Notes under the pieces: generated by a model
The model's database searches: none
What the model was told of the DNA's origin: nothing
Seen by the model: the letters and a program-made list of their open reading frames with translations, nothing else
Made by a program: the position numbers and the translations under genes
Shown: piece after piece, positions 1-64,000 of the stretch
Position numbering within the stretch: position 1 is the stretch's first letter
How the letters are laid out: the number at the start of each line of letters is the position of its first letter
NCBI GenBank assembly: GCA_043732185.1
Contig: JAYTHY010000046.1
Coordinates: forward strand, 64,001-128,000
Direction of reading: 5' to 3'
From: Fibrobacteria bacterium
GTDB taxonomy: Bacteria; Fibrobacterota; Fibrobacteria; UBA11236
DNA: 64,000 nucleotides

Positions 1-444
1 GCCATTTTGGCCGTAACCATGGCGGACTGCCTAACCGCATTGATTTGTGATCCAGAGTCTGGAACCATCGCAGCCGTGCACGCGGGTTGGCGGGGAACAA
101 ACTTGGGTATCTTAGGAAAATCGCTGCACACCCTGACTGTCAAAGGTGTTATTGTACCAGGAAATACCTGGGTGGCTTTCGGACCTTGCCTTAGGCCACA
201 ATCCATGGAAATTGGAACCGAAGTGGCTAACCAACTGGACCCTCAATTTGTGATCCAGCGAGAAAATAAGATCTATTTCGATTTGCCCGGATGCAATCAA
301 GCGCAAGCCTTGCAGGCTGGCATTCTCCCCGAACATTTGCGGGACCTTGGGGGTGATACGCTGCAGGAGCCTGGACGTTTTTTTTCTTTCCGACGCGAGG
401 GGCAGGCTTCCGGACGCATGGCCGCCTTTATTTCCCTAGTTTAA
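1..444 (+). CDS. pgeF: Peptidoglycan editing factor / laccase-domain protein PgeF (YfiH), 5'-truncated by window edge
   Basis: Motifs ADCL, VHAGWRG, FSFRR and GRM typical of the YfiH family; frame open from position 1. Confidence 0.9.
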   Translation, partial: AILAVTMADCLTALICDPESGTIAAVHAGWRGTNLGILGKSLHTLTVKGVIVPGNTWVAFGPCLRPQSMEIGTEVANQLDPQFVIQRENKIYFDLPGCNQAQALQAGILPEHLRDLGGDTLQEPGRFFSFRREGQASGRMAAFISLV

Positions 445-465
445 TTAGCCCCTAACCTCAAATTA

Positions 466-494
466 TTGCAAATTAAGTCTGGAATACTTATTCT
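466..494 (+). promoter_or_regulatory. Putative sigma70 promoter for the 525..1277 gene
   Basis: TTGCAA (466-471), 17-nt spacer, TATTCT (489-494); GGAG SD before ATG 525. Confidence 0.45.
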
Positions 495-524
495 ATTCTC
501 GATAGTACACCCCCTGGAGAAAAC

Positions 525-1277
525 ATGAAAACAGCGTTGATCCGAACCCTAACTTTTTCCGCTCTTGCAGTGGTTTATTCACATGCCATTTTCGGTATCG
601 GCGGGCAATGGGCCCCGGCTCCAAGCCTAGAGGTCAAAGCGAGCAAGGATGTAGTTGCTGGTTCGGGTGCAACAGCGATTTCCTTGGACCAGGCCAAAGT
701 ATCTGGGCTACAGGGATTTGGGCTTAAACTTTGGGTTGATGCTCTCCCCTTTATCGACATTGAAGGTGGTAGCAATGTCCAATGGGGATATTATGATCTG
801 TCCATACTCAGTCCAGCAGATACCGTTCCCGTCAAGTTTGACCTAAATGTGCCAGGCGTGCAAGGCAAGCCTGCCTTTGCCCGCATCGTCAGTGATGTGA
901 CTATTCTTTACCCTTTCCTAAAACTGCCTCCATTGGTGTCGATTCTAAAGCTATACGCAGGCGCAGGCCTTACGCATGTACTGGCTACTGAAGTGCTGAA
1001 TGCTGAGTTCGGTAAAAAAGCGGTAGACAAGGCCTTGGCAAGCGGCAAGCCAGCCGGCACTGCTCAAGAAGTTTCAACCATTTTGGCAAAATCAATTACC
1101 GATGAAGGCCTCAAAAGTGGGATTGGATTCCATCTTGAATTTGGAGCCAAGGCCAAGGTTCCCGTCATTCCCATCGCAGTCTTCGCGGATGTCAAATACC
1201 ATTTCCTGAACAGCATGCCCAAAGCAGCTGATAGCAATAGCATGACTTATGAACTCGGCGCAGCCTTAGCTTTTTAA
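525..1277 (+). CDS. Outer-membrane beta-barrel protein (OmpA/OMP_b-brl-like), function unknown
   Basis: Signal peptide, amphipathic strands (LYAGAGLTHV, FHLEFGAKA), C-terminal YELGAALAF beta-signal. Confidence 0.65.
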   Translation: MKTALIRTLTFSALAVVYSHAIFGIGGQWAPAPSLEVKASKDVVAGSGATAISLDQAKVSGLQGFGLKLWVDALPFIDIEGGSNVQWGYYDLSILSPADTVPVKFDLNVPGVQGKPAFARIVSDVTILYPFLKLPPLVSILKLYAGAGLTHVLATEVLNAEFGKKAVDKALASGKPAGTAQEVSTILAKSITDEGLKSGIGFHLEFGAKAKVPVIPIAVFADVKYHFLNSMPKAADSNSMTYELGAALAF

Positions 1278-1322
1278 ACCCATCTGAATTGAACGCTATG
1301 ATAAGGGAAACCGGCTTAACCT

Positions 1323-1378
1323 TCAGGTAGCCGTATAGCCAGGTAGCCGGTGCTTGAATGTAATCAGGTAGCCGGTGC
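1323..1378. repeat. Three direct copies of CAGGTAGCCG
   Basis: Copies at 1324-1333, 1340-1349 and 1365-1374; the last two extend to 14 bp (CAGGTAGCCGGTGC). Confidence 0.8.
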
Positions 1379-2512
1379 CTGCACTTCGATTTGCCGAGCC
1401 ATTAAGACATGCGCGGGGAGGAGATTGGCCTTCCCCTTTTGACGCAGGGCCCCGATCACTTCATCCAACATTTCTTGCGTGCACAGATGCCGCCCCAGTT
1501 GCTTTGGGGTCTTTCCCCATAGGCTGATGCGAGGCTGCTCGTTCCAAATACTTTCCAACACCCATTCCAACTCTGGAATGGCGATCGTTGCCGTAGCCAA
1601 GTCCTGGGCCATACGGGTAAGTAGACAGGAGCTTAATTCCCATTCGTGTAGGAGGGCTGGAAAAGACCAAGACCCTTCCAATTCCTTGCCGATAAATTCT
1701 TCCCATCTAACCAGGGCTTGCAAATAATTTTCACTCGGTATGGGCATATCCACGCAGAAATCCATCCAATGCGCATGAGACCAAATTTTCTTCTCGAGAG
1801 AAAATGCGGATAATCCATTTGGGCTCAGACGGAGACAGGTCAGACTCCTAGACCGGAGTTCATTGCCAGTGTAGTACGTGGGTGCGGTGAGCAGCACGGC
1901 TTCAGCGACATTTACATTGATGGACCGCAAGGGTGTGCGAAACACCTGCATAAAACAGGCATCCTTGGAAGGTTTTAGCGGCGAGATCCACCAAGGCAAA
2001 TGGTCATTTGGGCTGTAGAGAATTTCCTTGCCCGTTCCCAAATCGCGGCCGTAAAACCGAACGCCGTCATCGTGCATACCCATAAATTCTACCAGCGCGG
2101 TTTCAGCCTCTCCCAGACGCAATGCCAACACCTCTTCCAGCTGGGTATTGAACTCGGTTTCCTTTAGAAAAATCTCATGGATACTGCCGTCATTCTGTGG
2201 GACATCGAGCAGGTAGTAGGCCAAAAAGCGGCCGAAGGTTGCGGGATAATCGCTGCTTGGATAAGACCAGTGGTAGCCGCGACTGTTGATGGGCCCAAGG
2301 AAAGCCGCCAGGTGTTTCTTTTCCTCAAAACGCTCTGGTTGGGACATGGCAAAAGTACAGAGCTTCTGCCATTCCAATCCGATCAAATTGGCTTGCTGGG
2401 ATACTGGGAATTTATATTTCCGCTTCACAACGTCATCCTCATTCCCAGAGAGTGCAACCTGCACCGTTTCGGGTCTCTGATGAGAATACGGGGTGGCCGC
2501 CAAAACCGGCAA
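1364..2512 (-). CDS. Hypothetical protein with possible Xre/MbcA/ParS-type C-terminal motif
   Basis: 382-aa ORF; C-terminal WNEQPRISLWGKTPKQL resembles the W-x-x-x-P-x-x-x-L-x-G-x-TP motif; TTG start uncertain. Confidence 0.55.
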   Translation of the reverse strand: MPVLAATPYSHQRPETVQVALSGNEDDVVKRKYKFPVSQQANLIGLEWQKLCTFAMSQPERFEEKKHLAAFLGPINSRGYHWSYPSSDYPATFGRFLAYYLLDVPQNDGSIHEIFLKETEFNTQLEEVLALRLGEAETALVEFMGMHDDGVRFYGRDLGTGKEILYSPNDHLPWWISPLKPSKDACFMQVFRTPLRSINVNVAEAVLLTAPTYYTGNELRSRSLTCLRLSPNGLSAFSLEKKIWSHAHWMDFCVDMPIPSENYLQALVRWEEFIGKELEGSWSFPALLHEWELSSCLLTRMAQDLATATIAIPELEWVLESIWNEQPRISLWGKTPKQLGRHLCTQEMLDEVIGALRQKGKANLLPAHVLMARQIEVQAPAT

Positions 2513-2597
2513 GTTTAACAGTTAAGCATTATGAGCGAATTCGTTGCAATTCCCGTTTTATCGGGAAGGAGAAACTAAAAAAACCCAATCCGGGAAT

Positions 2598-4067
2598 TCA
2601 GGGGAGATAGGAGTTGTAGTTGATCCGCTCCACACCGGCATCCGTGCCGATCCAGAGTTTTCCAGCTGCTACGGAAAAGTTCAACACTTTAGAGCCGGGA
2701 ATGCCATCCTGAAGTCGGAAATCGGTCCATAGTTTTTTTTGCAAATCATATACGGTAACGCCGGTATAGAAGGCCACAAACAATAAGTCGCCTTCGAATC
2801 GGATGCGGAAGGCTTGGTCGCGCTCAAGTAACACTTTGACCGGCTGCTTCTTGGCTTTAACCATAATGCGATTGCCGTTGATCCAGTACAAACTGGTGTC
2901 GTGATAGGCCACGGAAGGGACCGTGACCAAGGTTGCTTCCGGAACATCTTTTCCTGACACGGACTTTAGGTCTTTCCACCCACTGGCTTGATGGACAAAG
3001 AGACCCAAGCGTGTGGCCGCCCACAAATCCCGATCTTTGGAAACTAAATCGTACACTGGCAGGCCACCTTGGTTAAGCGATTCCATTGCTTGGAAATCTC
3101 CCTGCGGATCGGTTAAATAGGCAACACCTGTTTCCGAGGCCGCGTACAGGCTTCCATCATGCACATGTAAGGAGTTGACACGCACATTTGTACCGCCCAT
3201 AAAATTTTGCAACATCCGAAACTGTCCCGTTACCGGATCATGGCGGACAACGCCTTTTTCAGTTGCCAACCAAATAAAACCCTTCCATTCCTTTATATCG
3301 TGGATGCAGCCATCCCCAAATCCCGTTTCCATCTGCGCTGGAAAAACTTTCCATCCCGTAAGGTCGGATTTGGCTGTCACTAAGGATCCATTGCTGGAAC
3401 CGCCGAGACCTGACGCTGCCGATAAATCGGTGCGGCAAGCGCCAAACCAAACATTGCCCCCTTGTTGATACACAACCTGCGCGGCCGGATCCTCAAGCCC
3501 AAACCAGAAAGAGGAAACAGACTTGCGACGTATAGAGCCATAGAACGGTCCCAAGCCGGAAGTCAAAACCCAAAGGTTGTCATAGTCGAATACGGCAGCT
3601 TTTGAAACAGGGGCCCGGCGCATGTATTTGTCGCGGATGGCATCGCCCAGGAAAAAATTATTGCCATCCATTGTCAGGCCATTTAAATCTGGTACGGTGC
3701 CCGAACCATCGGCGGCGATGAAATCTTCATGCGACGCATCAGTAAGCCGGCGAAAGGTGGAGTTGTATTCCAGCACTCGCCCACCTTCAATTTGCAAGTA
3801 CACCTTGGAACGGTTTTGGGAATAACGAATGGATGAGATGGGAAGACCTGGGGCGAGATTGTCCACCCAAGTCGAACGGCGATAATCGTACATGAGCACA
3901 CCGCTTTCGGTGAGCATGTAGGCGTTTTTGGAATCGCCAACAATCTGGGTTGGTTTTTTGTGGGTTGAGAAGAAGAAAAGATCCTGGGTTTGTAGATTTG
4001 CCGAATGCAGGGGCAAACTAAGGGCCAGCGCCAATACGACCGTAGTGCAGGCTATGCGAATATTCAT
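2598..4067 (-). CDS. Secreted beta-propeller protein
   Basis: Signal peptide from ATG 4067; repeated blades (IWLATEKGV, LYAASETGV, LWAATRLGL, LWIGTDAGV). Confidence 0.75.
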   Translation of the reverse strand: MNIRIACTTVVLALALSLPLHSANLQTQDLFFFSTHKKPTQIVGDSKNAYMLTESGVLMYDYRRSTWVDNLAPGLPISSIRYSQNRSKVYLQIEGGRVLEYNSTFRRLTDASHEDFIAADGSGTVPDLNGLTMDGNNFFLGDAIRDKYMRRAPVSKAAVFDYDNLWVLTSGLGPFYGSIRRKSVSSFWFGLEDPAAQVVYQQGGNVWFGACRTDLSAASGLGGSSNGSLVTAKSDLTGWKVFPAQMETGFGDGCIHDIKEWKGFIWLATEKGVVRHDPVTGQFRMLQNFMGGTNVRVNSLHVHDGSLYAASETGVAYLTDPQGDFQAMESLNQGGLPVYDLVSKDRDLWAATRLGLFVHQASGWKDLKSVSGKDVPEATLVTVPSVAYHDTSLYWINGNRIMVKAKKQPVKVLLERDQAFRIRFEGDLLFVAFYTGVTVYDLQKKLWTDFRLQDGIPGSKVLNFSVAAGKLWIGTDAGVERINYNSYLP

Positions 4068-4947
4068 CAAGTATGGCTTGTAAATCAAATCCGTTAAACC
4101 TCTGACCTAGAAGATCCATATCCTGGCGCAATTTGGCAAGTTCCCGGGGATCTTCGATGAGTAGCAGCCTCAATGCCTGGGCACGTAGGCCCGGAATATT
4201 CAAACCTAACTCGCCATAAATGGCAACCGCGCGGGAATTGGACTCCTGGGCGGCTTCACGCTGACCCAATGAAAACAGACATATAGCTTGCTGATTGAGG
4301 CAGGCGGCTACTTTGGCTAAGCGACCTTGATCGCGATAATAGATAATTGCTTGTTGCCAAAAGGGCTCAGCTACACTGAACTCCTTCCGTGCCATCGCCG
4401 CCATGGCCTGCAAACCGGACGTGCGACCTTGATCCAACCTGCCCAGGTGCTTTGCAAATGCCTCGAACTCCTGCGACCATTCACTGGGATCTCGGGATTG
4501 AATGAGGTAGCGCAGTCGGTCCAACTGCATCACCCGCTCTTTGTCGTTTTCACCCTTGGCCAGCTGCAAGGAAGAATCAACCAGTAAGAGCGCCTGCGGA
4601 AATTTTCGTTCCTGATAAGCAAGCTGCGATCGCTTCCATATGATAAGCGATCGTAGAGAATTATCCCGTGTGGACAATCCTTCCAGAAGTCTGCCAGCTT
4701 CTCCATAATCCATTGCTTCCAGTTCTACGTCAGCAAGATTGATGGTTGCCTTGGCGATCCAATCCTCTTTGCCTTTAAGCACGGCATCCTGAAGCGCCTT
4801 ATTAAAAAACAACCGCGCCAAATCGTATTTGCCCGCAGCGTAAGCCGCCATTCCCCGTTCGGCGTATTTTGGCGAATCATCTGCCTGAGACCTTGTCGCA
4901 CAAATAAGAAGAATACTTAACGCAAAACCGAAAACTAAGCGCTGCAT
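4018..4947 (-). CDS. Exported tetratricopeptide-repeat protein
   Basis: Signal peptide; helical TPR-like repeats (GMAAYAAGKYDLA, AACLNQQAICLFSLGQ). Confidence 0.7.
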   Translation of the reverse strand: MQRLVFGFALSILLICATRSQADDSPKYAERGMAAYAAGKYDLARLFFNKALQDAVLKGKEDWIAKATINLADVELEAMDYGEAGRLLEGLSTRDNSLRSLIIWKRSQLAYQERKFPQALLLVDSSLQLAKGENDKERVMQLDRLRYLIQSRDPSEWSQEFEAFAKHLGRLDQGRTSGLQAMAAMARKEFSVAEPFWQQAIIYYRDQGRLAKVAACLNQQAICLFSLGQREAAQESNSRAVAIYGELGLNIPGLRAQALRLLLIEDPRELAKLRQDMDLLGQRFNGFDLQAILDEYSHSLHYGRIGAGP

Positions 4948-5898
4948 CTAAGGACCCGTTTCATTCAGTAATACGGGGTATTCGCCTTGCTTGGCCATCT
5001 TCCCCCGGATAAACCAAAGATGGGAAACCGCGTCCATCAAATCACCGGCCTGATCGAGTTTGCCCGCCCCTTGAAGCATAATTTGATCCATGCGTCTTAA
5101 AATGGTTTCACTTTGATCGGCCAACAAATTGGCATGCACGCTGAGCTTTTCAACTTGATCGGCCGTACGCACCAGACGACTGGAAGTGGTGTCTGCGCGG
5201 GACAAAAAGCCTCCCAAGCTAGAGTGGATGGTATCTGTCAACAACTGGACGCGACCCAGTACTTGCCGACCCTGACCCACCGCAGTATCCACGTGGTTCA
5301 CACTAGTCAAAAGATGATCGTACAATTCCCGCGAACCGAGCATGGCTCCTACCGTCGAAGCCGGATCCTTGCTCATGGTGGCAATGGTGTCGATGCTGTT
5401 GATCAGTTGATCCATTTTGCCCATGAGTTTGGTCAGGCCACTTAGGACGGACTCGATATCACGAGAATCCGATACGGCGAGAGTATCTCCGGAGTTGAGT
5501 ACCAGGCCGCCCGGTCCAGACGTCTCGATATTCACAACCCGATCAGAAACCAAATTTTTGTCCCGCAACGCGAAAGCCACGGATCTCGTGGTGATAAAGT
5601 CCTGGAATTTTTTATCCAAAGTTAGGTCCAGTACAACCTTGCCTCCCGACATCTTTACATCATGCGTCAACATCAAGTTCAATGACTGTACCCGGCCGAT
5701 TTTCACACCATTAAAAAGCACGTCGGCACCAGGACGCAGCCCTACGCCATTCTCAAATACTGCACTCAATTTATATTGCAATTCAAACACGCCCTTTTTC
5801 TCGAAAAGAACGATGATAAGGACGATAAAAGTCACCAAGGCACTGACTACAAAAAATCCGGTTAGCAAATTGCGGTGACGATAGAGATCCAGCTTCAT
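4948..5898 (-). CDS. mlaD: MCE/MlaD family protein with helical C-terminal extension
   Basis: N-terminal TM; MCE motif GLRPGADVLFNGVKIGRV; adjacent to mlaF and mlaE. Confidence 0.88.
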   Translation of the reverse strand: MKLDLYRHRNLLTGFFVVSALVTFIVLIIVLFEKKGVFELQYKLSAVFENGVGLRPGADVLFNGVKIGRVQSLNLMLTHDVKMSGGKVVLDLTLDKKFQDFITTRSVAFALRDKNLVSDRVVNIETSGPGGLVLNSGDTLAVSDSRDIESVLSGLTKLMGKMDQLINSIDTIATMSKDPASTVGAMLGSRELYDHLLTSVNHVDTAVGQGRQVLGRVQLLTDTIHSSLGGFLSRADTTSSRLVRTADQVEKLSVHANLLADQSETILRRMDQIMLQGAGKLDQAGDLMDAVSHLWFIRGKMAKQGEYPVLLNETGP

Positions 5899-6668
5899 GC
5901 AGGACCCGCTGCGCTGGTCATATTGGCTTCTTCTTCCAATTGTCGGAATAGGTATTCAACAAAAGAATCCTGGCAATTCTTCAATTGTTCAAAATTCATC
6001 GGTTCAAGTAGCTCACCGTCCTTAAGCACTCCGATTTCACCACCCAGTTCACGAGCGGCCAGTAAATCATGGGTAACCAGAATCATGGAAACATGGTTGA
6101 TACGGCGAATATTGGCAATGAGTGCGAGTAAAACCGAACGGCTAATGCGATCCAGTCCTGCTGTGGGTTCGTCCATGAGAATGAGTTTGGGCCGCATGAT
6201 CATGGCTCTGGCCACCGCTGCGCGTTTGAGTATGCCGAGACTAAGCGATGCCGGGTACTGGTGTTGAAATTCCTTGATTAAAAGCATTTCCAAGGCATTG
6301 TCAACGCGGTAACGGATTTCATCTTCATCACCGACATTATGATAAATCAACGGCATCGCCACGTTTTCAAATATGGTTTTGGTGGAAAGCAGGGCCGGAC
6401 TTTGAAAGACAAATCCAACACTTCTCTTGAGTTCATTAAACTCGATGGCATTCAAAGTGGCTATATCCGTACCCAATAGGCGAATCACTCCGGCATCCGG
6501 TTTTTCCAGCCCAATCAACAGCCGTAAAATAGTGCTCTTGCCCTGACCGGACATACCACATATGATCAATATTTGGCCCGGAAGTACATGAAAATTGACG
6601 CGTTGGAGAACGGGCTCCTGTCCCGGATAGGCAAAACGCAAATTGGTCACAGAAGCTACCACGCTCAT
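5895..6668 (-). CDS. mlaF: ABC transporter ATPase, MlaF/Mkl family
   Basis: Walker A GMSGQGKS, Q-loop VFQ, Walker B ILMDEP, H-loop VTHD; operon context. Confidence 0.88.
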   Translation of the reverse strand: MSVVASVTNLRFAYPGQEPVLQRVNFHVLPGQILIICGMSGQGKSTILRLLIGLEKPDAGVIRLLGTDIATLNAIEFNELKRSVGFVFQSPALLSTKTIFENVAMPLIYHNVGDEDEIRYRVDNALEMLLIKEFQHQYPASLSLGILKRAAVARAMIMRPKLILMDEPTAGLDRISRSVLLALIANIRRINHVSMILVTHDLLAARELGGEIGVLKDGELLEPMNFEQLKNCQDSFVEYLFRQLEEEANMTSAAGPA

Positions 6669-7489
6669 AAAAAACCAACTTTAGCCAAAAATGGAATGGC
6701 AAATAGAGTATCAAAAAGGGTGATGCAGATAAAACAGTTTACCACTCCATTGGTTGTGGCCTTTGGCACTTGGCGGATATCATTGGAAACATTGATGCCG
6801 TGATAACAAGATATGACGGAAACCAGGATGCCAAAGAATAGCGGTTTCACTACGCTAAGCAGGCCGTCTATCACACCCATAGAAGCCAAAATGCGTTCCA
6901 GAAAAAGGGATAGTGAAAGTTGCACCTCCGAAAATTCGGCCAGCGATACCGAAAGCAATTTGACTACCAAATAGCCTCCAAAAATGGCGACCACATTGAA
7001 AATAACGGTGAGACAAAACATGGAAATGAGGATGGCGGCAAAGGAGGGGTACACCAAGTAACGCACGGGATCGATGCCCATTGTTTTTAGTGCGTCGATT
7101 TCCTGTTGCACTTTCATATTGCCGAGGTAGGTCGTCAAGGCCGAACCCGTCCGACCAGCCACCAGGAAGGCCGTGAAGAGCGGGCCTACTTCACGAATCA
7201 CCACTAGCACCATGACATTTCCGAAATAATCCCCCGCCCCAATTTTCGGCATCACCGTTGAAGCTTGTAGGATGGTGGCGCTTCCAATGATCAAGGCCAA
7301 AAAAGCAACCAGGGGAATGGCTTCTACTCCGGTATGGTAGATTTGCCCAATCAGTTGCTCGAGACTTTGCTTGCGATTACCTTGGCGGTTTTGGACGGCG
7401 CACCATGAGGCCTCCAACCCTAACTCCATCAATTGCCCGATGTAGGACTTGCGATATCGCATTCCTATCCAAAAAAGTACATGGCTCAT
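6665..7489 (-). CDS. mlaE: MlaE family ABC permease
   Basis: REVGPLFTAFLVAGRTGS and EIDALKTMGIDPVRYLV motifs. Confidence 0.92.
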   Translation of the reverse strand: MSHVLFWIGMRYRKSYIGQLMELGLEASWCAVQNRQGNRKQSLEQLIGQIYHTGVEAIPLVAFLALIIGSATILQASTVMPKIGAGDYFGNVMVLVVIREVGPLFTAFLVAGRTGSALTTYLGNMKVQQEIDALKTMGIDPVRYLVYPSFAAILISMFCLTVIFNVVAIFGGYLVVKLLSVSLAEFSEVQLSLSLFLERILASMGVIDGLLSVVKPLFFGILVSVISCYHGINVSNDIRQVPKATTNGVVNCFICITLFDTLFAIPFLAKVGFL

Positions 7490-7548
7490 TAGGCCTATTG
7501 TACACTAGGCACGCCATTCAAGGACAGCTCTGGAGAATTTGAGAAATA

Positions 7549-8148
7549 TTAGGAATTAGTTTTTTTCGGGGCTTGGAGAAGGATTTCCAGCTGTTCGAGC
7601 ACTTCTTCCCGGCCAATTTTTGCGTCTGCGCTCGTAAGTAGGGGCGGTTGGGGCAAGGCATGTCGCGAAGCAATTTGCTTTAAGGCTAGGCGAGCTTTTT
7701 CTTTTCCCAATTTATCCCCTTTTGTCGTCACTACCAAAAGAGGAATTTCAAAACCAGTCAGCCATTTCAAGGCTTCTGCATCTACGGGACTGTCTACCAT
7801 CCGTATGTCGATGAGATAAAGCAAACCAGATAGAGATCGGCAACTGCGGAAATAAATATCGATAGCGTCTTCCATGCTTCGTTTTTCTTCGCGGCCGGTT
7901 TTTGCGTAGCCGAAGCCGGGAATATCCACGAGGTAAAAAGCTTGGTTGATCAAGAAGAAATTAATGAGTTTGGTCTTACCCGGAACTTGGCTGGTCTTAA
8001 CCAAATTTTTTCGCTGAACAAGAAAATTCAGTAAAGAGGATTTTCCCACATTCGAACGTCCTGCCACGGCGATATGCGGCAATCCGTCCTTGGGATAATC
8101 CTTCGGTTCCAATGCGGAAAGTATAAAATCTGCGGATTTAATTTGCAT
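7549..8148 (-). CDS. engB: Ribosome biogenesis GTPase YihA/EngB (YsxC)
   Basis: GRSNVGKSS, PGKT, DIPGFG, TKGDK motifs. Confidence 0.95.
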   Translation of the reverse strand: MQIKSADFILSALEPKDYPKDGLPHIAVAGRSNVGKSSLLNFLVQRKNLVKTSQVPGKTKLINFFLINQAFYLVDIPGFGYAKTGREEKRSMEDAIDIYFRSCRSLSGLLYLIDIRMVDSPVDAEALKWLTGFEIPLLVVTTKGDKLGKEKARLALKQIASRHALPQPPLLTSADAKIGREEVLEQLEILLQAPKKTNS

Positions 8149-8186
8149 GAATATCTGATTTGGGTTGAACGAGGCAAGGGAAGTCC

Positions 8187-8795
8187 TTAGCCCATTTCCA
8201 CCCGGCTTTCCAATGCTCTTTGCACCGTCAGTTCATCGACATACTCTAGTTCGGATCCAATAGGAATACCGCGCGCCAGACGAGTGATTTTGACACCCTT
8301 TCCCTGAAGCTTATGCATGATAAATGTTGCGGTGGCTTCCCCTTCGGCATTGGTATTCAAAGCCAGGATCAATTCCACGTCAGCCTGCAGGCTTCGCTCC
8401 CAAAGTCTGGCAAAATTAAGTTCAGCAGGGCCAATTCCATCGAGCGGAGAAATCGTTCCACCCAAAACATGGTAGACTCCTGGAAAGGTACCGCTGCGTT
8501 CGAAGGCCAAAATGTCGGCGGGCTTTTCTACCACGCAAATCAAATTCTGCTGACGACGGACATTGGCGCAAATTCGACAGGTTTCCCTTTCGGTATAATT
8601 GCCGCAGGACAAACATGCATGGATCCGGGACTTGCCTTCCGTTAAAGCTCTAGCCAAATCTTGCACGACCCCGGATTCCTGAGACAAGATATGGTAGGCC
8701 AACCGCTGTGCGGTTTTGCGGCCAATGGATGGCAGTCCGGCCAGCTGGTTAATCAAGTTTTCAATGATAATTTCCCGGGTATCCATTTCCGACAT
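8187..8795 (-). CDS. recR: Recombination protein RecR
   Basis: LPSIGRKTAQRLA HhH, C4 zinc finger, Toprim (YHVLGG..SPLDGIGP, EGEATA). Confidence 0.97.
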   Translation of the reverse strand: MSEMDTREIIIENLINQLAGLPSIGRKTAQRLAYHILSQESGVVQDLARALTEGKSRIHACLSCGNYTERETCRICANVRRQQNLICVVEKPADILAFERSGTFPGVYHVLGGTISPLDGIGPAELNFARLWERSLQADVELILALNTNAEGEATATFIMHKLQGKGVKITRLARGIPIGSELEYVDELTVQRALESRVEMG

Positions 8796-8946
8796 GGCCT
8801 ATATATTACTTAAAAGTCCTACGTTCGCCTGAGAATTAGGAGGGATTAGGTGTTTTTTTTGGAAAGGCAACTTGTTAAATTATTCGCGACTTTGGTCAGC
8901 TTTTGGCCAAAAAGACTCAAGCAGGGAAATAACCAAAACCAGTACT

Positions 8947-9948
8947 ATGTGTTCTAAAGCAAGTTTCACTTACCGCCCAGCCCTTTTCATGGCTTTATTC
9001 CTAACCCTTGCCACTTGGCCGATGGCTGGAAGCGTCCTCGATTCAACGGCGGCTACAGTTGAGCCTGAAGCCGTTCCCCAAGAAGCGGTCAAGCTTTCTG
9101 CCCACGGAGCTTTTAGCAATCCTTCTCCCCGAGTAGGGGATTCACTAGACTATGTGCTGCAAGTGGAGTGGGAAGAATCGCAGGTGCCGGTTATGGTGTT
9201 GGCTCCAGACAGCTTAGTCTTTTCAGGTTTTAAAATTTTAGGCCAAGCCACCGTCCACAAAAAGCTGGCAAACGCCCAAGGCATTCGCAACCATACGGAA
9301 TTCGTGTATCGCCTACGTGCGCAAATCCAAGGCAGTGGCCGGATTTCATCCTTAAAGATACGGTATATCACTGGATTGTCCGGACATGAAGAAGCCCTTT
9401 TCATCCCAACAGCATTAATCGATATCGCGCAAGCCCCCGTGCACTTGATGGATATGTTGTGGTTCAAACTATTAGCAGGACTGCTTCTCTTTGGCGCCGC
9501 AGTCATGCTGGGTTGGACGGCTTTTAAAGTGACTTTGCGAACACGGAAAAAATCGGAACCGGCCAAACTGGATCTCGGCCCCAAAGTGCAAGAGTTGAAA
9601 ATCCGGTTGAAGTCCGCGGCCAGCTCACCGGAAGCTTCCAGGGACATTTTAATGGCCATGGAATCCTTGAGTATCCTTTATCTGCAACATGCACTAAAGC
9701 CCCAAGGGCCAAAGCCTCCGGGAACGGTTACACAAACCTCGCCTCAAGCTAAGTTTGAGCCGGTATTAGAAGCGTTTTTAGCGCGTACAGGAAACACCGA
9801 TAACGAGGTACAGGATTGGGGAAAACTCAGGGAACTATTCCGCCACGCGCGATTCGCGGGTGGGCATAAGGAACCGCATGAGCTTCAAGATGCGTTCAAG
9901 ACCTTCAAGAGATGTTTAAAAATAACGGGAGAAGAAGAGCATGAATAG
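8947..9948 (+). CDS. Membrane-anchored protein with one BatD-like Ig domain
   Basis: Signal peptide, Ig-like domain (VGDSLDYVLQVEW), single TM, helical tail ending ARFAG; first gene of the MoxR operon; start uncertain (8872-8989). Confidence 0.6.
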   Translation: MCSKASFTYRPALFMALFLTLATWPMAGSVLDSTAATVEPEAVPQEAVKLSAHGAFSNPSPRVGDSLDYVLQVEWEESQVPVMVLAPDSLVFSGFKILGQATVHKKLANAQGIRNHTEFVYRLRAQIQGSGRISSLKIRYITGLSGHEEALFIPTALIDIAQAPVHLMDMLWFKLLAGLLLFGAAVMLGWTAFKVTLRTRKKSEPAKLDLGPKVQELKIRLKSAASSPEASRDILMAMESLSILYLQHALKPQGPKPPGTVTQTSPQAKFEPVLEAFLARTGNTDNEVQDWGKLRELFRHARFAGGHKEPHELQDAFKTFKRCLKITGEEEHE

Positions 9949-10942
9949 TGCAGCCAAAGTGGATATACAAGCCATTACAGAAAAAGTGAAGCAGGAAGGT
10001 GCCATGGTGCAGCGCATCATGGCTGAAATAGGCAATTCCGTAATCGGCCAAAAAAACATGTTGGAAAAACTAGTGATTGGCTTGCTGGCCGATGGCCATG
10101 TACTGCTGGAAGGCGTACCTGGATTGGCTAAAACCACTGCAGTCAAAGCTCTGGCTAATTCCGTAAATTGCCAGTTTAACCGCATTCAATTTACTCCCGA
10201 TTTGCTCCCGGCTGATTTGATCGGAACGCTGATCTTCAATCCCAAATCCGGTGAGTTCAATGTTAAAAAGGGTCCGGTATTCGCCAATATCGTCCTCGCT
10301 GATGAAATCAACCGCGCACCCTCGAAAGTGCAGTCGGCTTTATTGGAAGCCATGCAAGAAAAGCATGTTACCATTGGTGATACGACATACCCACTGTCCC
10401 CACTTTTTCTGGTGCTGGCCACTCAGAATCCTGTCGAACAGGAAGGCACCTATCCCCTACCGGAAGCCCAAGTGGATCGGTTTATGCTTAAAGTCACCAT
10501 GACCTACCCTACCAAGGAAGAGGAAAAAGCCATCGTCAATCTCGTGTCCGGAGAAGGTCTTCCTCAAGCTCGGAAAATGGCGACCGAAGCCGATATCCTT
10601 AGGGCCCGCAGCATTGTCAATGAAGTGTATATGGATGAAAAAATCCTGCACTATATCATCAACCTGGTGGCGGCCACCCGCGATCCAGCTGGACATGGAA
10701 TCAAAGATCTCGCTGGTTTAATTGAATACGGCGCTTCACCGCGTACCAGCATAAGCTTGGCCAAGGCTTCCAAAGCTCATGCACTTATTCGTGGTCGCGG
10801 CTATGTTACCCCGGAAGACGTCAAATCCATCGGCATGGAAGTCATGAAACATCGCCTCATTCTAAGCTATGAAGCAGAGGCCGAAGAAGTAAAATCTGAG
10901 AACGTTGTGCAACGCATTTTTGATAGCGTGGAAGTGCCCTAA
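9941..10942 (+). CDS. moxR: MoxR family AAA+ ATPase
   Basis: HVLLEGVPGLAKT, RIQFTPDLLPAD, ADEINR, ATQNP, YPLPEAQVDRF. Confidence 0.96.
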   Translation: MNSAAKVDIQAITEKVKQEGAMVQRIMAEIGNSVIGQKNMLEKLVIGLLADGHVLLEGVPGLAKTTAVKALANSVNCQFNRIQFTPDLLPADLIGTLIFNPKSGEFNVKKGPVFANIVLADEINRAPSKVQSALLEAMQEKHVTIGDTTYPLSPLFLVLATQNPVEQEGTYPLPEAQVDRFMLKVTMTYPTKEEEKAIVNLVSGEGLPQARKMATEADILRARSIVNEVYMDEKILHYIINLVAATRDPAGHGIKDLAGLIEYGASPRTSISLAKASKAHALIRGRGYVTPEDVKSIGMEVMKHRLILSYEAEAEEVKSENVVQRIFDSVEVP

Positions 10943-10946
10943 GCAT

Positions 10947-11834
10947 ATGTTGTCGAAGGAAGTCCTTAAGAAGGTTCACCAAATCGAAATCCGCACCAGC
11001 AGCATTGTGAATTCAGTGCTGTCGGGGGCGTATTCCTCGTCCTTTAAAGGGCAAGGCATGGAGTTCGCGGAAGTACGGGAATACGTACCTGGGGACGAAA
11101 TTAGATCCATCGATTGGAATGTCACCGCACGACACGGCACGCCGTATGTCAAAAAATTTATCGAAGAACGGGAACTCACCGTCATCCTGGTTGTAGATGC
11201 CAGCTCCTCTGGGGAATTCGGAAGCCAAACGGAAATGAAAGGCGAGGTAATGGCCACCATCAGCGCGTTGCTGGCCTTTTCCGCCATCAAGAACAACGAC
11301 AGAGTAGGCCTTTTGATTTTCACCTCGCAAGTTGAAAAATTCATTCCACCGCAAAAAGGGCGCAAACACGTACTGCGCGTTATCCGGGAATTGCTCTATT
11401 TCAAACCCAAGCAAAAGGGCACGGACTTGGCATTGGCTTTGGAATATTTGAACAGGATACTGACTCGTAGAGCTGTTATTTTCGTGGTTTCTGATTTCGC
11501 CACTGGGGATTTTGAAAAACCCATTAAACTTTTGAACCGGAAACACGATGGTGTGGCCATTACCGTCTGGGACCCGCGCGAACGCGAACTTCCCGACGTT
11601 GGATTCATTGAACTTGAAGATGCCGAAACAGGTGAAATCATTCTAGTCGATACCAGTGATGAGGATTTTCGCAAGACTTTTAAAAAGGAAGCACAAAAAG
11701 AAAGTTCAACACTGAAAAAACTTTTTCGTAAACTTCGTATGGATTTTATCGAGATTATCATTCAGCCCAAATATGACGACACCATTCACCCCCTGTTGGA
11801 ATACTTTCGTAAAAGGGCCGCTAAGCATGCTTAA
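10947..11834 (+). CDS. DUF58 domain (VWA-like) protein
   Basis: GMEFAEVREYVPGDEIRSIDWNVTAR, DASSS, SDF motifs; ATG at 10947. Confidence 0.93.
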   Translation: MLSKEVLKKVHQIEIRTSSIVNSVLSGAYSSSFKGQGMEFAEVREYVPGDEIRSIDWNVTARHGTPYVKKFIEERELTVILVVDASSSGEFGSQTEMKGEVMATISALLAFSAIKNNDRVGLLIFTSQVEKFIPPQKGRKHVLRVIRELLYFKPKQKGTDLALALEYLNRILTRRAVIFVVSDFATGDFEKPIKLLNRKHDGVAITVWDPRERELPDVGFIELEDAETGEIILVDTSDEDFRKTFKKEAQKESSTLKKLFRKLRMDFIEIIIQPKYDDTIHPLLEYFRKRAAKHA

Positions 11835-12765
11835 ATTCCTTTGGAACCCTTCCATTAGGGTTGGCGCTGTGTCCAGCCTGGCTATATTCATTATCGGTTG
11901 CAATTCACCCGGCGGAACCTCATTTTCTCGGGAGCAATACCGAGCCGCGGCCACGGCACTTTTTCAACAACAACTCTATCATGAAGCCGTTGACATGTAT
12001 GAAGTCTATTTGAAATCTTCAGTCATCCCACCGGAAGACGTGGTAAAAGTGCTTTACCAAATAGGCACCATTTACCAGGAAAATCTCCTCGACCCCAAGG
12101 CAGCATTGGCCAAATTCACGGTCGTTAAGGCCCTGTATCCGCAAGAAACATTCAACAATCAGCTGGGCAAGCGCATGGTTGCCTGCCTTGAGACCATGGG
12201 TCGCAGCATCGATGCCACTCAGGCTCGCTCCAGGATTACAGATTTGGTGGCGGATTCATCAAAAGCTCCTGCCGGTGGAGTGCACGGAAGCGCAACTGTT
12301 GTTGCCGAAGTGGACGGACGTAAAATCACTTTAGGTGAAATCGCTTCCATGGTTGGAAAGTTACCGGATGCACCTTTGGAGCTCAATCAGTTGGTGCGTG
12401 AATATGTGGCGCAAATACTGGTGGCCGAAGCGGCAAAACGGAAAGGTGTTGGCGACCGGCCAGAGGTAAAGCAACGGATTGGCCAGGTAGAAAATCAGAT
12501 CTTGGCGCAAGCGGGACTGGCAGACGAAATCAAGATTCAGCCGCCTTCAGGAAATGATATCAAATATTATTTCGAAGCCAATAAAGCCCGGTATCTTAAA
12601 GGCACCGATTCCAATGCCACCTTTGAATCCTTGGCACCAAAAGTACAGGCGGATTGGGCGCGTGAGAAACAAGGTGCCGAATACCAAAAATACGTCGAGC
12701 GACTGCTGCAAACTGCTAAGGTCAACTTTTTCAATCCCAATACGGGAGCAGCCACTCAGCCATGA
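11827..12765 (+). CDS. Lipoprotein: TPR domain fused to a SurA/PrsA-like chaperone module lacking the parvulin domain
   Basis: Lipobox-like FIIGC; TPR (VLYQIGTIY); VAEVDGRKIT...EAAKRKG...YYFEANK...FE pattern. Confidence 0.65.
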   Translation: MLKFLWNPSIRVGAVSSLAIFIIGCNSPGGTSFSREQYRAAATALFQQQLYHEAVDMYEVYLKSSVIPPEDVVKVLYQIGTIYQENLLDPKAALAKFTVVKALYPQETFNNQLGKRMVACLETMGRSIDATQARSRITDLVADSSKAPAGGVHGSATVVAEVDGRKITLGEIASMVGKLPDAPLELNQLVREYVAQILVAEAAKRKGVGDRPEVKQRIGQVENQILAQAGLADEIKIQPPSGNDIKYYFEANKARYLKGTDSNATFESLAPKVQADWAREKQGAEYQKYVERLLQTAKVNFFNPNTGAATQP

Positions 12766-13742
12766 TTTGCATTTTGCTAAAGCCCGTGCCGAATAGCATG
12801 ATACTGGCGGCATTGATTCTAAGTCTGACTTCCGCGCCCTTACGGGCGGATCTCCCTGTTGTCGCAGCCAATCAAAGCCAACCCACGCCCTCCTTGGACA
12901 TTTCGTCGCAGGTGGATAGAAGCGAAATCACTATTGGTGACCGCATTCAATATGAAATTAAAGTGGTGTATCCTAACCAAGGGCATGTAGAACTTCCTTC
13001 CGTTTTAGGCAATCTGGGTGCGTTCGAAGTCAAGGAATACCAAGTTTCTGAGCCCAAACCCGCCGGGAAACTGCAAATCCAAACCTGGCATTTCAATCTC
13101 TCTACCTTCACCGTAGGCAAATACACGCTGCCACCCCAACAAGTCGCCTACCGTAACGGCACGGATACGGCAGCAACGGTCTTTTTCACCCAACCGATTG
13201 AAATCAACGTCATTCGGACATCTCCGGAAACCGTAAAAGATATTGCCGATATTGCGCCACTCGCCAAAGTACCGGGAGGAAAACCTTGGCTGCTGTATGC
13301 TTTAGGTGGCCTGCTATTACTGGCGTTGGGCCTGATAGTGTGGAAACGAATACGGAAAAATACTTCGGTAAAATTGGAAAAGGCCCCTCTTCCCCCCTTC
13401 GAAGAAGCCATGGAGAAGCTCGCCGGTCTGAAAAATCTTGCACTACTGAAAGAAAATCAGGCCGGAGAATTTTGTTTCCAGCTTTCTGAGTTGCTGCGGC
13501 GGTTTATTTCAAGGCGCTTTGGCATTGATGCCTTAGAGTCTACTACCTCTGAATTTCTCGAGGATGTGCGCAAACTTCCCATTACCCGATCTCAAAAAGA
13601 ATGGTTGGAAAAATTTTGCGCCGCCACTGACCTGGTTAAATTTGCCGATGCGCCGCTGACGGTCAACGAAGCCGAATCCTGGATCCAACAAACTGAAGAT
13701 TTTCTTCAGCAAACCAAGCCGGTGGAAGGGGCTGAAAAATGA
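12762..13742 (+). CDS. BatD-like Ig domain, TM and helical domain protein of Bat operons
   Basis: ITIGDRIQYEIKV, DIADI, TM, ALESTTSE, DLVKFA. Confidence 0.75.
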   Translation: MICILLKPVPNSMILAALILSLTSAPLRADLPVVAANQSQPTPSLDISSQVDRSEITIGDRIQYEIKVVYPNQGHVELPSVLGNLGAFEVKEYQVSEPKPAGKLQIQTWHFNLSTFTVGKYTLPPQQVAYRNGTDTAATVFFTQPIEINVIRTSPETVKDIADIAPLAKVPGGKPWLLYALGGLLLLALGLIVWKRIRKNTSVKLEKAPLPPFEEAMEKLAGLKNLALLKENQAGEFCFQLSELLRRFISRRFGIDALESTTSEFLEDVRKLPITRSQKEWLEKFCAATDLVKFADAPLTVNEAESWIQQTEDFLQQTKPVEGAEK

Positions 13743-14737
13743 ACCTCCCCCATTTTCAGAATCCGGCATTTTTAATTGGATTGCTCATCATACCTTTCCT
13801 GGCGTGGGATTATTTCCGAAAGAACCAAAAGCGCACAGCCAGCATTCGCTTCCCTTCCCTCTCGATTATAAAACGGGTGCCCGTAAGCATGGCCTATCGT
13901 GCTCGCCATGTGCTTTTAATCTTACGCCTATGCGTCATTGCACTGTTATTTTTGGCCATGGCCCGTCCCCAGTATGGTGAAGCAATTGAAGACATCACCA
14001 CAAATGGAGTCGATATTGTTCTGGCCTTGGATATTTCCAGCTCCATGAAAACCATGGATTTTAAACCAAAGAATCGCCTGGTAGTCGCAAAACAGGTGAT
14101 TGAAAATTTTATCCTGGGGCGAAAAAACGATCGTATAGGACTGGTGGTTTTTTCCGGGAAAAGTTTTACCCAATGCCCACTCACCTTGGACTATGGAATC
14201 GTCGTCCAATTCCTTCGGCGCACTGATTTTGGAATGGTTGAGGATGGAACAGCAATTGGAACGGCAATCCTGAACGCCACCAACAGATTGCGCCAAAGCA
14301 GTGCCAAAAGCAAAATCATCATTCTTCTGACGGACGGAGCCAATAATTCGGGAGAAGTGGATCCAGTCACGGCCAGTAAAGCCGCCAAAGCTTTGGGCAT
14401 TAAAATTTATACCGTAGGTGTTGGCAAAGAAGGCGAACAGCCTATGGAAGTCGATGATCCCGTGTTTGGAAAGCGCATTGTCAGCGTGCGCACCGATGTC
14501 GACGCCCCTATGCTGCAATCCATCGCCAATCTAACCGGGGGGAAATTTTATCGCGCCCAGGATGCGCAAGCCTTGGAGGACATCTATAACACCATCGACA
14601 AATTGGAAAAAACTGAAATCAAAACCACGAATTATTACCGCTACCATGAACTCTTCCGGAATGTATTGATACTGGCACTCCTGCTCTTGCTGGTGGAAAT
14701 ATCCCTAGCCAACACTCGCTTCATGAAAATACCATGA
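13739..14737 (+). CDS. batA: BatA, VWA domain membrane protein
   Basis: BatA N-terminal double TM, LARPQ-like MARPQ, MIDAS DISSS, GTAIG, LLTDG. Confidence 0.92.
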   Translation: MNLPHFQNPAFLIGLLIIPFLAWDYFRKNQKRTASIRFPSLSIIKRVPVSMAYRARHVLLILRLCVIALLFLAMARPQYGEAIEDITTNGVDIVLALDISSSMKTMDFKPKNRLVVAKQVIENFILGRKNDRIGLVVFSGKSFTQCPLTLDYGIVVQFLRRTDFGMVEDGTAIGTAILNATNRLRQSSAKSKIIILLTDGANNSGEVDPVTASKAAKALGIKIYTVGVGKEGEQPMEVDDPVFGKRIVSVRTDVDAPMLQSIANLTGGKFYRAQDAQALEDIYNTIDKLEKTEIKTTNYYRYHELFRNVLILALLLLLVEISLANTRFMKIP

Positions 14738-15759
14738 GATTTGCAACTCCCCAGGCCTTCTGGCTATTGTTTACAATCCCGCTACTGGCCGGATTTTTCC
14801 TTTATGCGTTCATCAAAAAAGGACGGACGCTACGTAGATTCGCCCAGGTGGAAATGCTCAAACGCATGACGGATGCCATTTCGCGTGGACGCCAGATTTT
14901 CAAGGCCATCTTGATTCTATTAGTCGCGCTCTTTTCCGTATTGGCTTTAGCGCGCCCTCAATTTGGAACCAAAATGGAATTGATGCGCCGTAAAGGACTT
15001 GATGTTGTAGTCGCCATGGACGTATCGCTTTCTATGTATGCAGAGGACATCAAGCCCAACCGTTTGGCACGATCGAAACAAGAAATTGGAAAATTTATCG
15101 ATCGATTATCCAGCGATCGTGTGGCATTAGTGGCTTTTTCAGGCGAGGCTTTCCTCCAATGCCCATTGACCATGGACTATGGCGCCTTTAAAATTTTCTT
15201 GGATATTCTGGGTCCCGATCTTATTCAAACACCAGGCACCGATATCGCAAGTGCCCTGGAAACGTCACTCAAAGCCTTTGATCCAAAAGACAGAAAATAC
15301 CGGGTGGTAGTGCTCCTGACGGACGGTGAGGATCACAGCGGCCGGGCAGAAAAGTTAGCCGAAGAGGCAAGCCGACTAGGTGTTACCGTTTATACTGTCG
15401 GCATTGGATTAACCCAAGGCGTACCCATCCCGCTTAAAAATGAACAAGGCGAAGTGAGTTACAAGAAAGATTCCGAAGGCAATATTGTAACGACTAAACT
15501 GGACGAGGAACTGCTTCAAAAAATATCCCTCGCGACCAATGGAAAATATTATCATGCGGAACCGGGCCGTTTTGAGCTAGAGGAAATCCTGAAGGAAATC
15601 AACAAAATGGAGAAACGTGAATTAGAGTCCGAACGTATCAGCCAATACGAAGACCGGTTTCAAATTCCATTGGGTATTGCCATTGTCCTGCTCATCGGTG
15701 AAATGCTCATTTCCGATCGCAAGCGCCGTCGTAAGGAATGGTCGGGGAGGTTCACATGA
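14734..15759 (+). CDS. batB: BatB, VWA domain membrane protein
   Basis: LARPQFG, MIDAS DVSLS, PNRL, LLTDGEDH, GVPIP. Confidence 0.9.
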   Translation: MRFATPQAFWLLFTIPLLAGFFLYAFIKKGRTLRRFAQVEMLKRMTDAISRGRQIFKAILILLVALFSVLALARPQFGTKMELMRRKGLDVVVAMDVSLSMYAEDIKPNRLARSKQEIGKFIDRLSSDRVALVAFSGEAFLQCPLTMDYGAFKIFLDILGPDLIQTPGTDIASALETSLKAFDPKDRKYRVVVLLTDGEDHSGRAEKLAEEASRLGVTVYTVGIGLTQGVPIPLKNEQGEVSYKKDSEGNIVTTKLDEELLQKISLATNGKYYHAEPGRFELEEILKEINKMEKRELESERISQYEDRFQIPLGIAIVLLIGEMLISDRKRRRKEWSGRFT

Positions 15760-16637
15760 AACGGACAGTGTTGGCTCTCCTGTTATTGGTCTTTTCTTAC
15801 GCGCTGAGCCAAAACCAAATTGTACAACCGGACTCTAATACGGTTCAAAAAGGCGCTCCAGACTTATTGTCCCAATATGAAAAACCGAGTTCGACCAAAC
15901 CAAATTGGTTAGGTAAGTTATTAGGGATGCTGGGAGCCGGCGGTGCGCCCATTAAAAAGGCGGATAAAGCCTATTCAACGGGTGACTACGACCTTGCCCT
16001 GCAAAAATATGCAGAAGCTCAGCTTGACCAGCCGGAGTCTCAAGCGTTGGCGTATGATATTGGCAATGCACAATACCGGAAAAAGAAATACGAAGACGCG
16101 ATTGCTGCTTATAAGAAGGCTTTGAACGGTGACGATGCAGCGCTGGCAGCCAAGGCATATTACAACCTCGGAAATTCGGAATTTCGAAAAGGCGAATTCG
16201 CCATACAGTCCGGACACCAGGAAGGTATCGAGGATTATCGAGAAGCGATGGCGCATTATAAAAAATCACTCGAAGTGACTCCGGACAACAAAGATGCCAA
16301 ACGCAATATTGAAGTAGTGCAGGCGCGTATCAAGGAATTGCTGGACCGGCAAAAGCAAAAGCAAGACAAGCAAAAAGGGGATCCGCAAAAGCCCCCGGAG
16401 CCTAGTGAAAAAGCAAAGGAAGTTTTAGCCCGAGCTATGCAATTGGTGCAAGAGCGTCGCTACGCAGAGGCAAAGACCCTATTGGAAGACTTGATTCAAA
16501 AGGACGCAACCGCCGCATCCTATCAAAGTCATGTCCAACGCATTGATGACATTCTAAAAATAATGCGTGGGGAAGCACCCACGCCCCCTCAAAGCCAGGA
16601 CCCCAGGGCCTCTCAACCAGGAGTGGGGGTTATATGA
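15756..16637 (+). CDS. batC: BatC-like TPR protein (N-terminal TPR part)
   Basis: Signal peptide; YDIGNAQYR, YYNLGN, YKKSLEVTPDNKDAKRN; ATGA overlap with batB. Confidence 0.72.
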   Translation: MKRTVLALLLLVFSYALSQNQIVQPDSNTVQKGAPDLLSQYEKPSSTKPNWLGKLLGMLGAGGAPIKKADKAYSTGDYDLALQKYAEAQLDQPESQALAYDIGNAQYRKKKYEDAIAAYKKALNGDDAALAAKAYYNLGNSEFRKGEFAIQSGHQEGIEDYREAMAHYKKSLEVTPDNKDAKRNIEVVQARIKELLDRQKQKQDKQKGDPQKPPEPSEKAKEVLARAMQLVQERRYAEAKTLLEDLIQKDATAASYQSHVQRIDDILKIMRGEAPTPPQSQDPRASQPGVGVI

Positions 16638-17278
16638 AACGTTTAGATCAGATCACACCCTTACGCCTACTATTAACTTGCCTTTTGTTCATTGCTATTG
16701 GGACAAATTGGGCAGCAGGCCGATCAGCCATTGATTATTTGCATGGCGGCGCCGCCAAATATATTCAAGGCCGTTTGCAGGAGGCCTCGGTGGAAGTGGA
16801 GGAAGGGCTGCGGCTTTTTCCCAATGACTCCAAGCTAAAAGCCTTGGCGGGACAGCTTAAGAGCCTAAAAGACCAGAAGAAACAGGACCAAAGCGGCGAA
16901 GGCTCGCAAGGTGAGCAGGACTCCAAACCCAAAGAGGATAAAAAGGACAGCAGTAGCCAAGGCAACCAGCAAAACAAAGATCAAGCGAAAAAAGATCAAG
17001 AGAAAAAAGATCAAGACAAAAATCAGGGTAAAGAAAAAGAACAGGATAAAGCTAAGGAAAAGGAAAATGAGGCAAAGAAACAGGCTGAAGAGGGGAAAAA
17101 CAAAGACCAGAATAAGCCGGATTCAAGCGGCCAGGCTGCTGCCCCTGTCAAACCAGGTGAACTGAGTAAGGAAGAAGCAGAACGATTGCTAAATTCCTAT
17201 CAAGATGATGAAAAGCGAGAGCATCAGGAAATGCAACGCCGTCAAAAAAGCCCAGTAGGAGTGGAGAAGGATTGGTGA
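16634..17278 (+). CDS. Second BatC-like protein with Q/K/D/E-rich linker and EKDW terminus
   Basis: Signal peptide, one TPR-like hairpin, low-complexity linker, SKEEAERLL...VEKDW. Confidence 0.7.
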   Translation: MKRLDQITPLRLLLTCLLFIAIGTNWAAGRSAIDYLHGGAAKYIQGRLQEASVEVEEGLRLFPNDSKLKALAGQLKSLKDQKKQDQSGEGSQGEQDSKPKEDKKDSSSQGNQQNKDQAKKDQEKKDQDKNQGKEKEQDKAKEKENEAKKQAEEGKNKDQNKPDSSGQAAAPVKPGELSKEEAERLLNSYQDDEKREHQEMQRRQKSPVGVEKDW

Positions 17279-19080
17279 AAACCGAATATCAGAAAGTACG
17301 GAACTCACTCCGATTGGTTTTGTTGTTTCTGGTCACAGCCATAACTTGGTCGAAGGCTGAAATTTCAGCTGAAGCCAATATATCTGCCACACAGGTAGGC
17401 GTTGGCGAGGCCTTTCAACTTACCGTCCAAGTAACCGCAGATGAAGCCCTAGAAAACTTACCGTGGCCGATAGTGGAAAATCTGGATAAATTTACTGTAG
17501 CGAAAAATACCGGGACCACACGCAGTTCTCAGACCACCATTGTTAACGGTCGTATTTCCAATCGCAATCTTTTTGTGACACACTTTTCCTATACCCTGAC
17601 GGCACAGAAACCGGGAAGTTACCCCATTGGTCCCATCCGTTACACGTTTAAGAATTACGACAAAACCCTGGGAAGCGCCACTGTCACGGTGGTCAAACAA
17701 GAGGCTGGGCTTACCACAGAATCCACATTGAGCAAACGATCGGCATTTGTTGGTGAACAGGTCCTTTATAACCTGCGAATCATCCCCTCCCAGGGCGTTC
17801 AGCAAATCAATCTCGCGCAAGATTTACAAAAATTGATTGGGGAGAAATTCTGGTTCCAACGTTTGGATAAAAATGTGGAGCCTAAGGTGGTGAAAATTGC
17901 CGGCCAGGATACACGTGTTTACGATATACGCATTGTGCTCTTCCCTTTACTTACCGGTAAAGCAGAATTGTCCGGTATTCCAGTCGATTATCAACAGATC
18001 AGCCGAAGCCAAAAACGTCGGCAGGGCTCCGTATTCGATATGTTCGATGAAAGTTTCTTCGGCGGTGCAGGATCCGTTGTGGCATTAAAAGCCTTAGCCA
18101 GCCCCATCTCCATGGATGTCCATCCCCTACCCGCTGGAACCCCCTCTGACTTTACAGGTGCGGTGGGAAACTTCACTATTTCTGCTACCACGGATAAAGC
18201 ATCACTGCCCTCAGGCGATGCGTTGACATTGACCGTAACCATTCGCGGGGACGGCGAACCGAAAACCGTTACCAAACCACGCTTACCGGATCTCGCCCAG
18301 TTTGAAGTCTTCGACCCGGAAGTGGCGACCTCCAGCACCATTCAAGGCAGTACATTGGTTTCCATAAAGACGTTTAAATATGTCATTGTTCCCCATCGCA
18401 AAGGGGAATACACTTTAGCGCCAGTTGTGTTTCCCTATTTTGATCCAGCCCGGCGGGTATATGCCGAGGCGAAATCCCAACCCATCACCCTTTCCGTTTC
18501 GGAAGGCAAAGAAATTTCCGCCACCCAGGGGCGCGTAATGAGTCAGAGGGAAATCACGGATATAGGTTCCGATATTCGCCATATTAAAGTCGGCGCTGCC
18601 CCATTAAGAAATGAAGATGACTTTTTATACCATAGACCCTGGTTCTGGTTGCTTTTTCCACCGACACCGACTGCCTTTGCTTTGCTGCTTCTGGTACGCC
18701 GCCGCAATCGAAAACTGGCTTCCGATTCAACCCTTAAGCGTAAGACCCAAGCCAGTGCTCAATTGAAACGCCGTCTAAAAGAGGCGAATGAGGCGTTGAA
18801 ACAAAAAAATGCACATGAATTCTACAAAGCGCTCTCCCAGGCCGTGGTAGGCTTTGCCAGTGACAAATTGAATCTGGAATTCAGGGGAATGATCATGGAC
18901 GAGGCCAAATTGAAACTCACGCAGCGTGGGCTTTCATCCGCCATGGCCGAAGAATATGAAAAGTTAATCCAGCTCTGTGATTTTGGTCAATTTGGCGGCA
19001 CAGAGAGAGACGATAGCGCCTGGAACGCCGCTTTGGACACTGCCGAAACGCTCCTTAGAAAATTGGATCGGGAATTATGA
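17272..19080 (+). CDS. batD: BatD family protein
   Basis: VGEAFQLTV, SSQTTIVNG, FVGEQV, FTGAVGNF, YFDP, DIRHIK, C-terminal TM. Confidence 0.92.
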   Translation: MVKTEYQKVRNSLRLVLLFLVTAITWSKAEISAEANISATQVGVGEAFQLTVQVTADEALENLPWPIVENLDKFTVAKNTGTTRSSQTTIVNGRISNRNLFVTHFSYTLTAQKPGSYPIGPIRYTFKNYDKTLGSATVTVVKQEAGLTTESTLSKRSAFVGEQVLYNLRIIPSQGVQQINLAQDLQKLIGEKFWFQRLDKNVEPKVVKIAGQDTRVYDIRIVLFPLLTGKAELSGIPVDYQQISRSQKRRQGSVFDMFDESFFGGAGSVVALKALASPISMDVHPLPAGTPSDFTGAVGNFTISATTDKASLPSGDALTLTVTIRGDGEPKTVTKPRLPDLAQFEVFDPEVATSSTIQGSTLVSIKTFKYVIVPHRKGEYTLAPVVFPYFDPARRVYAEAKSQPITLSVSEGKEISATQGRVMSQREITDIGSDIRHIKVGAAPLRNEDDFLYHRPWFWLLFPPTPTAFALLLLVRRRNRKLASDSTLKRKTQASAQLKRRLKEANEALKQKNAHEFYKALSQAVVGFASDKLNLEFRGMIMDEAKLKLTQRGLSSAMAEEYEKLIQLCDFGQFGGTERDDSAWNAALDTAETLLRKLDREL

Positions 19081-19865
19081 AAGTGTTACGCCATTTTTCC
19101 AAATTGACCATAGCGGTACTTTTGCTTTCAGTATTTTCCCTGGCCAATCAAAGTTCCAGTGAAGGACTGAACCGGGCTACCCTGGCATATGATCAAGGCA
19201 ATACAGCCTATGAGAAAACCGAGTACTCGCAAGCGGCGGATTTGTACCGTCAAGCCATCGACCAAGGGGTAGCGGATTCTCGACTCTTTTATAATTATGC
19301 CAACAGCCTCTTCCGGCTTAACCAATTAGGCATGGCTATACTCTATCTGGAGAAAGCTCATAAACTCAATCCCGATGACGAAGATATCGCCTTCAATCTG
19401 CGTTTCATCAACGCACAAATCGTCGACAAGAATCCCATTCCGGAGTCCAATTTCCTTACCAAAATGCTCTGGTACTTGCACAGTTCCTATTCCATAAATC
19501 AAGGTCTTTGGATTTGTTTGGGGCTGTTCGCAAGTATTTTTTTGGCCGCAACGGCTGCGTTGTTTGCTGGACCCGGCTTGCGGGGCTTTCTATACACAAT
19601 CATGAGTGTGTCCGCCCTAACCCTGGTTATCATCGGGCCATCCCTTTTCTACAAAGTCCGGCAACAAGAGACCTTGCAATATGGAATTGTGCTGAAGGCG
19701 GCCATTGAAATGTTCAGTGGACCTGGAGAGAGCTTCCAAGTTTTAACCAAGGTTCACGAAGGAACCAAGTTTGAAATCGTGGAAACCCGCGGTGATTGGG
19801 TATCGGTAAAATTGGCGAATGGAAAAGGGGGATTTGTGCGTCTGGCCGATTTAGGTAAAGTCTAG
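19077..19865 (+). CDS. batE: BatE (TPR + two TM + SH3)
   Basis: YNYANSLFRLNQLGMAILYLEKA, FNL, C-terminal SH3 (KVHEGTKF..W...GFV). Confidence 0.9.
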   Translation: MKVLRHFSKLTIAVLLLSVFSLANQSSSEGLNRATLAYDQGNTAYEKTEYSQAADLYRQAIDQGVADSRLFYNYANSLFRLNQLGMAILYLEKAHKLNPDDEDIAFNLRFINAQIVDKNPIPESNFLTKMLWYLHSSYSINQGLWICLGLFASIFLAATAALFAGPGLRGFLYTIMSVSALTLVIIGPSLFYKVRQQETLQYGIVLKAAIEMFSGPGESFQVLTKVHEGTKFEIVETRGDWVSVKLANGKGGFVRLADLGKV

Positions 19866-19909
19866 TTCCTTTTCAATTACAATTACTGTCACTATCCATC
19901 AAGGACCGA

Positions 19910-21340
19910 TCATGGACCGCTACGCGCAGCCAACCATGTTCCAGCGGCCGGACATAATCCTAAAACCACCAGTGATGCTGCTATCGTTCCTAAGACAAGC
20001 TTCTGACGCCAAGATAGTGTAATAGCAGGCAGAACATCAGTCGGCTCGACAATATACGCTTCCTTAACGACCAACATGTAGTAGTAAAACGAAACCACAG
20101 CATTGACTACGGCTATCCCCACAAGAGCATAATATCCTTGCGCCGCAGCAGTGGAAAAGAGCAGAAACTTCCCCAGAAATCCTGCCAAAGGTGGAATGCC
20201 TGCCAGTGAGAACATGCACAGCAACAACAAAACGGCCAGCCCTGGACTGCGTCGACTTAAACCTCTAAGCGACGAAATAGTGTCCGGTCCGGTTTGCGCT
20301 ACTATGCTCATAATGAAATACAAACCGAAGCTGGTTAGACCGTAGGCCAATAAATTGTACTGCAATGCTGACCTGGCAGCCCCGGCATCACCGAGCAGTG
20401 ACAAAAGCATATAACCCACTTGGGCAATGGAAGAGTAGGCGACGAATCGGCGCAAATTGGTTTGGCGCATGGCGCCTAAATTGCCAACCACCATAGACAG
20501 CACGGCAGCGGCAGAAATAAACCGAACCAATCCGGGACGGAGCAGGTCCAGTGGACCTAAGAAAAGAACAGTAGTAGCGGCCACGGCGGCCATTTTAGAG
20601 CCCACGGATAGGAAAGCCATGACCGGCGTAGGGGCGCCTTGATACACATCCGGAGCCCACATATGCAGTGGTGCCATAGCTAGTTTAAATCCCAAGCCAC
20701 CGAGCAGAAAAATTGTGCCGCCCCAAAGCAAGGGCTGCCCGGGATTCATTTGAACCGCCGTAGCCACCGCATCAAATCCCAATCCGCCCGCAGCGCCAAA
20801 AAGAAAGGAAATGCCGAATAAGGAAAGCGCGGACGAGAAACCTCCCATCAGAACATACTTTGATCCCGCTTCCACAGAATCCGAGTCATTGGGTTGAAAT
20901 GCGGCAAGTGCATACAGGGGTAGAGTCGCCAGTTCCAGTCCCAAATAGAATGTCAATAAATCCCGGGCAGAAACCAGCGCGAACATACCCAGAGTGCATA
21001 AAATGAGCAGCCCAAAAAAAGCTCCGGGGCGAGTCAATGCGCCGCGAATAGTACCACCTGGTTGAAAGTACGGTTTTGAAAGCCAAGTTGTGGCAAGTGC
21101 TGCCAAGGTAAACAGAAATTTCCAAAGCAGGGTACCAGAAGAGGCACGGTAACCGCCAAAGGACCCTATTCGAGCAGACTCGGGTAGAAGCACAATTCCT
21201 ATTCCGATGACTAGCAATCCCATCCACGCAATGGTAAAAGCCTTCTTTCCTTCCGTCGGCCCTAAGTCGGAAATCAATACGAGCAGTGCCAAAGCGAACA
21301 AACCCAGATCTGGTAAAAATGGAAGTAGCGCGTTCATCAT
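19910..21340 (-). CDS. nuoN: NADH-quinone oxidoreductase subunit N
   Basis: FKLAMAPLHMWAPDVYQGAPTP, YSSIAQ, SLAGIPPLAGFLGK. Confidence 0.95.
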   Translation of the reverse strand: MMNALLPFLPDLGLFALALLVLISDLGPTEGKKAFTIAWMGLLVIGIGIVLLPESARIGSFGGYRASSGTLLWKFLFTLAALATTWLSKPYFQPGGTIRGALTRPGAFFGLLILCTLGMFALVSARDLLTFYLGLELATLPLYALAAFQPNDSDSVEAGSKYVLMGGFSSALSLFGISFLFGAAGGLGFDAVATAVQMNPGQPLLWGGTIFLLGGLGFKLAMAPLHMWAPDVYQGAPTPVMAFLSVGSKMAAVAATTVLFLGPLDLLRPGLVRFISAAAVLSMVVGNLGAMRQTNLRRFVAYSSIAQVGYMLLSLLGDAGAARSALQYNLLAYGLTSFGLYFIMSIVAQTGPDTISSLRGLSRRSPGLAVLLLLCMFSLAGIPPLAGFLGKFLLFSTAAAQGYYALVGIAVVNAVVSFYYYMLVVKEAYIVEPTDVLPAITLSWRQKLVLGTIAASLVVLGLCPAAGTWLAARSGP

Positions 21341-21344
21341 AGGC

Positions 21345-22886
21345 CTAGCGATTCAAATTGTTAAGGATGGGTAGAATGGCCTGATCCAAAAGTGTGGCCA
21401 ACTTGCCAGGAAAGAGTCCCATGCCCAGGATACAAGCAAGCAGCAATACCAACGGCACTTTTTCCATAAACGTGGCATCGCCGATTTCTGAATTGCCTGT
21501 ACCGTTTTCAGTCCCACTGACTCGGCTAGGACCATGCAAAATGGAGTTAGTCGCTCTGAGGATATAGATGGCTGTCACCACAATAGACATCACTGCAAAA
21601 GCCGTACACAGAATAGCTAAGGGTTTGCCAGTAGTAAAACCTCCTAGAAAAACATTCAATTCGGCCGCGAAGCCTGCCAGTCCAGGCAGACCCAATGCAG
21701 CAAAACCGGCAAGGATAAAACAGGTAGCCAAGAATGGCATTGAGGCCATCAGCCCAGACATTTCAGAAATTTTACGCGTATGCGTTCTGGCATAAATCAT
21801 TCCGATCAGACAAAAAACGGCTGCGGTGATGAATCCGTGCGCCAACATTTGCAGCACTGCGCCGCGCAAACCGGTGCTATTTAGAAAAGCCAGACCCAGG
21901 AACACCAGCCCGCAATGGGAAACGGAGGAATAGGCGTTCATATATTTAAGGTCCTTCTGCTTAACGGCCACAATGCCGCCCCAAATTACGCCAGCCGCTG
22001 CCAAAATCAGGAAGGCATTCATCCAAATGCGGCAACCTTCCGGCAGCAAATACATGGCTATGCGAAGGCAACCGTAACTTCCAAGTTTCATATGCACACC
22101 AGCCAAAAACATGGAAACGGCCGTGGGCGCGGAAGCATGTCCGTCCGGGGACCAAATATGGAAAGGAAACATATTCCCCAGAATACCGAAGCCTAAAAAA
22201 ATGACAGGAAAGGCCCAAAGCTGGAAGCCTTCACTAAACCGGATTCGGGACAATTCCAGAATGTCGAAAGTATGGATTCCGGATTCAAAGTAAAGGCCTA
22301 GAATCCCAAGCAGAATGAGCGCCGAACCACCCATCAGCATCAGATTCAGTTTCATGGCAGCATACTCTTTGCGACCACTGCCGAACATGCCAATTAGCAA
22401 ATAAGTGGGAATCAAGGTCAGTTCGTTAAAGACGAAGAAGGCGAATAGATCAAAAGTGATGAAGCTGCCAAAGACACCAGCCGCCAATATTTGCAGGAGA
22501 ATAAAGAATTCCTTTGTGCGCTTATCAATAGTCCAACTGGCCATAGTACCACAAAAAACCACGACCCCGGCCATGACCATCATGGCCATGGAAATAGCGT
22601 CCACGCCGGCATGATAGCGAATGTTCAAGGCCGGGAACCAGGAGATATCGGTGACAAAGGCCAGTACCGATTCAGTACCGCCAGCGGGAACTTGCGGTGG
22701 GTTCAAGAAGAAAACGGTTGCCAGCAGGGATATAAGAGCCAAGTTTATCCCGTTGACGGCCAAGCTGAACCAGCGTACAGCGGAAACCTTCGTCTCTGGT
22801 AATGCCATAAGCATTCCTGCCGAAAGCAGCGGCATGAGCCAGGTCAATGTGAGGAGAAGGGGTGCATGGGGAAGTGCGGTTTGCAT
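21345..22886 (-). CDS. nuoM: NADH-quinone oxidoreductase subunit M
   Basis: FPFHIWSPDGHASAPT, MKLGSY, AYSSVSH, GLPGLAGF. Confidence 0.95.
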   Translation of the reverse strand: MQTALPHAPLLLTLTWLMPLLSAGMLMALPETKVSAVRWFSLAVNGINLALISLLATVFFLNPPQVPAGGTESVLAFVTDISWFPALNIRYHAGVDAISMAMMVMAGVVVFCGTMASWTIDKRTKEFFILLQILAAGVFGSFITFDLFAFFVFNELTLIPTYLLIGMFGSGRKEYAAMKLNLMLMGGSALILLGILGLYFESGIHTFDILELSRIRFSEGFQLWAFPVIFLGFGILGNMFPFHIWSPDGHASAPTAVSMFLAGVHMKLGSYGCLRIAMYLLPEGCRIWMNAFLILAAAGVIWGGIVAVKQKDLKYMNAYSSVSHCGLVFLGLAFLNSTGLRGAVLQMLAHGFITAAVFCLIGMIYARTHTRKISEMSGLMASMPFLATCFILAGFAALGLPGLAGFAAELNVFLGGFTTGKPLAILCTAFAVMSIVVTAIYILRATNSILHGPSRVSGTENGTGNSEIGDATFMEKVPLVLLLACILGMGLFPGKLATLLDQAILPILNNLNR

Positions 22887-24850
22887 CAGAAGTTCGCACC
22901 TCCATACCAGGCCAAAAACAAAAGGCCAAGCAAAGCCGTTACCATATAAAATTGCACCTGGCCGCTTTGAAATAACCCTTGGATAAAGGCTGCCTGGCGG
23001 ACGAAAAAGGTTAGGAGATCAAAACTGCCATTGACGATGGTCCTTTCCATCCAAGTGATCGGCGCTGCAATCAAGCGTGCGCCCACTCGCTTGATCAGAA
23101 ACAGGTACAATTCGTCGATATAAAATTTGTGATAAACAACCGTGTACCAAAAGGATTCAGTTCGGTTCGCATAACCAGCCTTCTGCTTCTTGAACGCATA
23201 GTAATACCAGCTCATGCCCACACCGAGTAAAGCCAGCAGAGATGCGACAACAGGCAACCACTCTAGACTACCCTGTGAAGCTTCAGAAGTTTCCGCCATC
23301 CCGGAGGAAAATGGCAAAACCGTTTTTAAGAAAAAATCTTTGGAAAGCCAACCGATAATCGCACTGGGCACGGCCAAAACTAGAATTGGCAATGTCATTA
23401 ACCAGCCTTCTCGGCCTGGGACAACATGACCACTCGTTTGACCGGACTTGGCCGTTCCATGAAAGATGAGGAAAAAATACCTGGACATATAAAACGCGGT
23501 CAAGCCACTGGTGAGTAGGCCTGCCACAAAAGCGCCATAATGTCCGTGGTCAAAAGCCGCATGCAAAATTGCTTCTTTCGAAAAAAATCCTGAAAATGGA
23601 AAAATTCCTATGATCGCTACGCAGGCTATGAGTGTTGCCCAATAGGTGCGTGGCAGAAAGCGACGTAAAACTCCAGTATCGCGAATATCATTGCTGTGTA
23701 TGGAATGAATGATAATTCCGGCTGATAGGAATAAAAGACATTTGAAAAAGGCATGGGTAAAGACATGGAACATGGACCCTGTAAATGCTGCCTGGGATTG
23801 GGTTCCCAGCGAAAGCATCATCAAGCCCAATTGAGACAATGTGGAAAAAGCGAGTATTCTTTTAAGATCGGTTTGCGTGCAGGCAATCACGGCTGCGAAT
23901 ACAGCGGTAAAAGCACCCGTGCCCTCAACCACTCTTAGCGTATATTCAGCCGCCGAGAAAAGTGGATAAAGTCGAGCCGTTAAATAAATTCCCGCTACTA
24001 CCATGGTGGCCGAATGGATCAAGGAGGAAACGGGGGTGGGCCCTTCCATGGCATCGGGAAGCCAAACGTGAAACGGGAACATGGCGGACTTGCCCCAAGC
24101 ACCCATATAAATGAACAACGTTCCCAAAGTCAAAAGATTGCATCCGAGGAATCCCATGCCAATGGTATGGTTTAAGGCCAAAGCAGCATCAGGGCCATTT
24201 ACCTTGATAAAATCAAAACTACCTACGGTCGAACCCACGGCAATCATGCCCATTAAAAAGAAGGCATCGGCGAAGCGCGTCAGTATAAACGCCTTTTTGC
24301 TGGCGGCTACGGCCGAAGGCTTGGTGTACCAGAAGCCAATGAGCAAATACGAAGCCGTGCCCACTAATTCCCAGCAGAAAAAGGTTTGCACCAAATTACT
24401 GGAGACGACAAGCCCCAACATGGTAAAGGTAAAGAAAGAAAGAAGCGGAAAGAATCGTCCCTGTCCTTTATCCTCATGCATATACCCTATCGAGTAGAAA
24501 TGGACGAGGAAGGAAATACAGGAAATAACCAGCACCATCATCACCGAAATAGGATCCAAGTAAAAGCCCAACTTGGCGGCTGGAAAAGCGCCAGCACCCG
24601 TATTGAATACCATCCAAACATGTTCCCAGGCCAAAGCTGTTCGTTTTGGGAATACATCCGGATGGCCCAAAACCTCCGACCAATAACCGAGGCCCAAAAG
24701 CAATGCCAGGACGAGTGTCCCACCCATGAGCAATGTGGCGGTCCATGCCGAAGCGACACCACTTTTCCTGCCCAGCCATAATCCATTGATTAAAAAGGAA
24801 AGGAGTGGCAACGCCAGAATACCATATGCCAACAAGCCAAGCTTATCCAT
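22886..24850 (-). CDS. nuoL: NADH-quinone oxidoreductase subunit L
   Basis: GKSAMFPFHVWLPDAMEGPTPVSSLIHSATMV, HAFFK, QSGQVQ. Confidence 0.96.
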   Translation of the reverse strand: MDKLGLLAYGILALPLLSFLINGLWLGRKSGVASAWTATLLMGGTLVLALLLGLGYWSEVLGHPDVFPKRTALAWEHVWMVFNTGAGAFPAAKLGFYLDPISVMMVLVISCISFLVHFYSIGYMHEDKGQGRFFPLLSFFTFTMLGLVVSSNLVQTFFCWELVGTASYLLIGFWYTKPSAVAASKKAFILTRFADAFFLMGMIAVGSTVGSFDFIKVNGPDAALALNHTIGMGFLGCNLLTLGTLFIYMGAWGKSAMFPFHVWLPDAMEGPTPVSSLIHSATMVVAGIYLTARLYPLFSAAEYTLRVVEGTGAFTAVFAAVIACTQTDLKRILAFSTLSQLGLMMLSLGTQSQAAFTGSMFHVFTHAFFKCLLFLSAGIIIHSIHSNDIRDTGVLRRFLPRTYWATLIACVAIIGIFPFSGFFSKEAILHAAFDHGHYGAFVAGLLTSGLTAFYMSRYFFLIFHGTAKSGQTSGHVVPGREGWLMTLPILVLAVPSAIIGWLSKDFFLKTVLPFSSGMAETSEASQGSLEWLPVVASLLALLGVGMSWYYYAFKKQKAGYANRTESFWYTVVYHKFYIDELYLFLIKRVGARLIAAPITWMERTIVNGSFDLLTFFVRQAAFIQGLFQSGQVQFYMVTALLGLLFLAWYGGANF

Positions 24851-25163
24851 GCATACTATCCAGTTGACGCAAGTCTAGATGACGTCTATTTCGGTGCACA
24901 ACAATAACCATGGCCAAGGCCAGAGCCATTTCCGCTGCCGTGACGGCCACAGCGAAGAGCACAAAAATGCTGCCGGCCTCCGCATCGCGCATTACCCCTT
25001 CCGATCCGCCGAATCTTGCAAAGGCGATAAAATTTATGAGAGCAGAATTGACCATTAGCTCCAAAGACATCAAAGCTGCCAGCATATTTCGGCGCGTTAA
25101 CAATCCATAGGTTCCAATAGCGAAAAGGCTAGCGGATAAAAGCAAACAGGTGGTTAAATTCAT
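24843..25163 (-). CDS. nuoK: NADH-quinone oxidoreductase subunit K
   Basis: RRN, SLELM, AAEMALALA. Confidence 0.94.
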   Translation of the reverse strand: MNLTTCLLLSASLFAIGTYGLLTRRNMLAALMSLELMVNSALINFIAFARFGGSEGVMRDAEAGSIFVLFAVAVTAAEMALALAMVIVVHRNRRHLDLRQLDSMHG

Positions 25164-25723
25164 AAGGGTTTCCCCTCTTCATTAGGCACGGTTCCGCTGG
25201 TAGTATTACTTCGTCTCGCTAGAGCAATGGCTCCCACCATAGAGGCTAACAGCAAAACGGAAATCAGTTCAAACGGAATCAAAAATCCATCTGGCCCAGA
25301 ATCCAGCATGCGAAGGCCCAGGGATCGCAAAGCGGCAATATCACCAAAGGAGGAAATATCGCCAGCTGTCAAGGTGTTCTCATCCACATGCGTCGTGCGC
25401 GCCAAGCCAAGTAAGAAAATCATGACTGTAACGGAAACAATCAATCCAGAAACAACCTTCAAAACGGAAGGATGCGCCATTTTTCCACCTAGCTCCGAAG
25501 TCAACAGCACGGCGTACAGCACGAAAATCATTATTCCACCGATATAGACCATGACCTGTACCAACGCCACCATTTCTGCGCGCAGTAAAAGGAAAAGAAT
25601 CGCCGTACAAAGCAGCACGCCCAAAAGCCCCATGGCGGAACGAAACAAATTTCGCGCAAGTACGGTTACACCTGCTAAACCAAGCAGCGCCGCGCAAAGA
25701 GCATAAAAGAATAGATCACGCAC
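25160..25723 (-). CDS. nuoJ: NADH-quinone oxidoreductase subunit J
   Basis: QVMVYIGGI, PFELISVLLL; GTG start. Confidence 0.94.
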   Translation of the reverse strand: MRDLFFYALCAALLGLAGVTVLARNLFRSAMGLLGVLLCTAILFLLLRAEMVALVQVMVYIGGIMIFVLYAVLLTSELGGKMAHPSVLKVVSGLIVSVTVMIFLLGLARTTHVDENTLTAGDISSFGDIAALRSLGLRMLDSGPDGFLIPFELISVLLLASMVGAIALARRSNTTSGTVPNEEGKPL

Positions 25724-25725
25724 TT

Positions 25726-26160
25726 TCAGCGCCCCTCGGTTTTATTGAGGATATAATCCAATTCATCTCGTTTATAGGCAGCCATTTCAAAACCATGGCC
25801 CATTCGAATGGCATCGAAGGGACATGCCTCGATACATAGATTGCAAAGGGTACAGGTCGAGAAACGGTAGACGAATGCGCCCAAGACGCGTTTGGAAGCC
25901 AGGTTCTTGGTAGTCAAAATGGAGATCGTTCCATTGGGGCAGGCCTTTTCACATAGCGTACACGCTGTGCAATTGTGTTCCCCTTCCGCATCATGGGGCA
26001 TGACGACTTGGCCACGGAAGCGTTCAGCGAATTTGAGCGTATCGCGATTCTCGGGATATTCTTTCGTCACCACTCGGCTAGGCCGGGAAATATAGCGGAA
26101 GGTAACACCCATGCCTTTGAACAGGTTCAGCGTATCCTTAAGTACCGTGCTTAATTTCAT
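25726..26160 (-). CDS. nuoI: NADH-quinone oxidoreductase subunit I (2x[4Fe-4S])
   Basis: YPE..RFRG, CTACTLCEKACP, CTLCNLCIEACP. Confidence 0.94.
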   Translation of the reverse strand: MKLSTVLKDTLNLFKGMGVTFRYISRPSRVVTKEYPENRDTLKFAERFRGQVVMPHDAEGEHNCTACTLCEKACPNGTISILTTKNLASKRVLGAFVYRFSTCTLCNLCIEACPFDAIRMGHGFEMAAYKRDELDYILNKTEGR

Positions 26161-26173
26161 CTTGGCCCCGAAA

Positions 26174-27256
26174 TCATGGCAGTATCAATTTGAATGTGAT
26201 CAAGGTGGCGGCCACCAGTAAGTTGGCCATGGAAACCGGAAGTAAAAATTTCCATTCGAGAGAAAGCAAATGATCGATGCGAAGGCGAGGAAATGTCCAC
26301 CGGAACCACATATAGAGCAAAATAATGGTATAGGTCTTGGCGAAAAACCATAGCACACCGGGAATAAAGGCCAGGACATTATCAATGGGCCCAATGCCAA
26401 ATTGCGGTGCCAGGAATCCACCAAGGAAAAAAGTAGCACAGAGGCCAGCGGACGCAAACATGTTCACAAACTCCGCCAGAAAGAACATGGAAAATGTAAT
26501 GCCGGAATATTCGGTATGAAAACCACCCGTCAACTCGGATTCCGCCTCGGAAAGATCCAAAGGTCCACGGTTCAGTTCGGCAGTAGAGGATATCATATAG
26601 ATGACAAACGCCAAGAGACCGGCGCCCGGCAGCTTGAAAATCCACCAATCCAAAACCGTGCCTTGCTGGGATAAAACAATTCCCCGTAAGGAACCGGTTC
26701 CACTGGCCATGACCACCAGTAACATGCAAAGTACCATGGACAATTCATAAGAAAACAACTGCGCCCCGGCCCGCATGGCGCCAAGCAGGGAATATTTATT
26801 GTTGGAACCCCAACCGCCGATAAGAATGCCAAGAATGCCCAATCCGGAAACGGCGGCAATATACACCATTCCTGCATCCGGATCCGTAACCTGCAAATCA
26901 TGTCCGAAAGGAATAACAACCAGTACCAGAAAGGATCCGGTGATGGGAAGCAACGGCGCAATAAAATAAGCCAGCACATCCACGGCCTTGGGCCGGATGC
27001 TTTCCTTCATTAAAAGTTTGATGGAGTCGGCGATGGGTTGCAATAGTCCAAATGGGCCAACGCGCGTGGGGCCAAGCCTCCCCTGGAACCGGGCGCATAC
27101 TTTTCGCTCCAGCCAAACCAGGAAAATGGCAGTGACGACAACTAGGCCACACACGGCGACAACAGCAAGAAGTCCGTTGGCTAAGGCGGCCAACGTAGGA
27201 GGCAGAACACTTCGAACCCAATCGCCAATAGGATGATTGACTGTGTATACCATCAT
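26174..27256 (-). CDS. nuoH: NADH-quinone oxidoreductase subunit H
   Basis: ERK..RLGP..GLLQPIAD..KL..KE, DLSEAESELTGGFHTEYSG, PRLRID. Confidence 0.96.
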   Translation of the reverse strand: MMVYTVNHPIGDWVRSVLPPTLAALANGLLAVVAVCGLVVVTAIFLVWLERKVCARFQGRLGPTRVGPFGLLQPIADSIKLLMKESIRPKAVDVLAYFIAPLLPITGSFLVLVVIPFGHDLQVTDPDAGMVYIAAVSGLGILGILIGGWGSNNKYSLLGAMRAGAQLFSYELSMVLCMLLVVMASGTGSLRGIVLSQQGTVLDWWIFKLPGAGLLAFVIYMISSTAELNRGPLDLSEAESELTGGFHTEYSGITFSMFFLAEFVNMFASAGLCATFFLGGFLAPQFGIGPIDNVLAFIPGVLWFFAKTYTIILLYMWFRWTFPRLRIDHLLSLEWKFLLPVSMANLLVAATLITFKLILP

Positions 27257-28410
27257 CGGTCGATATCCGGGATGATGAGATCCAGCGTAGACAGCACCGC
27301 AACCAGATCCGCAATTTTTCCGCCGCGCGACATTTCATTGATGGCTGAAAGATTGGACATGCCAGGTGAACGATTCTTGATACGATAGGGCTTGAAGGAA
27401 TTTTCCGAAACCATGTAGGTGCAAAACATGCCTCGCGCCGTTTCCACACTGGAAAAATAACTGCCGGCCGGAACCTTATAAGCGGGCTTTTCCTTGGAAC
27501 GGTATGGCCCTTCCGGTATGCCTTTGGTCGCCTGTTCCAAGATGCGCACCGATTGACGCATTTCCTCCATGCGCACCGCATAGCGATCGAAACAATCTCC
27601 GTTCTTTCCTAAAGGCACGTCGAATTCGAATCGATCGTAAATGGAATAGGTGTCATTTTTGCGTACATCGAAATTGATCCCAGACGCACGGCCAACTGGC
27701 CCCGAACACCCATAACTGATGGCGCGTTCCCGAGACATTACCCCTACCCCAACTGTGCGCTCACGAATAATGGGGTTTTTGGACACGAGGACATCAAACT
27801 CGTCCAGGGCAAATTTAAGCTCTTCCAGTAGCGATTGAACCTTGACGATAAAACCCTCTGGAAGGTCCGCATTGGAACCGCCCGGCCGGAAATAATTCAT
27901 GGTCAGGCGCGCTCCACACAATTCTTCAAACAGATTGGTGATCTTTTCCCGCTGGATGAAGCCATATAGAAAAGCGCTGACCGCGCCCATATCCATACCA
28001 AAGGCCGCCCACCATAAGAGATGCGACTGGATCCTTTGCAGCTCACACACGATGACGCGGATATACTCCCCTCGTTCCGGCACGCCGATGCCCATGGCCT
28101 TTTCAATACCCAGACAAACGCACAAATTGTTGATATGACTGCTCAAATAATCCATGCGGTCGGTCAAATGCATGTATTGGACAAAGGTCTCGTTCTCTCC
28201 CATTTTTTCTATGGCGCGATGGATGAAGCCAAGATGCGAAACCACTTCCTTGACCGTTTCACCTTCCAGCCTCACCACCATTTTCAATACCCCGTGAGTA
28301 CTGGGATGCTGCGGACCCATATTGAGAAAATATTCTTGCGTCCCGTCGGCACGCGTTTCCCGCAAAGCGAATCCGGGAGGCAAGGCATACTTTGTATCCA
28401 AATCGGCCAT
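27253..28410 (-). CDS. nuoD: NADH-quinone oxidoreductase subunit D (stand-alone)
   Basis: NMGPQHPSTHGVL, HRAIEK, RMDY, terminal DIDR; no NiFe CxxC motifs. Confidence 0.95.
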   Translation of the reverse strand: MADLDTKYALPPGFALRETRADGTQEYFLNMGPQHPSTHGVLKMVVRLEGETVKEVVSHLGFIHRAIEKMGENETFVQYMHLTDRMDYLSSHINNLCVCLGIEKAMGIGVPERGEYIRVIVCELQRIQSHLLWWAAFGMDMGAVSAFLYGFIQREKITNLFEELCGARLTMNYFRPGGSNADLPEGFIVKVQSLLEELKFALDEFDVLVSKNPIIRERTVGVGVMSRERAISYGCSGPVGRASGINFDVRKNDTYSIYDRFEFDVPLGKNGDCFDRYAVRMEEMRQSVRILEQATKGIPEGPYRSKEKPAYKVPAGSYFSSVETARGMFCTYMVSENSFKPYRIKNRSPGMSNLSAINEMSRGGKIADLVAVLSTLDLIIPDIDR

Positions 28411-28411
28411 T

Positions 28412-29632
28412 TTAATACGGACGCTTCACAACCCGGGTCGGGTCGGAGAAGTCCTTACGCAAGGGGTGTCCGGGAAAATCGTCGTCCAAGAACAGTCGCC
28501 GCAAATCCGGGTGCCCGGTAAAATGGATACCGAAGAAATCATACGTTTCGCGCTCATGCCAATTTGCAGTAGCATAGAGACTGGAAAGACTTGGAATTTC
28601 CGGATGATCCTCATGCGGAAGTGCGCATCGGATGAAAACCTTGTGTCCTTTATCCACGGACATGAAATGCGCCACCACCTCGAACCGGTCTTTCCAATCT
28701 ACGGCCGTAAGCTGAATGAGAAAATCGAGTTTAATCCGATCCTCTTCTTTAAGAAAACGCACAAGGGACAGGTAGTCATCCCGAGATACGGCCACGTCCA
28801 GAATATAATCTGTACCTAGTGCGGTTATTTTTTCATCCGTCACTTCCGGCACGCCTTGCACTGTTAAACCTGGAAACCGTTCCATCAGAATTTTCAGCAA
28901 CTCTACTTGAGGCAAACCGCGGCTGGGCTTGGGGACACGCGCCACCTCTTCAAACTTTGGAGCGACAATGCGTTTGATGACCACGCCTTTATAGTCCGGA
29001 TTTTCAAGCTTGAACTTTTCTTGGGCCTCTTTCATCCCGGCTTGCTTCAGCTTTTCCTTCTCTTCCCAATCAGTGGTACAATCTGTAAGCATATCCTTGA
29101 ACGGCTCGCGATTGATGGGCCGATGTTCAAAAGATTTGCGCCATGCGCCTTTTCGAATCAACTCTTGCAACTTCATGATTCCGAATAACAGGGCTTCCGG
29201 CCGCGGTGGACATCCGGGTATATACACGTCAACGGGAATAAGTCTATCCGCGCCCTTAATCACAGAATAACTATCGTAATAGAATGGCCCACCGGAAATC
29301 GTGCAGGCACCCATCGCGATCACATATTTAGGTCCAGGCATTTGCTCATACAGTGTGATAAGACGGGAGCCCATTTTCTCTACAATGGTGCCGGCCAAAA
29401 CAATAAGGTCGGCTTGACGCGGTGTAGCCCGGGCTACCTCTAAGCCGAAACGGGCCCAGTCGTTGTCGGAAGCGCCAGTGGCCATCATTTCAATGGCGCA
29501 GCATGAAGTTCCAAATACCAGTGGCCAGAGAGAATTGGCCCTGGCCCAACCTACCACCCAGTCCACGGCATTAATAGCCCCATTTTGGGGCGGAAAAGGA
29601 AGGGGAACCATGTCCCTGGCAGTCATTCCCAT
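28412..29632 (-). CDS. nuoBC: Fused NADH-quinone oxidoreductase subunits B and C
   Basis: N-half [27 protein letters not shown]-half [29 protein letters not shown]. Confidence 0.92.
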
Positions 29633-30006
29633 TCTAGCACCTTTTTACGCCAAGCGTAGATTAGAGCAAATCCCAACACCGCCAAAAAAACCAGCAATTC
29701 TACCCAGATGAAAATCGCAGAAACCATTCCGGCATGCCCCTCGCCTGCGGATCGCAACACGGCAAGCGCCGGAAAAAGAAAAATGGCTTCTACATCGAAT
29801 ACCAGAAAGACCAAGGCGAACAGATAGTATCCGATATGGAATTGAATACGTGCTGAACCGATACTGGATTCACCCGATTCATAAGCATCGCGCTTTTTGC
29901 CGACATCCATAAAGCGGGGAGCGATGAGGCGCGAAAAGACCATGGCGCCTCCGGCAAAGAGCACCCCCACTAGGGCAAAGACGCCAATGATTATGTATCC
30001 GGACAT
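29623..30006 (-). CDS. nuoA: NADH-quinone oxidoreductase subunit A
   Basis: [22 protein letters not shown]. Confidence 0.95.
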
Positions 30007-30501
30007 TTTATGCAGCCCCTGACAAAACCATTATCCTATTTCGTGAGAATTAATCCAGTTCGAATTTTGTTTTTCAAGGAATCGATTCCTCTCATCCACA
30101 CCATAAAAGATATAAAGGTTGCATGAAAGGAAAGCTAAAGCCCAAAGCGTAATCTTGTCAAAATGACGAAACCATTTTTATCCGCAAAACCAAACTGATC
30201 TCCGTTTTATTACCACCACGTTCACTGGTTTTCCCCAGTGCTCTCAACTGTGATAGAACAGCTCTAGCCGCGATTTTCGCCTTCAAAACGATGTCCTTTC
30301 TGTGGGTCAAAGGGAAAATAGTTTTGAGGTTTTTCGGAACCTTATATAGCCATGCCGGGCAGGGAAAGTTCCATCCTTTTGGCTGCTATCGTTAATTCCA
30401 GCCAATCCTAAAAGCTTAATCATTGATTTTCCTGTACTTAGCGCATCAGCCAGATGATAATCAAATTCAGTCATTTAAAAATTAGGGATCCAATTTCAAT
30501 A

Positions 30502-30510
30502 TGATATAAT
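30502..30510 (+). promoter_or_regulatory. Extended -10 promoter element TGnTATAAT
   Basis: Perfect TGATATAAT in the intergenic region upstream of fibro-slime gene 1. Confidence 0.5.
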
Positions 30511-30587
30511 CACTGAGTAAGGCTGACCGTCGACTTAAAAGCAGTTCTTCCGGACAGTCCAGTACGATTCAGGAACAGGAGTGGTAG

Positions 30588-30683
30588 ATGCAGAATCAAC
30601 CTCCAGAATTTCCCTTCTCCCGCCAATTTATTGATAGTCAATCTAAACGCTGGGCCCGGCTAAAAAACAGCCAAGATGCGTGA
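30588..30683 (+). CDS. Possible 31-aa small ORF / leader peptide MQNQPPEFPFSRQFIDSQSKRWARLKNSQDA
   Basis: AGGAG at 30577-30581, 6 nt before ATG; downstream of the extended -10; below the ORF-track cutoff. Confidence 0.35.
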   Translation: MQNQPPEFPFSRQFIDSQSKRWARLKNSQDA

Positions 30684-30827
30684 ATCTCACTACAAAGGCG
30701 GATTTGGCGAATTGAGACTAGGGTTTCCCTTTTTTTTCGGAACTTTTGCACCCGCACTTGTAACTTTCAGCCTATATTTACCTCGCCCGCAAGGCTGTTT
30801 TAAAAATTTCTCCCAAAGGATTCCCAC

Positions 30828-33800
30828 ATGAGATCCAAATTTTCCGTATTTACCCTTTTATCCGTTTTTGTATTTCAGGCAAACCTGGATCTCATAAATG
30901 CCCAAGTTTTACCAGACTCTCTTGTACTGACGTCCAAAGTACGGGACTTTCAAGGGGGAAATGAGCCTTCCAATATCCCCTTTTACCATCACCCTGACTT
31001 CAATACCTTTTGCTGTGGAGATAGCCGTGGTGTTGTTGGCCCCAATATCCTCCTCACTGGAAAACTGGATACAGCCAATTTTCCAAATGATAACCGAAAT
31101 CCACAAATGATTAAATCCGATCCTGGATTCTTCAGTGATGTTTTCCCTTCCACCAAAAATTTTGATCAATGGTATAACGACGAAGACACAACTATCAATC
31201 GCCCTTTTTTACACGATCTAATTTTCAAGCCGGTAACGGGTCTGCCTGGGATATACAAATACGAAAGCAATAGCTTTTTCCCATTGGACGATGTCTTGAT
31301 ACCAACAATCACAAAGCCCCTGACTGAAGGAACCACAAAATGGCCAACGAAATCCTTTGGCCAGAATACGATTGGTAATACCAACCACAATTTTGGCTTT
31401 ACAATGGAATTCCATGCCACATTCACCTACCTAAAACCCATTACCGGTGTGCGTGCTCCCCAGACATTCACATTCTCAGGAGATGATGACGTCTGGGTAT
31501 TTTTCAATGGCATTCGTGGCATTGATTTAGGGGGCGTTCATCCAGCTGAATCAGCCACAATAACTTTAGATTCCGCTACCGCTGTAAACACCTTCCACAT
31601 GGTTGATAGGAAGGCCTATTTTCTGGATTTCTTTATTGCAGAAAGACACACAACTGGATCAAATTGCACCATCACTACCAGTCTACAACTGGAAACGGAA
31701 AAGGTTGCTAAACCCATTGCAGCACCATTCAACATTTTACCGACAACATTCGATGACAAAATTGTCGTCACTTTGACAGACTCTACTGTTGGCGCCATAT
31801 TGCGCTATACACTTGATGGAAGTGTCCCAACAGAATCAAGCCAAATTTACACGGATACATTGACCATTTACAACACAACCACAATTAAGGTCATTGGTTT
31901 TAAGGAGGACTGGAAGCCAAGCGAAATGCTAACTGCAGAATATGTAAAGGCAATCATTCCCTCAACTATTGAAGTGCTGAACCAAGACGGAACCCGTCTC
32001 ACAAACGGCTACCTGACCGAGCTCACTACGCCATTCTTAGTAAAGATCACCACTTCGCAAGTCAATCTCACTACCACTACCGACACGTTGAGAACCAAAA
32101 CCGGTCTTGACCTTGAAAGCCAATCGCTTTCCAACCCCACCGCGCTTACCAAGTCCATTGTCTTCCAAGGCACATCTCCGCTGGTTGTTTCTGCAACAAC
32201 CTCCGGCAACTCAATTGTAGAGGCCACCACTTACGACAGCCTAATTGTTCGTTGGGTCAACCCACTCCTTCCCAGCGATTTCGCAGTCAAAAAGGTCCTC
32301 ATCCGTCCTGCGCCAAAACAAAGCACGGTTTATTTCAGCACCTTATCCAATGGTTCAGACAGCACCAGTCTTTTCCCCTTGAACACCACTCAGGTTTTTG
32401 TGGTCGTGCGTGATCAATCTCGAAACCCACTTTTGAGTTATACTGCAGTTATCACTTCCGACAAGGACGGATTGGATAATGAAACCCTAACCTTAACTCC
32501 ATTGGCAGGTGCACCGGCTGGAACATTCATCGGTTCCATTGCCATCGACAAACTGGCTTTCAAATCTCCCGGTGACGGAAAGTTGGAAGTGTCCTTAGGA
32601 GGCGATCAGCTTCATGTGATCTATACCGATCCCGTGGATGGCGATATTGCAGAAGCCTCAGCCGGTTTTGCGGTTAGTGTGCAGGAAAGCCCTTTGGTCC
32701 AATTTACAGATGCCAGCGGTGTACCAGTGGTACTTGGCAGCTATTGGGATCCATCCAAAGGAAAACTTTTCTTTTCCTATAGCGATGATTATGCTGGCGG
32801 CAAGGTGCCCACCAAGCAAGTTTTCCTCAACTTGGTCAGTAAAAAATATGGCGTACCGATTGGAACCGATCACGAACGCATTACAGTGAATTTAACCGGT
32901 GTGCCTACCGGGTCTGGCACTCGAGCCACATGGACCGGGTCCATCAATTTAGCCGATGCATTTCCGGCAATCGATTCCAATGGCACTGCGGAAACCCATT
33001 ACTTGGGAGAAGCCACCATCACCGTTAGCGCGCATGACAATATTGGCACACCCCAATCCCTTACCGTTTCGGACTTTTTGTTGATTGCATATCCCGATGT
33101 ACCCGCCACCATCGATTGGAAACTGGCAGACCCTCTCCCCAAGAATCCCGAAGGATTGATCATTACGGTCAAGGACCAAAGCTTTACGTTGGCCCGTGAT
33201 ACTGTTCTGCTGAGCGTGGGTTGCACGAAATCAGGCGATAGCGTTTCCAGTTTCGGAGGCATCGAATCCTTACCCGGTTCAGGCATTTATACTACCGGCA
33301 CTTTGGTCAAGGATGAAGGCATTCCCAGCTTTGCTGATGTATTGCTCTCTTGCCAGACTACAGATCAAATCCGCATACGCTATGTGGATCCAGTCTATGG
33401 GATATTAAAAGAATTATTAATCGATGAAGTTGCGAAACCGGTGGCAACGCCGATTGGCCGCAAGTTCATTCTCAATGAAATGGTCACCCTAGCTTCGGCT
33501 ACTCCCGGTGCCAAAATATATTACACCCTGGACGGCAAAATACCTGTTCCAGGAGTGAGTCCGGAATTCACCGACCCCTTGCGAATCAGCGTTACCACCG
33601 TGGTTACCGCTATCGCCGTCTTTCCCGGAATGAAGGACAGCAAGGTAATGAAGGAAACCTATACTAAGCAAGTGGAACCATCACGCCTGGAAATTTTGGA
33701 TGAAAACGGCAATCAAATTACCGCGAATACACTCACCGGCGCGGCAAAAGCAATACAACTCAAATTGACCACCACACAGGACGATTTGTTCAGCGTCAAG

Positions 33801-36800
33801 GTAAACGTAAACTCCGTTTTAGCTTTGGATGCGGAATCCATCCCGATGGACAATTTTAAACCCTTGGCCAATGCCTTTGAATACACGCAAACCTTGCCAT
33901 TGGCCTCTCCTGCCACTAAGGTAGCGGGTAATTTCACCATTGAAGCCAAAGGCACGGACACGTTAATTGCTAAATGGGTCAACCCTTTCAACCCCTTGGA
34001 CTTTGCCAGCGATACAATTTTCATCAAACCCGCATTTGTTGCCGCCGAGGTCTATTTCTCCTTGACTGAAGGTGGCCCCCGCATCTCCGTGTATCCAGTC
34101 AATCAGGATAGCCTTTTCATTGTGGTAAAAACACGACCAAAGGATCCCGCCTTGGTTTACACAGTGGACGTATCATCCAGCACGCTTGGCAATGATTTGG
34201 AAACACTGGTTCTGAAGGAATTGTCACCTGGCGTCTTTTCCGCCAAAGCCCCCGTGAGCACAATCTTGGCCAAAACTCCGGGAGACAAAATTACGGAAGT
34301 CGCCGTCTCCGGAGATCAAATTAAAGCCATCTTCGTGGATCCTGTTTATAAGGATGTGTATCAAGGCGATGTCGGCTTTGCCCAGCAGGTGCAGGAAAGC
34401 GCCACCTTGGAGTTCATCGACGCCAGTGGAAATTTGGTGGCTCCCACGGATGTATGGAACCCCACTACGGGAAAAGTTTTCCTCCGCTACACGGATGATT
34501 GGAATATCGGCATTGATGCGCTTGTCAAAACTAAGATCGCCATTCTAAACCTCGTCAACAAAATTTCGGGAGTACAGGTAGGTTCGGACAGCGAGAACGT
34601 TGTACTCACCCTAAAAGCCGGCACAGTTGGTACTAAGGGTGTTTGGGAAGGATCTTTGGCACTAGTAGATAAAAATACAGCGACCAATGCCAATGGTACG
34701 TTAGAAACCTATTACCGCGGTGAGTTGACCGCCACTGTTTTTCCGCACAATAATGCAGGTGCACTAGCTGGAAGTGCTGTACAAGATCAACTACTTATTG
34801 CCTATCCCAACCAATCCGCTGCTATTGTAATCAAGGACAATGCCGGAAAAGACGTGGTCCGAGAAACCGGCAAGGTCAACGTATTAATCACGGATCAACT
34901 TTTCACAAAATCCGGAGATGCATCGATTGCTGCAACCGTAAGCTGCCTGAATTCAACGGATAATGTTTCCCATGTCACTTTGGTATGGAATGGCACTCAA
35001 TATGCCATCCAACCCCTATTGGACAAGGGCGAAACCACTGCCACCCCCAATAAAGGCGATGCCTTGCTGGAATGCCTTATCACGGATGTTCTCAAGGTTT
35101 CCTACATCGACCCAGTCTATCTCGACGAGCGGACCGCAGACGTTCGTTGGAGCGACAATACCAAAAGCCGCATGTACTATGCCTCCACCAAGGACAGCAG
35201 CGAAATTTCCTCAGTATCGGATGCCCAAGCGAAGGATTTTCTGATTGTTGTAGAAGGCGTCAGCCTCAATCGGGACAAAGTGGATACGGTCCTTGTTACA
35301 CTAACAACCGCGCAAGGTGAACTGGAAACCTTTGCCGCCGTGGAAACGGGCGTCTTGACCGGAAAATTCATCGCAAAAACTGATTTCTTGTTCCGAAGTG
35401 CAGATCCGCTCAAGGGGTCAAAAATTGTAGAAGCCAAAATTGTGATCGCGAATAGAGTGAACCAGGTATTGGTCAATGGCAGTGCCAGCGTGGGTGGTAC
35501 CAAGGTGAGTGCCGATATTTCCCTACTCTCTAGCTATAATTTGATTTCAAAAGCGTATGCCAAGGACGAGGACGAAAACGGCCGCGCCGACCATGTATAT
35601 ATCTTCCTCGACCACAAAGTAAGCCGCCTGCCCACGGCACTGGATTCCGTGTACTGGAATCAAGTGGGAAAAGCCTTCAGCCAAAAAGCCGGTTCTGATA
35701 AGATCTCCTTCTTATCGGGTTCAGATTCTTCGGTTCTAGTCCTCGACTTTACTGCTTCACAATTCGGAGCCGGACTAACCGATATCCCTGCGGGTCAATC
35801 CCCCATTGCCCTTCTACCAGATGACAATATTTTTGCCGGTCAGCGCGCAAAACTTGCGGATTCCATTGGCCCCGTTATCGTTACAGCCATCAAGAAGCCC
35901 TCTAACTTGCAGACGTACAACTATTCCGGAACTGAAAAGCGCTTCAATCCTGATACGCTAAACATTACTCTGTCGGAAAAAGTCAAAACCACCACAGCCA
36001 CCTTTAGTAAGATGCTCCGTTTCTCGAAAGGCTGCGCAGAGTATAAGGAGTCCGTGCCCTTGCAAACATTCAGTGAACCAACCGTTGAATTAGATGGCTT
36101 AACTTGGACTATTATTGTGGACAACACTCCCGATTCCCAAACGCCGTTGGTTGGCGACTGTATTTTTATGGAAGTCAATGGAACCTATGTTGACCTGCTG
36201 AACAACAAACCCGCACACCTCGGTGTGCCTTTGACAGGTGAAAACCCAAAATTGGTTATCCGCGGTTTCCGGGGCTTTCCTCCAGTAGCCGGATTGGATG
36301 CGGAAACCCCTGGATTTGTGCTGGTTACAAATGACAATCGGGTGGACAAATCGGGAACATTCAGTAATCAAGGTGCAAACGGGTCCTGGAATGTTGTTTG
36401 GATTCCGCCATTCGGGTACACGGAAAAAGACCCTGTTGGCTCACTACAGAACATTGCCAACCATTTCGGTGAGGGACAAACGCAGGGTTCCAAAGCGGAA
36501 GTCGCCACGCCCAAGGAAATGCCTAAGAACCTTAGTGCAGTGCAAGTTATTACATCGGGTGCCTATAAAGCCCAAATTCACATTTACGACAACCTTGGCC
36601 ATTTCGTGCGCTACATGGAACAAGCTTACGGTCTCAACGGGGAAGACAAAAACCCTTGGCGAGCCACGGACAAAGGCCAGTTGAGCTTTCTAATCTGGGA
36701 TCTCAAAGATGAAAATGGCCAAACAGCTGGGCAGGGTGTCTATGTCTGGAAGGTCAATTTTGCCTTTATTGAGAAGAACGTAAAATCCGAAGTGCGGTTT

Positions 36801-36833
36801 ACGCGAACCGGCGTCATGCGACCAAAGAATTAA
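30828..36833 (+). CDS. Giant secreted fibro-slime (PA14-like) protein with two CHB_HEX_C-led Ig modules and FlgD-Ig/T9SS-like C-terminus, 2001 aa
   Basis: Signal peptide; HPDF, FFPLD, HNFGFTME, FSGDDDVWVF, IDLGGVH, FIAERH; RYTLDGSVP and YYTLDGKIP; WDLKDENG..GQGVYVWKV. Confidence 0.88.
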   Translation: MRSKFSVFTLLSVFVFQANLDLINAQVLPDSLVLTSKVRDFQGGNEPSNIPFYHHPDFNTFCCGDSRGVVGPNILLTGKLDTANFPNDNRNPQMIKSDPGFFSDVFPSTKNFDQWYNDEDTTINRPFLHDLIFKPVTGLPGIYKYESNSFFPLDDVLIPTITKPLTEGTTKWPTKSFGQNTIGNTNHNFGFTMEFHATFTYLKPITGVRAPQTFTFSGDDDVWVFFNGIRGIDLGGVHPAESATITLDSATAVNTFHMVDRKAYFLDFFIAERHTTGSNCTITTSLQLETEKVAKPIAAPFNILPTTFDDKIVVTLTDSTVGAILRYTLDGSVPTESSQIYTDTLTIYNTTTIKVIGFKEDWKPSEMLTAEYVKAIIPSTIEVLNQDGTRLTNGYLTELTTPFLVKITTSQVNLTTTTDTLRTKTGLDLESQSLSNPTALTKSIVFQGTSPLVVSATTSGNSIVEATTYDSLIVRWVNPLLPSDFAVKKVLIRPAPKQSTVYFSTLSNGSDSTSLFPLNTTQVFVVVRDQSRNPLLSYTAVITSDKDGLDNETLTLTPLAGAPAGTFIGSIAIDKLAFKSPGDGKLEVSLGGDQLHVIYTDPVDGDIAEASAGFAVSVQESPLVQFTDASGVPVVLGSYWDPSKGKLFFSYSDDYAGGKVPTKQVFLNLVSKKYGVPIGTDHERITVNLTGVPTGSGTRATWTGSINLADAFPAIDSNGTAETHYLGEATITVSAHDNIGTPQSLTVSDFLLIAYPDVPATIDWKLADPLPKNPEGLIITVKDQSFTLARDTVLLSVGCTKSGDSVSSFGGIESLPGSGIYTTGTLVKDEGIPSFADVLLSCQTTDQIRIRYVDPVYGILKELLIDEVAKPVATPIGRKFILNEMVTLASATPGAKIYYTLDGKIPVPGVSPEFTDPLRISVTTVVTAIAVFPGMKDSKVMKETYTKQVEPSRLEILDENGNQITANTLTGAAKAIQLKLTTTQDDLFSVKVNVNSVLALDAESIPMDNFKPLANAFEYTQTLPLASPATKVAGNFTIEAKGTDTLIAKWVNPFNPLDFASDTIFIKPAFVAAEVYFSLTEGGPRISVYPVNQDSLFIVVKTRPKDPALVYTVDVSSSTLGNDLETLVLKELSPGVFSAKAPVSTILAKTPGDKITEVAVSGDQIKAIFVDPVYKDVYQGDVGFAQQVQESATLEFIDASGNLVAPTDVWNPTTGKVFLRYTDDWNIGIDALVKTKIAILNLVNKISGVQVGSDSENVVLTLKAGTVGTKGVWEGSLALVDKNTATNANGTLETYYRGELTATVFPHNNAGALAGSAVQDQLLIAYPNQSAAIVIKDNAGKDVVRETGKVNVLITDQLFTKSGDASIAATVSCLNSTDNVSHVTLVWNGTQYAIQPLLDKGETTATPNKGDALLECLITDVLKVSYIDPVYLDERTADVRWSDNTKSRMYYASTKDSSEISSVSDAQAKDFLIVVEGVSLNRDKVDTVLVTLTTAQGELETFAAVETGVLTGKFIAKTDFLFRSADPLKGSKIVEAKIVIANRVNQVLVNGSASVGGTKVSADISLLSSYNLISKAYAKDEDENGRADHVYIFLDHKVSRLPTALDSVYWNQVGKAFSQKAGSDKISFLSGSDSSVLVLDFTASQFGAGLTDIPAGQSPIALLPDDNIFAGQRAKLADSIGPVIVTAIKKPSNLQTYNYSGTEKRFNPDTLNITLSEKVKTTTATFSKMLRFSKGCAEYKESVPLQTFSEPTVELDGLTWTIIVDNTPDSQTPLVGDCIFMEVNGTYVDLLNNKPAHLGVPLTGENPKLVIRGFRGFPPVAGLDAETPGFVLVTNDNRVDKSGTFSNQGANGSWNVVWIPPFGYTEKDPVGSLQNIANHFGEGQTQGSKAEVATPKEMPKNLSAVQVITSGAYKAQIHIYDNLGHFVRYMEQAYGLNGEDKNPWRATDKGQLSFLIWDLKDENGQTAGQGVYVWKVNFAFIEKNVKSEVRFTRTGVMRPKN
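31698..35150 (+). repeat. Diverged internal tandem duplication of a ~575-aa module in fibro-slime gene 1
   Basis: KVAKPIAAP (~31701) vs EVAKPVATP (~33426); VQESPLVQFTDASG vs VQESATLEFIDASG; LLIAYPD vs LLIAYPN; YVDPVY vs YIDPVY; ends approximate. Confidence 0.85.
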
Positions 36834-36870
36834 GCCTAAAACGAGCCCTTTCCAGGACTCAGAAAACGCT

Positions 36871-36903
36871 AAAAAGCCGGACCGCAAGTCCGGTTTTTTT
36901 TTT
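36871..36903 (+). terminator. Rho-independent terminator
   Basis: AAAAAGCCGGAC-CGCAA-GTCCGG followed by ten T. Confidence 0.88.
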
Positions 36904-37133
36904 GCTTTTCAAAGTCAAAAGCCACTTATTGTTGGTAATCGCCCATTTTAAGCCAAAATAAGCATATGATTCCGTCTAAGCGCTTCCAAAAATGAGAGCA
37001 GTATGTTGCGTATTGGCACTCCAAAATAACCCATTTCCATTATATTCTTCTTAAATTAACAGCCCAAGGTAAGGCCGTGGAACACCTTACCGCCGCACTA
37101 TGTACACAGGACAACTTTTTCACCAAAGGATTC

Positions 37134-40100
37134 ATGATGAATTCCAGAAACGTAACAGCATTATCCATGGTTTTGGGATTTGTCCTGGCCAGCTTTGCAC
37201 CCTCCTTGGGCCAAGCACCAGCGACACTTACCTTGAAAGTAAAATTAAGGGATCTACCTGAAAGTCCATTACCCAATTTCCATCCGGATTTCAACACCTA
37301 CTGCTGTGGAACAGACGGTGGTTTTGTCGATGCGAATATTTTAACAAACGGCACTGTGGACACGACGGTTTTCAAGAATGACAATCGCAATCCAAAACTG
37401 ATTTCTGCCCTCAACGCAGGAGGCACACGTTTTTTTACCGATAACCCTCCAGGCCCAACGCCTTATTTTGACCAATGGTTCAACGACGATCCCAGCACGG
37501 ATAAAAACCGCCCATTCTTAGCGGACCTAGTCTTTAACAATATCGGTACACCCGAGGTGCCGTTGTATGAATTCAATGATCAAACCTTTTTTCCGATGGA
37601 CGATTTGGCGAGTGGGGGTCAATGGCAAAATTTACCCGGTAATACGCTATCACCCTTTGGCACCACCCCTGGCTCAAACCCTCCGCATAACTTTGGCTTC
37701 ACTATGGAACTTCACTCCGAGTTCACCTACCTTGCTGGAACCAATCAGGTATTTAATTTTACTGGTGATGACGATGTCTGGGTATTTGTCAATGGAAAGC
37801 TGATCATCGATCTTGGTGGTGTCCATAGTGCAGCTTCAAAATCTTTTACACTAGATGCAGCCACAGCCTCAGCCTATGGATTGGTGGATTATGGCAAATA
37901 TATGTTGGACTTTTTCTTTGCTGAAAGGCACGAAACGTCCTCCACTTGCAGGATCACGACCAGCATTCCACTCAGTCGGAATATTGTCGCCACGCCGGTG
38001 GCGACTCCTGGAGCCACCAAAGGCTTCCCCACGCAACTGAACGTGACCTTAGCAACGCCCACACCAGATGCAAAAATCTATTACACCACCAATGGAACCA
38101 CTCCAGATAACAACAGCACTCCCTATACTATCGGCATCCTTATCACTAGTACTACAACACTAAAGGCAATTGCTTACAAAACTGGATACATAAAGAGTGA
38201 AGTGATGACGGCGGACTATACCAAAAAGTTCGTAGCCTCCACTTTGGACATTCTGGATCAAAATGGAAACCCGTTATCAGGGGGATACATTACGGAACTC
38301 AACACATCCTATACCGTCAAAGTCACCACCACACAGGCCGGACTTACCAGTTTAAGCCCCAAGGCGAGCACCACGCCCGGAGGTTTGGACCTGGAAACTT
38401 TGGTGCTCGGCACAAAAGTGGATCAGGGTACCAGTTACCTTTTTTCCGGTACCTCTCCATTTGCCATTACCACCACCGCAATTGGCAATAACAAAACAGA
38501 GGCGAAGTTTTATGATAGCCTCATCGTACGCTGGACCGACACCACATTCGGTTCAACTGATATCGCCGAGAAGCATGTTCTTGTCAGGCCTGCCCCCGTG
38601 CAAGGCAGAGCTTACTTCTCCCACAATGCCAACGGTACGGATACAGTTGACCAGTATACTGGTACGGAAACCACTCTTTACCTCATCGTTGTTGACGAAG
38701 TTCTACCCACTACCCTTACACCTAAGGTCACCCTGGTTACTACGCCCACGCCTATTTCCGGGCACACGGCGGACAACCTGACCCTGAATCTTGTCCCCAT
38801 TGTCGGCAAACCTGGCCGCTATGTGGCCACTATACCCGTAGACATTATTCTCACCACTTCGACAGCAGATGGCAGATTGCAGCTTTTAGTTGGAGATTTC
38901 ATCAAAGCAACTTATACCGATCCGATGGATGTAGAAACTCCCGCTGTGGCCAATGCTGGCTTTGGAGTAGCTCCTGAAATCGATGCGAATCTACAGTTCA
39001 CGGATGCCTTGGGTGGCAATGTATTGCCAGCTGGGTTCCACTATAGTCCTGCCAATGGAAAGCTCTTTTTGACCTATTCCGATGACTGGGCCGGTGGTGC
39101 CATTCTTACTAAATCGGTTGCACTGACTATCGTGAATACCAATGGTGCGACAACGGGAACGCCAGATGCGGAAACATTCAATGTAACCCTCAACCTGACA
39201 AAACACACTGGCTCCACCGGCATATGGGAAGGCTCCATTACCCTTGTAGACGGACCCTCCATTACACCCGGCAATGGCAAGGCAGAAACTTACGTGTTGG
39301 GTACAGTTCACGCTGTTGTCACGTCACATACCAAAACGGCAACAGCTGGACAGTCCGTTTCTGACGACTTGCTGGTAGCCTATCCCAATCAGGATCCAGT
39401 CATCACCATTACTGGCAATGGAGGACCTGGCGCGGTCATCACCCGCACCGATGACAGCCTCAAAGTAACCATCACCGATCAAAGCATTTCTTCAGCAACT
39501 GATACGCTTTACGCAGTGCTAAGCTGTACCGAAAGCGGTGATAAAGTCAATATCCGCCTCATCGAAACCACTCCCGGTGTGTATAAATCTTCGATCATTT
39601 CCAAAAGTGAAGGCGCCTCCGTTGTGGACGGTGTGCTTCAATGCAAATCCACTGACAATATTAAAGTCACCTACACGGACCCAGCCTACGGAGATATCAA
39701 GCCGGTTTCCATCATACTGGACAACCCTGTCACTCCCAAACTGTATTTCACTACTTCGATACTTAGCGATGTACCCATCAGCTCGGTCTCTGAGAATATT
39801 ACCTCGACCTTTGTAGCCGTGCTTGTAGCGCATGATCCCGATATCAATACTGTGAACATCATACCCTTGACCTTTACCTCTATACAGGGTGAATCGGAAA
39901 CGTTCAATGCCGTGGAAACGGGACCTGCTACCGGAATATTCAAAGTGCTAGTGCCTTACGGGTTTGTAACCGGCGCCATTACTGCTAACCAAAAAGTGGA
40001 AGGCAAAATTACACCACAAGTGCTTGACAACCGTGTCAATATCACCGCTTCTGCAAATGTGGAAAGTGTGCCCGTGAAAACCGATATTGTCCTTGTAGCT

Positions 40101-41390
40101 GCGTTTGACCCGGTCAAAAAGGCGTATATCAAGGATACTGACGGAGATGGAAAGGCAGACAAGGTATTCATCGTTTTTGAAAAGAAGCTTGCCCATTTGC
40201 CTTCCACGCTAGGCTCCCAATGGAATGGCGACAGTTCGGCATTCATAGCCGTACAAGCTGGAAAACTTTCCTTCCTCCCAGGTTCCGATTCCACTATTGT
40301 GGTGGCGGATTATACTCCCAACCCATTTGGACAGGATTTGACCGCCCCTAAGGCGGGTCAGGCGCCTAAGGCCCAACTTCCTGCCGGCGACGCGCTCTTT
40401 AACGGCCAGAACCCCGTACTCGAGGATTCCATTGGACCTGTTATCATTTCTGCCTTTAAACGTCCACCCAATGTCAATGCATTGATTCCCAATGATCCCA
40501 GCTTTAATCATGACACCTTGCGCATCACTCTTTCCGAACCGCTGAGAGCCGGGGTGGATTTCAAGGACATGATTAAGTTCTCGACCACCTGCGGCGACTA
40601 TGCCAATGCGATTACCTTGGTAGCCATTAATAACCCTGTCCCCGATGCCAATGGTACCTATACAGTTATCATCGACAATTCAGTCTCTTCCTCACCACAA
40701 ACCGGAAATTGCATCTTCCTCAATGCGGACAAGGGGAAATTTACAGATCTCAAATTCAATCCCCCAGTTGTTCATGGTGTTCCGTTAGAAGGGGCTAACC
40801 GCAATCTCAATATCCAGCTCTTCCGCGGCTTCCCGCCTGTGGCAGGATTAGATGCCAACTCCTCCAATTTTCAGGTCGCCGTTCAGGACCCACATGATCC
40901 CAAACAGCTCGGTATTACGACTCCTGGCGTAGACCCGGTTACGGGAGCGCCCAATTTGCAGGTCGTTTGGATTCCACCCGCTAGTTATGCTCCCAATAAG
41001 ACCCCCCCAGGCGCCAACGTAGCCGTTCCTAGCCTGAACACCATGCCCAGCGGCAATCGGGAAACAGCAACGCCGGTACTATTGCCAGGCACGCTGAGCA
41101 CCGTGCAGGTGGTCAGTACAGCACCCTATATCGCGCATATTTCCATTTTCGACACGTATGGAAACTTCGTGTTCGCGTCCACCCAAACCTTTGGAGCCAA
41201 TGGTGAGATGCAAAACCGGGCGAGAGTCGTACCCAAGGGTTTGGTCAGTTACTTGTGGTGGGATATGAAGGATAAGAACGGCCAGCTAGCAGGCCAAGGT
41301 GTTTATGTTTGGAAAGTTCGGTTTGAATTCACAGGCGGCAAGCAAGAAATCCAGTACACACGTACCGGCATCATGCGGACCCATCGATAA
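37134..41390 (+). CDS. Fibro-slime (PA14-like) protein, paralog 2, with a single Ig module
   Basis: Same motifs (HPDFNTYCCG, FTGDDDVWVF, FFAERH, YYTTNGTTP, WDMKDKNG..GQGVYVWKV); ATG 37134/37137 preceded by CCAAAGGATTC as in paralog 1. Confidence 0.88.
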   Translation: MMNSRNVTALSMVLGFVLASFAPSLGQAPATLTLKVKLRDLPESPLPNFHPDFNTYCCGTDGGFVDANILTNGTVDTTVFKNDNRNPKLISALNAGGTRFFTDNPPGPTPYFDQWFNDDPSTDKNRPFLADLVFNNIGTPEVPLYEFNDQTFFPMDDLASGGQWQNLPGNTLSPFGTTPGSNPPHNFGFTMELHSEFTYLAGTNQVFNFTGDDDVWVFVNGKLIIDLGGVHSAASKSFTLDAATASAYGLVDYGKYMLDFFFAERHETSSTCRITTSIPLSRNIVATPVATPGATKGFPTQLNVTLATPTPDAKIYYTTNGTTPDNNSTPYTIGILITSTTTLKAIAYKTGYIKSEVMTADYTKKFVASTLDILDQNGNPLSGGYITELNTSYTVKVTTTQAGLTSLSPKASTTPGGLDLETLVLGTKVDQGTSYLFSGTSPFAITTTAIGNNKTEAKFYDSLIVRWTDTTFGSTDIAEKHVLVRPAPVQGRAYFSHNANGTDTVDQYTGTETTLYLIVVDEVLPTTLTPKVTLVTTPTPISGHTADNLTLNLVPIVGKPGRYVATIPVDIILTTSTADGRLQLLVGDFIKATYTDPMDVETPAVANAGFGVAPEIDANLQFTDALGGNVLPAGFHYSPANGKLFLTYSDDWAGGAILTKSVALTIVNTNGATTGTPDAETFNVTLNLTKHTGSTGIWEGSITLVDGPSITPGNGKAETYVLGTVHAVVTSHTKTATAGQSVSDDLLVAYPNQDPVITITGNGGPGAVITRTDDSLKVTITDQSISSATDTLYAVLSCTESGDKVNIRLIETTPGVYKSSIISKSEGASVVDGVLQCKSTDNIKVTYTDPAYGDIKPVSIILDNPVTPKLYFTTSILSDVPISSVSENITSTFVAVLVAHDPDINTVNIIPLTFTSIQGESETFNAVETGPATGIFKVLVPYGFVTGAITANQKVEGKITPQVLDNRVNITASANVESVPVKTDIVLVAAFDPVKKAYIKDTDGDGKADKVFIVFEKKLAHLPSTLGSQWNGDSSAFIAVQAGKLSFLPGSDSTIVVADYTPNPFGQDLTAPKAGQAPKAQLPAGDALFNGQNPVLEDSIGPVIISAFKRPPNVNALIPNDPSFNHDTLRITLSEPLRAGVDFKDMIKFSTTCGDYANAITLVAINNPVPDANGTYTVIIDNSVSSSPQTGNCIFLNADKGKFTDLKFNPPVVHGVPLEGANRNLNIQLFRGFPPVAGLDANSSNFQVAVQDPHDPKQLGITTPGVDPVTGAPNLQVVWIPPASYAPNKTPPGANVAVPSLNTMPSGNRETATPVLLPGTLSTVQVVSTAPYIAHISIFDTYGNFVFASTQTFGANGEMQNRARVVPKGLVSYLWWDMKDKNGQLAGQGVYVWKVRFEFTGGKQEIQYTRTGIMRTHR

Positions 41391-41431
41391 GCTTAGGTAA
41401 GCGTCCCAACAAAAATTCAAATAATTACAGC

Positions 41432-41460
41432 AAAGGCCTCCGGAAACGGAGGCCTTTTTT
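41432..41460. terminator. Rho-independent terminator between convergent genes, possibly bidirectional
   Basis: AAAGGCCTCCG-GAAA-CGGAGGCCTTTTTT. Confidence 0.9.
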
Positions 41461-41463
41461 ATG

Positions 41464-42105
41464 TCAAGCTTTAAACTTCAGGACTTCACTTGCCAGTAAA
41501 AGCGATACTGCTTGGGCACGATGGCTGAGTTCGTCTTTGACAGCATGGGACAGTTCGCCGAAGGTTTGATTAAAACCGGAGGGAATAAAAATGGAATCGT
41601 AACCGAATCCACCCTCTCCCCTTTCACTGTTTGCAATCTGACCTTCGCAAACCCCAGCGAAAAATATTGGCTTTTGTCCCGGCATAAGCCAGCAAAGTAT
41701 GCAGCGGAAACGCGCTGTCCGATTGAGGCAGCCCTCCAATGCCTTTAGAAGTTTTGCCCGGTTTGCCGAGGCTTGGGGCAAGGGTTGTCCACTTACGGAA
41801 TCGAATACAACTTCGGTTGCATAACGGGCGGAATAAACCCCTGGAACGCCGTCTAGTGCGTCGACTTCCAGCCCACTGTCGTCGGATAGGATGGGATAAG
41901 GAGTCCATGGAGCCAAGGCTTGCGCCTTGATCAGCGCGTTTTGCACAAACGTTGTGCCCGTCTCATCAACCTCATCGGTAAAACCGATTTCCTTGGGCGT
42001 CAATAACGTGTACCTTGCGGGAGCCAGCAAGGTCTGGAATTCCAGCACCTTACCGTGATTAGTGGTAGCTAGAACAAGAAAATTCGAAGATGCTTGCGGT
42101 ACCAT
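41464..42105 (-). CDS. rdgB: Non-canonical purine NTP pyrophosphatase RdgB/HAM1
   Basis: ATTNHGK, DDSGL, PGVYSARY, GFGYD, SHR; probable ATG 42105. Confidence 0.94.
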   Translation of the reverse strand: MVPQASSNFLVLATTNHGKVLEFQTLLAPARYTLLTPKEIGFTDEVDETGTTFVQNALIKAQALAPWTPYPILSDDSGLEVDALDGVPGVYSARYATEVVFDSVSGQPLPQASANRAKLLKALEGCLNRTARFRCILCWLMPGQKPIFFAGVCEGQIANSERGEGGFGYDSIFIPSGFNQTFGELSHAVKDELSHRAQAVSLLLASEVLKFKA

Positions 42106-42127
42106 GGTTAAGGAACGAGCCCCGCTT

Positions 42128-44671
42128 TTAACGCGGTTTGAGAACAAAGTTCACAAGTTTGTCCGGCACCACAACCACTTTTACCACATCCATATTTTCC
42201 AGAAATGCCTGAAACCGGGTATGCTCGCGGGCCATGGCTTCCAACGTAGGTCCGTCGGTGCCTTTGGGAACCGGTTGTTCAATGCGCTTTTTCCCATTGG
42301 TGGAAAAGACCACCGTGACGGTATCTTCGGCCAATAATTCCTGGCGATAAACGGGCCAGGGGGTAGTACTTAGGATTGCCTTTTGTCCCAAAGCCTCCCA
42401 AATCTCTTCAGCGATATGCGGAGCAAAGGGCGCCAGCAATAGCACCAAGGTTTCCGCAGCTGCGCGTGGAATGGATTCTGTCTTGCCCAATTCATCGGTC
42501 AAATCATTGGTGAAAATCATGAGCTGGGAGATGGCTGTATTGAAGCGGAGATTGTCGAGATCGTCCGTGACCTTTTTAATGGTTTGATGCATGCGCTTTA
42601 AAAGGAAAGCCAATGGCGCACTGTCGACAACTTTGACCTTAAACCGGTCGTCGCCGATAGTCAGCCTCCAGACTTTATTGAGAAAACGCCACAAACCTTC
42701 GATACCGGCGGTTTGCCATGGCTTCATGCGCTCCAGCGGCCCCATGAACATTTCGTACAGCCGCATGGAATCGGCGCCGTAGCGCTCCACCACTTCATCT
42801 GGATTGACCACATTGCCGCGAGACTTAGACATTTTTTCACCGTCTTCACCTAAGATCAGGCCTTGGTTCACCAATTTGGCAAACGGTTCTGGGGCGGAAA
42901 CATGGCCCAGATCAAATAGCACCTTATGCCAGAAGCGCGCATAGAGAAGATGGAGCACAGCATGTTCCGCACCACCGATGTATAAGTCGACGGGCATCCA
43001 ATATTTTTCCGCTTCACGGGAGAAGGGTTTCAAATCATTTTCCGGATCGAGATAACGGAGGAAATACCAACTCGAACCCGCCCATTGCGGCATGGTATTG
43101 AGTTCGCGGCGGCCAGCGGGGCCGGGGCCCTTATAATCCGACCACTCCTTGGCTTTAGCTAACGGCGGCTCAAAAGTGCCCGTGGGCTGATAATCGCTCA
43201 TGGCGGGAAGTAAGATAGGGAGTTCGGAATCGGAAACGGAAACGATGCCTTGCGCCGTATGCACCAGAGGGAATGGTTCTCCCCAATACCGCTGCCGGGA
43301 AAACAACCAGTCGCGTAGTTTGTATTGAACCCGGGCATTACCGATTTTTTTTTCTTCCAACCAAGCGATAGCCTTGGCTTTGGATGCCTCAACATCCAAA
43401 CCGTTCAAGAATTCCGAATTGATAAGAATGCCGTCGCCTACATACGCTTCTTTGGTGATATCCCCGCCCTGAATCACCTCAATGATAGGCAGTGAATACG
43501 CCTTAGCGAATGCAAAGTCGCGTTCATCGTGAGCGGGCACAGCCATGATAGCTCCGGTGCCATATCCCATCATCACATAGTCCGATGTCCAAATTGGAAT
43601 GCGCTTGCCATTGACGGGGTTGATGGCATATGCGCCCGTAAACACACCGGTTTTAACTTTATCCAAGCCGCGTTCCATTTCACTTTTAGAACTGGCCTTA
43701 AGCAAATACTCGGCAACTTCCGCCTTCTGAGAAGGATGCGTCATGGCGGCCAATTGCGGATGTTCCGGCGCAACAACCATATAAGTTGCCCCGAATAAGG
43801 TATCGGGCCGTGTGGTAAATACCACTAACGAGTCCAACCCATCCACCTTAAAATGGACTTCCGCGCCCACCGATTTTCCAATCCAATTGCGCTGCATGGC
43901 CTTGATGGAATCCGACCAATCCAATCCATCCAAATCCCGGATTAACCGATCGGCGTAGGCCGTGATGCGAAGCACCCATTGCCGCATGGGGCGGCGCACG
44001 CAGGGGAAATCGCCGCGTTCCGATTTGCCATCCTGGACTTCTTCATTGGCCAATACCGTTCCAAGTTCTTGACACCACCACACGGGCACCTCGGAGATAT
44101 ACGCCAATCGATGTTTGTCCCGATATTGGTTAATAGCCGCCTCACCCTGAACCTCTTTGGGAATGGGCAGCTCTACGATTGGGCGCGCCTTGTCGAGCGC
44201 AAAATCATAAAAGCTTTCGAAAAGCTGTTTAAAAATCCACTGCGTCCACTTTACATAACCAGGATCGGTGGTGCTGATTTCCCGATCCCAGTCATAGGAA
44301 AATCCCAGCGATCGGATTTGGCGACGGAAATTTTCGATATTGTTCTTGGTGGTCTCGGCCGGATGTGTCCCGGTTTTAATGGCGTGCTGCTCGGCCGGCA
44401 AACCAAAGGCGTCCCAGCCCATGGGATGCAGCACATTGTATCCCAGCGCTCGCTTATAACGGCAAATGATGTCCGTGGCGGTATAGCCTTCCGGATGCCC
44501 TACATGCAGGCCATTTGCGGAGGGATATGGAAACATATCCAAGCAATAAAATTTTGGCTTCAAGGCCCCTTGAGCATCCTTAGCCGAAATAGGTTCGGCC
44601 TTGAAAGTCTTATTTTTGAGCCAATGCTCTTGCCATTTGGGTTCGACGGATTTGGGCGTATACCTGGTCAA
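42128..44671 (-). CDS. leuS: Leucine-tRNA ligase
   Basis: MFPYPS..LHVGH, FTTRPDT and GTG..VPAHD editing motifs, KMSKS; probable TTG start 44671. Confidence 0.97.
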
Positions 44672-44699
44672 TGTGCACCTGATTTGTTGGTTTTGTGGA

Positions 44700-44740
44700 A
44701 AGATAGCAAGGACGGAAGCAGTTGTGATTCTTGCTATTAT
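44700..44740. promoter_or_regulatory. Back-to-back extended -10 promoters for leuS and the AKR gene
   Basis: TGCTATTAT on + (44732-44740) and TGCTATCTT on - (44708-44700); CTTGCTAT inverted repeat. Confidence 0.55.
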
Positions 44741-44746
44741 TAACAC

Positions 44747-45727
44747 ATGAGATTCAGAAAATTGGGAAAAACCGGACTGCGCGTTTCCGAAATCGGCTTC
44801 GGGGCTTGGGCCATTGGGGAATCCTGGTGGGGCAAACAGGACGACAAGGACTCGCTAAAAGCGCTACATAAGGCCGCGGAGCTTGGCGCGAATTTTATCG
44901 ATACCGCCGCAGTCTATGGAGACGGCAAAAGCGAGAAACTCATCGCCCAGTTCCGAAAGGAATGGAAGGGTGAGCTGATACTCGCCACAAAATCTCCGGT
45001 GGATGGCGGTGACTGGCCCCCTTCCCCCTACTCGACCCCGGAGGTGGCATTTTCGGAAACATTTCTCCGAAAAAACATTGAAGAGCGGCTTCGAAATTTG
45101 GGAACGGATTGTATTGATATATTGCAACTGCACACCTGGACACGTGCCTGGAACCGGGATCCGAAACCTTTTGAGGTTTTGCGCAAGCTTCGCGAGGAAG
45201 GCAAGATCCGTTTTATTGGCGTTTCCACTCCGGAACACGATCAGAACAGTGTTGTGGATTTGATGCGAAACGGTTGGGTGGATACGGTTCAAGTCATTTA
45301 CAATTTATTCGAGCAAGAACCGGCAGCGGAAATTTTGCCTGTGGCCGCCGAGCACGGTGTGGGAATCATCGTCCGGGTTGCATTTGATGAGGGCGCGCTG
45401 ACTGGAAAATTCACACGGGAAACGGTATTTCCGCCGGGGGATTTCCGCGCAGATTATTTTCGGGGCGATCGCCTGGGTCGCACCGTGGATAGGGTTGAAC
45501 GCATTCGTCAAGATTTGGCTGGGACGGGTTTGAGCTTGGCGCAGGCCGCCCTGAAATTTGTGTTGGCGCATCCGGCCGTGAGCACCTTGATTTCCGGAAT
45601 TCGGAACGAGACGCAAGCTGCGGCCAATCTCGGCGCATCGGACCTACCGGATCTCAGTCCGGAAGTATTGGAAAAACTGCGGAAACACAATTGGCTGCGC
45701 GCCAACTGGCATGGCGACAATTGGTGA
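44747..45727 (+). CDS. Aldo/keto reductase
   Basis: [43 protein letters not shown]. Confidence 0.93.
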
Positions 45728-45782
45728 ATCAGCCCGTTGGGTCAGGTCGGCAGGTCGACAGTGTAACAGATTTAATTGAGCG

Positions 45783-46526
45783 TCAATCGATAAAATGAAT
45801 GGGTGAATTGCGGTCTACACCGACCGCACTGCGCTCGTAAAAGGTAGCGAGCAACGCCTGCCTTTCCGATTCCGAGAGTCGAAAATTCTCGCGCCCATGA
45901 TCCTTGAGCCAGCGGTCTAGGTTGGCTACCAGCACGCCCGCGCAAACCGAAACGTTCATGCTTTCCGTCAGACCATATTGCGGAATACGAAAACGGATAT
46001 CGGCGGCGGCCAAGGTATCGGGGTGGTTACCCATGGTTTCGGAACCTAGATAAAATGCGGTGGGTTGGGACAAATCGATTTCGTCCAAAGTGGTTGAAGC
46101 GGAAGATGTGGAAGCCACGGCGATTTTATATCCCTTGGCTTTGAGATCGCCAAGGCAACGCACACGTTTGGAATAGCAATGAATATCCAACCATTTATAC
46201 GAACCCTTCAGCACCGATCGTCCCACTCGGTAAGGATTGACCTCGTTGATGACATGCACATCCTGAAAACCGAACACCTCGCAGGTTCGAATGACGGCGC
46301 TGATATTGTGCGGGTCTTTTAGGTCTTCCAAAACCATGGTGAAATGCCGGACCCGTTGGTCCACCACTTTTTGTAAAAGTTCTCGGCGGTGCGGGGTCAG
46401 CTTGTACCCGAATTTTTCGAGCAAAAGTTGCACCTGAATGGAATCGTCGAGATTGAGCGGATTCACACCGGAGGTGTTCAAGGGGTTCAATTCTGGTTGC
46501 TTCAATGGGTCTAGGGCCTCGTTCAA
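45783..46526 (-). CDS. trmH: SpoU/TrmH family RNA 2'-O-methyltransferase
   Basis: DPHNISAVIRTCE, GSETMG, IPQYGLTESMNVSV; start uncertain. Confidence 0.8.
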   Translation of the reverse strand: MNEALDPLKQPELNPLNTSGVNPLNLDDSIQVQLLLEKFGYKLTPHRRELLQKVVDQRVRHFTMVLEDLKDPHNISAVIRTCEVFGFQDVHVINEVNPYRVGRSVLKGSYKWLDIHCYSKRVRCLGDLKAKGYKIAVASTSSASTTLDEIDLSQPTAFYLGSETMGNHPDTLAAADIRFRIPQYGLTESMNVSVCAGVLVANLDRWLKDHGRENFRLSESERQALLATFYERSAVGVDRNSPIHFID

Positions 46527-46533
46527 AATAAGC

Positions 46534-47463
46534 TCATGGTAGTTTTAAAAACGCTTCGATTTTGAGTTTCTCTTCCGGCGTCCAGTCCTTGCTTTTAAGA
46601 ATATCACCGGGTCCTGCAACCGCCAATTTCTGGGCCGTCTTTGTAATATCATCGAGGACTTCTTTAATTTTGTTGAGCACAAGTTTTTTGAACAAGCCCA
46701 GGTTCATGATGCTGTTGATCATTCCATTCCCGGGGAAAACCAGTAACTTCATTTTATAGTGCAAATGTCCGGGCTGAGCCGGCACCGGCGCATAATTGAA
46801 ATCCATCAATGCGGGTCCCCGTAACGTCCACCAGGCCAATGTGGCAATGCCATAACCAAAGTAGAACAGGCGCCTTTCCTTGGCCGATCCAGAGATTAGT
46901 GTAGCATCTCCTTTGAGACGCTTGCCTTTGGTTCCCTCAAAATGATTGTGCGCTGCATCCACATAGACGGCCGTATACGGCTCTTTCTGAAAATAGCTGA
47001 CCAGGCGCGCTGCCAATGGCAAATCGGCCAAGAGGTAAGCCAGACGGGCCTCGCTGATGGGAATGTCCTCTTCCACGAGGTAAATAACCCGATATTCCAT
47101 TCCAAGAAATCGATACAATCGAAATCCAAGAACGGGATGGCCGGGATCGATGCCACGCGCATTGAGCAGCCTGGCTTCCAGACAACGCGTGCTGTCATAG
47201 GTGAATTTGGGCTTTGTAACTAAAGAACGGTCGGGACAAAAGCCTCTCGGCATGGGTAGACTGCAATTCCAAATCAAATTGCAATATTCCGTCTGGGCAT
47301 CAGAAATACGTGCCGGTTGGGGCGCTACAGCCTTTTGAGGCGCAACAACGGGCTTAGAATGGGCGCTATCATGCGTTGAAGGAGCTGCCCCCGCCGTTCC
47401 GACGACGCACAGGACCACTCCAAGAGCCATGGCCAGATATTTTCGGAACGGGACTACGATCAT
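46534..47463 (-). CDS. Exported hypothetical protein
   Basis: Signal peptide after ATG 47463, directly behind the fabF stop; four Cys in the N-terminal region. Confidence 0.65.
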   Translation of the reverse strand: MIVVPFRKYLAMALGVVLCVVGTAGAAPSTHDSAHSKPVVAPQKAVAPQPARISDAQTEYCNLIWNCSLPMPRGFCPDRSLVTKPKFTYDSTRCLEARLLNARGIDPGHPVLGFRLYRFLGMEYRVIYLVEEDIPISEARLAYLLADLPLAARLVSYFQKEPYTAVYVDAAHNHFEGTKGKRLKGDATLISGSAKERRLFYFGYGIATLAWWTLRGPALMDFNYAPVPAQPGHLHYKMKLLVFPGNGMINSIMNLGLFKKLVLNKIKEVLDDITKTAQKLAVAGPGDILKSKDWTPEEKLKIEAFLKLP

Positions 47464-47465
47464 CC

Positions 47466-48710
47466 TCAGGAAAACTTTTTGAAAATCAAACTCGCATTGT
47501 GTCCGCCGAATCCGAATGAGTTCGACAGCACTGTCTGAATGGGTCTTTCTATGGCCTGATTCGGAACGTAATTCAAATCGCAATCTGGATCTGATTCCTG
47601 CTGATTGATGGTAGGATGCACAATCCCTTTGACCAAGGCCATGATGAGCGCCACAGCCTCAACAGCGCCGGCAGCCCCCAAGGTATGGCCGATCATCGAT
47701 TTGGTGGAATGCACCAGTAATTTGTCTTTGGCATGATCGCCGAAGCAGCGTTTCATGGCCATGGTTTCACCCGCATCACCCAATGGTGTAGAGGTACCAT
47801 GGGCGTTAACCAGGTCGATGTCGCTGGGATTCATCCCCGCGGAAGCAAGGGTTTTTTTCATGGCCCGATAGGCGCCGGCTCCATCGGAGCAGGGTGCAGT
47901 AATATGATAGGCATCGCAACCTTGGCCATAACCTACGATTTCAGCATAAATCCGTGCGCCCCGTGCTTTGGCATGCGCCAATTCCTCCAGAACTAAAACA
48001 GCGGCACCCTCACTCATGACAAAGCCATCTCGACCTTTGTCGAAAGGACGTGAAGCCCCAGCCGGATCCTCATTGCGGGTTGACAGGGCCTTCATATTTC
48101 CGAACCCGGCGAAAACCATTTCGCTCATTGTGGATTCCGAACCACCCGCGAACATGATATCGGCCGCACCGCGCTTCACTATTTCATAGGCTTCACCCAT
48201 GCTATGGTTGGCACTGGCACAGGCGGAAATAACCGTGAAATTGGGGCCTTGCAAATTATTTTCAATGGCAAAATAAGCCGGTACTGTATTGGGTAATATC
48301 ATCGGGATAAAAAAAGGAGAAACCCGTTTGTGGCTTTTCTCTATCATCACGCGCGTTTCAGATTCAAATGTTGTTGCGCCGCCCATTCCCGTTCCTATAG
48401 AAACGCCGGCCATTTCCGGATCGAACTTTCCGGACTCCAAACCCGAGTCTCGCATGGCCTGCGTAGCGGCCACATGGGCATAGATGATGGCGCGATCCAG
48501 ACGACGGGCCATTTTCTGATCCTTGAACCAAGCCATATGGTCAAAGGCGGGAACCATGCCGCCGATTCTGGTGTTCATGGTGGCATTGTCAAAGCGATCC
48601 ACCACGCCGATTCCGGATTCACCTTTGGCCAGCCTATTCCAAAAGTCCTCGACAGTCAATGCCAGGCAATTGACTGTGCCCAATCCTGTAATAACGACTC
48701 TTCTGGTCAT
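47466..48710 (-). CDS. fabF: 3-oxoacyl-ACP synthase II
   Basis: RRVVITGLG, SACAS, NAHGTST, GHTLGAAG, NSFGFGGHN. Confidence 0.95.
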   Translation of the reverse strand: MTRRVVITGLGTVNCLALTVEDFWNRLAKGESGIGVVDRFDNATMNTRIGGMVPAFDHMAWFKDQKMARRLDRAIIYAHVAATQAMRDSGLESGKFDPEMAGVSIGTGMGGATTFESETRVMIEKSHKRVSPFFIPMILPNTVPAYFAIENNLQGPNFTVISACASANHSMGEAYEIVKRGAADIMFAGGSESTMSEMVFAGFGNMKALSTRNEDPAGASRPFDKGRDGFVMSEGAAVLVLEELAHAKARGARIYAEIVGYGQGCDAYHITAPCSDGAGAYRAMKKTLASAGMNPSDIDLVNAHGTSTPLGDAGETMAMKRCFGDHAKDKLLVHSTKSMIGHTLGAAGAVEAVALIMALVKGIVHPTINQQESDPDCDLNYVPNQAIERPIQTVLSNSFGFGGHNASLIFKKFS

Positions 48711-48722
48711 GATTTGTCCTTC

Positions 48723-50228
48723 TTACTTGCGCGCTTCGATTTCATCCAGGGACAGGAATTGTACCGGTCCAAATCCAGACAAAGAAATACCCCGTTCATC
48801 TTTTTTCATCAAGGCCTCCTTCGGCCCCACTACCACAATACGCATCGAATCGGCGATGAAATATTTCCTGAAAGCGGTTACAACGTCCTCTTTGGTGAGC
48901 TTGTTGATGGTATCAACATATTCTTTAAAGTGCTCCGGGCTGCGCTTCCAGATTTCACCTTGTGCGAAAATCCTGGCGGTGGCAAAAGGTGTGTCAAACA
49001 TAGACGGGAGGCTTTTGATCAAGCCGTCTTTGGCCCGTTGCAGTTCCACATCCGTTACCCCATCCTTGGCCATCCTACGCATTTCTTCCAATACGAGCTG
49101 GATAGCATACGCGCCCGTTTCCACCTTGGTTTGTAAAGAAACACCCACCGGTGCCCGACGGTAATAATCGCTGCCCACGTCCGAGTCCACACCGTAAGCC
49201 AATCCTTCATTGGAGCGCACCTTTTCCATTAGGCGCGAGGTAAACCCACCATCCCCGAAAATGTAACTGGCCACGACCAGTGGGTAGTAATCAGGATTCG
49301 GCCTTTGCACACCCGGTGCTCCCATTTTGATAGTTGCCTGAGTCACGGGCTTATCGACCACATACACGCCGGGTTTTTTCATTCCCACGTAAGGAGGAAT
49401 GGAATCGACACCGGATTTGTATTTGGCGGGAAACTTGGCAATCAGCTGATTGAGCTTGGCGATCATGTCCGCACGATCGAATTGGCCAGCAACGCTGATG
49501 ACCATATTTTCCACGGAAAAACCTGCCCCCGCCCAAGCCTTAACTTTAGCGGGAGTCAAGGCGTCCACTTCTTTTTCAGTAGCCATCCAATTGGTAGGAT
49601 GACTGCCAAACATCACATGCTCAAAAGCCACGCCCATAACTCCTTTTGGGGTATCATAGCGGTGACGGATATTTTCCAAATAAGTGCGCTTCTGCACCTT
49701 AAAGGCTTCCGCATCAATACGCGGTTGCAAGGCCACCTCTGGGAGCAAATCAAAAAGCGCGTAGGCATCTTTGCGCAGCGCATCCAAACCCAAGGTCGAT
49801 TGCATGTCAGACATTCCCGCAGACACACTGGCAGCGACGAATTCCAAGCTATCTTCAAGCTGTTCGGGAGTAAAGCGAATTGAGCCTCCCGTTTTGAGCA
49901 GTGAAGAATACAGGTTCAAAGAGGCAACTTCATCTGGACGTTTTGGCAAGTTGGGATGACCAAAGAAAATGGCCATTTGAATCAAGGCCAACGTAGTATC
50001 GGGAACCAAATAAGCCGTTACGCCTCTATCGAGAACAACTCGAAAGTCCTTGGGATACGGAGCCGTGTAAGTGAAATCCGGAAAAACGATTTTGGAATAA
50101 TGACCGGGAATGGCTCCGGTTCTTGAAACATCTTTAGCTAAAATTGGCCCGGCCGCTAGCCCTGACAAGACCATGGCAATACCAAGTTTGGAAAGCGTAT
50201 TTCGTAAACCAGCGTGAGCAAAAATCAT
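48723..50228 (-). CDS. M16 peptidase, non-catalytic partner subunit
   Basis: M16 fold motifs (SRLMEKVRSNEGLAY) without HxxEH; signal peptide. Confidence 0.88.
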   Translation of the reverse strand: MIFAHAGLRNTLSKLGIAMVLSGLAAGPILAKDVSRTGAIPGHYSKIVFPDFTYTAPYPKDFRVVLDRGVTAYLVPDTTLALIQMAIFFGHPNLPKRPDEVASLNLYSSLLKTGGSIRFTPEQLEDSLEFVAASVSAGMSDMQSTLGLDALRKDAYALFDLLPEVALQPRIDAEAFKVQKRTYLENIRHRYDTPKGVMGVAFEHVMFGSHPTNWMATEKEVDALTPAKVKAWAGAGFSVENMVISVAGQFDRADMIAKLNQLIAKFPAKYKSGVDSIPPYVGMKKPGVYVVDKPVTQATIKMGAPGVQRPNPDYYPLVVASYIFGDGGFTSRLMEKVRSNEGLAYGVDSDVGSDYYRRAPVGVSLQTKVETGAYAIQLVLEEMRRMAKDGVTDVELQRAKDGLIKSLPSMFDTPFATARIFAQGEIWKRSPEHFKEYVDTINKLTKEDVVTAFRKYFIADSMRIVVVGPKEALMKKDERGISLSGFGPVQFLSLDEIEARK

Positions 50229-51808
50229 GGTTGCCCCTTTCCAGCAGCGGAAGAGTGTGCCGCCGCGGATTTACCCGCATCCTCCGGGAGTATCAAGCCC
50301 GTGGTGGAATTCTTGAGTTGGAAATACTTTTGGCAGACAGCTTGCACCTGATCCGCCGTCACCTTTTGAACCGATTCCGGAAAGCGATTAATATAATCCC
50401 ATCCCCCTCGCATTTCCCAAAATGCCAATTCTGTGGCCAATTCTTCCATATCCAAAAGCTGCCGTTGCTGGCGGGCTACCACTTGGTTTTTGGCCCGGGT
50501 CAACTCCCGTTCCGAAATGGGTTTCTCTCCCAATTCTTTTAGCACTTGCCATACTGCTTTTTCAATTTGATCGAGCTGAGGCTTGCCGTCCAAATCCACA
50601 CTCACGTCGAAGTTGGACGTGTACTTGTCCAATCCATTTCCAGCCCCGGCCGAAAGAGCGATTTTCAATTCCTTAACCAACTTGCGATACAGGCGACCGC
50701 TTTTTCCCGAAAGCACGCCTTCCACAATATCGAGCGCGTACAAGTCTTTACTTGGAAATCCGGGAGTATGGAAAAGAATATCCATGCGAGGTTTTGCTTC
50801 TGATTTGTGAACCACCATGCGCTTCTCGCCTGGCTGGGTGGGCTCCTCGACAACCACGGGAGGAAACTCCGACCCACGCGGGATGCTGGAGAAATATTTC
50901 TTGATGCCAGCTAGAGCCCAAGTTGTATCGATGTCACCGGCCAGCACGAGAATGGCATTATTGGGTTTGTAATATTTCCGATAATGCTCGTCCGCCATTT
51001 CCCGAGTGAGATTGCGGATATTGGACGGATAGCCGATGGTGGGCAAACGGAAGGGGTGGGCTTCATAAAAAACCGCCATCAAACTTTCCCAGTACCGGCC
51101 AGTAGGGCTGTCATCGGTGCGCATGCGGCGCTCCTCCATGACCACGTCCCGTTCCGAATAGAACTCACGCAGGACGGCATTTTGCATCCTATCCGACTCC
51201 AGCCACAGGAACAAATCCACTTTGTTTTTGGGCAAGGTGACAAAGTAAGCGGTCATCAAATCCGAAGTGAAGGCGTTGAGTCCGCTGCCACCGGCTCGTT
51301 CATAAGCATCCCATAGCTCTTCCTTGATCATGAGCTTGCGCTCGTCCGCAATCAATGTGTCATATGATTTTTTCAGCGTCTGAATTTTGAGGCTGTCACC
51401 GGGTCCCAGCAAGCGAATTTGCGCCATCACGGCATCGATGCGTTTTATGAATTGGGCATCCTTAACCGGATCTTTGACGCCAACCTTTTTAGTGCCTTTG
51501 AATAGCATATGCTCCAGCAAATGCGCGATGCCGTTGTTCTCCATGTTTTCATGCACCGAGCCCGTTACATAGAAGATACGGCAGGCTACCGTCGGCGCCT
51601 GTTTGCTCGGAATCAGCATGACTTTAAGTCCATTGTCCAAAACGGTAAAATGGGCATCGATTTTGGCGGATACGGGTTGGGCTAGGAAAGGTAAGGCGAG
51701 GAAACTAAGGCATACCGTAAACGCAAACGAAAACGGAATCCCCAACGACAACTTCAACGAAAACGGTCGGAGCGCATTCTTCGCAAGGGCAATTTTACTG
51801 GACATCAT
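50225..51808 (-). CDS. M16 zinc peptidase, catalytic subunit
   Basis: GIAHLLEHMLFKGT, NAFTS, ERDVVMEER, YYKPNNA; ATG 51808 overlaps the XPB stop. Confidence 0.92.
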   Translation of the reverse strand: MMSSKIALAKNALRPFSLKLSLGIPFSFAFTVCLSFLALPFLAQPVSAKIDAHFTVLDNGLKVMLIPSKQAPTVACRIFYVTGSVHENMENNGIAHLLEHMLFKGTKKVGVKDPVKDAQFIKRIDAVMAQIRLLGPGDSLKIQTLKKSYDTLIADERKLMIKEELWDAYERAGGSGLNAFTSDLMTAYFVTLPKNKVDLFLWLESDRMQNAVLREFYSERDVVMEERRMRTDDSPTGRYWESLMAVFYEAHPFRLPTIGYPSNIRNLTREMADEHYRKYYKPNNAILVLAGDIDTTWALAGIKKYFSSIPRGSEFPPVVVEEPTQPGEKRMVVHKSEAKPRMDILFHTPGFPSKDLYALDIVEGVLSGKSGRLYRKLVKELKIALSAGAGNGLDKYTSNFDVSVDLDGKPQLDQIEKAVWQVLKELGEKPISERELTRAKNQVVARQQRQLLDMEELATELAFWEMRGGWDYINRFPESVQKVTADQVQAVCQKYFQLKNSTTGLILPEDAGKSAAAHSSAAGKGQP

Positions 51809-53517
51809 TTGGTTTGAGCCTCCAACACAGCTTGATTCCAATCGATGATGGTATAGGAATACCCTTGTTCAGTCAAGAACAGCTGCCGGTTCATTCCAAA
51901 CTCCTGTTCCTTGGTATCCTTGGTAATGATCGTATAGAAATGAGCCAAGGATCCATTCGCCTTAGGCCTAAGCACACGCCCCAAACGCTGCGCTTCCTCT
52001 TGCCTACTGCCAAAAGTTCCTGAAATTTGGATCAAAACATTGGCATCAGGAATGTCCACGGCGAAATTTCCCACTTTGGAAACCATCAGGGTTTCAATAA
52101 TCCCTTCACGGAACTCTCTATATAGTACTTCTCGTTCGGTGTTAGGAGTGGCGCCGGTTATAAGGGGCACCTTTAGCGCAGCTGATAGAGCATCCAATTG
52201 TTCCAAGTATTGACCGATGATTAGAATACGGTCTTTTTTATGCTTGGCCACCAACTCTTTCACAACCCTAAACTTTTCCAAATTGCAGGCAGCGAGGGAC
52301 ATTTTTTTACGCAGATCAGCCATGGCATAGGCCATTTTGTCTTCGCCACGCAAGCCTACGCGCACTTCCGTGCAAGTAGCCGTCGCAATCCAACCTTGCG
52401 CTTCCAACACCTTCCACGGCACTTCAAATTTTTTCGGTCCAATCAGCGAGAACACATCCTTTTGTCGGCCATCTTCACGGATTAAAGTCGCCGTCAACCC
52501 TAAGCGTCGGGTAGCCTGCATGTCCGCAGAAATGCGGAATACCGGAGCGGGCAATAGATGGACTTCGTCATAAATAATGAGTCCCCAGTTGTTCTTTTGG
52601 AAAATATCGAAATGGGGGAAATCCTCACTCTGACGTTTGCGATAGGTGATGATCTGATAGGTGGCCACGGTCACTGGTGCGATATGCTTGTTGTCGCCCG
52701 TATACTCCGCCACTTGGTCAGCCCTTAATGTCGTCTTGTCCAGTATTTCCCGGATCCACTGACGCGCGGCAGTCACATTGGTCGTTAAAATCAAGGTGTG
52801 ACAATGACACTTTACCATGCTCGCCAAACCGACTAAGGTCTTACCCGCACCGCAAGGCAATACAATGACACCCGATCCGCCTTTTTCACTTCCACCGGCA
52901 TGAAAAACCTGGGCAGCATCCACCTGATAATCCCGCAAACGAAGCTGTGGGCCCGTCAACATGGTATCGCGTAGACTCACCTCCAGCGGCGCCCCTTCCA
53001 CATAACCGGCCAAATCCTCAGCGGGGAAACCAATGTTGGTCAGCGCCATTTTGATCATGCCCCGAGTATGCGGAAATAGGCTCGCCCTGTGGCTATCCAA
53101 TGGCGTGTCGATAAAGGCTGCCGTTTGGCGATGGTGAAGAATTTCAGTCATCAAGGCCGCATCTAAGGTTTCAATGATGAGTCGACCGTCCTCGCGAACG
53201 ATACGCACTTGGCCATACCGCTCCATGAAGGTTTCCACTTCATGAACCAAATTGTGGGGCAATTCAAAACGCGAATAGATACGCAAGGTATCCAATACGG
53301 CCTTGGCACTATGGCCGGAAGACGCAGCATTCCAAAGGGATAGATGAGAAATGCCATAGGTATGCATGTGCTCCGGACTCTTGAGGAGTTCGGTAAACGG
53401 TGCAATTTTATCCCTGGCTTCCGCATACGTGGGATGCGCAACCTCCAGGAGTATGGTCATGTCGCCTTGTACAATCAATGGGCCATTAGGCGAAGCCCCG
53501 GTTTGGGTAGCGATCAA
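51805..53517 (-). CDS. Bacterial XPB/Ssl2-like SF2 DNA helicase
   Basis: PLIVQGD N-domain, LPCGAGKT, DEVH, GLTAT, QRLGRVLR. Confidence 0.92.
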   Translation of the reverse strand: MIATQTGASPNGPLIVQGDMTILLEVAHPTYAEARDKIAPFTELLKSPEHMHTYGISHLSLWNAASSGHSAKAVLDTLRIYSRFELPHNLVHEVETFMERYGQVRIVREDGRLIIETLDAALMTEILHHRQTAAFIDTPLDSHRASLFPHTRGMIKMALTNIGFPAEDLAGYVEGAPLEVSLRDTMLTGPQLRLRDYQVDAAQVFHAGGSEKGGSGVIVLPCGAGKTLVGLASMVKCHCHTLILTTNVTAARQWIREILDKTTLRADQVAEYTGDNKHIAPVTVATYQIITYRKRQSEDFPHFDIFQKNNWGLIIYDEVHLLPAPVFRISADMQATRRLGLTATLIREDGRQKDVFSLIGPKKFEVPWKVLEAQGWIATATCTEVRVGLRGEDKMAYAMADLRKKMSLAACNLEKFRVVKELVAKHKKDRILIIGQYLEQLDALSAALKVPLITGATPNTEREVLYREFREGIIETLMVSKVGNFAVDIPDANVLIQISGTFGSRQEEAQRLGRVLRPKANGSLAHFYTIITKDTKEQEFGMNRQLFLTEQGYSYTIIDWNQAVLEAQTK

Positions 53518-53642
53518 TAGGCCCTCTTTGAAAGCCGCTAAATTACAAAAAAATGGCTGAAATGCTAAGGGATCGGGGCTTTTCGGCGGTTTTTCAGGGT
53601 TTTAGGATGTGGGAACAGGGGAAATGGACCCCTTGGGTCTGA

Positions 53643-55736
53643 TTAAAATGGCCGTACGTTTTTATTGATTTTGATGTTATCAAAAATTGTAGAATGCGAC
53701 ACCCAGCGCACGGTAGCGACCTCTTTAAATTGGGGTCCAAAATATAGCGTCTTTGGAATATAATCTCGATTCAGTTCAAAGGACTGTGAAACAGTGGACG
53801 AGTCTCTTTTTACCCCCACGAAAGTGAGAGAACTCTCATTCAGACGATTGAATTGGCCCACATCGATGGAAATAAGTCCGAAAAGATTGTCGTCAACGTT
53901 TAGCACTTGATTCATAATTTCATCCCTTTTAGTTAAATAATTTATGCCATCAGCTTGCCCATTGATTAGGCCCGTTGACCCATTGGAAGGGAACCCTTTA
54001 AGGCCAACAGTTCGAAATGGAGCGGCATTAAGAAAGCCTCCAGATAATAGCATGAATCCTTTTTCGTCATAATAGAAACCGTGGGAGAAAAGCTTATTGT
54101 CGGCGTGTGAAAGGGACTCGAAATCCAAATTCACGGTATCAGCGGAATCTTTTAGTCCAATGAAATTTGCCCTAAGCGCCTCTCTTTCCTTTCGAATAAT
54201 AGTGGGCATGGAAACGGAATAGCGACTGGTATCCGTGGGCTGATACATTGCATTCCTAATTTTACCCATTTCCTTTTCGTCTTTATCAATACCCAGGTGA
54301 ATGGACCAAATTGGCAGCATCCGTTCATAAGTAACCATATGGATAATTAGAGCTTCTTTATCAATGGATTGCCAACTAATTTGAGCTTGTTCCAAACCAA
54401 AATCCTGATTATTTACCCACTTGCCGGTTAATCGATCTACCAAAAGTAGGTAGGGGCGTATTTCTTTTCCATCAGGTCCAAGATTATATCCCGTACTAAA
54501 TGGTGTTTTGCGCTGCAAACGCATTTTAGGAAAGGGGTTGATACCAAATTGTATTGACGTTGGTTTATTTGGATTTAATCTACCCAGATCGAAATTACCA
54601 AGGACAATCATGTACCGACATCCCACACCCGAAATCCTAATTTCTACAAATCGTTCTGGACCGGACGCCTCGACAACGTTCATTTCAACTTGGTCCAACT
54701 GTTTCATCCAACCGTAGTCGAATGTCACAGCATCTTCAGGTCGATAAAAGCCCTTATCGGTAAATTTAGCCAAGCGAACAGGAATTTCTAATACATCAGC
54801 ATAAGTATGATATTGGTCTCGATTTAACACCAAGCCAAACCAGTCTTTGTACATCTCTTCTTCATCTAATTCGAAAAGCTCCCGTTTGGCTCGGTGGCTA
54901 AGTTCCAAAATAGATGCTTTTATTGGTCGTTTTACTTTGGTGAGACTTGAAAAAGGAATGACCTCTGCTGCGGCTAATTTCGAAAGTTCAGAGTATTTGA
55001 TATAGGGATCAAATCCTAAAGTTGGGTTTTTTATTTTTACGAGCAATCGATACAATTCGGGGCTTAATGAAAACCAACTGTGTACAAGTATTCGAAAGCG
55101 TTGCGACTGTTGCGGTGAAGCCTGCGTGGAATCAAACTTAGCATAGTATTTACTGTTTATTACGAGCTCCCACTTACCCGCGTCTAAACAATTGTTAAAA
55201 ACACCAGCCTGATAGGTTCGATTAACAGATTCAATGACATTCTTTCCGCTATTTTTGGCAAGTTTCCAGGCGAACGCGCCTTCCTTTTTGTAATAAAGAA
55301 TTCCAAACCTTTCGAATTCTTTGAGCAGAAATTCTGCGTATTTAATTCCGCTGTTTTGAGTAATGACTGGTACCAAATCAAGGAGGTCGACTGAATGAAG
55401 AATAAAGGTATTGCCAGCATCCGTCTTAAATTCCAATTCAACCAAAGCCTTGGTTGTTTCCTGGACTGGTGAAAGGAAAATGGATAGCTTGGTAAACTTA
55501 AGTCCTGCCATGGAATCTTGATATACAAGGTCTTTTTCAGCTGGGTCCTTGGCATAACTTAATACCGGAGTGTCGACAGTCAGATCAATTCGGTTCCCTG
55601 GTAGTGATTTAAAAAGACGGGTAAACTCCTCAATACCATTTTCACTCTGTGCCTTTTGAGATTTAACCCCGGTTCCTGGGCCTGAGCAGCCCAGCAAAAC
55701 CAGACAAAACAGCCAAATCCGATAATCGAAAAACAT
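53643..55736 (-). CDS. Large hypothetical lipoprotein with a C-terminal beta-sandwich domain
   Basis: ATG 55736, lipobox LLGC; AT-rich; C-terminal LDFE...FGLISID...FDNI strand pattern. Confidence 0.7.
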   Translation of the reverse strand: MFFDYRIWLFCLVLLGCSGPGTGVKSQKAQSENGIEEFTRLFKSLPGNRIDLTVDTPVLSYAKDPAEKDLVYQDSMAGLKFTKLSIFLSPVQETTKALVELEFKTDAGNTFILHSVDLLDLVPVITQNSGIKYAEFLLKEFERFGILYYKKEGAFAWKLAKNSGKNVIESVNRTYQAGVFNNCLDAGKWELVINSKYYAKFDSTQASPQQSQRFRILVHSWFSLSPELYRLLVKIKNPTLGFDPYIKYSELSKLAAAEVIPFSSLTKVKRPIKASILELSHRAKRELFELDEEEMYKDWFGLVLNRDQYHTYADVLEIPVRLAKFTDKGFYRPEDAVTFDYGWMKQLDQVEMNVVEASGPERFVEIRISGVGCRYMIVLGNFDLGRLNPNKPTSIQFGINPFPKMRLQRKTPFSTGYNLGPDGKEIRPYLLLVDRLTGKWVNNQDFGLEQAQISWQSIDKEALIIHMVTYERMLPIWSIHLGIDKDEKEMGKIRNAMYQPTDTSRYSVSMPTIIRKEREALRANFIGLKDSADTVNLDFESLSHADNKLFSHGFYYDEKGFMLLSGGFLNAAPFRTVGLKGFPSNGSTGLINGQADGINYLTKRDEIMNQVLNVDDNLFGLISIDVGQFNRLNESSLTFVGVKRDSSTVSQSFELNRDYIPKTLYFGPQFKEVATVRWVSHSTIFDNIKINKNVRPF

Positions 55737-55795
55737 ACAACTTAAGCGCTTTAATTGGTCAATTCCTATGGAACCAACCAACTGTAGGTGGCTGG

Positions 55796-56755
55796 TCACG
55801 GAAAAAAATGTAAAATGATGCTATCAGAAACGGTTACATGGCCGCGAACATCCGTGGCCCGGATCTTTAAAATCGCCGAGTCCTGCGGTGGCGCTTCGAA
55901 GGATAGATTGTATAAAGTCTGGACATTCAAATAACGACTGGAAAATTGGGTGGCCTCAGTTTTCACAACGCCATCCAAAAGCACCTCGATTAACTTTATC
56001 TCTATATCATCCGAGGCTTGAACAGTTACATTGACAGGAGCGGTAATGGCTATTCTCGTACCCGTAGCCGGACTCAGGATGCTAACCGCAGGAGCCTGAT
56101 CAGGTAAGGCATTGAACTTGTAGTCATAGCCTCCACTCGCATTTACTTCGAAGGAAAGATTGGAGAGCGCTAAATCAAAAGGATGGAATGGGCTATCGGA
56201 AAAGTTTTCGTAAACTCCGCTTCCGGTAGAAAGAGTAAAGGTAGAATCCAGGCTCAGATCCTTCGGGCCTTCCATGACGCCGGTTCCAGGGGAAAGGCCA
56301 GTCATGGTGTTATAGTTGTATCCATCGAGATGTAATTCACGGTATATAAACTCAATGCCGCCATCAGGATAAAGAACTACTCGGTAGGTCAATTTTATCC
56401 CTGTTGAGGAGCTTTTTGCGTTCAACATGGAGTTGACCCCATACGGAACGTTTCCATCACTGCCGAAGGTTAAATTGCCGCTATAGGTTAAGAACTCACC
56501 CCGTCGAATAAGGATGACTCCAAGCATCGTCGCTCCATCGACAATGGCAGTCATTGAATCCGAATGCTCCAAATTTCTGTGGCCATTGATTAACTTCTGC
56601 GCTGTAACGATAATCTTTCCTTCATCAGAAACAATTACGGAAACAGAAAAATTGCCTGCGACATCACTTACTCCACTTCGATTCCTAATATTTACTATGG
56701 CGCCAGAAACCCCGGTCTCGGCTTTATCCACAATTTTTCCTTGTACCAGGATCAT
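55796..56755 (-). CDS. Carboxypeptidase-regulatory/nidogen-like/Ig module, paralogous to the end of the upstream gene; probably its frameshifted continuation
   Basis: Shared LYPDGGIEF, FDL, D.AP.V.I.SP and TDVRG; no signal peptide or SD. Confidence 0.65.
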   Translation of the reverse strand: MILVQGKIVDKAETGVSGAIVNIRNRSGVSDVAGNFSVSVIVSDEGKIIVTAQKLINGHRNLEHSDSMTAIVDGATMLGVILIRRGEFLTYSGNLTFGSDGNVPYGVNSMLNAKSSSTGIKLTYRVVLYPDGGIEFIYRELHLDGYNYNTMTGLSPGTGVMEGPKDLSLDSTFTLSTGSGVYENFSDSPFHPFDLALSNLSFEVNASGGYDYKFNALPDQAPAVSILSPATGTRIAITAPVNVTVQASDDIEIKLIEVLLDGVVKTEATQFSSRYLNVQTLYNLSFEAPPQDSAILKIRATDVRGHVTVSDSIILHFFP

Positions 56756-59700
56756 GGAGGCGGGAGCAAAAGAATTGTAACCGGAGTCGATAACGATATA
56801 TTTCCGCGAACGTCGGTTGACTTCGCTTGAACTACAACTGAATCAAGTATGGGACCTATGAAAGAAAACGAGTAAGGCGGATTAGTTAGCGTTTCCGAAA
56901 TAATGCCATCGATTAGAAGTGCGACCGACTGAACGGCAATATCATCATTGGAATTGACCTGCACATTGACAGGTTTGCCCTGAACAAATTCAGTCCGGGA
57001 TAATGGAGAAACAATAGTCACCGTTGGCGCCGCATCCCGCAAATACCCATAAGTAACATCATAATTCCCAGTACCATTTACATTAAAAGTTAGGTAGGCT
57101 AATCCGAGGTCAAAACCTTTGGGTGGCCAGGATGCGTCAAAAACCTCATAAGGTCCATTCTGGTCTGTCGAAGTAAAGGGTGCCTCTGCGGTATAATCGC
57201 GCGCACCTGCATAGCTGCCGTTGCCAGAAGTCAACCCAACCATTGGGCCAGACCAAGGCTGGATTTGCGGGTAGCTGAATTCAATGCCTCCATCAGGATA
57301 TAAGGTAGCCTGAAAAGTCCGTGGCGTTGAACCAGGTCTGGGCCAGTTACTCTGCATTTTATACCAAGTAAATTGAACTCTATCCGAATATTGTTTTACA
57401 TAAACGGTACTATCAAAATTAGGCTGCAATTCATCCCAAAAAGGGGCGATGATTGGGATAGACAAGTCGCTCCAGCGACTTAACTGTTCAAAGTTTGGAG
57501 AATTAAAGGATAGGTTACCGTGATAATTCACGAAGATTCTGTTATAGGTAATGCCGTAGAATGGGAAGGTGAATCCGTTAGCGAAAATAATTTCTTCAAA
57601 TGGATTTGCGGTTAAGGCTAATGGCATTCCTATATCGGTTGAATACCCCCCAATTTGCAGCAAAATATTTCCAACATTTGTTGTTCCACTGGCAATGGCA
57701 ATAATGGAATCTGAAGTGCCTTTTTGGTACCGGGTACCCATTTTTATTTGCGCCGAGGCCACCAGCTTTTTCTGATAGATTGTAACCGAAGGAATAGAAA
57801 AATAACCATTGGCATCACTGGTATCACTAGACCTGTCTACATAAACAATTGCCCCCTCAACTGGGTCATGTGTACTCGATAGAATTCTGCCCATCACCAA
57901 GGTAGTTGGACGAGGATTAACATGAACAATCACTAAGTTGGATGTGGTCTGGTTACCAGCCAAATCAAATGCCACTGCCTTAATTGAAATTGTTCCAATA
58001 CCATCTTTGACCCTATAGGTATGTTGAAAGGGAGTATTACGAACGCTAGTTACTAAGGCGTCATTTACATAGAAGTCAACCTTGGCAACATAAATATCAT
58101 CATAAGCAGATGCGGTAATCACAAAGGAATCGCCTTCCAAAACAGCAGTGTCAGTTCTTGGAGCATAGATCTGAATAACAGGGTGCACGTTTCCCTGATC
58201 ATTTTGGAGGAGATATTGTCCTATCTGTAGTCCACCCGGTGCGGAAACGCCATTCCTTACCAAGGTTCCCACGTTCGTCATATAGGCATACCCATTGTGC
58301 AGATGAACATTGGAAGTTTGAACCTGGCCCCTCTTAAATAAAAAGGTGGAAATGATTGGTGCAGTGCGATCAAAAACGTTAAAAATTGGATTTCGAAAAG
58401 TAGAATTAGCATCCGTGGACAAGGCAAAAGATCCTTCTACGCCAATATGCCTTGCCTGATATAAAGTAGAACTTGCTCCAAGAATGATTGGAGTAGCGGG
58501 ATTGCTAATATCAATCAGGACTATGCCCCCACCACTTCCAGGAAGCAATCCATCCGCAATATATGCGGTATTCCCAATGACCTCGACATCTGAGCTATTT
58601 GAGGTTAAACCGCCCGTATAAACTTGGCCCATTACTACCGGGTTAGTGGGATCAGCAACATTTATGGTCTGAACCGGACCACGGCCGCTGGTAATAACTG
58701 CGATAGAGCCAGAAACGGCCACGCCTGTCAGACTCCCGGCAGGATAATTGATCCGACCTAATTGAACCGGATTTGCAGAGTCTACGACCGAATAAATAGA
58801 CAAACCTAAACTGTCAACAACATAAGCCTTAGTACCTGAAACAAAAAGATCAAAGTTTATTGCTGGCGTAGTCGCACTTCCAAGGATTTCCGGTAGTGAT
58901 GGATTTGAAATATCTACAATAAGCAATTGGTTTCCATCAGCGACATAGGCTCTATTATTCACCACCTTGACATCATTGGCATTTCCCGGTGTATTTATGG
59001 TTCCTACGAGTATTGGAAGGGACGGAATCGAAATATCGACTATATGTAAACCCGCTACCCCAGAAGCCACATAGGCAAAATTCCCATTCACCACCACGCT
59101 ATTCGCATATCCAGTGAGGGGTAAATAGGAAAGTAATCGAGGAGAGAAGGAGATAACATCGGCTTGAATTTGCACGGTGTGTCCACTATTGGATATGGTA
59201 ATCGTATCAAGGCCTGGCCTCACTGCAAAAGCCTGCCCAGAAACTATTCCAAAATTAATGACATTCAAATTACTCGATATATAGGTCGTGCCTTTAAGGG
59301 TACTGGTCAAATTCAAACTTGTGCCATCACTCAATATTCCGGTAACTGTTAACTGACGCGTTACATCAGCGGGTTGAATGGTATTGGTAACTAGGGTAAA
59401 GTTTCGAGGATTTACCTGCAAAGAAGTCAAGGCTAATGCAAGGTTGAAGCTTAATGGGTCGGTGGGATTACTGCTCGTCAGAATTTCCAGACCATCACGA
59501 ATGCCATCCCCATCGGTATCAGGGGACAAAGGATTAGTTATAAATCCATCCGCTCCCGCAATCAATTCTTCACTGTCCGAGATTCCATCTCCATCGGTAT
59601 CGGCATTTCGGATGGCGGTTCCGGCCTGAAACTCCTGTAAATTAGTCAAGCCATCTCCATCTAGATCTAATGCGCCATCGAGGGGATCGTTTGGATTTAA

Positions 59701-60312
59701 ACCTTGCGCGATTTCATAATCATTGGGCATGCCATCCCCATCTGCATCCGTTCCAGTGGATACGGTGATGAAAATGGTTTTGAGAATGGATTCGTATGAG
59801 GCTGTAATCAGGACTCTTCCGCTTGAAACAGCTGTAACAAGGCCATTCGAGTCGATGGTGGCTACAGAGCGGTTGGTGCTTAGGTAGGTTATGCCAGAAT
59901 CGGATCGAGTTACGTTTTTGGTAGAGCCATTGGGCATGGTAGCGATAACGGAAAGTTGGGTGGTGGCGCCGATGGCACTGAGGACGGGGTTTGCGGTTGA
60001 GAGAGTGATATTGGTGGGGACGCGAATTTCAGGCTTGAATTTTATGGAGTCGCTGCCATTGCCTACATTCGCAAGTACTGAAATTATGGAAGATTCACCA
60101 TAGCGTGTCCCAGTGGAGTCTTTGCAGGTGGCCCTAACTCGTGCGCGGCTAACGCCTGCAGGCACATTGAATATTTGATACGAGCCATCGCTCTGTACCT
60201 TGGCAGTTCGATTCAAGATGGAAACCACGCAATTGGTATCCAGTTGCTGGGCATTGAGGAGTGCCGCCGTATACCTAAGCGCGATGATTAAGATTAATAT
60301 CAATTTATTCAC
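56752..60312 (-). CDS. Giant secreted protein: Big_2, Ca-binding DxDGDG repeats, LVIVD propeller, Ig, carboxypeptidase-regulatory and nidogen-like domains
   Basis: Signal peptide; VATIDSNGLVTAVSSG; four DxDGDG units (~59460-59755); LHIVDIS/LLIVDIS/IVLIDIS repeats (~58270-59110); FTFPFYG..IIAPFW. Confidence 0.85.
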   Translation of the reverse strand: MNKLILILIIALRYTAALLNAQQLDTNCVVSILNRTAKVQSDGSYQIFNVPAGVSRARVRATCKDSTGTRYGESSIISVLANVGNGSDSIKFKPEIRVPTNITLSTANPVLSAIGATTQLSVIATMPNGSTKNVTRSDSGITYLSTNRSVATIDSNGLVTAVSSGRVLITASYESILKTIFITVSTGTDADGDGMPNDYEIAQGLNPNDPLDGALDLDGDGLTNLQEFQAGTAIRNADTDGDGISDSEELIAGADGFITNPLSPDTDGDGIRDGLEILTSSNPTDPLSFNLALALTSLQVNPRNFTLVTNTIQPADVTRQLTVTGILSDGTSLNLTSTLKGTTYISSNLNVINFGIVSGQAFAVRPGLDTITISNSGHTVQIQADVISFSPRLLSYLPLTGYANSVVVNGNFAYVASGVAGLHIVDISIPSLPILVGTINTPGNANDVKVVNNRAYVADGNQLLIVDISNPSLPEILGSATTPAINFDLFVSGTKAYVVDSLGLSIYSVVDSANPVQLGRINYPAGSLTGVAVSGSIAVITSGRGPVQTINVADPTNPVVMGQVYTGGLTSNSSDVEVIGNTAYIADGLLPGSGGGIVLIDISNPATPIILGASSTLYQARHIGVEGSFALSTDANSTFRNPIFNVFDRTAPIISTFLFKRGQVQTSNVHLHNGYAYMTNVGTLVRNGVSAPGGLQIGQYLLQNDQGNVHPVIQIYAPRTDTAVLEGDSFVITASAYDDIYVAKVDFYVNDALVTSVRNTPFQHTYRVKDGIGTISIKAVAFDLAGNQTTSNLVIVHVNPRPTTLVMGRILSSTHDPVEGAIVYVDRSSDTSDANGYFSIPSVTIYQKKLVASAQIKMGTRYQKGTSDSIIAIASGTTNVGNILLQIGGYSTDIGMPLALTANPFEEIIFANGFTFPFYGITYNRIFVNYHGNLSFNSPNFEQLSRWSDLSIPIIAPFWDELQPNFDSTVYVKQYSDRVQFTWYKMQSNWPRPGSTPRTFQATLYPDGGIEFSYPQIQPWSGPMVGLTSGNGSYAGARDYTAEAPFTSTDQNGPYEVFDASWPPKGFDLGLAYLTFNVNGTGNYDVTYGYLRDAAPTVTIVSPLSRTEFVQGKPVNVQVNSNDDIAVQSVALLIDGIISETLTNPPYSFSFIGPILDSVVVQAKSTDVRGNISLSTPVTILLLPPP

Positions 60313-60322
60313 TTATACTTCC

Positions 60323-60376
60323 CTAATCGTCCAAATTTTGGAATTCAAAAAATGGGATCCCAAATAATTTCAACAT
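60323..60376 (-). pseudogene. Relic third copy of the 207-aa gene (MLKLFGIPFFEFQNLDD*)
   Basis: SD AAAGGAAACAAGCAG-ATG and the first 10 codons match the start of 61072..61695 (MLKLFGVPFF). Confidence 0.7.
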
Positions 60377-60411
60377 CTGCTTGTTTCCTTTGAAAAGGTG
60401 TCACAGTCTAT

Positions 60412-61035
60412 TTATTTCTTGTAAATTACTGAGGAGTCAGCATGTCGCAACATACCCTGCAGGTTTTGCATAAACCCGATGTTAAAATCACCGCCCTTCT
60501 TTTTATAAACCCCATGTGATTTCACAAAATACAGCGTCCTGAAATAGGATGGATCACCTTTAATATTTTTATAAAAAACAATAATCAAATAAGGTGTCTC
60601 AAAAACGGCCTTAATCTCAATGCTTTTCGCATCCTTCCAATAACCGAAAAAATTTTGTCTGTTTTTTCCAACCTTTAGCATGGAATCTATCCAAGGCCGG
60701 CTTGATTCATCGTGTAGCTCTAACATTTTCTCTTTTTCACCTGAAATTGCAAAAAATAAAAAATTGGAAACGGCTTCAAATGGTGTCTTTGGCGCGGCGA
60801 TCGGACTAGGCGAAATTTTTACAATATCTGAATCTGGAAATACCTGACCTAAAAAATGAACCTCTCGAATTTCCCTGGTAAAGAGACTTTCCTGTGCTGG
60901 TATTTGGTATTTCATGTACTCTTTTTTTGATTTATCAAATTTAACGATTAGGGAGTCAGGAGAATAATTTTGAAATTTAGCCGCCATAATAATCGCCGGC
61001 ATGAAAAAAAATAGATGTCCAAATAATTTCACCAT
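60412..61035 (-). CDS. Exported 207-aa protein, candidate immunity protein (copy 2)
   Basis: Signal-peptide-like N-terminus; about 70% identical to 61072..61695 (62 differences by manual count); TPFEAV..F....SGEKE NTF2-like pattern. Confidence 0.7.
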   Translation of the reverse strand: MVKLFGHLFFFMPAIIMAAKFQNYSPDSLIVKFDKSKKEYMKYQIPAQESLFTREIREVHFLGQVFPDSDIVKISPSPIAAPKTPFEAVSNFLFFAISGEKEKMLELHDESSRPWIDSMLKVGKNRQNFFGYWKDAKSIEIKAVFETPYLIIVFYKNIKGDPSYFRTLYFVKSHGVYKKKGGDFNIGFMQNLQGMLRHADSSVIYKK

Positions 61036-61071
61036 TTTCTTATTTCCTTTAAAAAAGTTGGGATAGTCAAT

Positions 61072-61695
61072 TTATTTCTTGAAAATTACAGAGGAGTCAA
61101 CATGCCGCAACATGCCCTGCAGATTTTGTATAAATCCGACAGCAAAACTACCCGATTTCTTTTTATAAATCCCATTCGACCTCACAAAAAACAGCATTCT
61201 TAGGAAGGATGGATCGCCATTGACATTTTTATAATACACTATTATCAAATCAGGTGTTTCAAAAACAGCTTTAATTTCAATACTTTTAACATCCTTCCAA
61301 GCACTGAAAAACCTTAGGCTGTCTTTCTTTTGCTGAAGCATGGAATCCACCCATGCTCGACTTGATAATTCATGGAGCGCTACCATTTTCTCTTTATCGC
61401 CAGAATTCACAACAAATAAGTAGTTGGCAACTGCTTCAAATGGCGTCCTGGGATCGGGGATTCGACTAGGAAAAATTTTAACAATATTTGAATCTGGAAA
61501 TATCTGACCTAAAAAATGCAACTCTCGAATTTCTTTGGTAAAGAGGCTTTCATTTGCTGGTATTTGGTAGGTAACATAGTCTTTTCTTGATTTATCAATT
61601 TTAAAGATCAATGAGTCTGGAGAATAATTTTGAGATTTGGCCGCCACAATAATTGCTGGAATGAAAAAAAATGGGACCCCAAATAGTTTCAACAT
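61072..61695 (-). CDS. Exported 207-aa protein, candidate immunity protein (copy 1)
   Basis: Starts 13 nt after the stop of the large upstream gene; AT-rich; paralog of 60412..61035. Confidence 0.7.
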   Translation of the reverse strand: MLKLFGVPFFFIPAIIVAAKSQNYSPDSLIFKIDKSRKDYVTYQIPANESLFTKEIRELHFLGQIFPDSNIVKIFPSRIPDPRTPFEAVANYLFVVNSGDKEKMVALHELSSRAWVDSMLQQKKDSLRFFSAWKDVKSIEIKAVFETPDLIIVYYKNVNGDPSFLRMLFFVRSNGIYKKKSGSFAVGFIQNLQGMLRHVDSSVIFKK

Positions 61696-61708
61696 TTTCT
61701 TATTTCCT

Positions 61709-64000
61709 TTAAAATAGTGGCCCTAAATCCCACGATACTGCATACGAAATTAACTCGACTTCGGTTGCCATTATAATACTGGCCGTTGCTGTAAGTGTTG
61801 GCGCTGCAATGGTAGGCAAGCTAAACTCCCAATCAGGATAACAAAGCTTTCCTTTTGCAAAAACTAGCGATAGAGCACCTTCAGTTTGCAACTTGATGAG
61901 ATCACACGTCCCAATAACGCACCCTGCAGCTTGAATAGCAACCGTTCCGCTCCCAGATATATCCCCACACACTCTGTCACTATTACACCCTGTCGTTAAG
62001 TTCCCGCTTCCAGTCCCTGTGACTTCCAAAGCAACGGAAAATGAAACTTGAATTTCTGCCCCCAAATTAGGAACGTAGTAACTGTATGAAGGAGTATTGC
62101 ATCCAGCTATTTTTCCAGAAAGCGAGCCGCCTATACCGACAACTTCCTTGTCTTCACAATTGCATGCTTGGTGACTCTTTGTACCAAAAAGACTCCATCT
62201 AATAGTTGGAGAGCAAGCCTTGGTTGCCTCAATATTTTTCAAATAGTTGTTCAATGCGTTTTTATCCCAGCCCAAACCACTTACAGTTTCAGAAAAATCT
62301 GGATTGATTATGCCAACACTGGTAGAAGCACTAGTTGTACCTGCCTTTATCGTGACGATACCTGTACCTTTTCCGCCTGCTAGAGAAGGGACGACCCCAT
62401 CGAAATTGACAGCAGGAGAAAGTTCAAATCCCGCTGGATTTGTAGTTATCTTAAATTTGGATTTCTCTAGAGCTTCACCGGCCTGAAAATATTTGCAAGT
62501 TGTAGAAACCGACGATACTCCAACACAAATACCAAAACTCGACTTTTCAGCCACTCCTCCACCGTTACAATTCCAGGTGGCCTTATTGTAGAATGTTCCT
62601 GGAGTAGTGCATGTAACATCATCAAAATGCAAATGGTTAGAATTGCCTGCAGGTTGACTCCAAGACAAGCTTCCGTTTTCTGGATTAGTCGTCGCATTAT
62701 AGCGAATTTCCTCACCCATCCCAACAATAGGATTTTCAACCGAAACATTTACTTCACATTGCGAACAAGTACCCGTCGGATTCCCCGGCCCACCGCAATG
62801 CCAGCCACCCTTCACAATCCCAAAGCCCTTATCCGAGGTCATCGTTGCCCCATCCTCGCTCACAGTTCCAGTTCCGATGCTCACATAGGTCCCTAAATCA
62901 TGATCAAAAGAATAAAAATGCGTTTGCTCCCCAGGCTTCAGTCCGTTTACATTAGGAAAAGTTATTGGCGCAGGTGGGTCAAATTTAACCTGAGGAGGCC
63001 CAATCGAAACAATAAACCTCGGCTGCATTCCCTCTCCAGGAGGCATGGGAATTTTATCGGCATGCACAGCCGTGACCGTAATGGTATGGTCATCCAGATC
63101 CGGAGGGAAGGTGGCCGACCCTGCGGGTATTTTTAAAGAAAAGCCTGGGATCTCTGAAAGTGTTATAATCTGCTCCGTCGATGCGCTCGGAACCTTACCT
63201 TCTGCATTGTTTCTAGCTACCAGATACATCGGCATCCCGATATCATTATTCTTGCCGCTGATAGCATTCACCTCAAACATCAAGGTCACCCAATCGCCGG
63301 GCTGCGTGGCCGTTGTTCCATCGACATGCAGATGCAGATTGCCTACGGGGGTGTTGGAAAGTTGATATTGCCCTGCACTATTGGTTGTAGTCTGTTGCCC
63401 ATTTTCTTCGATACGTACCGTTACGCCTTGTAGAGGCTGATTGCTATTGTCCAGGATGACACCGCTTACCTTTGTTTCTGAAGGCGGGCCTGGAATATAT
63501 CCGGAAAGCACGAAAATGGCCGGCTGACTGGGATTGCCTGCGAAGGAAGCTTCCACAAGGTTATTATCCCGTCCCTCTTGTAATCCTAAAGTGAAAGAAG
63601 CCACTGCGCGCCCATCTTCTCCCGTTATGGCGGAGTCCAAATTCTGCCCTTGGAAATGGCCGCCGCCTGTTTTGACTTTGAATTCAACCATCATGCCGGG
63701 AATTGGATTACTGGCGCTATCGGTAACAATGGCGACAAGTGGATGTGGGGCTCCGTTTCCAGCCAAGCCCCGTTGCATATCACCGGAGGCGGTCAAAATG
63801 CGTTGCGCCAATTGAGTTTTTGCATTCGCATGGAAAACGACAGCGCCAGCAAAGCCCTCGGCCACAGCTGTAACCTCATTGGCTCCAGGTCCTGCGCGCT
63901 TGCCTAGCACAAACGGAACCGATGCCAATCCATCAGCATCCGTAGTTACCCGCAATGTTCGAGCATTTCCCGTAAAAGAGCCATCCCCCACGCTAACGTG
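61709..64000 (-). CDS. Large Ig (Big_1/invasin-like), carboxypeptidase-regulatory and ZU5-like protein with Cys-rich C-terminal tip; 5'-truncated; candidate polymorphic toxin
   Basis: Frame open to 64000; TTDADGLA and ITGEDGRA Big_1-type strands; VSGVILDNSNQPLQGVTV; LKIPAGS..FDPPAPITFPN; Cys and GC switch after GGWH. Confidence 0.75.
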   Translation of the reverse strand, partial: HVSVGDGSFTGNARTLRVTTDADGLASVPFVLGKRAGPGANEVTAVAEGFAGAVVFHANAKTQLAQRILTASGDMQRGLAGNGAPHPLVAIVTDSASNPIPGMMVEFKVKTGGGHFQGQNLDSAITGEDGRAVASFTLGLQEGRDNNLVEASFAGNPSQPAIFVLSGYIPGPPSETKVSGVILDNSNQPLQGVTVRIEENGQQTTTNSAGQYQLSNTPVGNLHLHVDGTTATQPGDWVTLMFEVNAISGKNNDIGMPMYLVARNNAEGKVPSASTEQIITLSEIPGFSLKIPAGSATFPPDLDDHTITVTAVHADKIPMPPGEGMQPRFIVSIGPPQVKFDPPAPITFPNVNGLKPGEQTHFYSFDHDLGTYVSIGTGTVSEDGATMTSDKGFGIVKGGWHCGGPGNPTGTCSQCEVNVSVENPIVGMGEEIRYNATTNPENGSLSWSQPAGNSNHLHFDDVTCTTPGTFYNKATWNCNGGGVAEKSSFGICVGVSSVSTTCKYFQAGEALEKSKFKITTNPAGFELSPAVNFDGVVPSLAGGKGTGIVTIKAGTTSASTSVGIINPDFSETVSGLGWDKNALNNYLKNIEATKACSPTIRWSLFGTKSHQACNCEDKEVVGIGGSLSGKIAGCNTPSYSYYVPNLGAEIQVSFSVALEVTGTGSGNLTTGCNSDRVCGDISGSGTVAIQAAGCVIGTCDLIKLQTEGALSLVFAKGKLCYPDWEFSLPTIAAPTLTATASIIMATEVELISYAVSWDLGPLF

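Follow-up and report, generated by a model that had tools for sequence, protein, structure and literature searches.

The end of the window (the whole 64,000-nucleotide stretch of Fibrobacteria contig JAYTHY010000046.1 analyzed here) carries what is probably an undescribed type of polymorphic effector/immunity locus, in which a large stalk protein with an exchangeable tip is followed by small exported proteins and a conserved LVIVD surface protein. The locus is an island of six co-oriented genes with intergenic spacers of 13, 36, 99, -4, and -4 nt along its length. Its GC content (0.36 to 0.47) is below that of the flanks (~0.50 to 0.52) and reaches its minimum (0.36 to 0.40) in the tip and small genes. 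The flanking genes have housekeeping functions (XPB-type helicase, M16 peptidases, cytochrome c, ABC ATPases, LplA, and RNase III). The parts list of a first-pass annotation of this DNA was borne out, as was its description of tight packing at low GC: every part was found at the coordinates given, all on the minus strand. The features, in window coordinates, are the following.

61709..64000, minus strand: stalk gene, 3' part (large Ig-repeat protein), open at the window end
62789..63262, minus strand: predicted ZU5/GAIN-like domain, ~160 aa, residues 1030 to 1187 of the stalk ORF P0001 (fold search and homologs)
62795..62806, minus strand: GWHC motif, residues 1182 to 1185, last strand of the ZU5-like domain; constant/variable boundary
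62756, no strand: recombination breakpoint (L002 9757), ~15 codons past GWHC, from DNA comparison with genome G002 and run contigs
61712..62794, minus strand: variable tip, residues 1186 to 1546; two Ig-like domains and a Cys-rich terminal beta domain
61072..61695, minus strand: 207-aa exported protein "a" (207a), 13 nt past the tip; may be its cognate immunity or partner protein
60412..61035, minus strand: 207-aa exported protein "b," paralog of "a" (145/207 residues identical, 70%)
60323..60376, minus strand: relic of a third 207-aa gene, 18-codon ORF with an N-terminal match to "a"
56752..60312, minus strand: LVIVD/Big surface protein, 1186 aa, beta-propeller (Pfam LVIVD, 107 bits)
55796..56755, minus strand: ORF of 319 aa that lacks a signal peptide; ~29% identity with the C-terminal ~390 aa of the LVIVD protein
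53643..55799, minus strand: 718-aa predicted lipoprotein (lipobox LLGC), last gene of the island

When the contig was extended past position 64000, as the first-pass annotation had proposed, the stalk was found to run on as an ORF of 1546 aa (P0001; L002:8710-13350) that reaches window-equivalent position 66349. The actual start lies 270 nt farther upstream, beyond an in-frame TAA; this exon-like 5' piece extends the gene to window-equivalent 66619 and gives, with the signal peptide, 1636 codons. The stalk comprises Big_13, two Glucodextran_B, Big_1, and CarboxypepD_reg domains, the ZU5-like domain, and the tip. The lack of Rhs/YD, VgrG/PAAR, hemagglutinin, and HINT domains, noted earlier for the part inside the window, now extends to the full-length stalk protein, in which a domain search identified none of them.

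At least 270 proteins match residues 1030 to 1546, most of them aligning over the first third only. The ~160-aa domain was present in all 120 homologs listed (49% to 83% identity) and GWHC in 106 of these, the His or Cys being missing in the other 14. The Pfam copy searched gave no family and no ZU5 match for this domain. Its structural model (pLDDT 80 to 90) shows a ZU5/GAIN-like fold, with similarity to the ankyrin ZU5 domain (3f59; Z 8.4, rmsd 3.2 over 122 aa) and to GAIN domains (4dlo, Z 8.2; 9mqr, Z 8.3), scores that lie barely above the fold-search noise level of ~8; the "ZU5-like" guess made from the letters agrees with this result. ZU5 is described in section 8 of Zhang et al. 2012 (PMC3482391) as a releasing autopeptidase of polymorphic toxins. 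GWHC differs from the canonical ZU5/GAIN cleavage motif H-[LF]-[ST] and is a putative autoproteolytic or demarcation site; the domain may cut itself at GWH↓C and thereby release the payload.

The arrangement first proposed, a stalk conserved up to GGWHC and a swappable part beyond it, is seen both between close relatives and across the homologs. Between this genome (G000) and G002, of the same genus, DNA identity is 97.6% across the stalk and 98.4% in the 718-aa gene region, with no DNA match over the tip and small genes. At the protein level, the stalk before the motif is 98% identical (606/616), the tip 39% identical (132/342), and 207a 32% identical to the 208-aa protein of G002 (66/207). 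Two contigs from other metagenomes depart at or near the same base: that of run X3 leaves at 62756 and has the G002 allele, and that of run X5 leaves six bases from 62756, into a third sequence. The last 140 aa of 119 listed homologs fell into 48 clusters, 33 of them singletons, and only 20 of the 35 domain pairs with at least 90% identity shared a tail cluster, tail type being almost independent of domain lineage. The domain scan assigned no family to the majority of tails. Those recognized include toxin-type domains or domains aimed at the envelope: Peptidase_M15_3 (25.2 bits; cut-off, 23.2), DUF6973, and, in the distant homolog P0036, an RHS/YD shell after the motif (143 bits); PLA2G12 and DUF922 scored slightly under their cut-offs. 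Two listed homologs, P0007 and P0008, are virtually tail-less.

The small genes vary together with the tip, as the first-pass annotation had supposed. G002 combines its diverged tip with a single small gene, that of the 208-aa protein, and G008, with a 13-aa tail, has no small gene, its LVIVD gene lying 18 nt downstream of the stalk gene. The 207-aa family was present in 2 of 61 relatives, only the two genomes with this tip, and is very rare overall (22 matches in 1.84 billion representatives). The reported relic is genuine: it sits in the 99-nt spacer 5' of the LVIVD gene, preceded by the same ribosome-binding spacer as 207a, and 9 of its first 10 codons are identical to the 207a N terminus, beyond which the frame degenerates and ends in a stop at codon 18. 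At other loci, the stalk-LVIVD interval holds variable ORFs, mostly with a signal peptide (signal-peptide-like N terminus in 23 of 34 first intervening ORFs by a crude test). HEAT-repeat proteins made up 6 of the 45 intervening ORFs scanned, over Pfam cut-offs, and 30 had no family at all; HEAT repeats are a recognized immunity class in passages of PMC3482391. Locus L072 contains an orphan module of tip plus HEAT protein: the full stalk gene is followed by a HEAT ORF, a 593-aa 3' stalk fragment (67% identical to the stalk), a second HEAT ORF (35% identical to the first), and the LVIVD gene. Both tail and intervening ORF were similar in 11 locus pairs, the tail only in 6, the ORF only in 2, and neither in 509, counts that come from related genomes and a crude ORF caller that at times chose an antisense frame. 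The six tail-similar pairs without similar intervening ORFs speak against an effector/immunity reading. Furthermore, an adjacent immunity gene is not universal, since the stalk-LVIVD distance was below 350 nt in 10 of 53 pairs, despite tails of 200 to 580 aa; gapped and gapless loci were both found inside one tail cluster.

The partner role suggested earlier for the LVIVD protein is reflected in its conservation: among the 58 loci where 3 kb or more of sequence follows the stalk gene, 50 encode a homolog downstream of it in the same orientation, across several phyla and at 33% to 48% identity over ~800 aa. The protein has a signal peptide followed by Big_2, TSP3 repeats, LVIVD, Big_7, CarboxypepD_reg, a weak NIDO-like match, and Big_7. 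LVIVD-repeat cell-surface proteins (Pfam PF08309) were reportedly described by Adindla et al. in 2004 (PMC2447325). A literature search found no function on record for such proteins and no tie to polymorphic cassettes. The 319-aa ORF duplicates the module at the C terminus of the LVIVD protein, as the earlier "repeat module" label implied, and is probably a split-off remnant of that gene, because G002 has the equivalent sequence fused within a single 1967-aa LVIVD gene. The 718-aa protein has no family in Pfam or NCBIfam; its gene is lineage specific, being 98.6% identical in G002 at the protein level and undetected at the other loci examined. In 21 loci, PAP2 or DHOR (peroxidase-type) genes lie 3' of the LVIVD gene.

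The terminal beta domain of the tip comprises ~200 aa with eight conserved cysteines, long amphipathic strands (15 to 28 residues), and Phe as the last residue; 16 of the 362 residues counted from the motif Cys onward are Cys. No match to the tip was found in Pfam, NCBIfam, or database proteins except the G002 allele, and its Atlas look-alikes scored below 0.9. The terminal-domain model (mean pLDDT 54, built on two sequences) resembles transmembrane barrels almost exclusively, with an OmpT-type porin on top (Z 7.7), TamA, BamA, and FhaC, and the autotransporter barrels NalP, EstA, and AIDA-I at Z 6.3 to 6.5, all scores being below 8. With low confidence, the domain may thus be a membrane-type β-barrel. 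A C-terminal Phe is a feature of the C-terminal signal of outer-membrane proteins, and Fibrobacteria-lineage relatives likewise terminate in Phe. The barrel-like model could mean an anchor and not a toxin, which counts against the effector/immunity reading: the domain would hold the stalk in the outer membrane in an autotransporter-like manner, with the 207-aa proteins as periplasmic assembly factors. The barrel matches, the strands, and the shared Phe terminus fit this proposal, which we nevertheless consider highly improbable. The model is poor, the eight cysteines and the strand lengths are atypical of membrane barrels, and no Pfam autotransporter family was matched. Moreover, an anchor would hardly vary more than any other part of its protein, and relatives have soluble enzyme-like domains or nothing in its place.

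Tip exchange could also serve a variable-tip surface adhesin or enzyme display, in which the stalk would present interchangeable modules that bind or degrade, be it for polymers, surfaces, or kin recognition. In that case, the exported small proteins would be tip-specific chaperones or co-receptors, and the LVIVD protein a structural partner. The adhesin-type Ig domains of the stalk, the PAP2 and DHOR genes, and the 10 loci with no room for an immunity gene are consistent with such a role, as are P0007 and P0008, which are almost without a tail, so that some function must belong to the stalk and LVIVD protein themselves. Section 8 of PMC3482391 likewise places ZU5 in large surface proteins with glycohydrolase, lipase, or phosphodiesterase modules, for which Zhang et al. 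proposed matrix remodeling. However, orphan tip and small-gene modules, duplicated or decayed small genes, and exchange at a fixed motif without leftover DNA similarity are hallmarks of toxin/immunity conflict and not of adhesins; the RHS shell and the M15 peptidase seen in tails and the likeness of HEAT-type and signal-peptide small ORFs to known immunity proteins point the same way. Adhesion or display, which the first-pass annotation had itself offered as an alternative, is in our view unlikely but still a serious contender.

A different question is whether the locus is a decaying remnant, functionless today in this genome. In the source run, stalk codon 65 is TAA, separating off the signal peptide, versus AAA in three other runs; the third small gene is reduced to a relic, the LVIVD C-terminal module is detached as a leaderless ORF, and G001 has just a fragment with a TGA stop. 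The remaining frames are, however, all long and open, and the small genes and LVIVD core are intact, the core being 96% to 100% identical to that of G002. Decay of the whole locus is possible, although we lean against it, and it would apply to this strain alone, with no bearing on the nature of the system. The toxin arm in this genome is probably inactive on account of the TAA, with the immunity-like genes still intact.

Several known systems share part of this organization: (i) Sec/T2SS-dependent polymorphic toxins of the MafB type, a class that Zhang et al. defined in 2012 (PMC3482391), likewise have only a signal peptide, a conserved N-terminal part, a polymorphic C terminus, an immunity gene immediately downstream, additional immunity copies, and orphan modules, whereas here a MafB-N domain is lacking, a long Ig stalk with a ZU5-like domain at its end serves as the scaffold, the cassette finishes with a conserved LVIVD gene, and the immunity-like proteins have signal peptides; (ii) in CdiA-CT/CdiI and Rhs/YD systems, a short conserved motif also marks the swap point of the variable CT and immunity gene, and orphan CT/immunity pairs occur, but that motif is VENN or PxxxxDPxGL, compared with GWHC closing a folded domain here, and the stalk protein lacks a TPS domain, FHA repeats, CdiB, YD repeats, PAAR, and VgrG; (iii) RHS/TcdB-TcaC-type toxins share a ZU5-superfamily fold as the proposed cutter in a polymorphic surface toxin, but in section 8 of PMC3482391 their ZU5 lies near the N terminus, at the filament base, whereas the domain here directly precedes the payload, the usual HINT position, and is not recognized as ZU5 by sequence searches; and (iv) the GAIN domain of adhesion GPCRs and the FIIND (ZU5-UPA) of NLRP1 and CARD8 match at the fold level and have their site in the last strand, ahead of a functionally distinct C-terminal part, but belong to eukaryotic signaling proteins and contain a canonical motif, H-L↓T or F↓S, that is missing here, where cleavage is putative. 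The LVIVD partner is a clear member of the PF08309 proteins. A scaffold of this kind carrying polymorphic-toxin/immunity genetics appears to be undescribed.

In the effector/immunity reading that we favor, a Sec-exported Ig-domain stalk would terminate in the ZU5/GAIN-like domain, whose GWHC last strand would join the constant scaffold to an exchangeable C-terminal payload. Recombination would replace the payload together with the small exported gene or genes behind it, with homology arms supplied upstream by conserved ZU5-coding DNA and downstream by the conserved LVIVD gene. The beta-propeller product of this gene would be the constant cell-surface partner of the stalk, most likely in anchoring or presentation. 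Here, the payload would be the disulfide-rich all-beta tip, with a terminal domain that is membrane-inserting in appearance, and the two signal-peptide 207-aa proteins would provide periplasmic immunity to it, a third copy having decayed. More generally, the payloads may be antibacterial toxins that target the cell envelope and are neutralized by the small proteins. The same order of stalk, variable genes, and partner gene is met again in many bacteria from soil and sediment, and the host itself is a sediment bacterium.

The window covers positions 64001 to 128000 of contig C46 of the source genome (G000:C46). On the minus strand, six genes run head to tail from position 53643 to the end of the window, separated by spacers of 13, 36, 99, -4, and -4 nt. 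Their GC content is 0.36 to 0.47, compared with ~0.50 to 0.52 outside the island, and it reaches its minimum over the 3' end of the stalk gene and the two small genes. Housekeeping genes flank the island on either side. The co-oriented, tightly packed, lower-GC run described in the first-pass annotation is thus present, and the extension past position 64000 that it called for allowed the stalk gene to be followed to window-equivalent position 66349.

Features of the island in the source genome (G000), in order of transcription; L002 is the extended source locus
L002:8710-13350 (window-equivalent 61709-66349), minus strand: stalk gene, 1546-aa ORF (protein P0001)
Downstream of the stalk gene, minus strand: 207a and 207b, two 207-aa proteins with hydrophobic leaders, identical to each other at 145/207 residues
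60323-60376, minus strand: relic of a small gene, an 18-codon ORF whose first ten codons match 207a at 9/10, with the same spacer motif ahead
56752-60312, minus strand: LVIVD gene, 1186 aa, LVIVD/Big_2/TSP3/Big_7
55796-56755, minus strand: 319-aa ORF, copying the C-terminal module of the LVIVD protein
From 53643, minus strand: 718-aa gene, lipoprotein, no family

Big_13, two Glucodextran_B, Big_1, and CarboxypepD_reg domains were identified in P0001, and its last ~520 residues matched no family in the Pfam and NCBIfam copies searched. LVIVD repeats were recognized in three stretches of the 1186-aa protein (PF08309; 107 bits against a cut-off of 20.2), and no family was found for 207a or 207b. 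The previously suspected relic of a small gene is real. No second copy of the tip (residues 1186 to 1546, after the GWHC motif), of the 207-aa genes, or of the 718-aa gene was detected elsewhere in the source genome. TPS domains, FHA repeats, CdiB, YD repeats, and PAAR/VgrG were all absent from P0001 and its neighbors, so that the locus lacks the hallmark domains of CDI (CdiA/CdiB), Rhs, and T6SS-delivered toxins; the earlier remark that no Rhs/YD, VgrG/PAAR, or hemagglutinin-type repeats are visible therefore extends to the full 1546-aa protein. A role for the 718-aa lipoprotein as a third conserved component was rejected, given that elsewhere it was found only in G002, another genome of the genus. 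A paralog of the stalk N-terminal domain, with its own leader and in a different protein, is encoded on another contig (G000:C74:29916-30563; 30% identity over 222 aa).

A search with P0001 residues 1030 to 1546 scored 7999 candidates and matched at least 270 proteins, most of them spanning just the first third of the query. All 120 homologs listed aligned to residues 1030 to 1195, with 49% to 83% identity, and the GWHC motif (residues 1182 to 1185) was found in 106 of them, the other 14 having the His or the Cys changed. Past the motif, the tails of these listed homologs range from 24 to 1124 residues (median, 348). Clustering of the C-terminal 140 residues of each of 119 tails of at least 30 aa (118 listed homologs and P0001) gave 48 clusters, 33 of which, including that of the P0001 tip, were singletons. 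Median identity of the constant domain was 67% in pairs sharing a tail cluster versus 63% in pairs with different tails, and the 35 pairs with domains at least 90% identical comprised 20 with the same and 15 with different tail clusters, at least 3 of the 15 discordant pairs involving P0057, a homolog that stops 25 to 31 residues past the motif and may be cut. Judging from these sequences, tail type hardly tracks the lineage of the constant domain. The proposal that the stalk is conserved up to GGWHC and carries a swappable tip is well supported by these data, and the family combines a conserved scaffold with polymorphic C-terminal domains in the sense of Zhang et al. (2012).

Pfam analysis of 38 of the 120 listed homologs (the shortest member of each larger cluster and the singletons) revealed a constant order of Glucodextran_B, Big_1, and CarboxypepD_reg followed by the unnamed domain. 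The tails contained Peptidase_M15_3 (25.2 bits; cut-off, 23.2), an RHS/YD shell (143 bits), DUF6973 (57 bits), PKD, Big_2, and Dicty_CTDC, as well as PLA2G12 (32.6 versus 34) and DUF922 (24.8 versus 27) below their cut-offs. Most of the tails scanned, like the P0001 tip, had no recognizable toxin family in Pfam, and PDB sequence searches with P0059, P0079, and P0120, homologs from large tail clusters, returned nothing useful. One tail cluster (...CPGCG..iDNFS...) had been read by eye as an RlpA/expansin-type double-psi barrel, a reading that was dropped because Pfam gave no such match for P0059. The closest stalks of the Fibrobacteria lineage (P0001, the G002 allele, P0003, P0004, P0006, P0007, and P0008) all end in Phe regardless of the tail, be it the P0001 tip, the DUF922-like tails, or a 13-aa stub ending in GLF, and the shared Phe may act as a C-terminal signal particular to this lineage.

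An AlphaFold model of residues 1030 to 1546 was produced from a 47-row alignment (A1) and had a mean pLDDT of 70.6. The conserved domain (pLDDT, 80 to 90), with GWHCGG as its last strand, is followed by a low-confidence linker, two Ig-like domains (~85), and a terminal domain of long hairpins (55 to 70). In a comparison with 48,161 solved chains, in which Ig-like domains occupied most rows, model residues 11 to 167 aligned with the ZU5 domain of ankyrin (3f59; Z 8.4; rmsd 3.2; 122 residues; VIA-align) and with the GAIN domains of BAI3 (4dlo; Z 8.2; 125 residues) and CD97 (9mqr, Z 8.3; 8ikj, Z 7.9). These Z values are moderate, just above the level common as noise with this tool, and the four members of one superfamily span nearly the whole domain. 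The model thus gives moderate support to a ZU5/GAIN-like fold of the boundary domain, in line with the "ZU5-like" label assigned on first inspection. Pfam ZU5 was not matched in P0001 at an E value of ≤0.01, a profile of A1 retrieved no ZU5 or GAIN chain among the solved chains at an E value of ≤10, and Foldseek with the 517-residue model returned generic multi-Ig chains only.

The canonical cleavage motif of ZU5/GAIN domains is H-[LF]-[ST]. Zhang et al. (2012; PMC3482391), who united ZU5, GPS/GAIN, and Nup98 as autopeptidases, speak of a CxH motif. The last strand of the boundary domain reads G-W-H-C, which is not the canonical motif; the His and Cys are nearly invariant, but their order differs. 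We infer that the protein could cleave itself at GWH|C. In the same study (PMC3482391), ZU5 was described as a releasing peptidase of polymorphic toxins located near the N terminus of RHS proteins and was also noted in other large surface proteins, whereas the ZU5-like domain of P0001 lies directly before the payload.

The domain was found in 6 of 61 related genomes, including the source genome. G002, which belongs to the same genus, has a syntenic locus with 98.4% DNA identity from the helicase through the 718-aa gene, and the stalk DNA is 97.6% identical to the end of the contig; over the tip and the small genes, no DNA similarity was detectable. The switch occurs at L002 position 9757 (window position 62756), ~15 codons past GWHC. 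At the protein level, the two stalks are identical at 606/616 positions up to ten residues past GGWHC and the tips at 132/342 aligned positions, with all eight cysteines of the terminal domain retained. G002 has a single 208-aa homolog of the small proteins (66/207 residues identical to 207a). In the place of the second 207-aa copy, G002 encodes an unrelated product of 223 aa that has a membrane helix (L011:15505-16176); its ORF overlaps the 208-aa gene by 50 nt. In the relative G008, the stalk ends 13 residues past the domain and the LVIVD gene starts 18 nt later, with no small gene between them. Of the 61 relatives, only G000 and G002 were found to have the 207-aa family, which did not turn up in the relatives carrying other tips. 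Among these relatives, the tip and the small genes therefore vary together as had been predicted, G002 having a diverged tip with a 208-aa gene and G008 having a 13-aa tail and no small gene.

Logan contigs of four public metagenome runs were compared over L002:7300-13700. Run X3, from the same study as the probable source but from another sample, spans the stalk and departs from the reference exactly at position 9757, and its loose end past this position is identical to the G002 allele. Run X5, from another study, departs at position 9763 into a third sequence that matches none of the loci compared. Contigs of X5 and a further run, X6, carry the 207-aa genes with 94% to 98% identity; over the tip, X3 and X6 have no contigs and X5 next to none, which is not counted as absence. 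Taken together, these alleles show that the constant part gives way abruptly to the variable part at a conserved motif and that the variable part is replaced by recombination. In G001, also from this genus, the locus (L014; G001:C78:3088-3287) has decayed: what is left of the ZU5-like domain is a fragment carrying a TGA stop, beside a short ORF for the LVIVD N terminus.

On the far side of the small genes, the first 100 residues of the LVIVD protein (the first ~100 codons; window positions 60013-60312) are 74% to 78% identical between G000 and G002, whereas residues 101 to 650 are 96% to 100% identical. Either the exchanged tract would end inside the LVIVD gene or the N-terminal domain of this protein would co-evolve with the tip. 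The LVIVD gene of G000 shares 4 nt with the 319-aa ORF, the two being read in different frames, and the G002 equivalent (L011:9597-15500) is one 1967-aa ORF that contains the C-terminal module three times. Loss of modules and a split of the gene seem to have taken place in G000.

No signal peptide is present in the 1546-aa ORF itself. An in-frame ATG located 270 nt upstream starts a run of 64 codons that includes a clear leader; the run is closed by a TAA in codon 65 (L002 positions 13426-13428; window-equivalent 66425-66427, outside the window), which splits the signal peptide from the body. The paralogous N-terminal domain encoded on contig C74 can be aligned through this TAA. The contig of the probable source run also has TAA, whereas one contig each of X3, X5, and X6, from three studies, has AAA (Lys), so the source strain most likely has an inactive stalk. 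Its small genes are intact, as would fit an immunity-only state.

The tip alone (residues 1200 to 1546) gave no match at an E value of ≤0.01 among 8000 scored candidates of 850 to 2706 aa, and the searches made revealed no relative beyond the G002 allele. The terminal domain, folded separately from two sequences, gave a low-confidence model (mean pLDDT, 54) that aligned almost only to transmembrane beta-barrels (Z 5 to 7.7), with the autotransporter barrels of NalP, EstA, and AIDA-I at Z 6.3 to 6.5; no Pfam autotransporter family was matched. The terminal domain has amphipathic strands and a C-terminal Phe. The modeled domain is compatible with a membrane-inserting toxin or a self-anchor, and the eight conserved cysteines and the 15- to 28-residue strands argue against an ordinary outer-membrane protein. 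A complex prediction for tip residues 1199 to 1546 with 207a scored 0.01 against a mark of 0.32 and weighs neither way, and Atlas look-alikes were uninformative for both the terminal domain (≤0.89) and the 718-aa protein (≤0.82). For the 207-aa family, 22 matches were found at an E value of ≤0.001 among 1.84 billion representative proteins. A metagenome scan for this family yielded a single locus, L096, with a small ORF in a phage-like context (34% over 76 residues), which was regarded as a chance match.

A scan of one genome per species identified 209 loci encoding the domain, and 80 of these were analyzed. They are labeled mostly as Thermoanaerobaculia and other Acidobacteriota, with some from Planctomycetota, Nitrospirota-type, proteobacterial, and Fibrobacteria metagenome-assembled genomes, the nearest two (L016 and L018) being Fibrobacteria. 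With a simple ORF caller, 75 domain-bearing ORFs were found in the 80 loci, 58 of them with at least 3 kb downstream. The expected co-occurrence of the stalk and the LVIVD protein was evident in that an LVIVD homolog lies downstream on the same strand in 50 of these 58 (within 5 kb in 49), and in 2 of the 8 exceptions the LVIVD gene is upstream instead. The homologs align from about residue 20 onward, over ~800 residues and with 33% to 48% identity. In other lineages, one of two kinds of gene follows the LVIVD gene: in 13 loci (e.g., L035, L052, L079, L030, L071, and L082) it encodes an ~550-aa PAP2-superfamily protein with a Tat signal and in 8 (e.g., L039, L060, L080, and L092) an ~540-aa di-heme peroxidase-like (DHOR) protein, both being peroxidase-type enzymes.

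The gap between the stalk and LVIVD genes was <350 nt in 10 of 53 pairs, 350 to 1500 nt in 31, and longer in 12. The 10 short-gap loci have no room for a small gene, yet their tails are long, and a single tail cluster can include gapped as well as gapless loci. Pairwise comparison of the 33 stalk genes with plus-strand intervening ORFs gave 11 pairs alike in both tail and ORF, 6 in the tail only, 2 in the ORF only, and 509 in neither, counts that should be taken as indicative only, since these genomes share ancestry and an antisense frame was at times chosen by the ORF caller. Covariation of the tip with the small genes holds in the focal genus; across phyla, the 11 concordant pairs stand against the discordant pairs and the short gaps.

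Pfam was applied to 45 of the 58 intervening ORFs, omitting the five in the 7.9-kb gap of L034, short or doubtful ones, an orphan stalk fragment, and a duplicate. No family was found in 30; 6 had HEAT repeats above the cut-off and 4 more had weak ones, 1 had a triple DsbA, and 1 was an IS66 transposase. By a crude test, 23 of the 34 first intervening ORFs have a leader-like N terminus. HEAT repeats are an immunity class listed by Zhang et al. (PMC3482391). Locus L072 encodes, in order, a 1581-aa stalk, a HEAT ORF, a 3' stalk fragment of 593 aa that shares 67% identity with the end of the full gene, a further HEAT ORF with 35% identity to its counterpart, and the LVIVD protein, an arrangement that contains an orphan C-terminal/immunity-like module. 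Extra immunity-like copies or orphan modules are represented by L072 and, in the source locus, by the second 207-aa copy and the third as a relic. In L036, a gene between the stalk and LVIVD genes (L036:12362-14251) specifies a protein of 630 aa in which DsbA-like thioredoxin domains occur three times; this agrees with the Cys-rich start of many tails (CxxCxxC past the motif).

Overall, the layout first proposed, a conserved stalk, a variable cassette, and an LVIVD partner, was borne out in detail. On the sequence evidence, we somewhat favor, as the most likely reading, a polymorphic effector/immunity locus built on a new scaffold. In this reading, the ZU5/GAIN-like domain at the end of the Ig stalk sets the border of the cassette and probably also has a part in its processing, and the conserved LVIVD partner gene forms the far edge of the cassette. 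A more specific version is improbable as a whole: an undescribed, widespread delivery class with a Sec-exported Ig stalk whose GAIN/ZU5-like domain would cut itself at GWH|C, and a tethered polymorphic payload freed by contact or force, with an obligate LVIVD surface partner whose N-terminal domain travels with the cassette. In that version, the payload of the source locus would be a disulfide-rich beta-barrel pore-former that attacks competitors at their outer membrane and is held in check by the periplasmic 207-aa proteins.

The polymorphic toxin/immunity principle is already known, and it is the scaffold that is new; no description of an Ig-stalk/ZU5-like/LVIVD system was found in the literature searched (CC-licensed PMC papers and bioRxiv). 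Polymorphic toxins shape bacterial competition and kin recognition, and the known delivery scaffolds (CdiA, Rhs, MafB, LXG, and T6SS cargo) are for the most part those of cultured Proteobacteria and Firmicutes. The present scaffold is common in Acidobacteriota (Thermoanaerobaculia and Bryobacterales) and occurs also in Planctomycetota, Nitrospirota-type, and Fibrobacteria genomes, soil and sediment lineages in which, to our knowledge, antagonism is almost unstudied. If the interpretation is true, GWHC would be a new demarcation motif for mining dozens of unknown payload and immunity families, a bacterial GAIN/ZU5-like domain would be placed exactly at the expected release point, LVIVD propeller proteins would gain their first functional context, and both flanking genes would serve as homology arms for cassette exchange.
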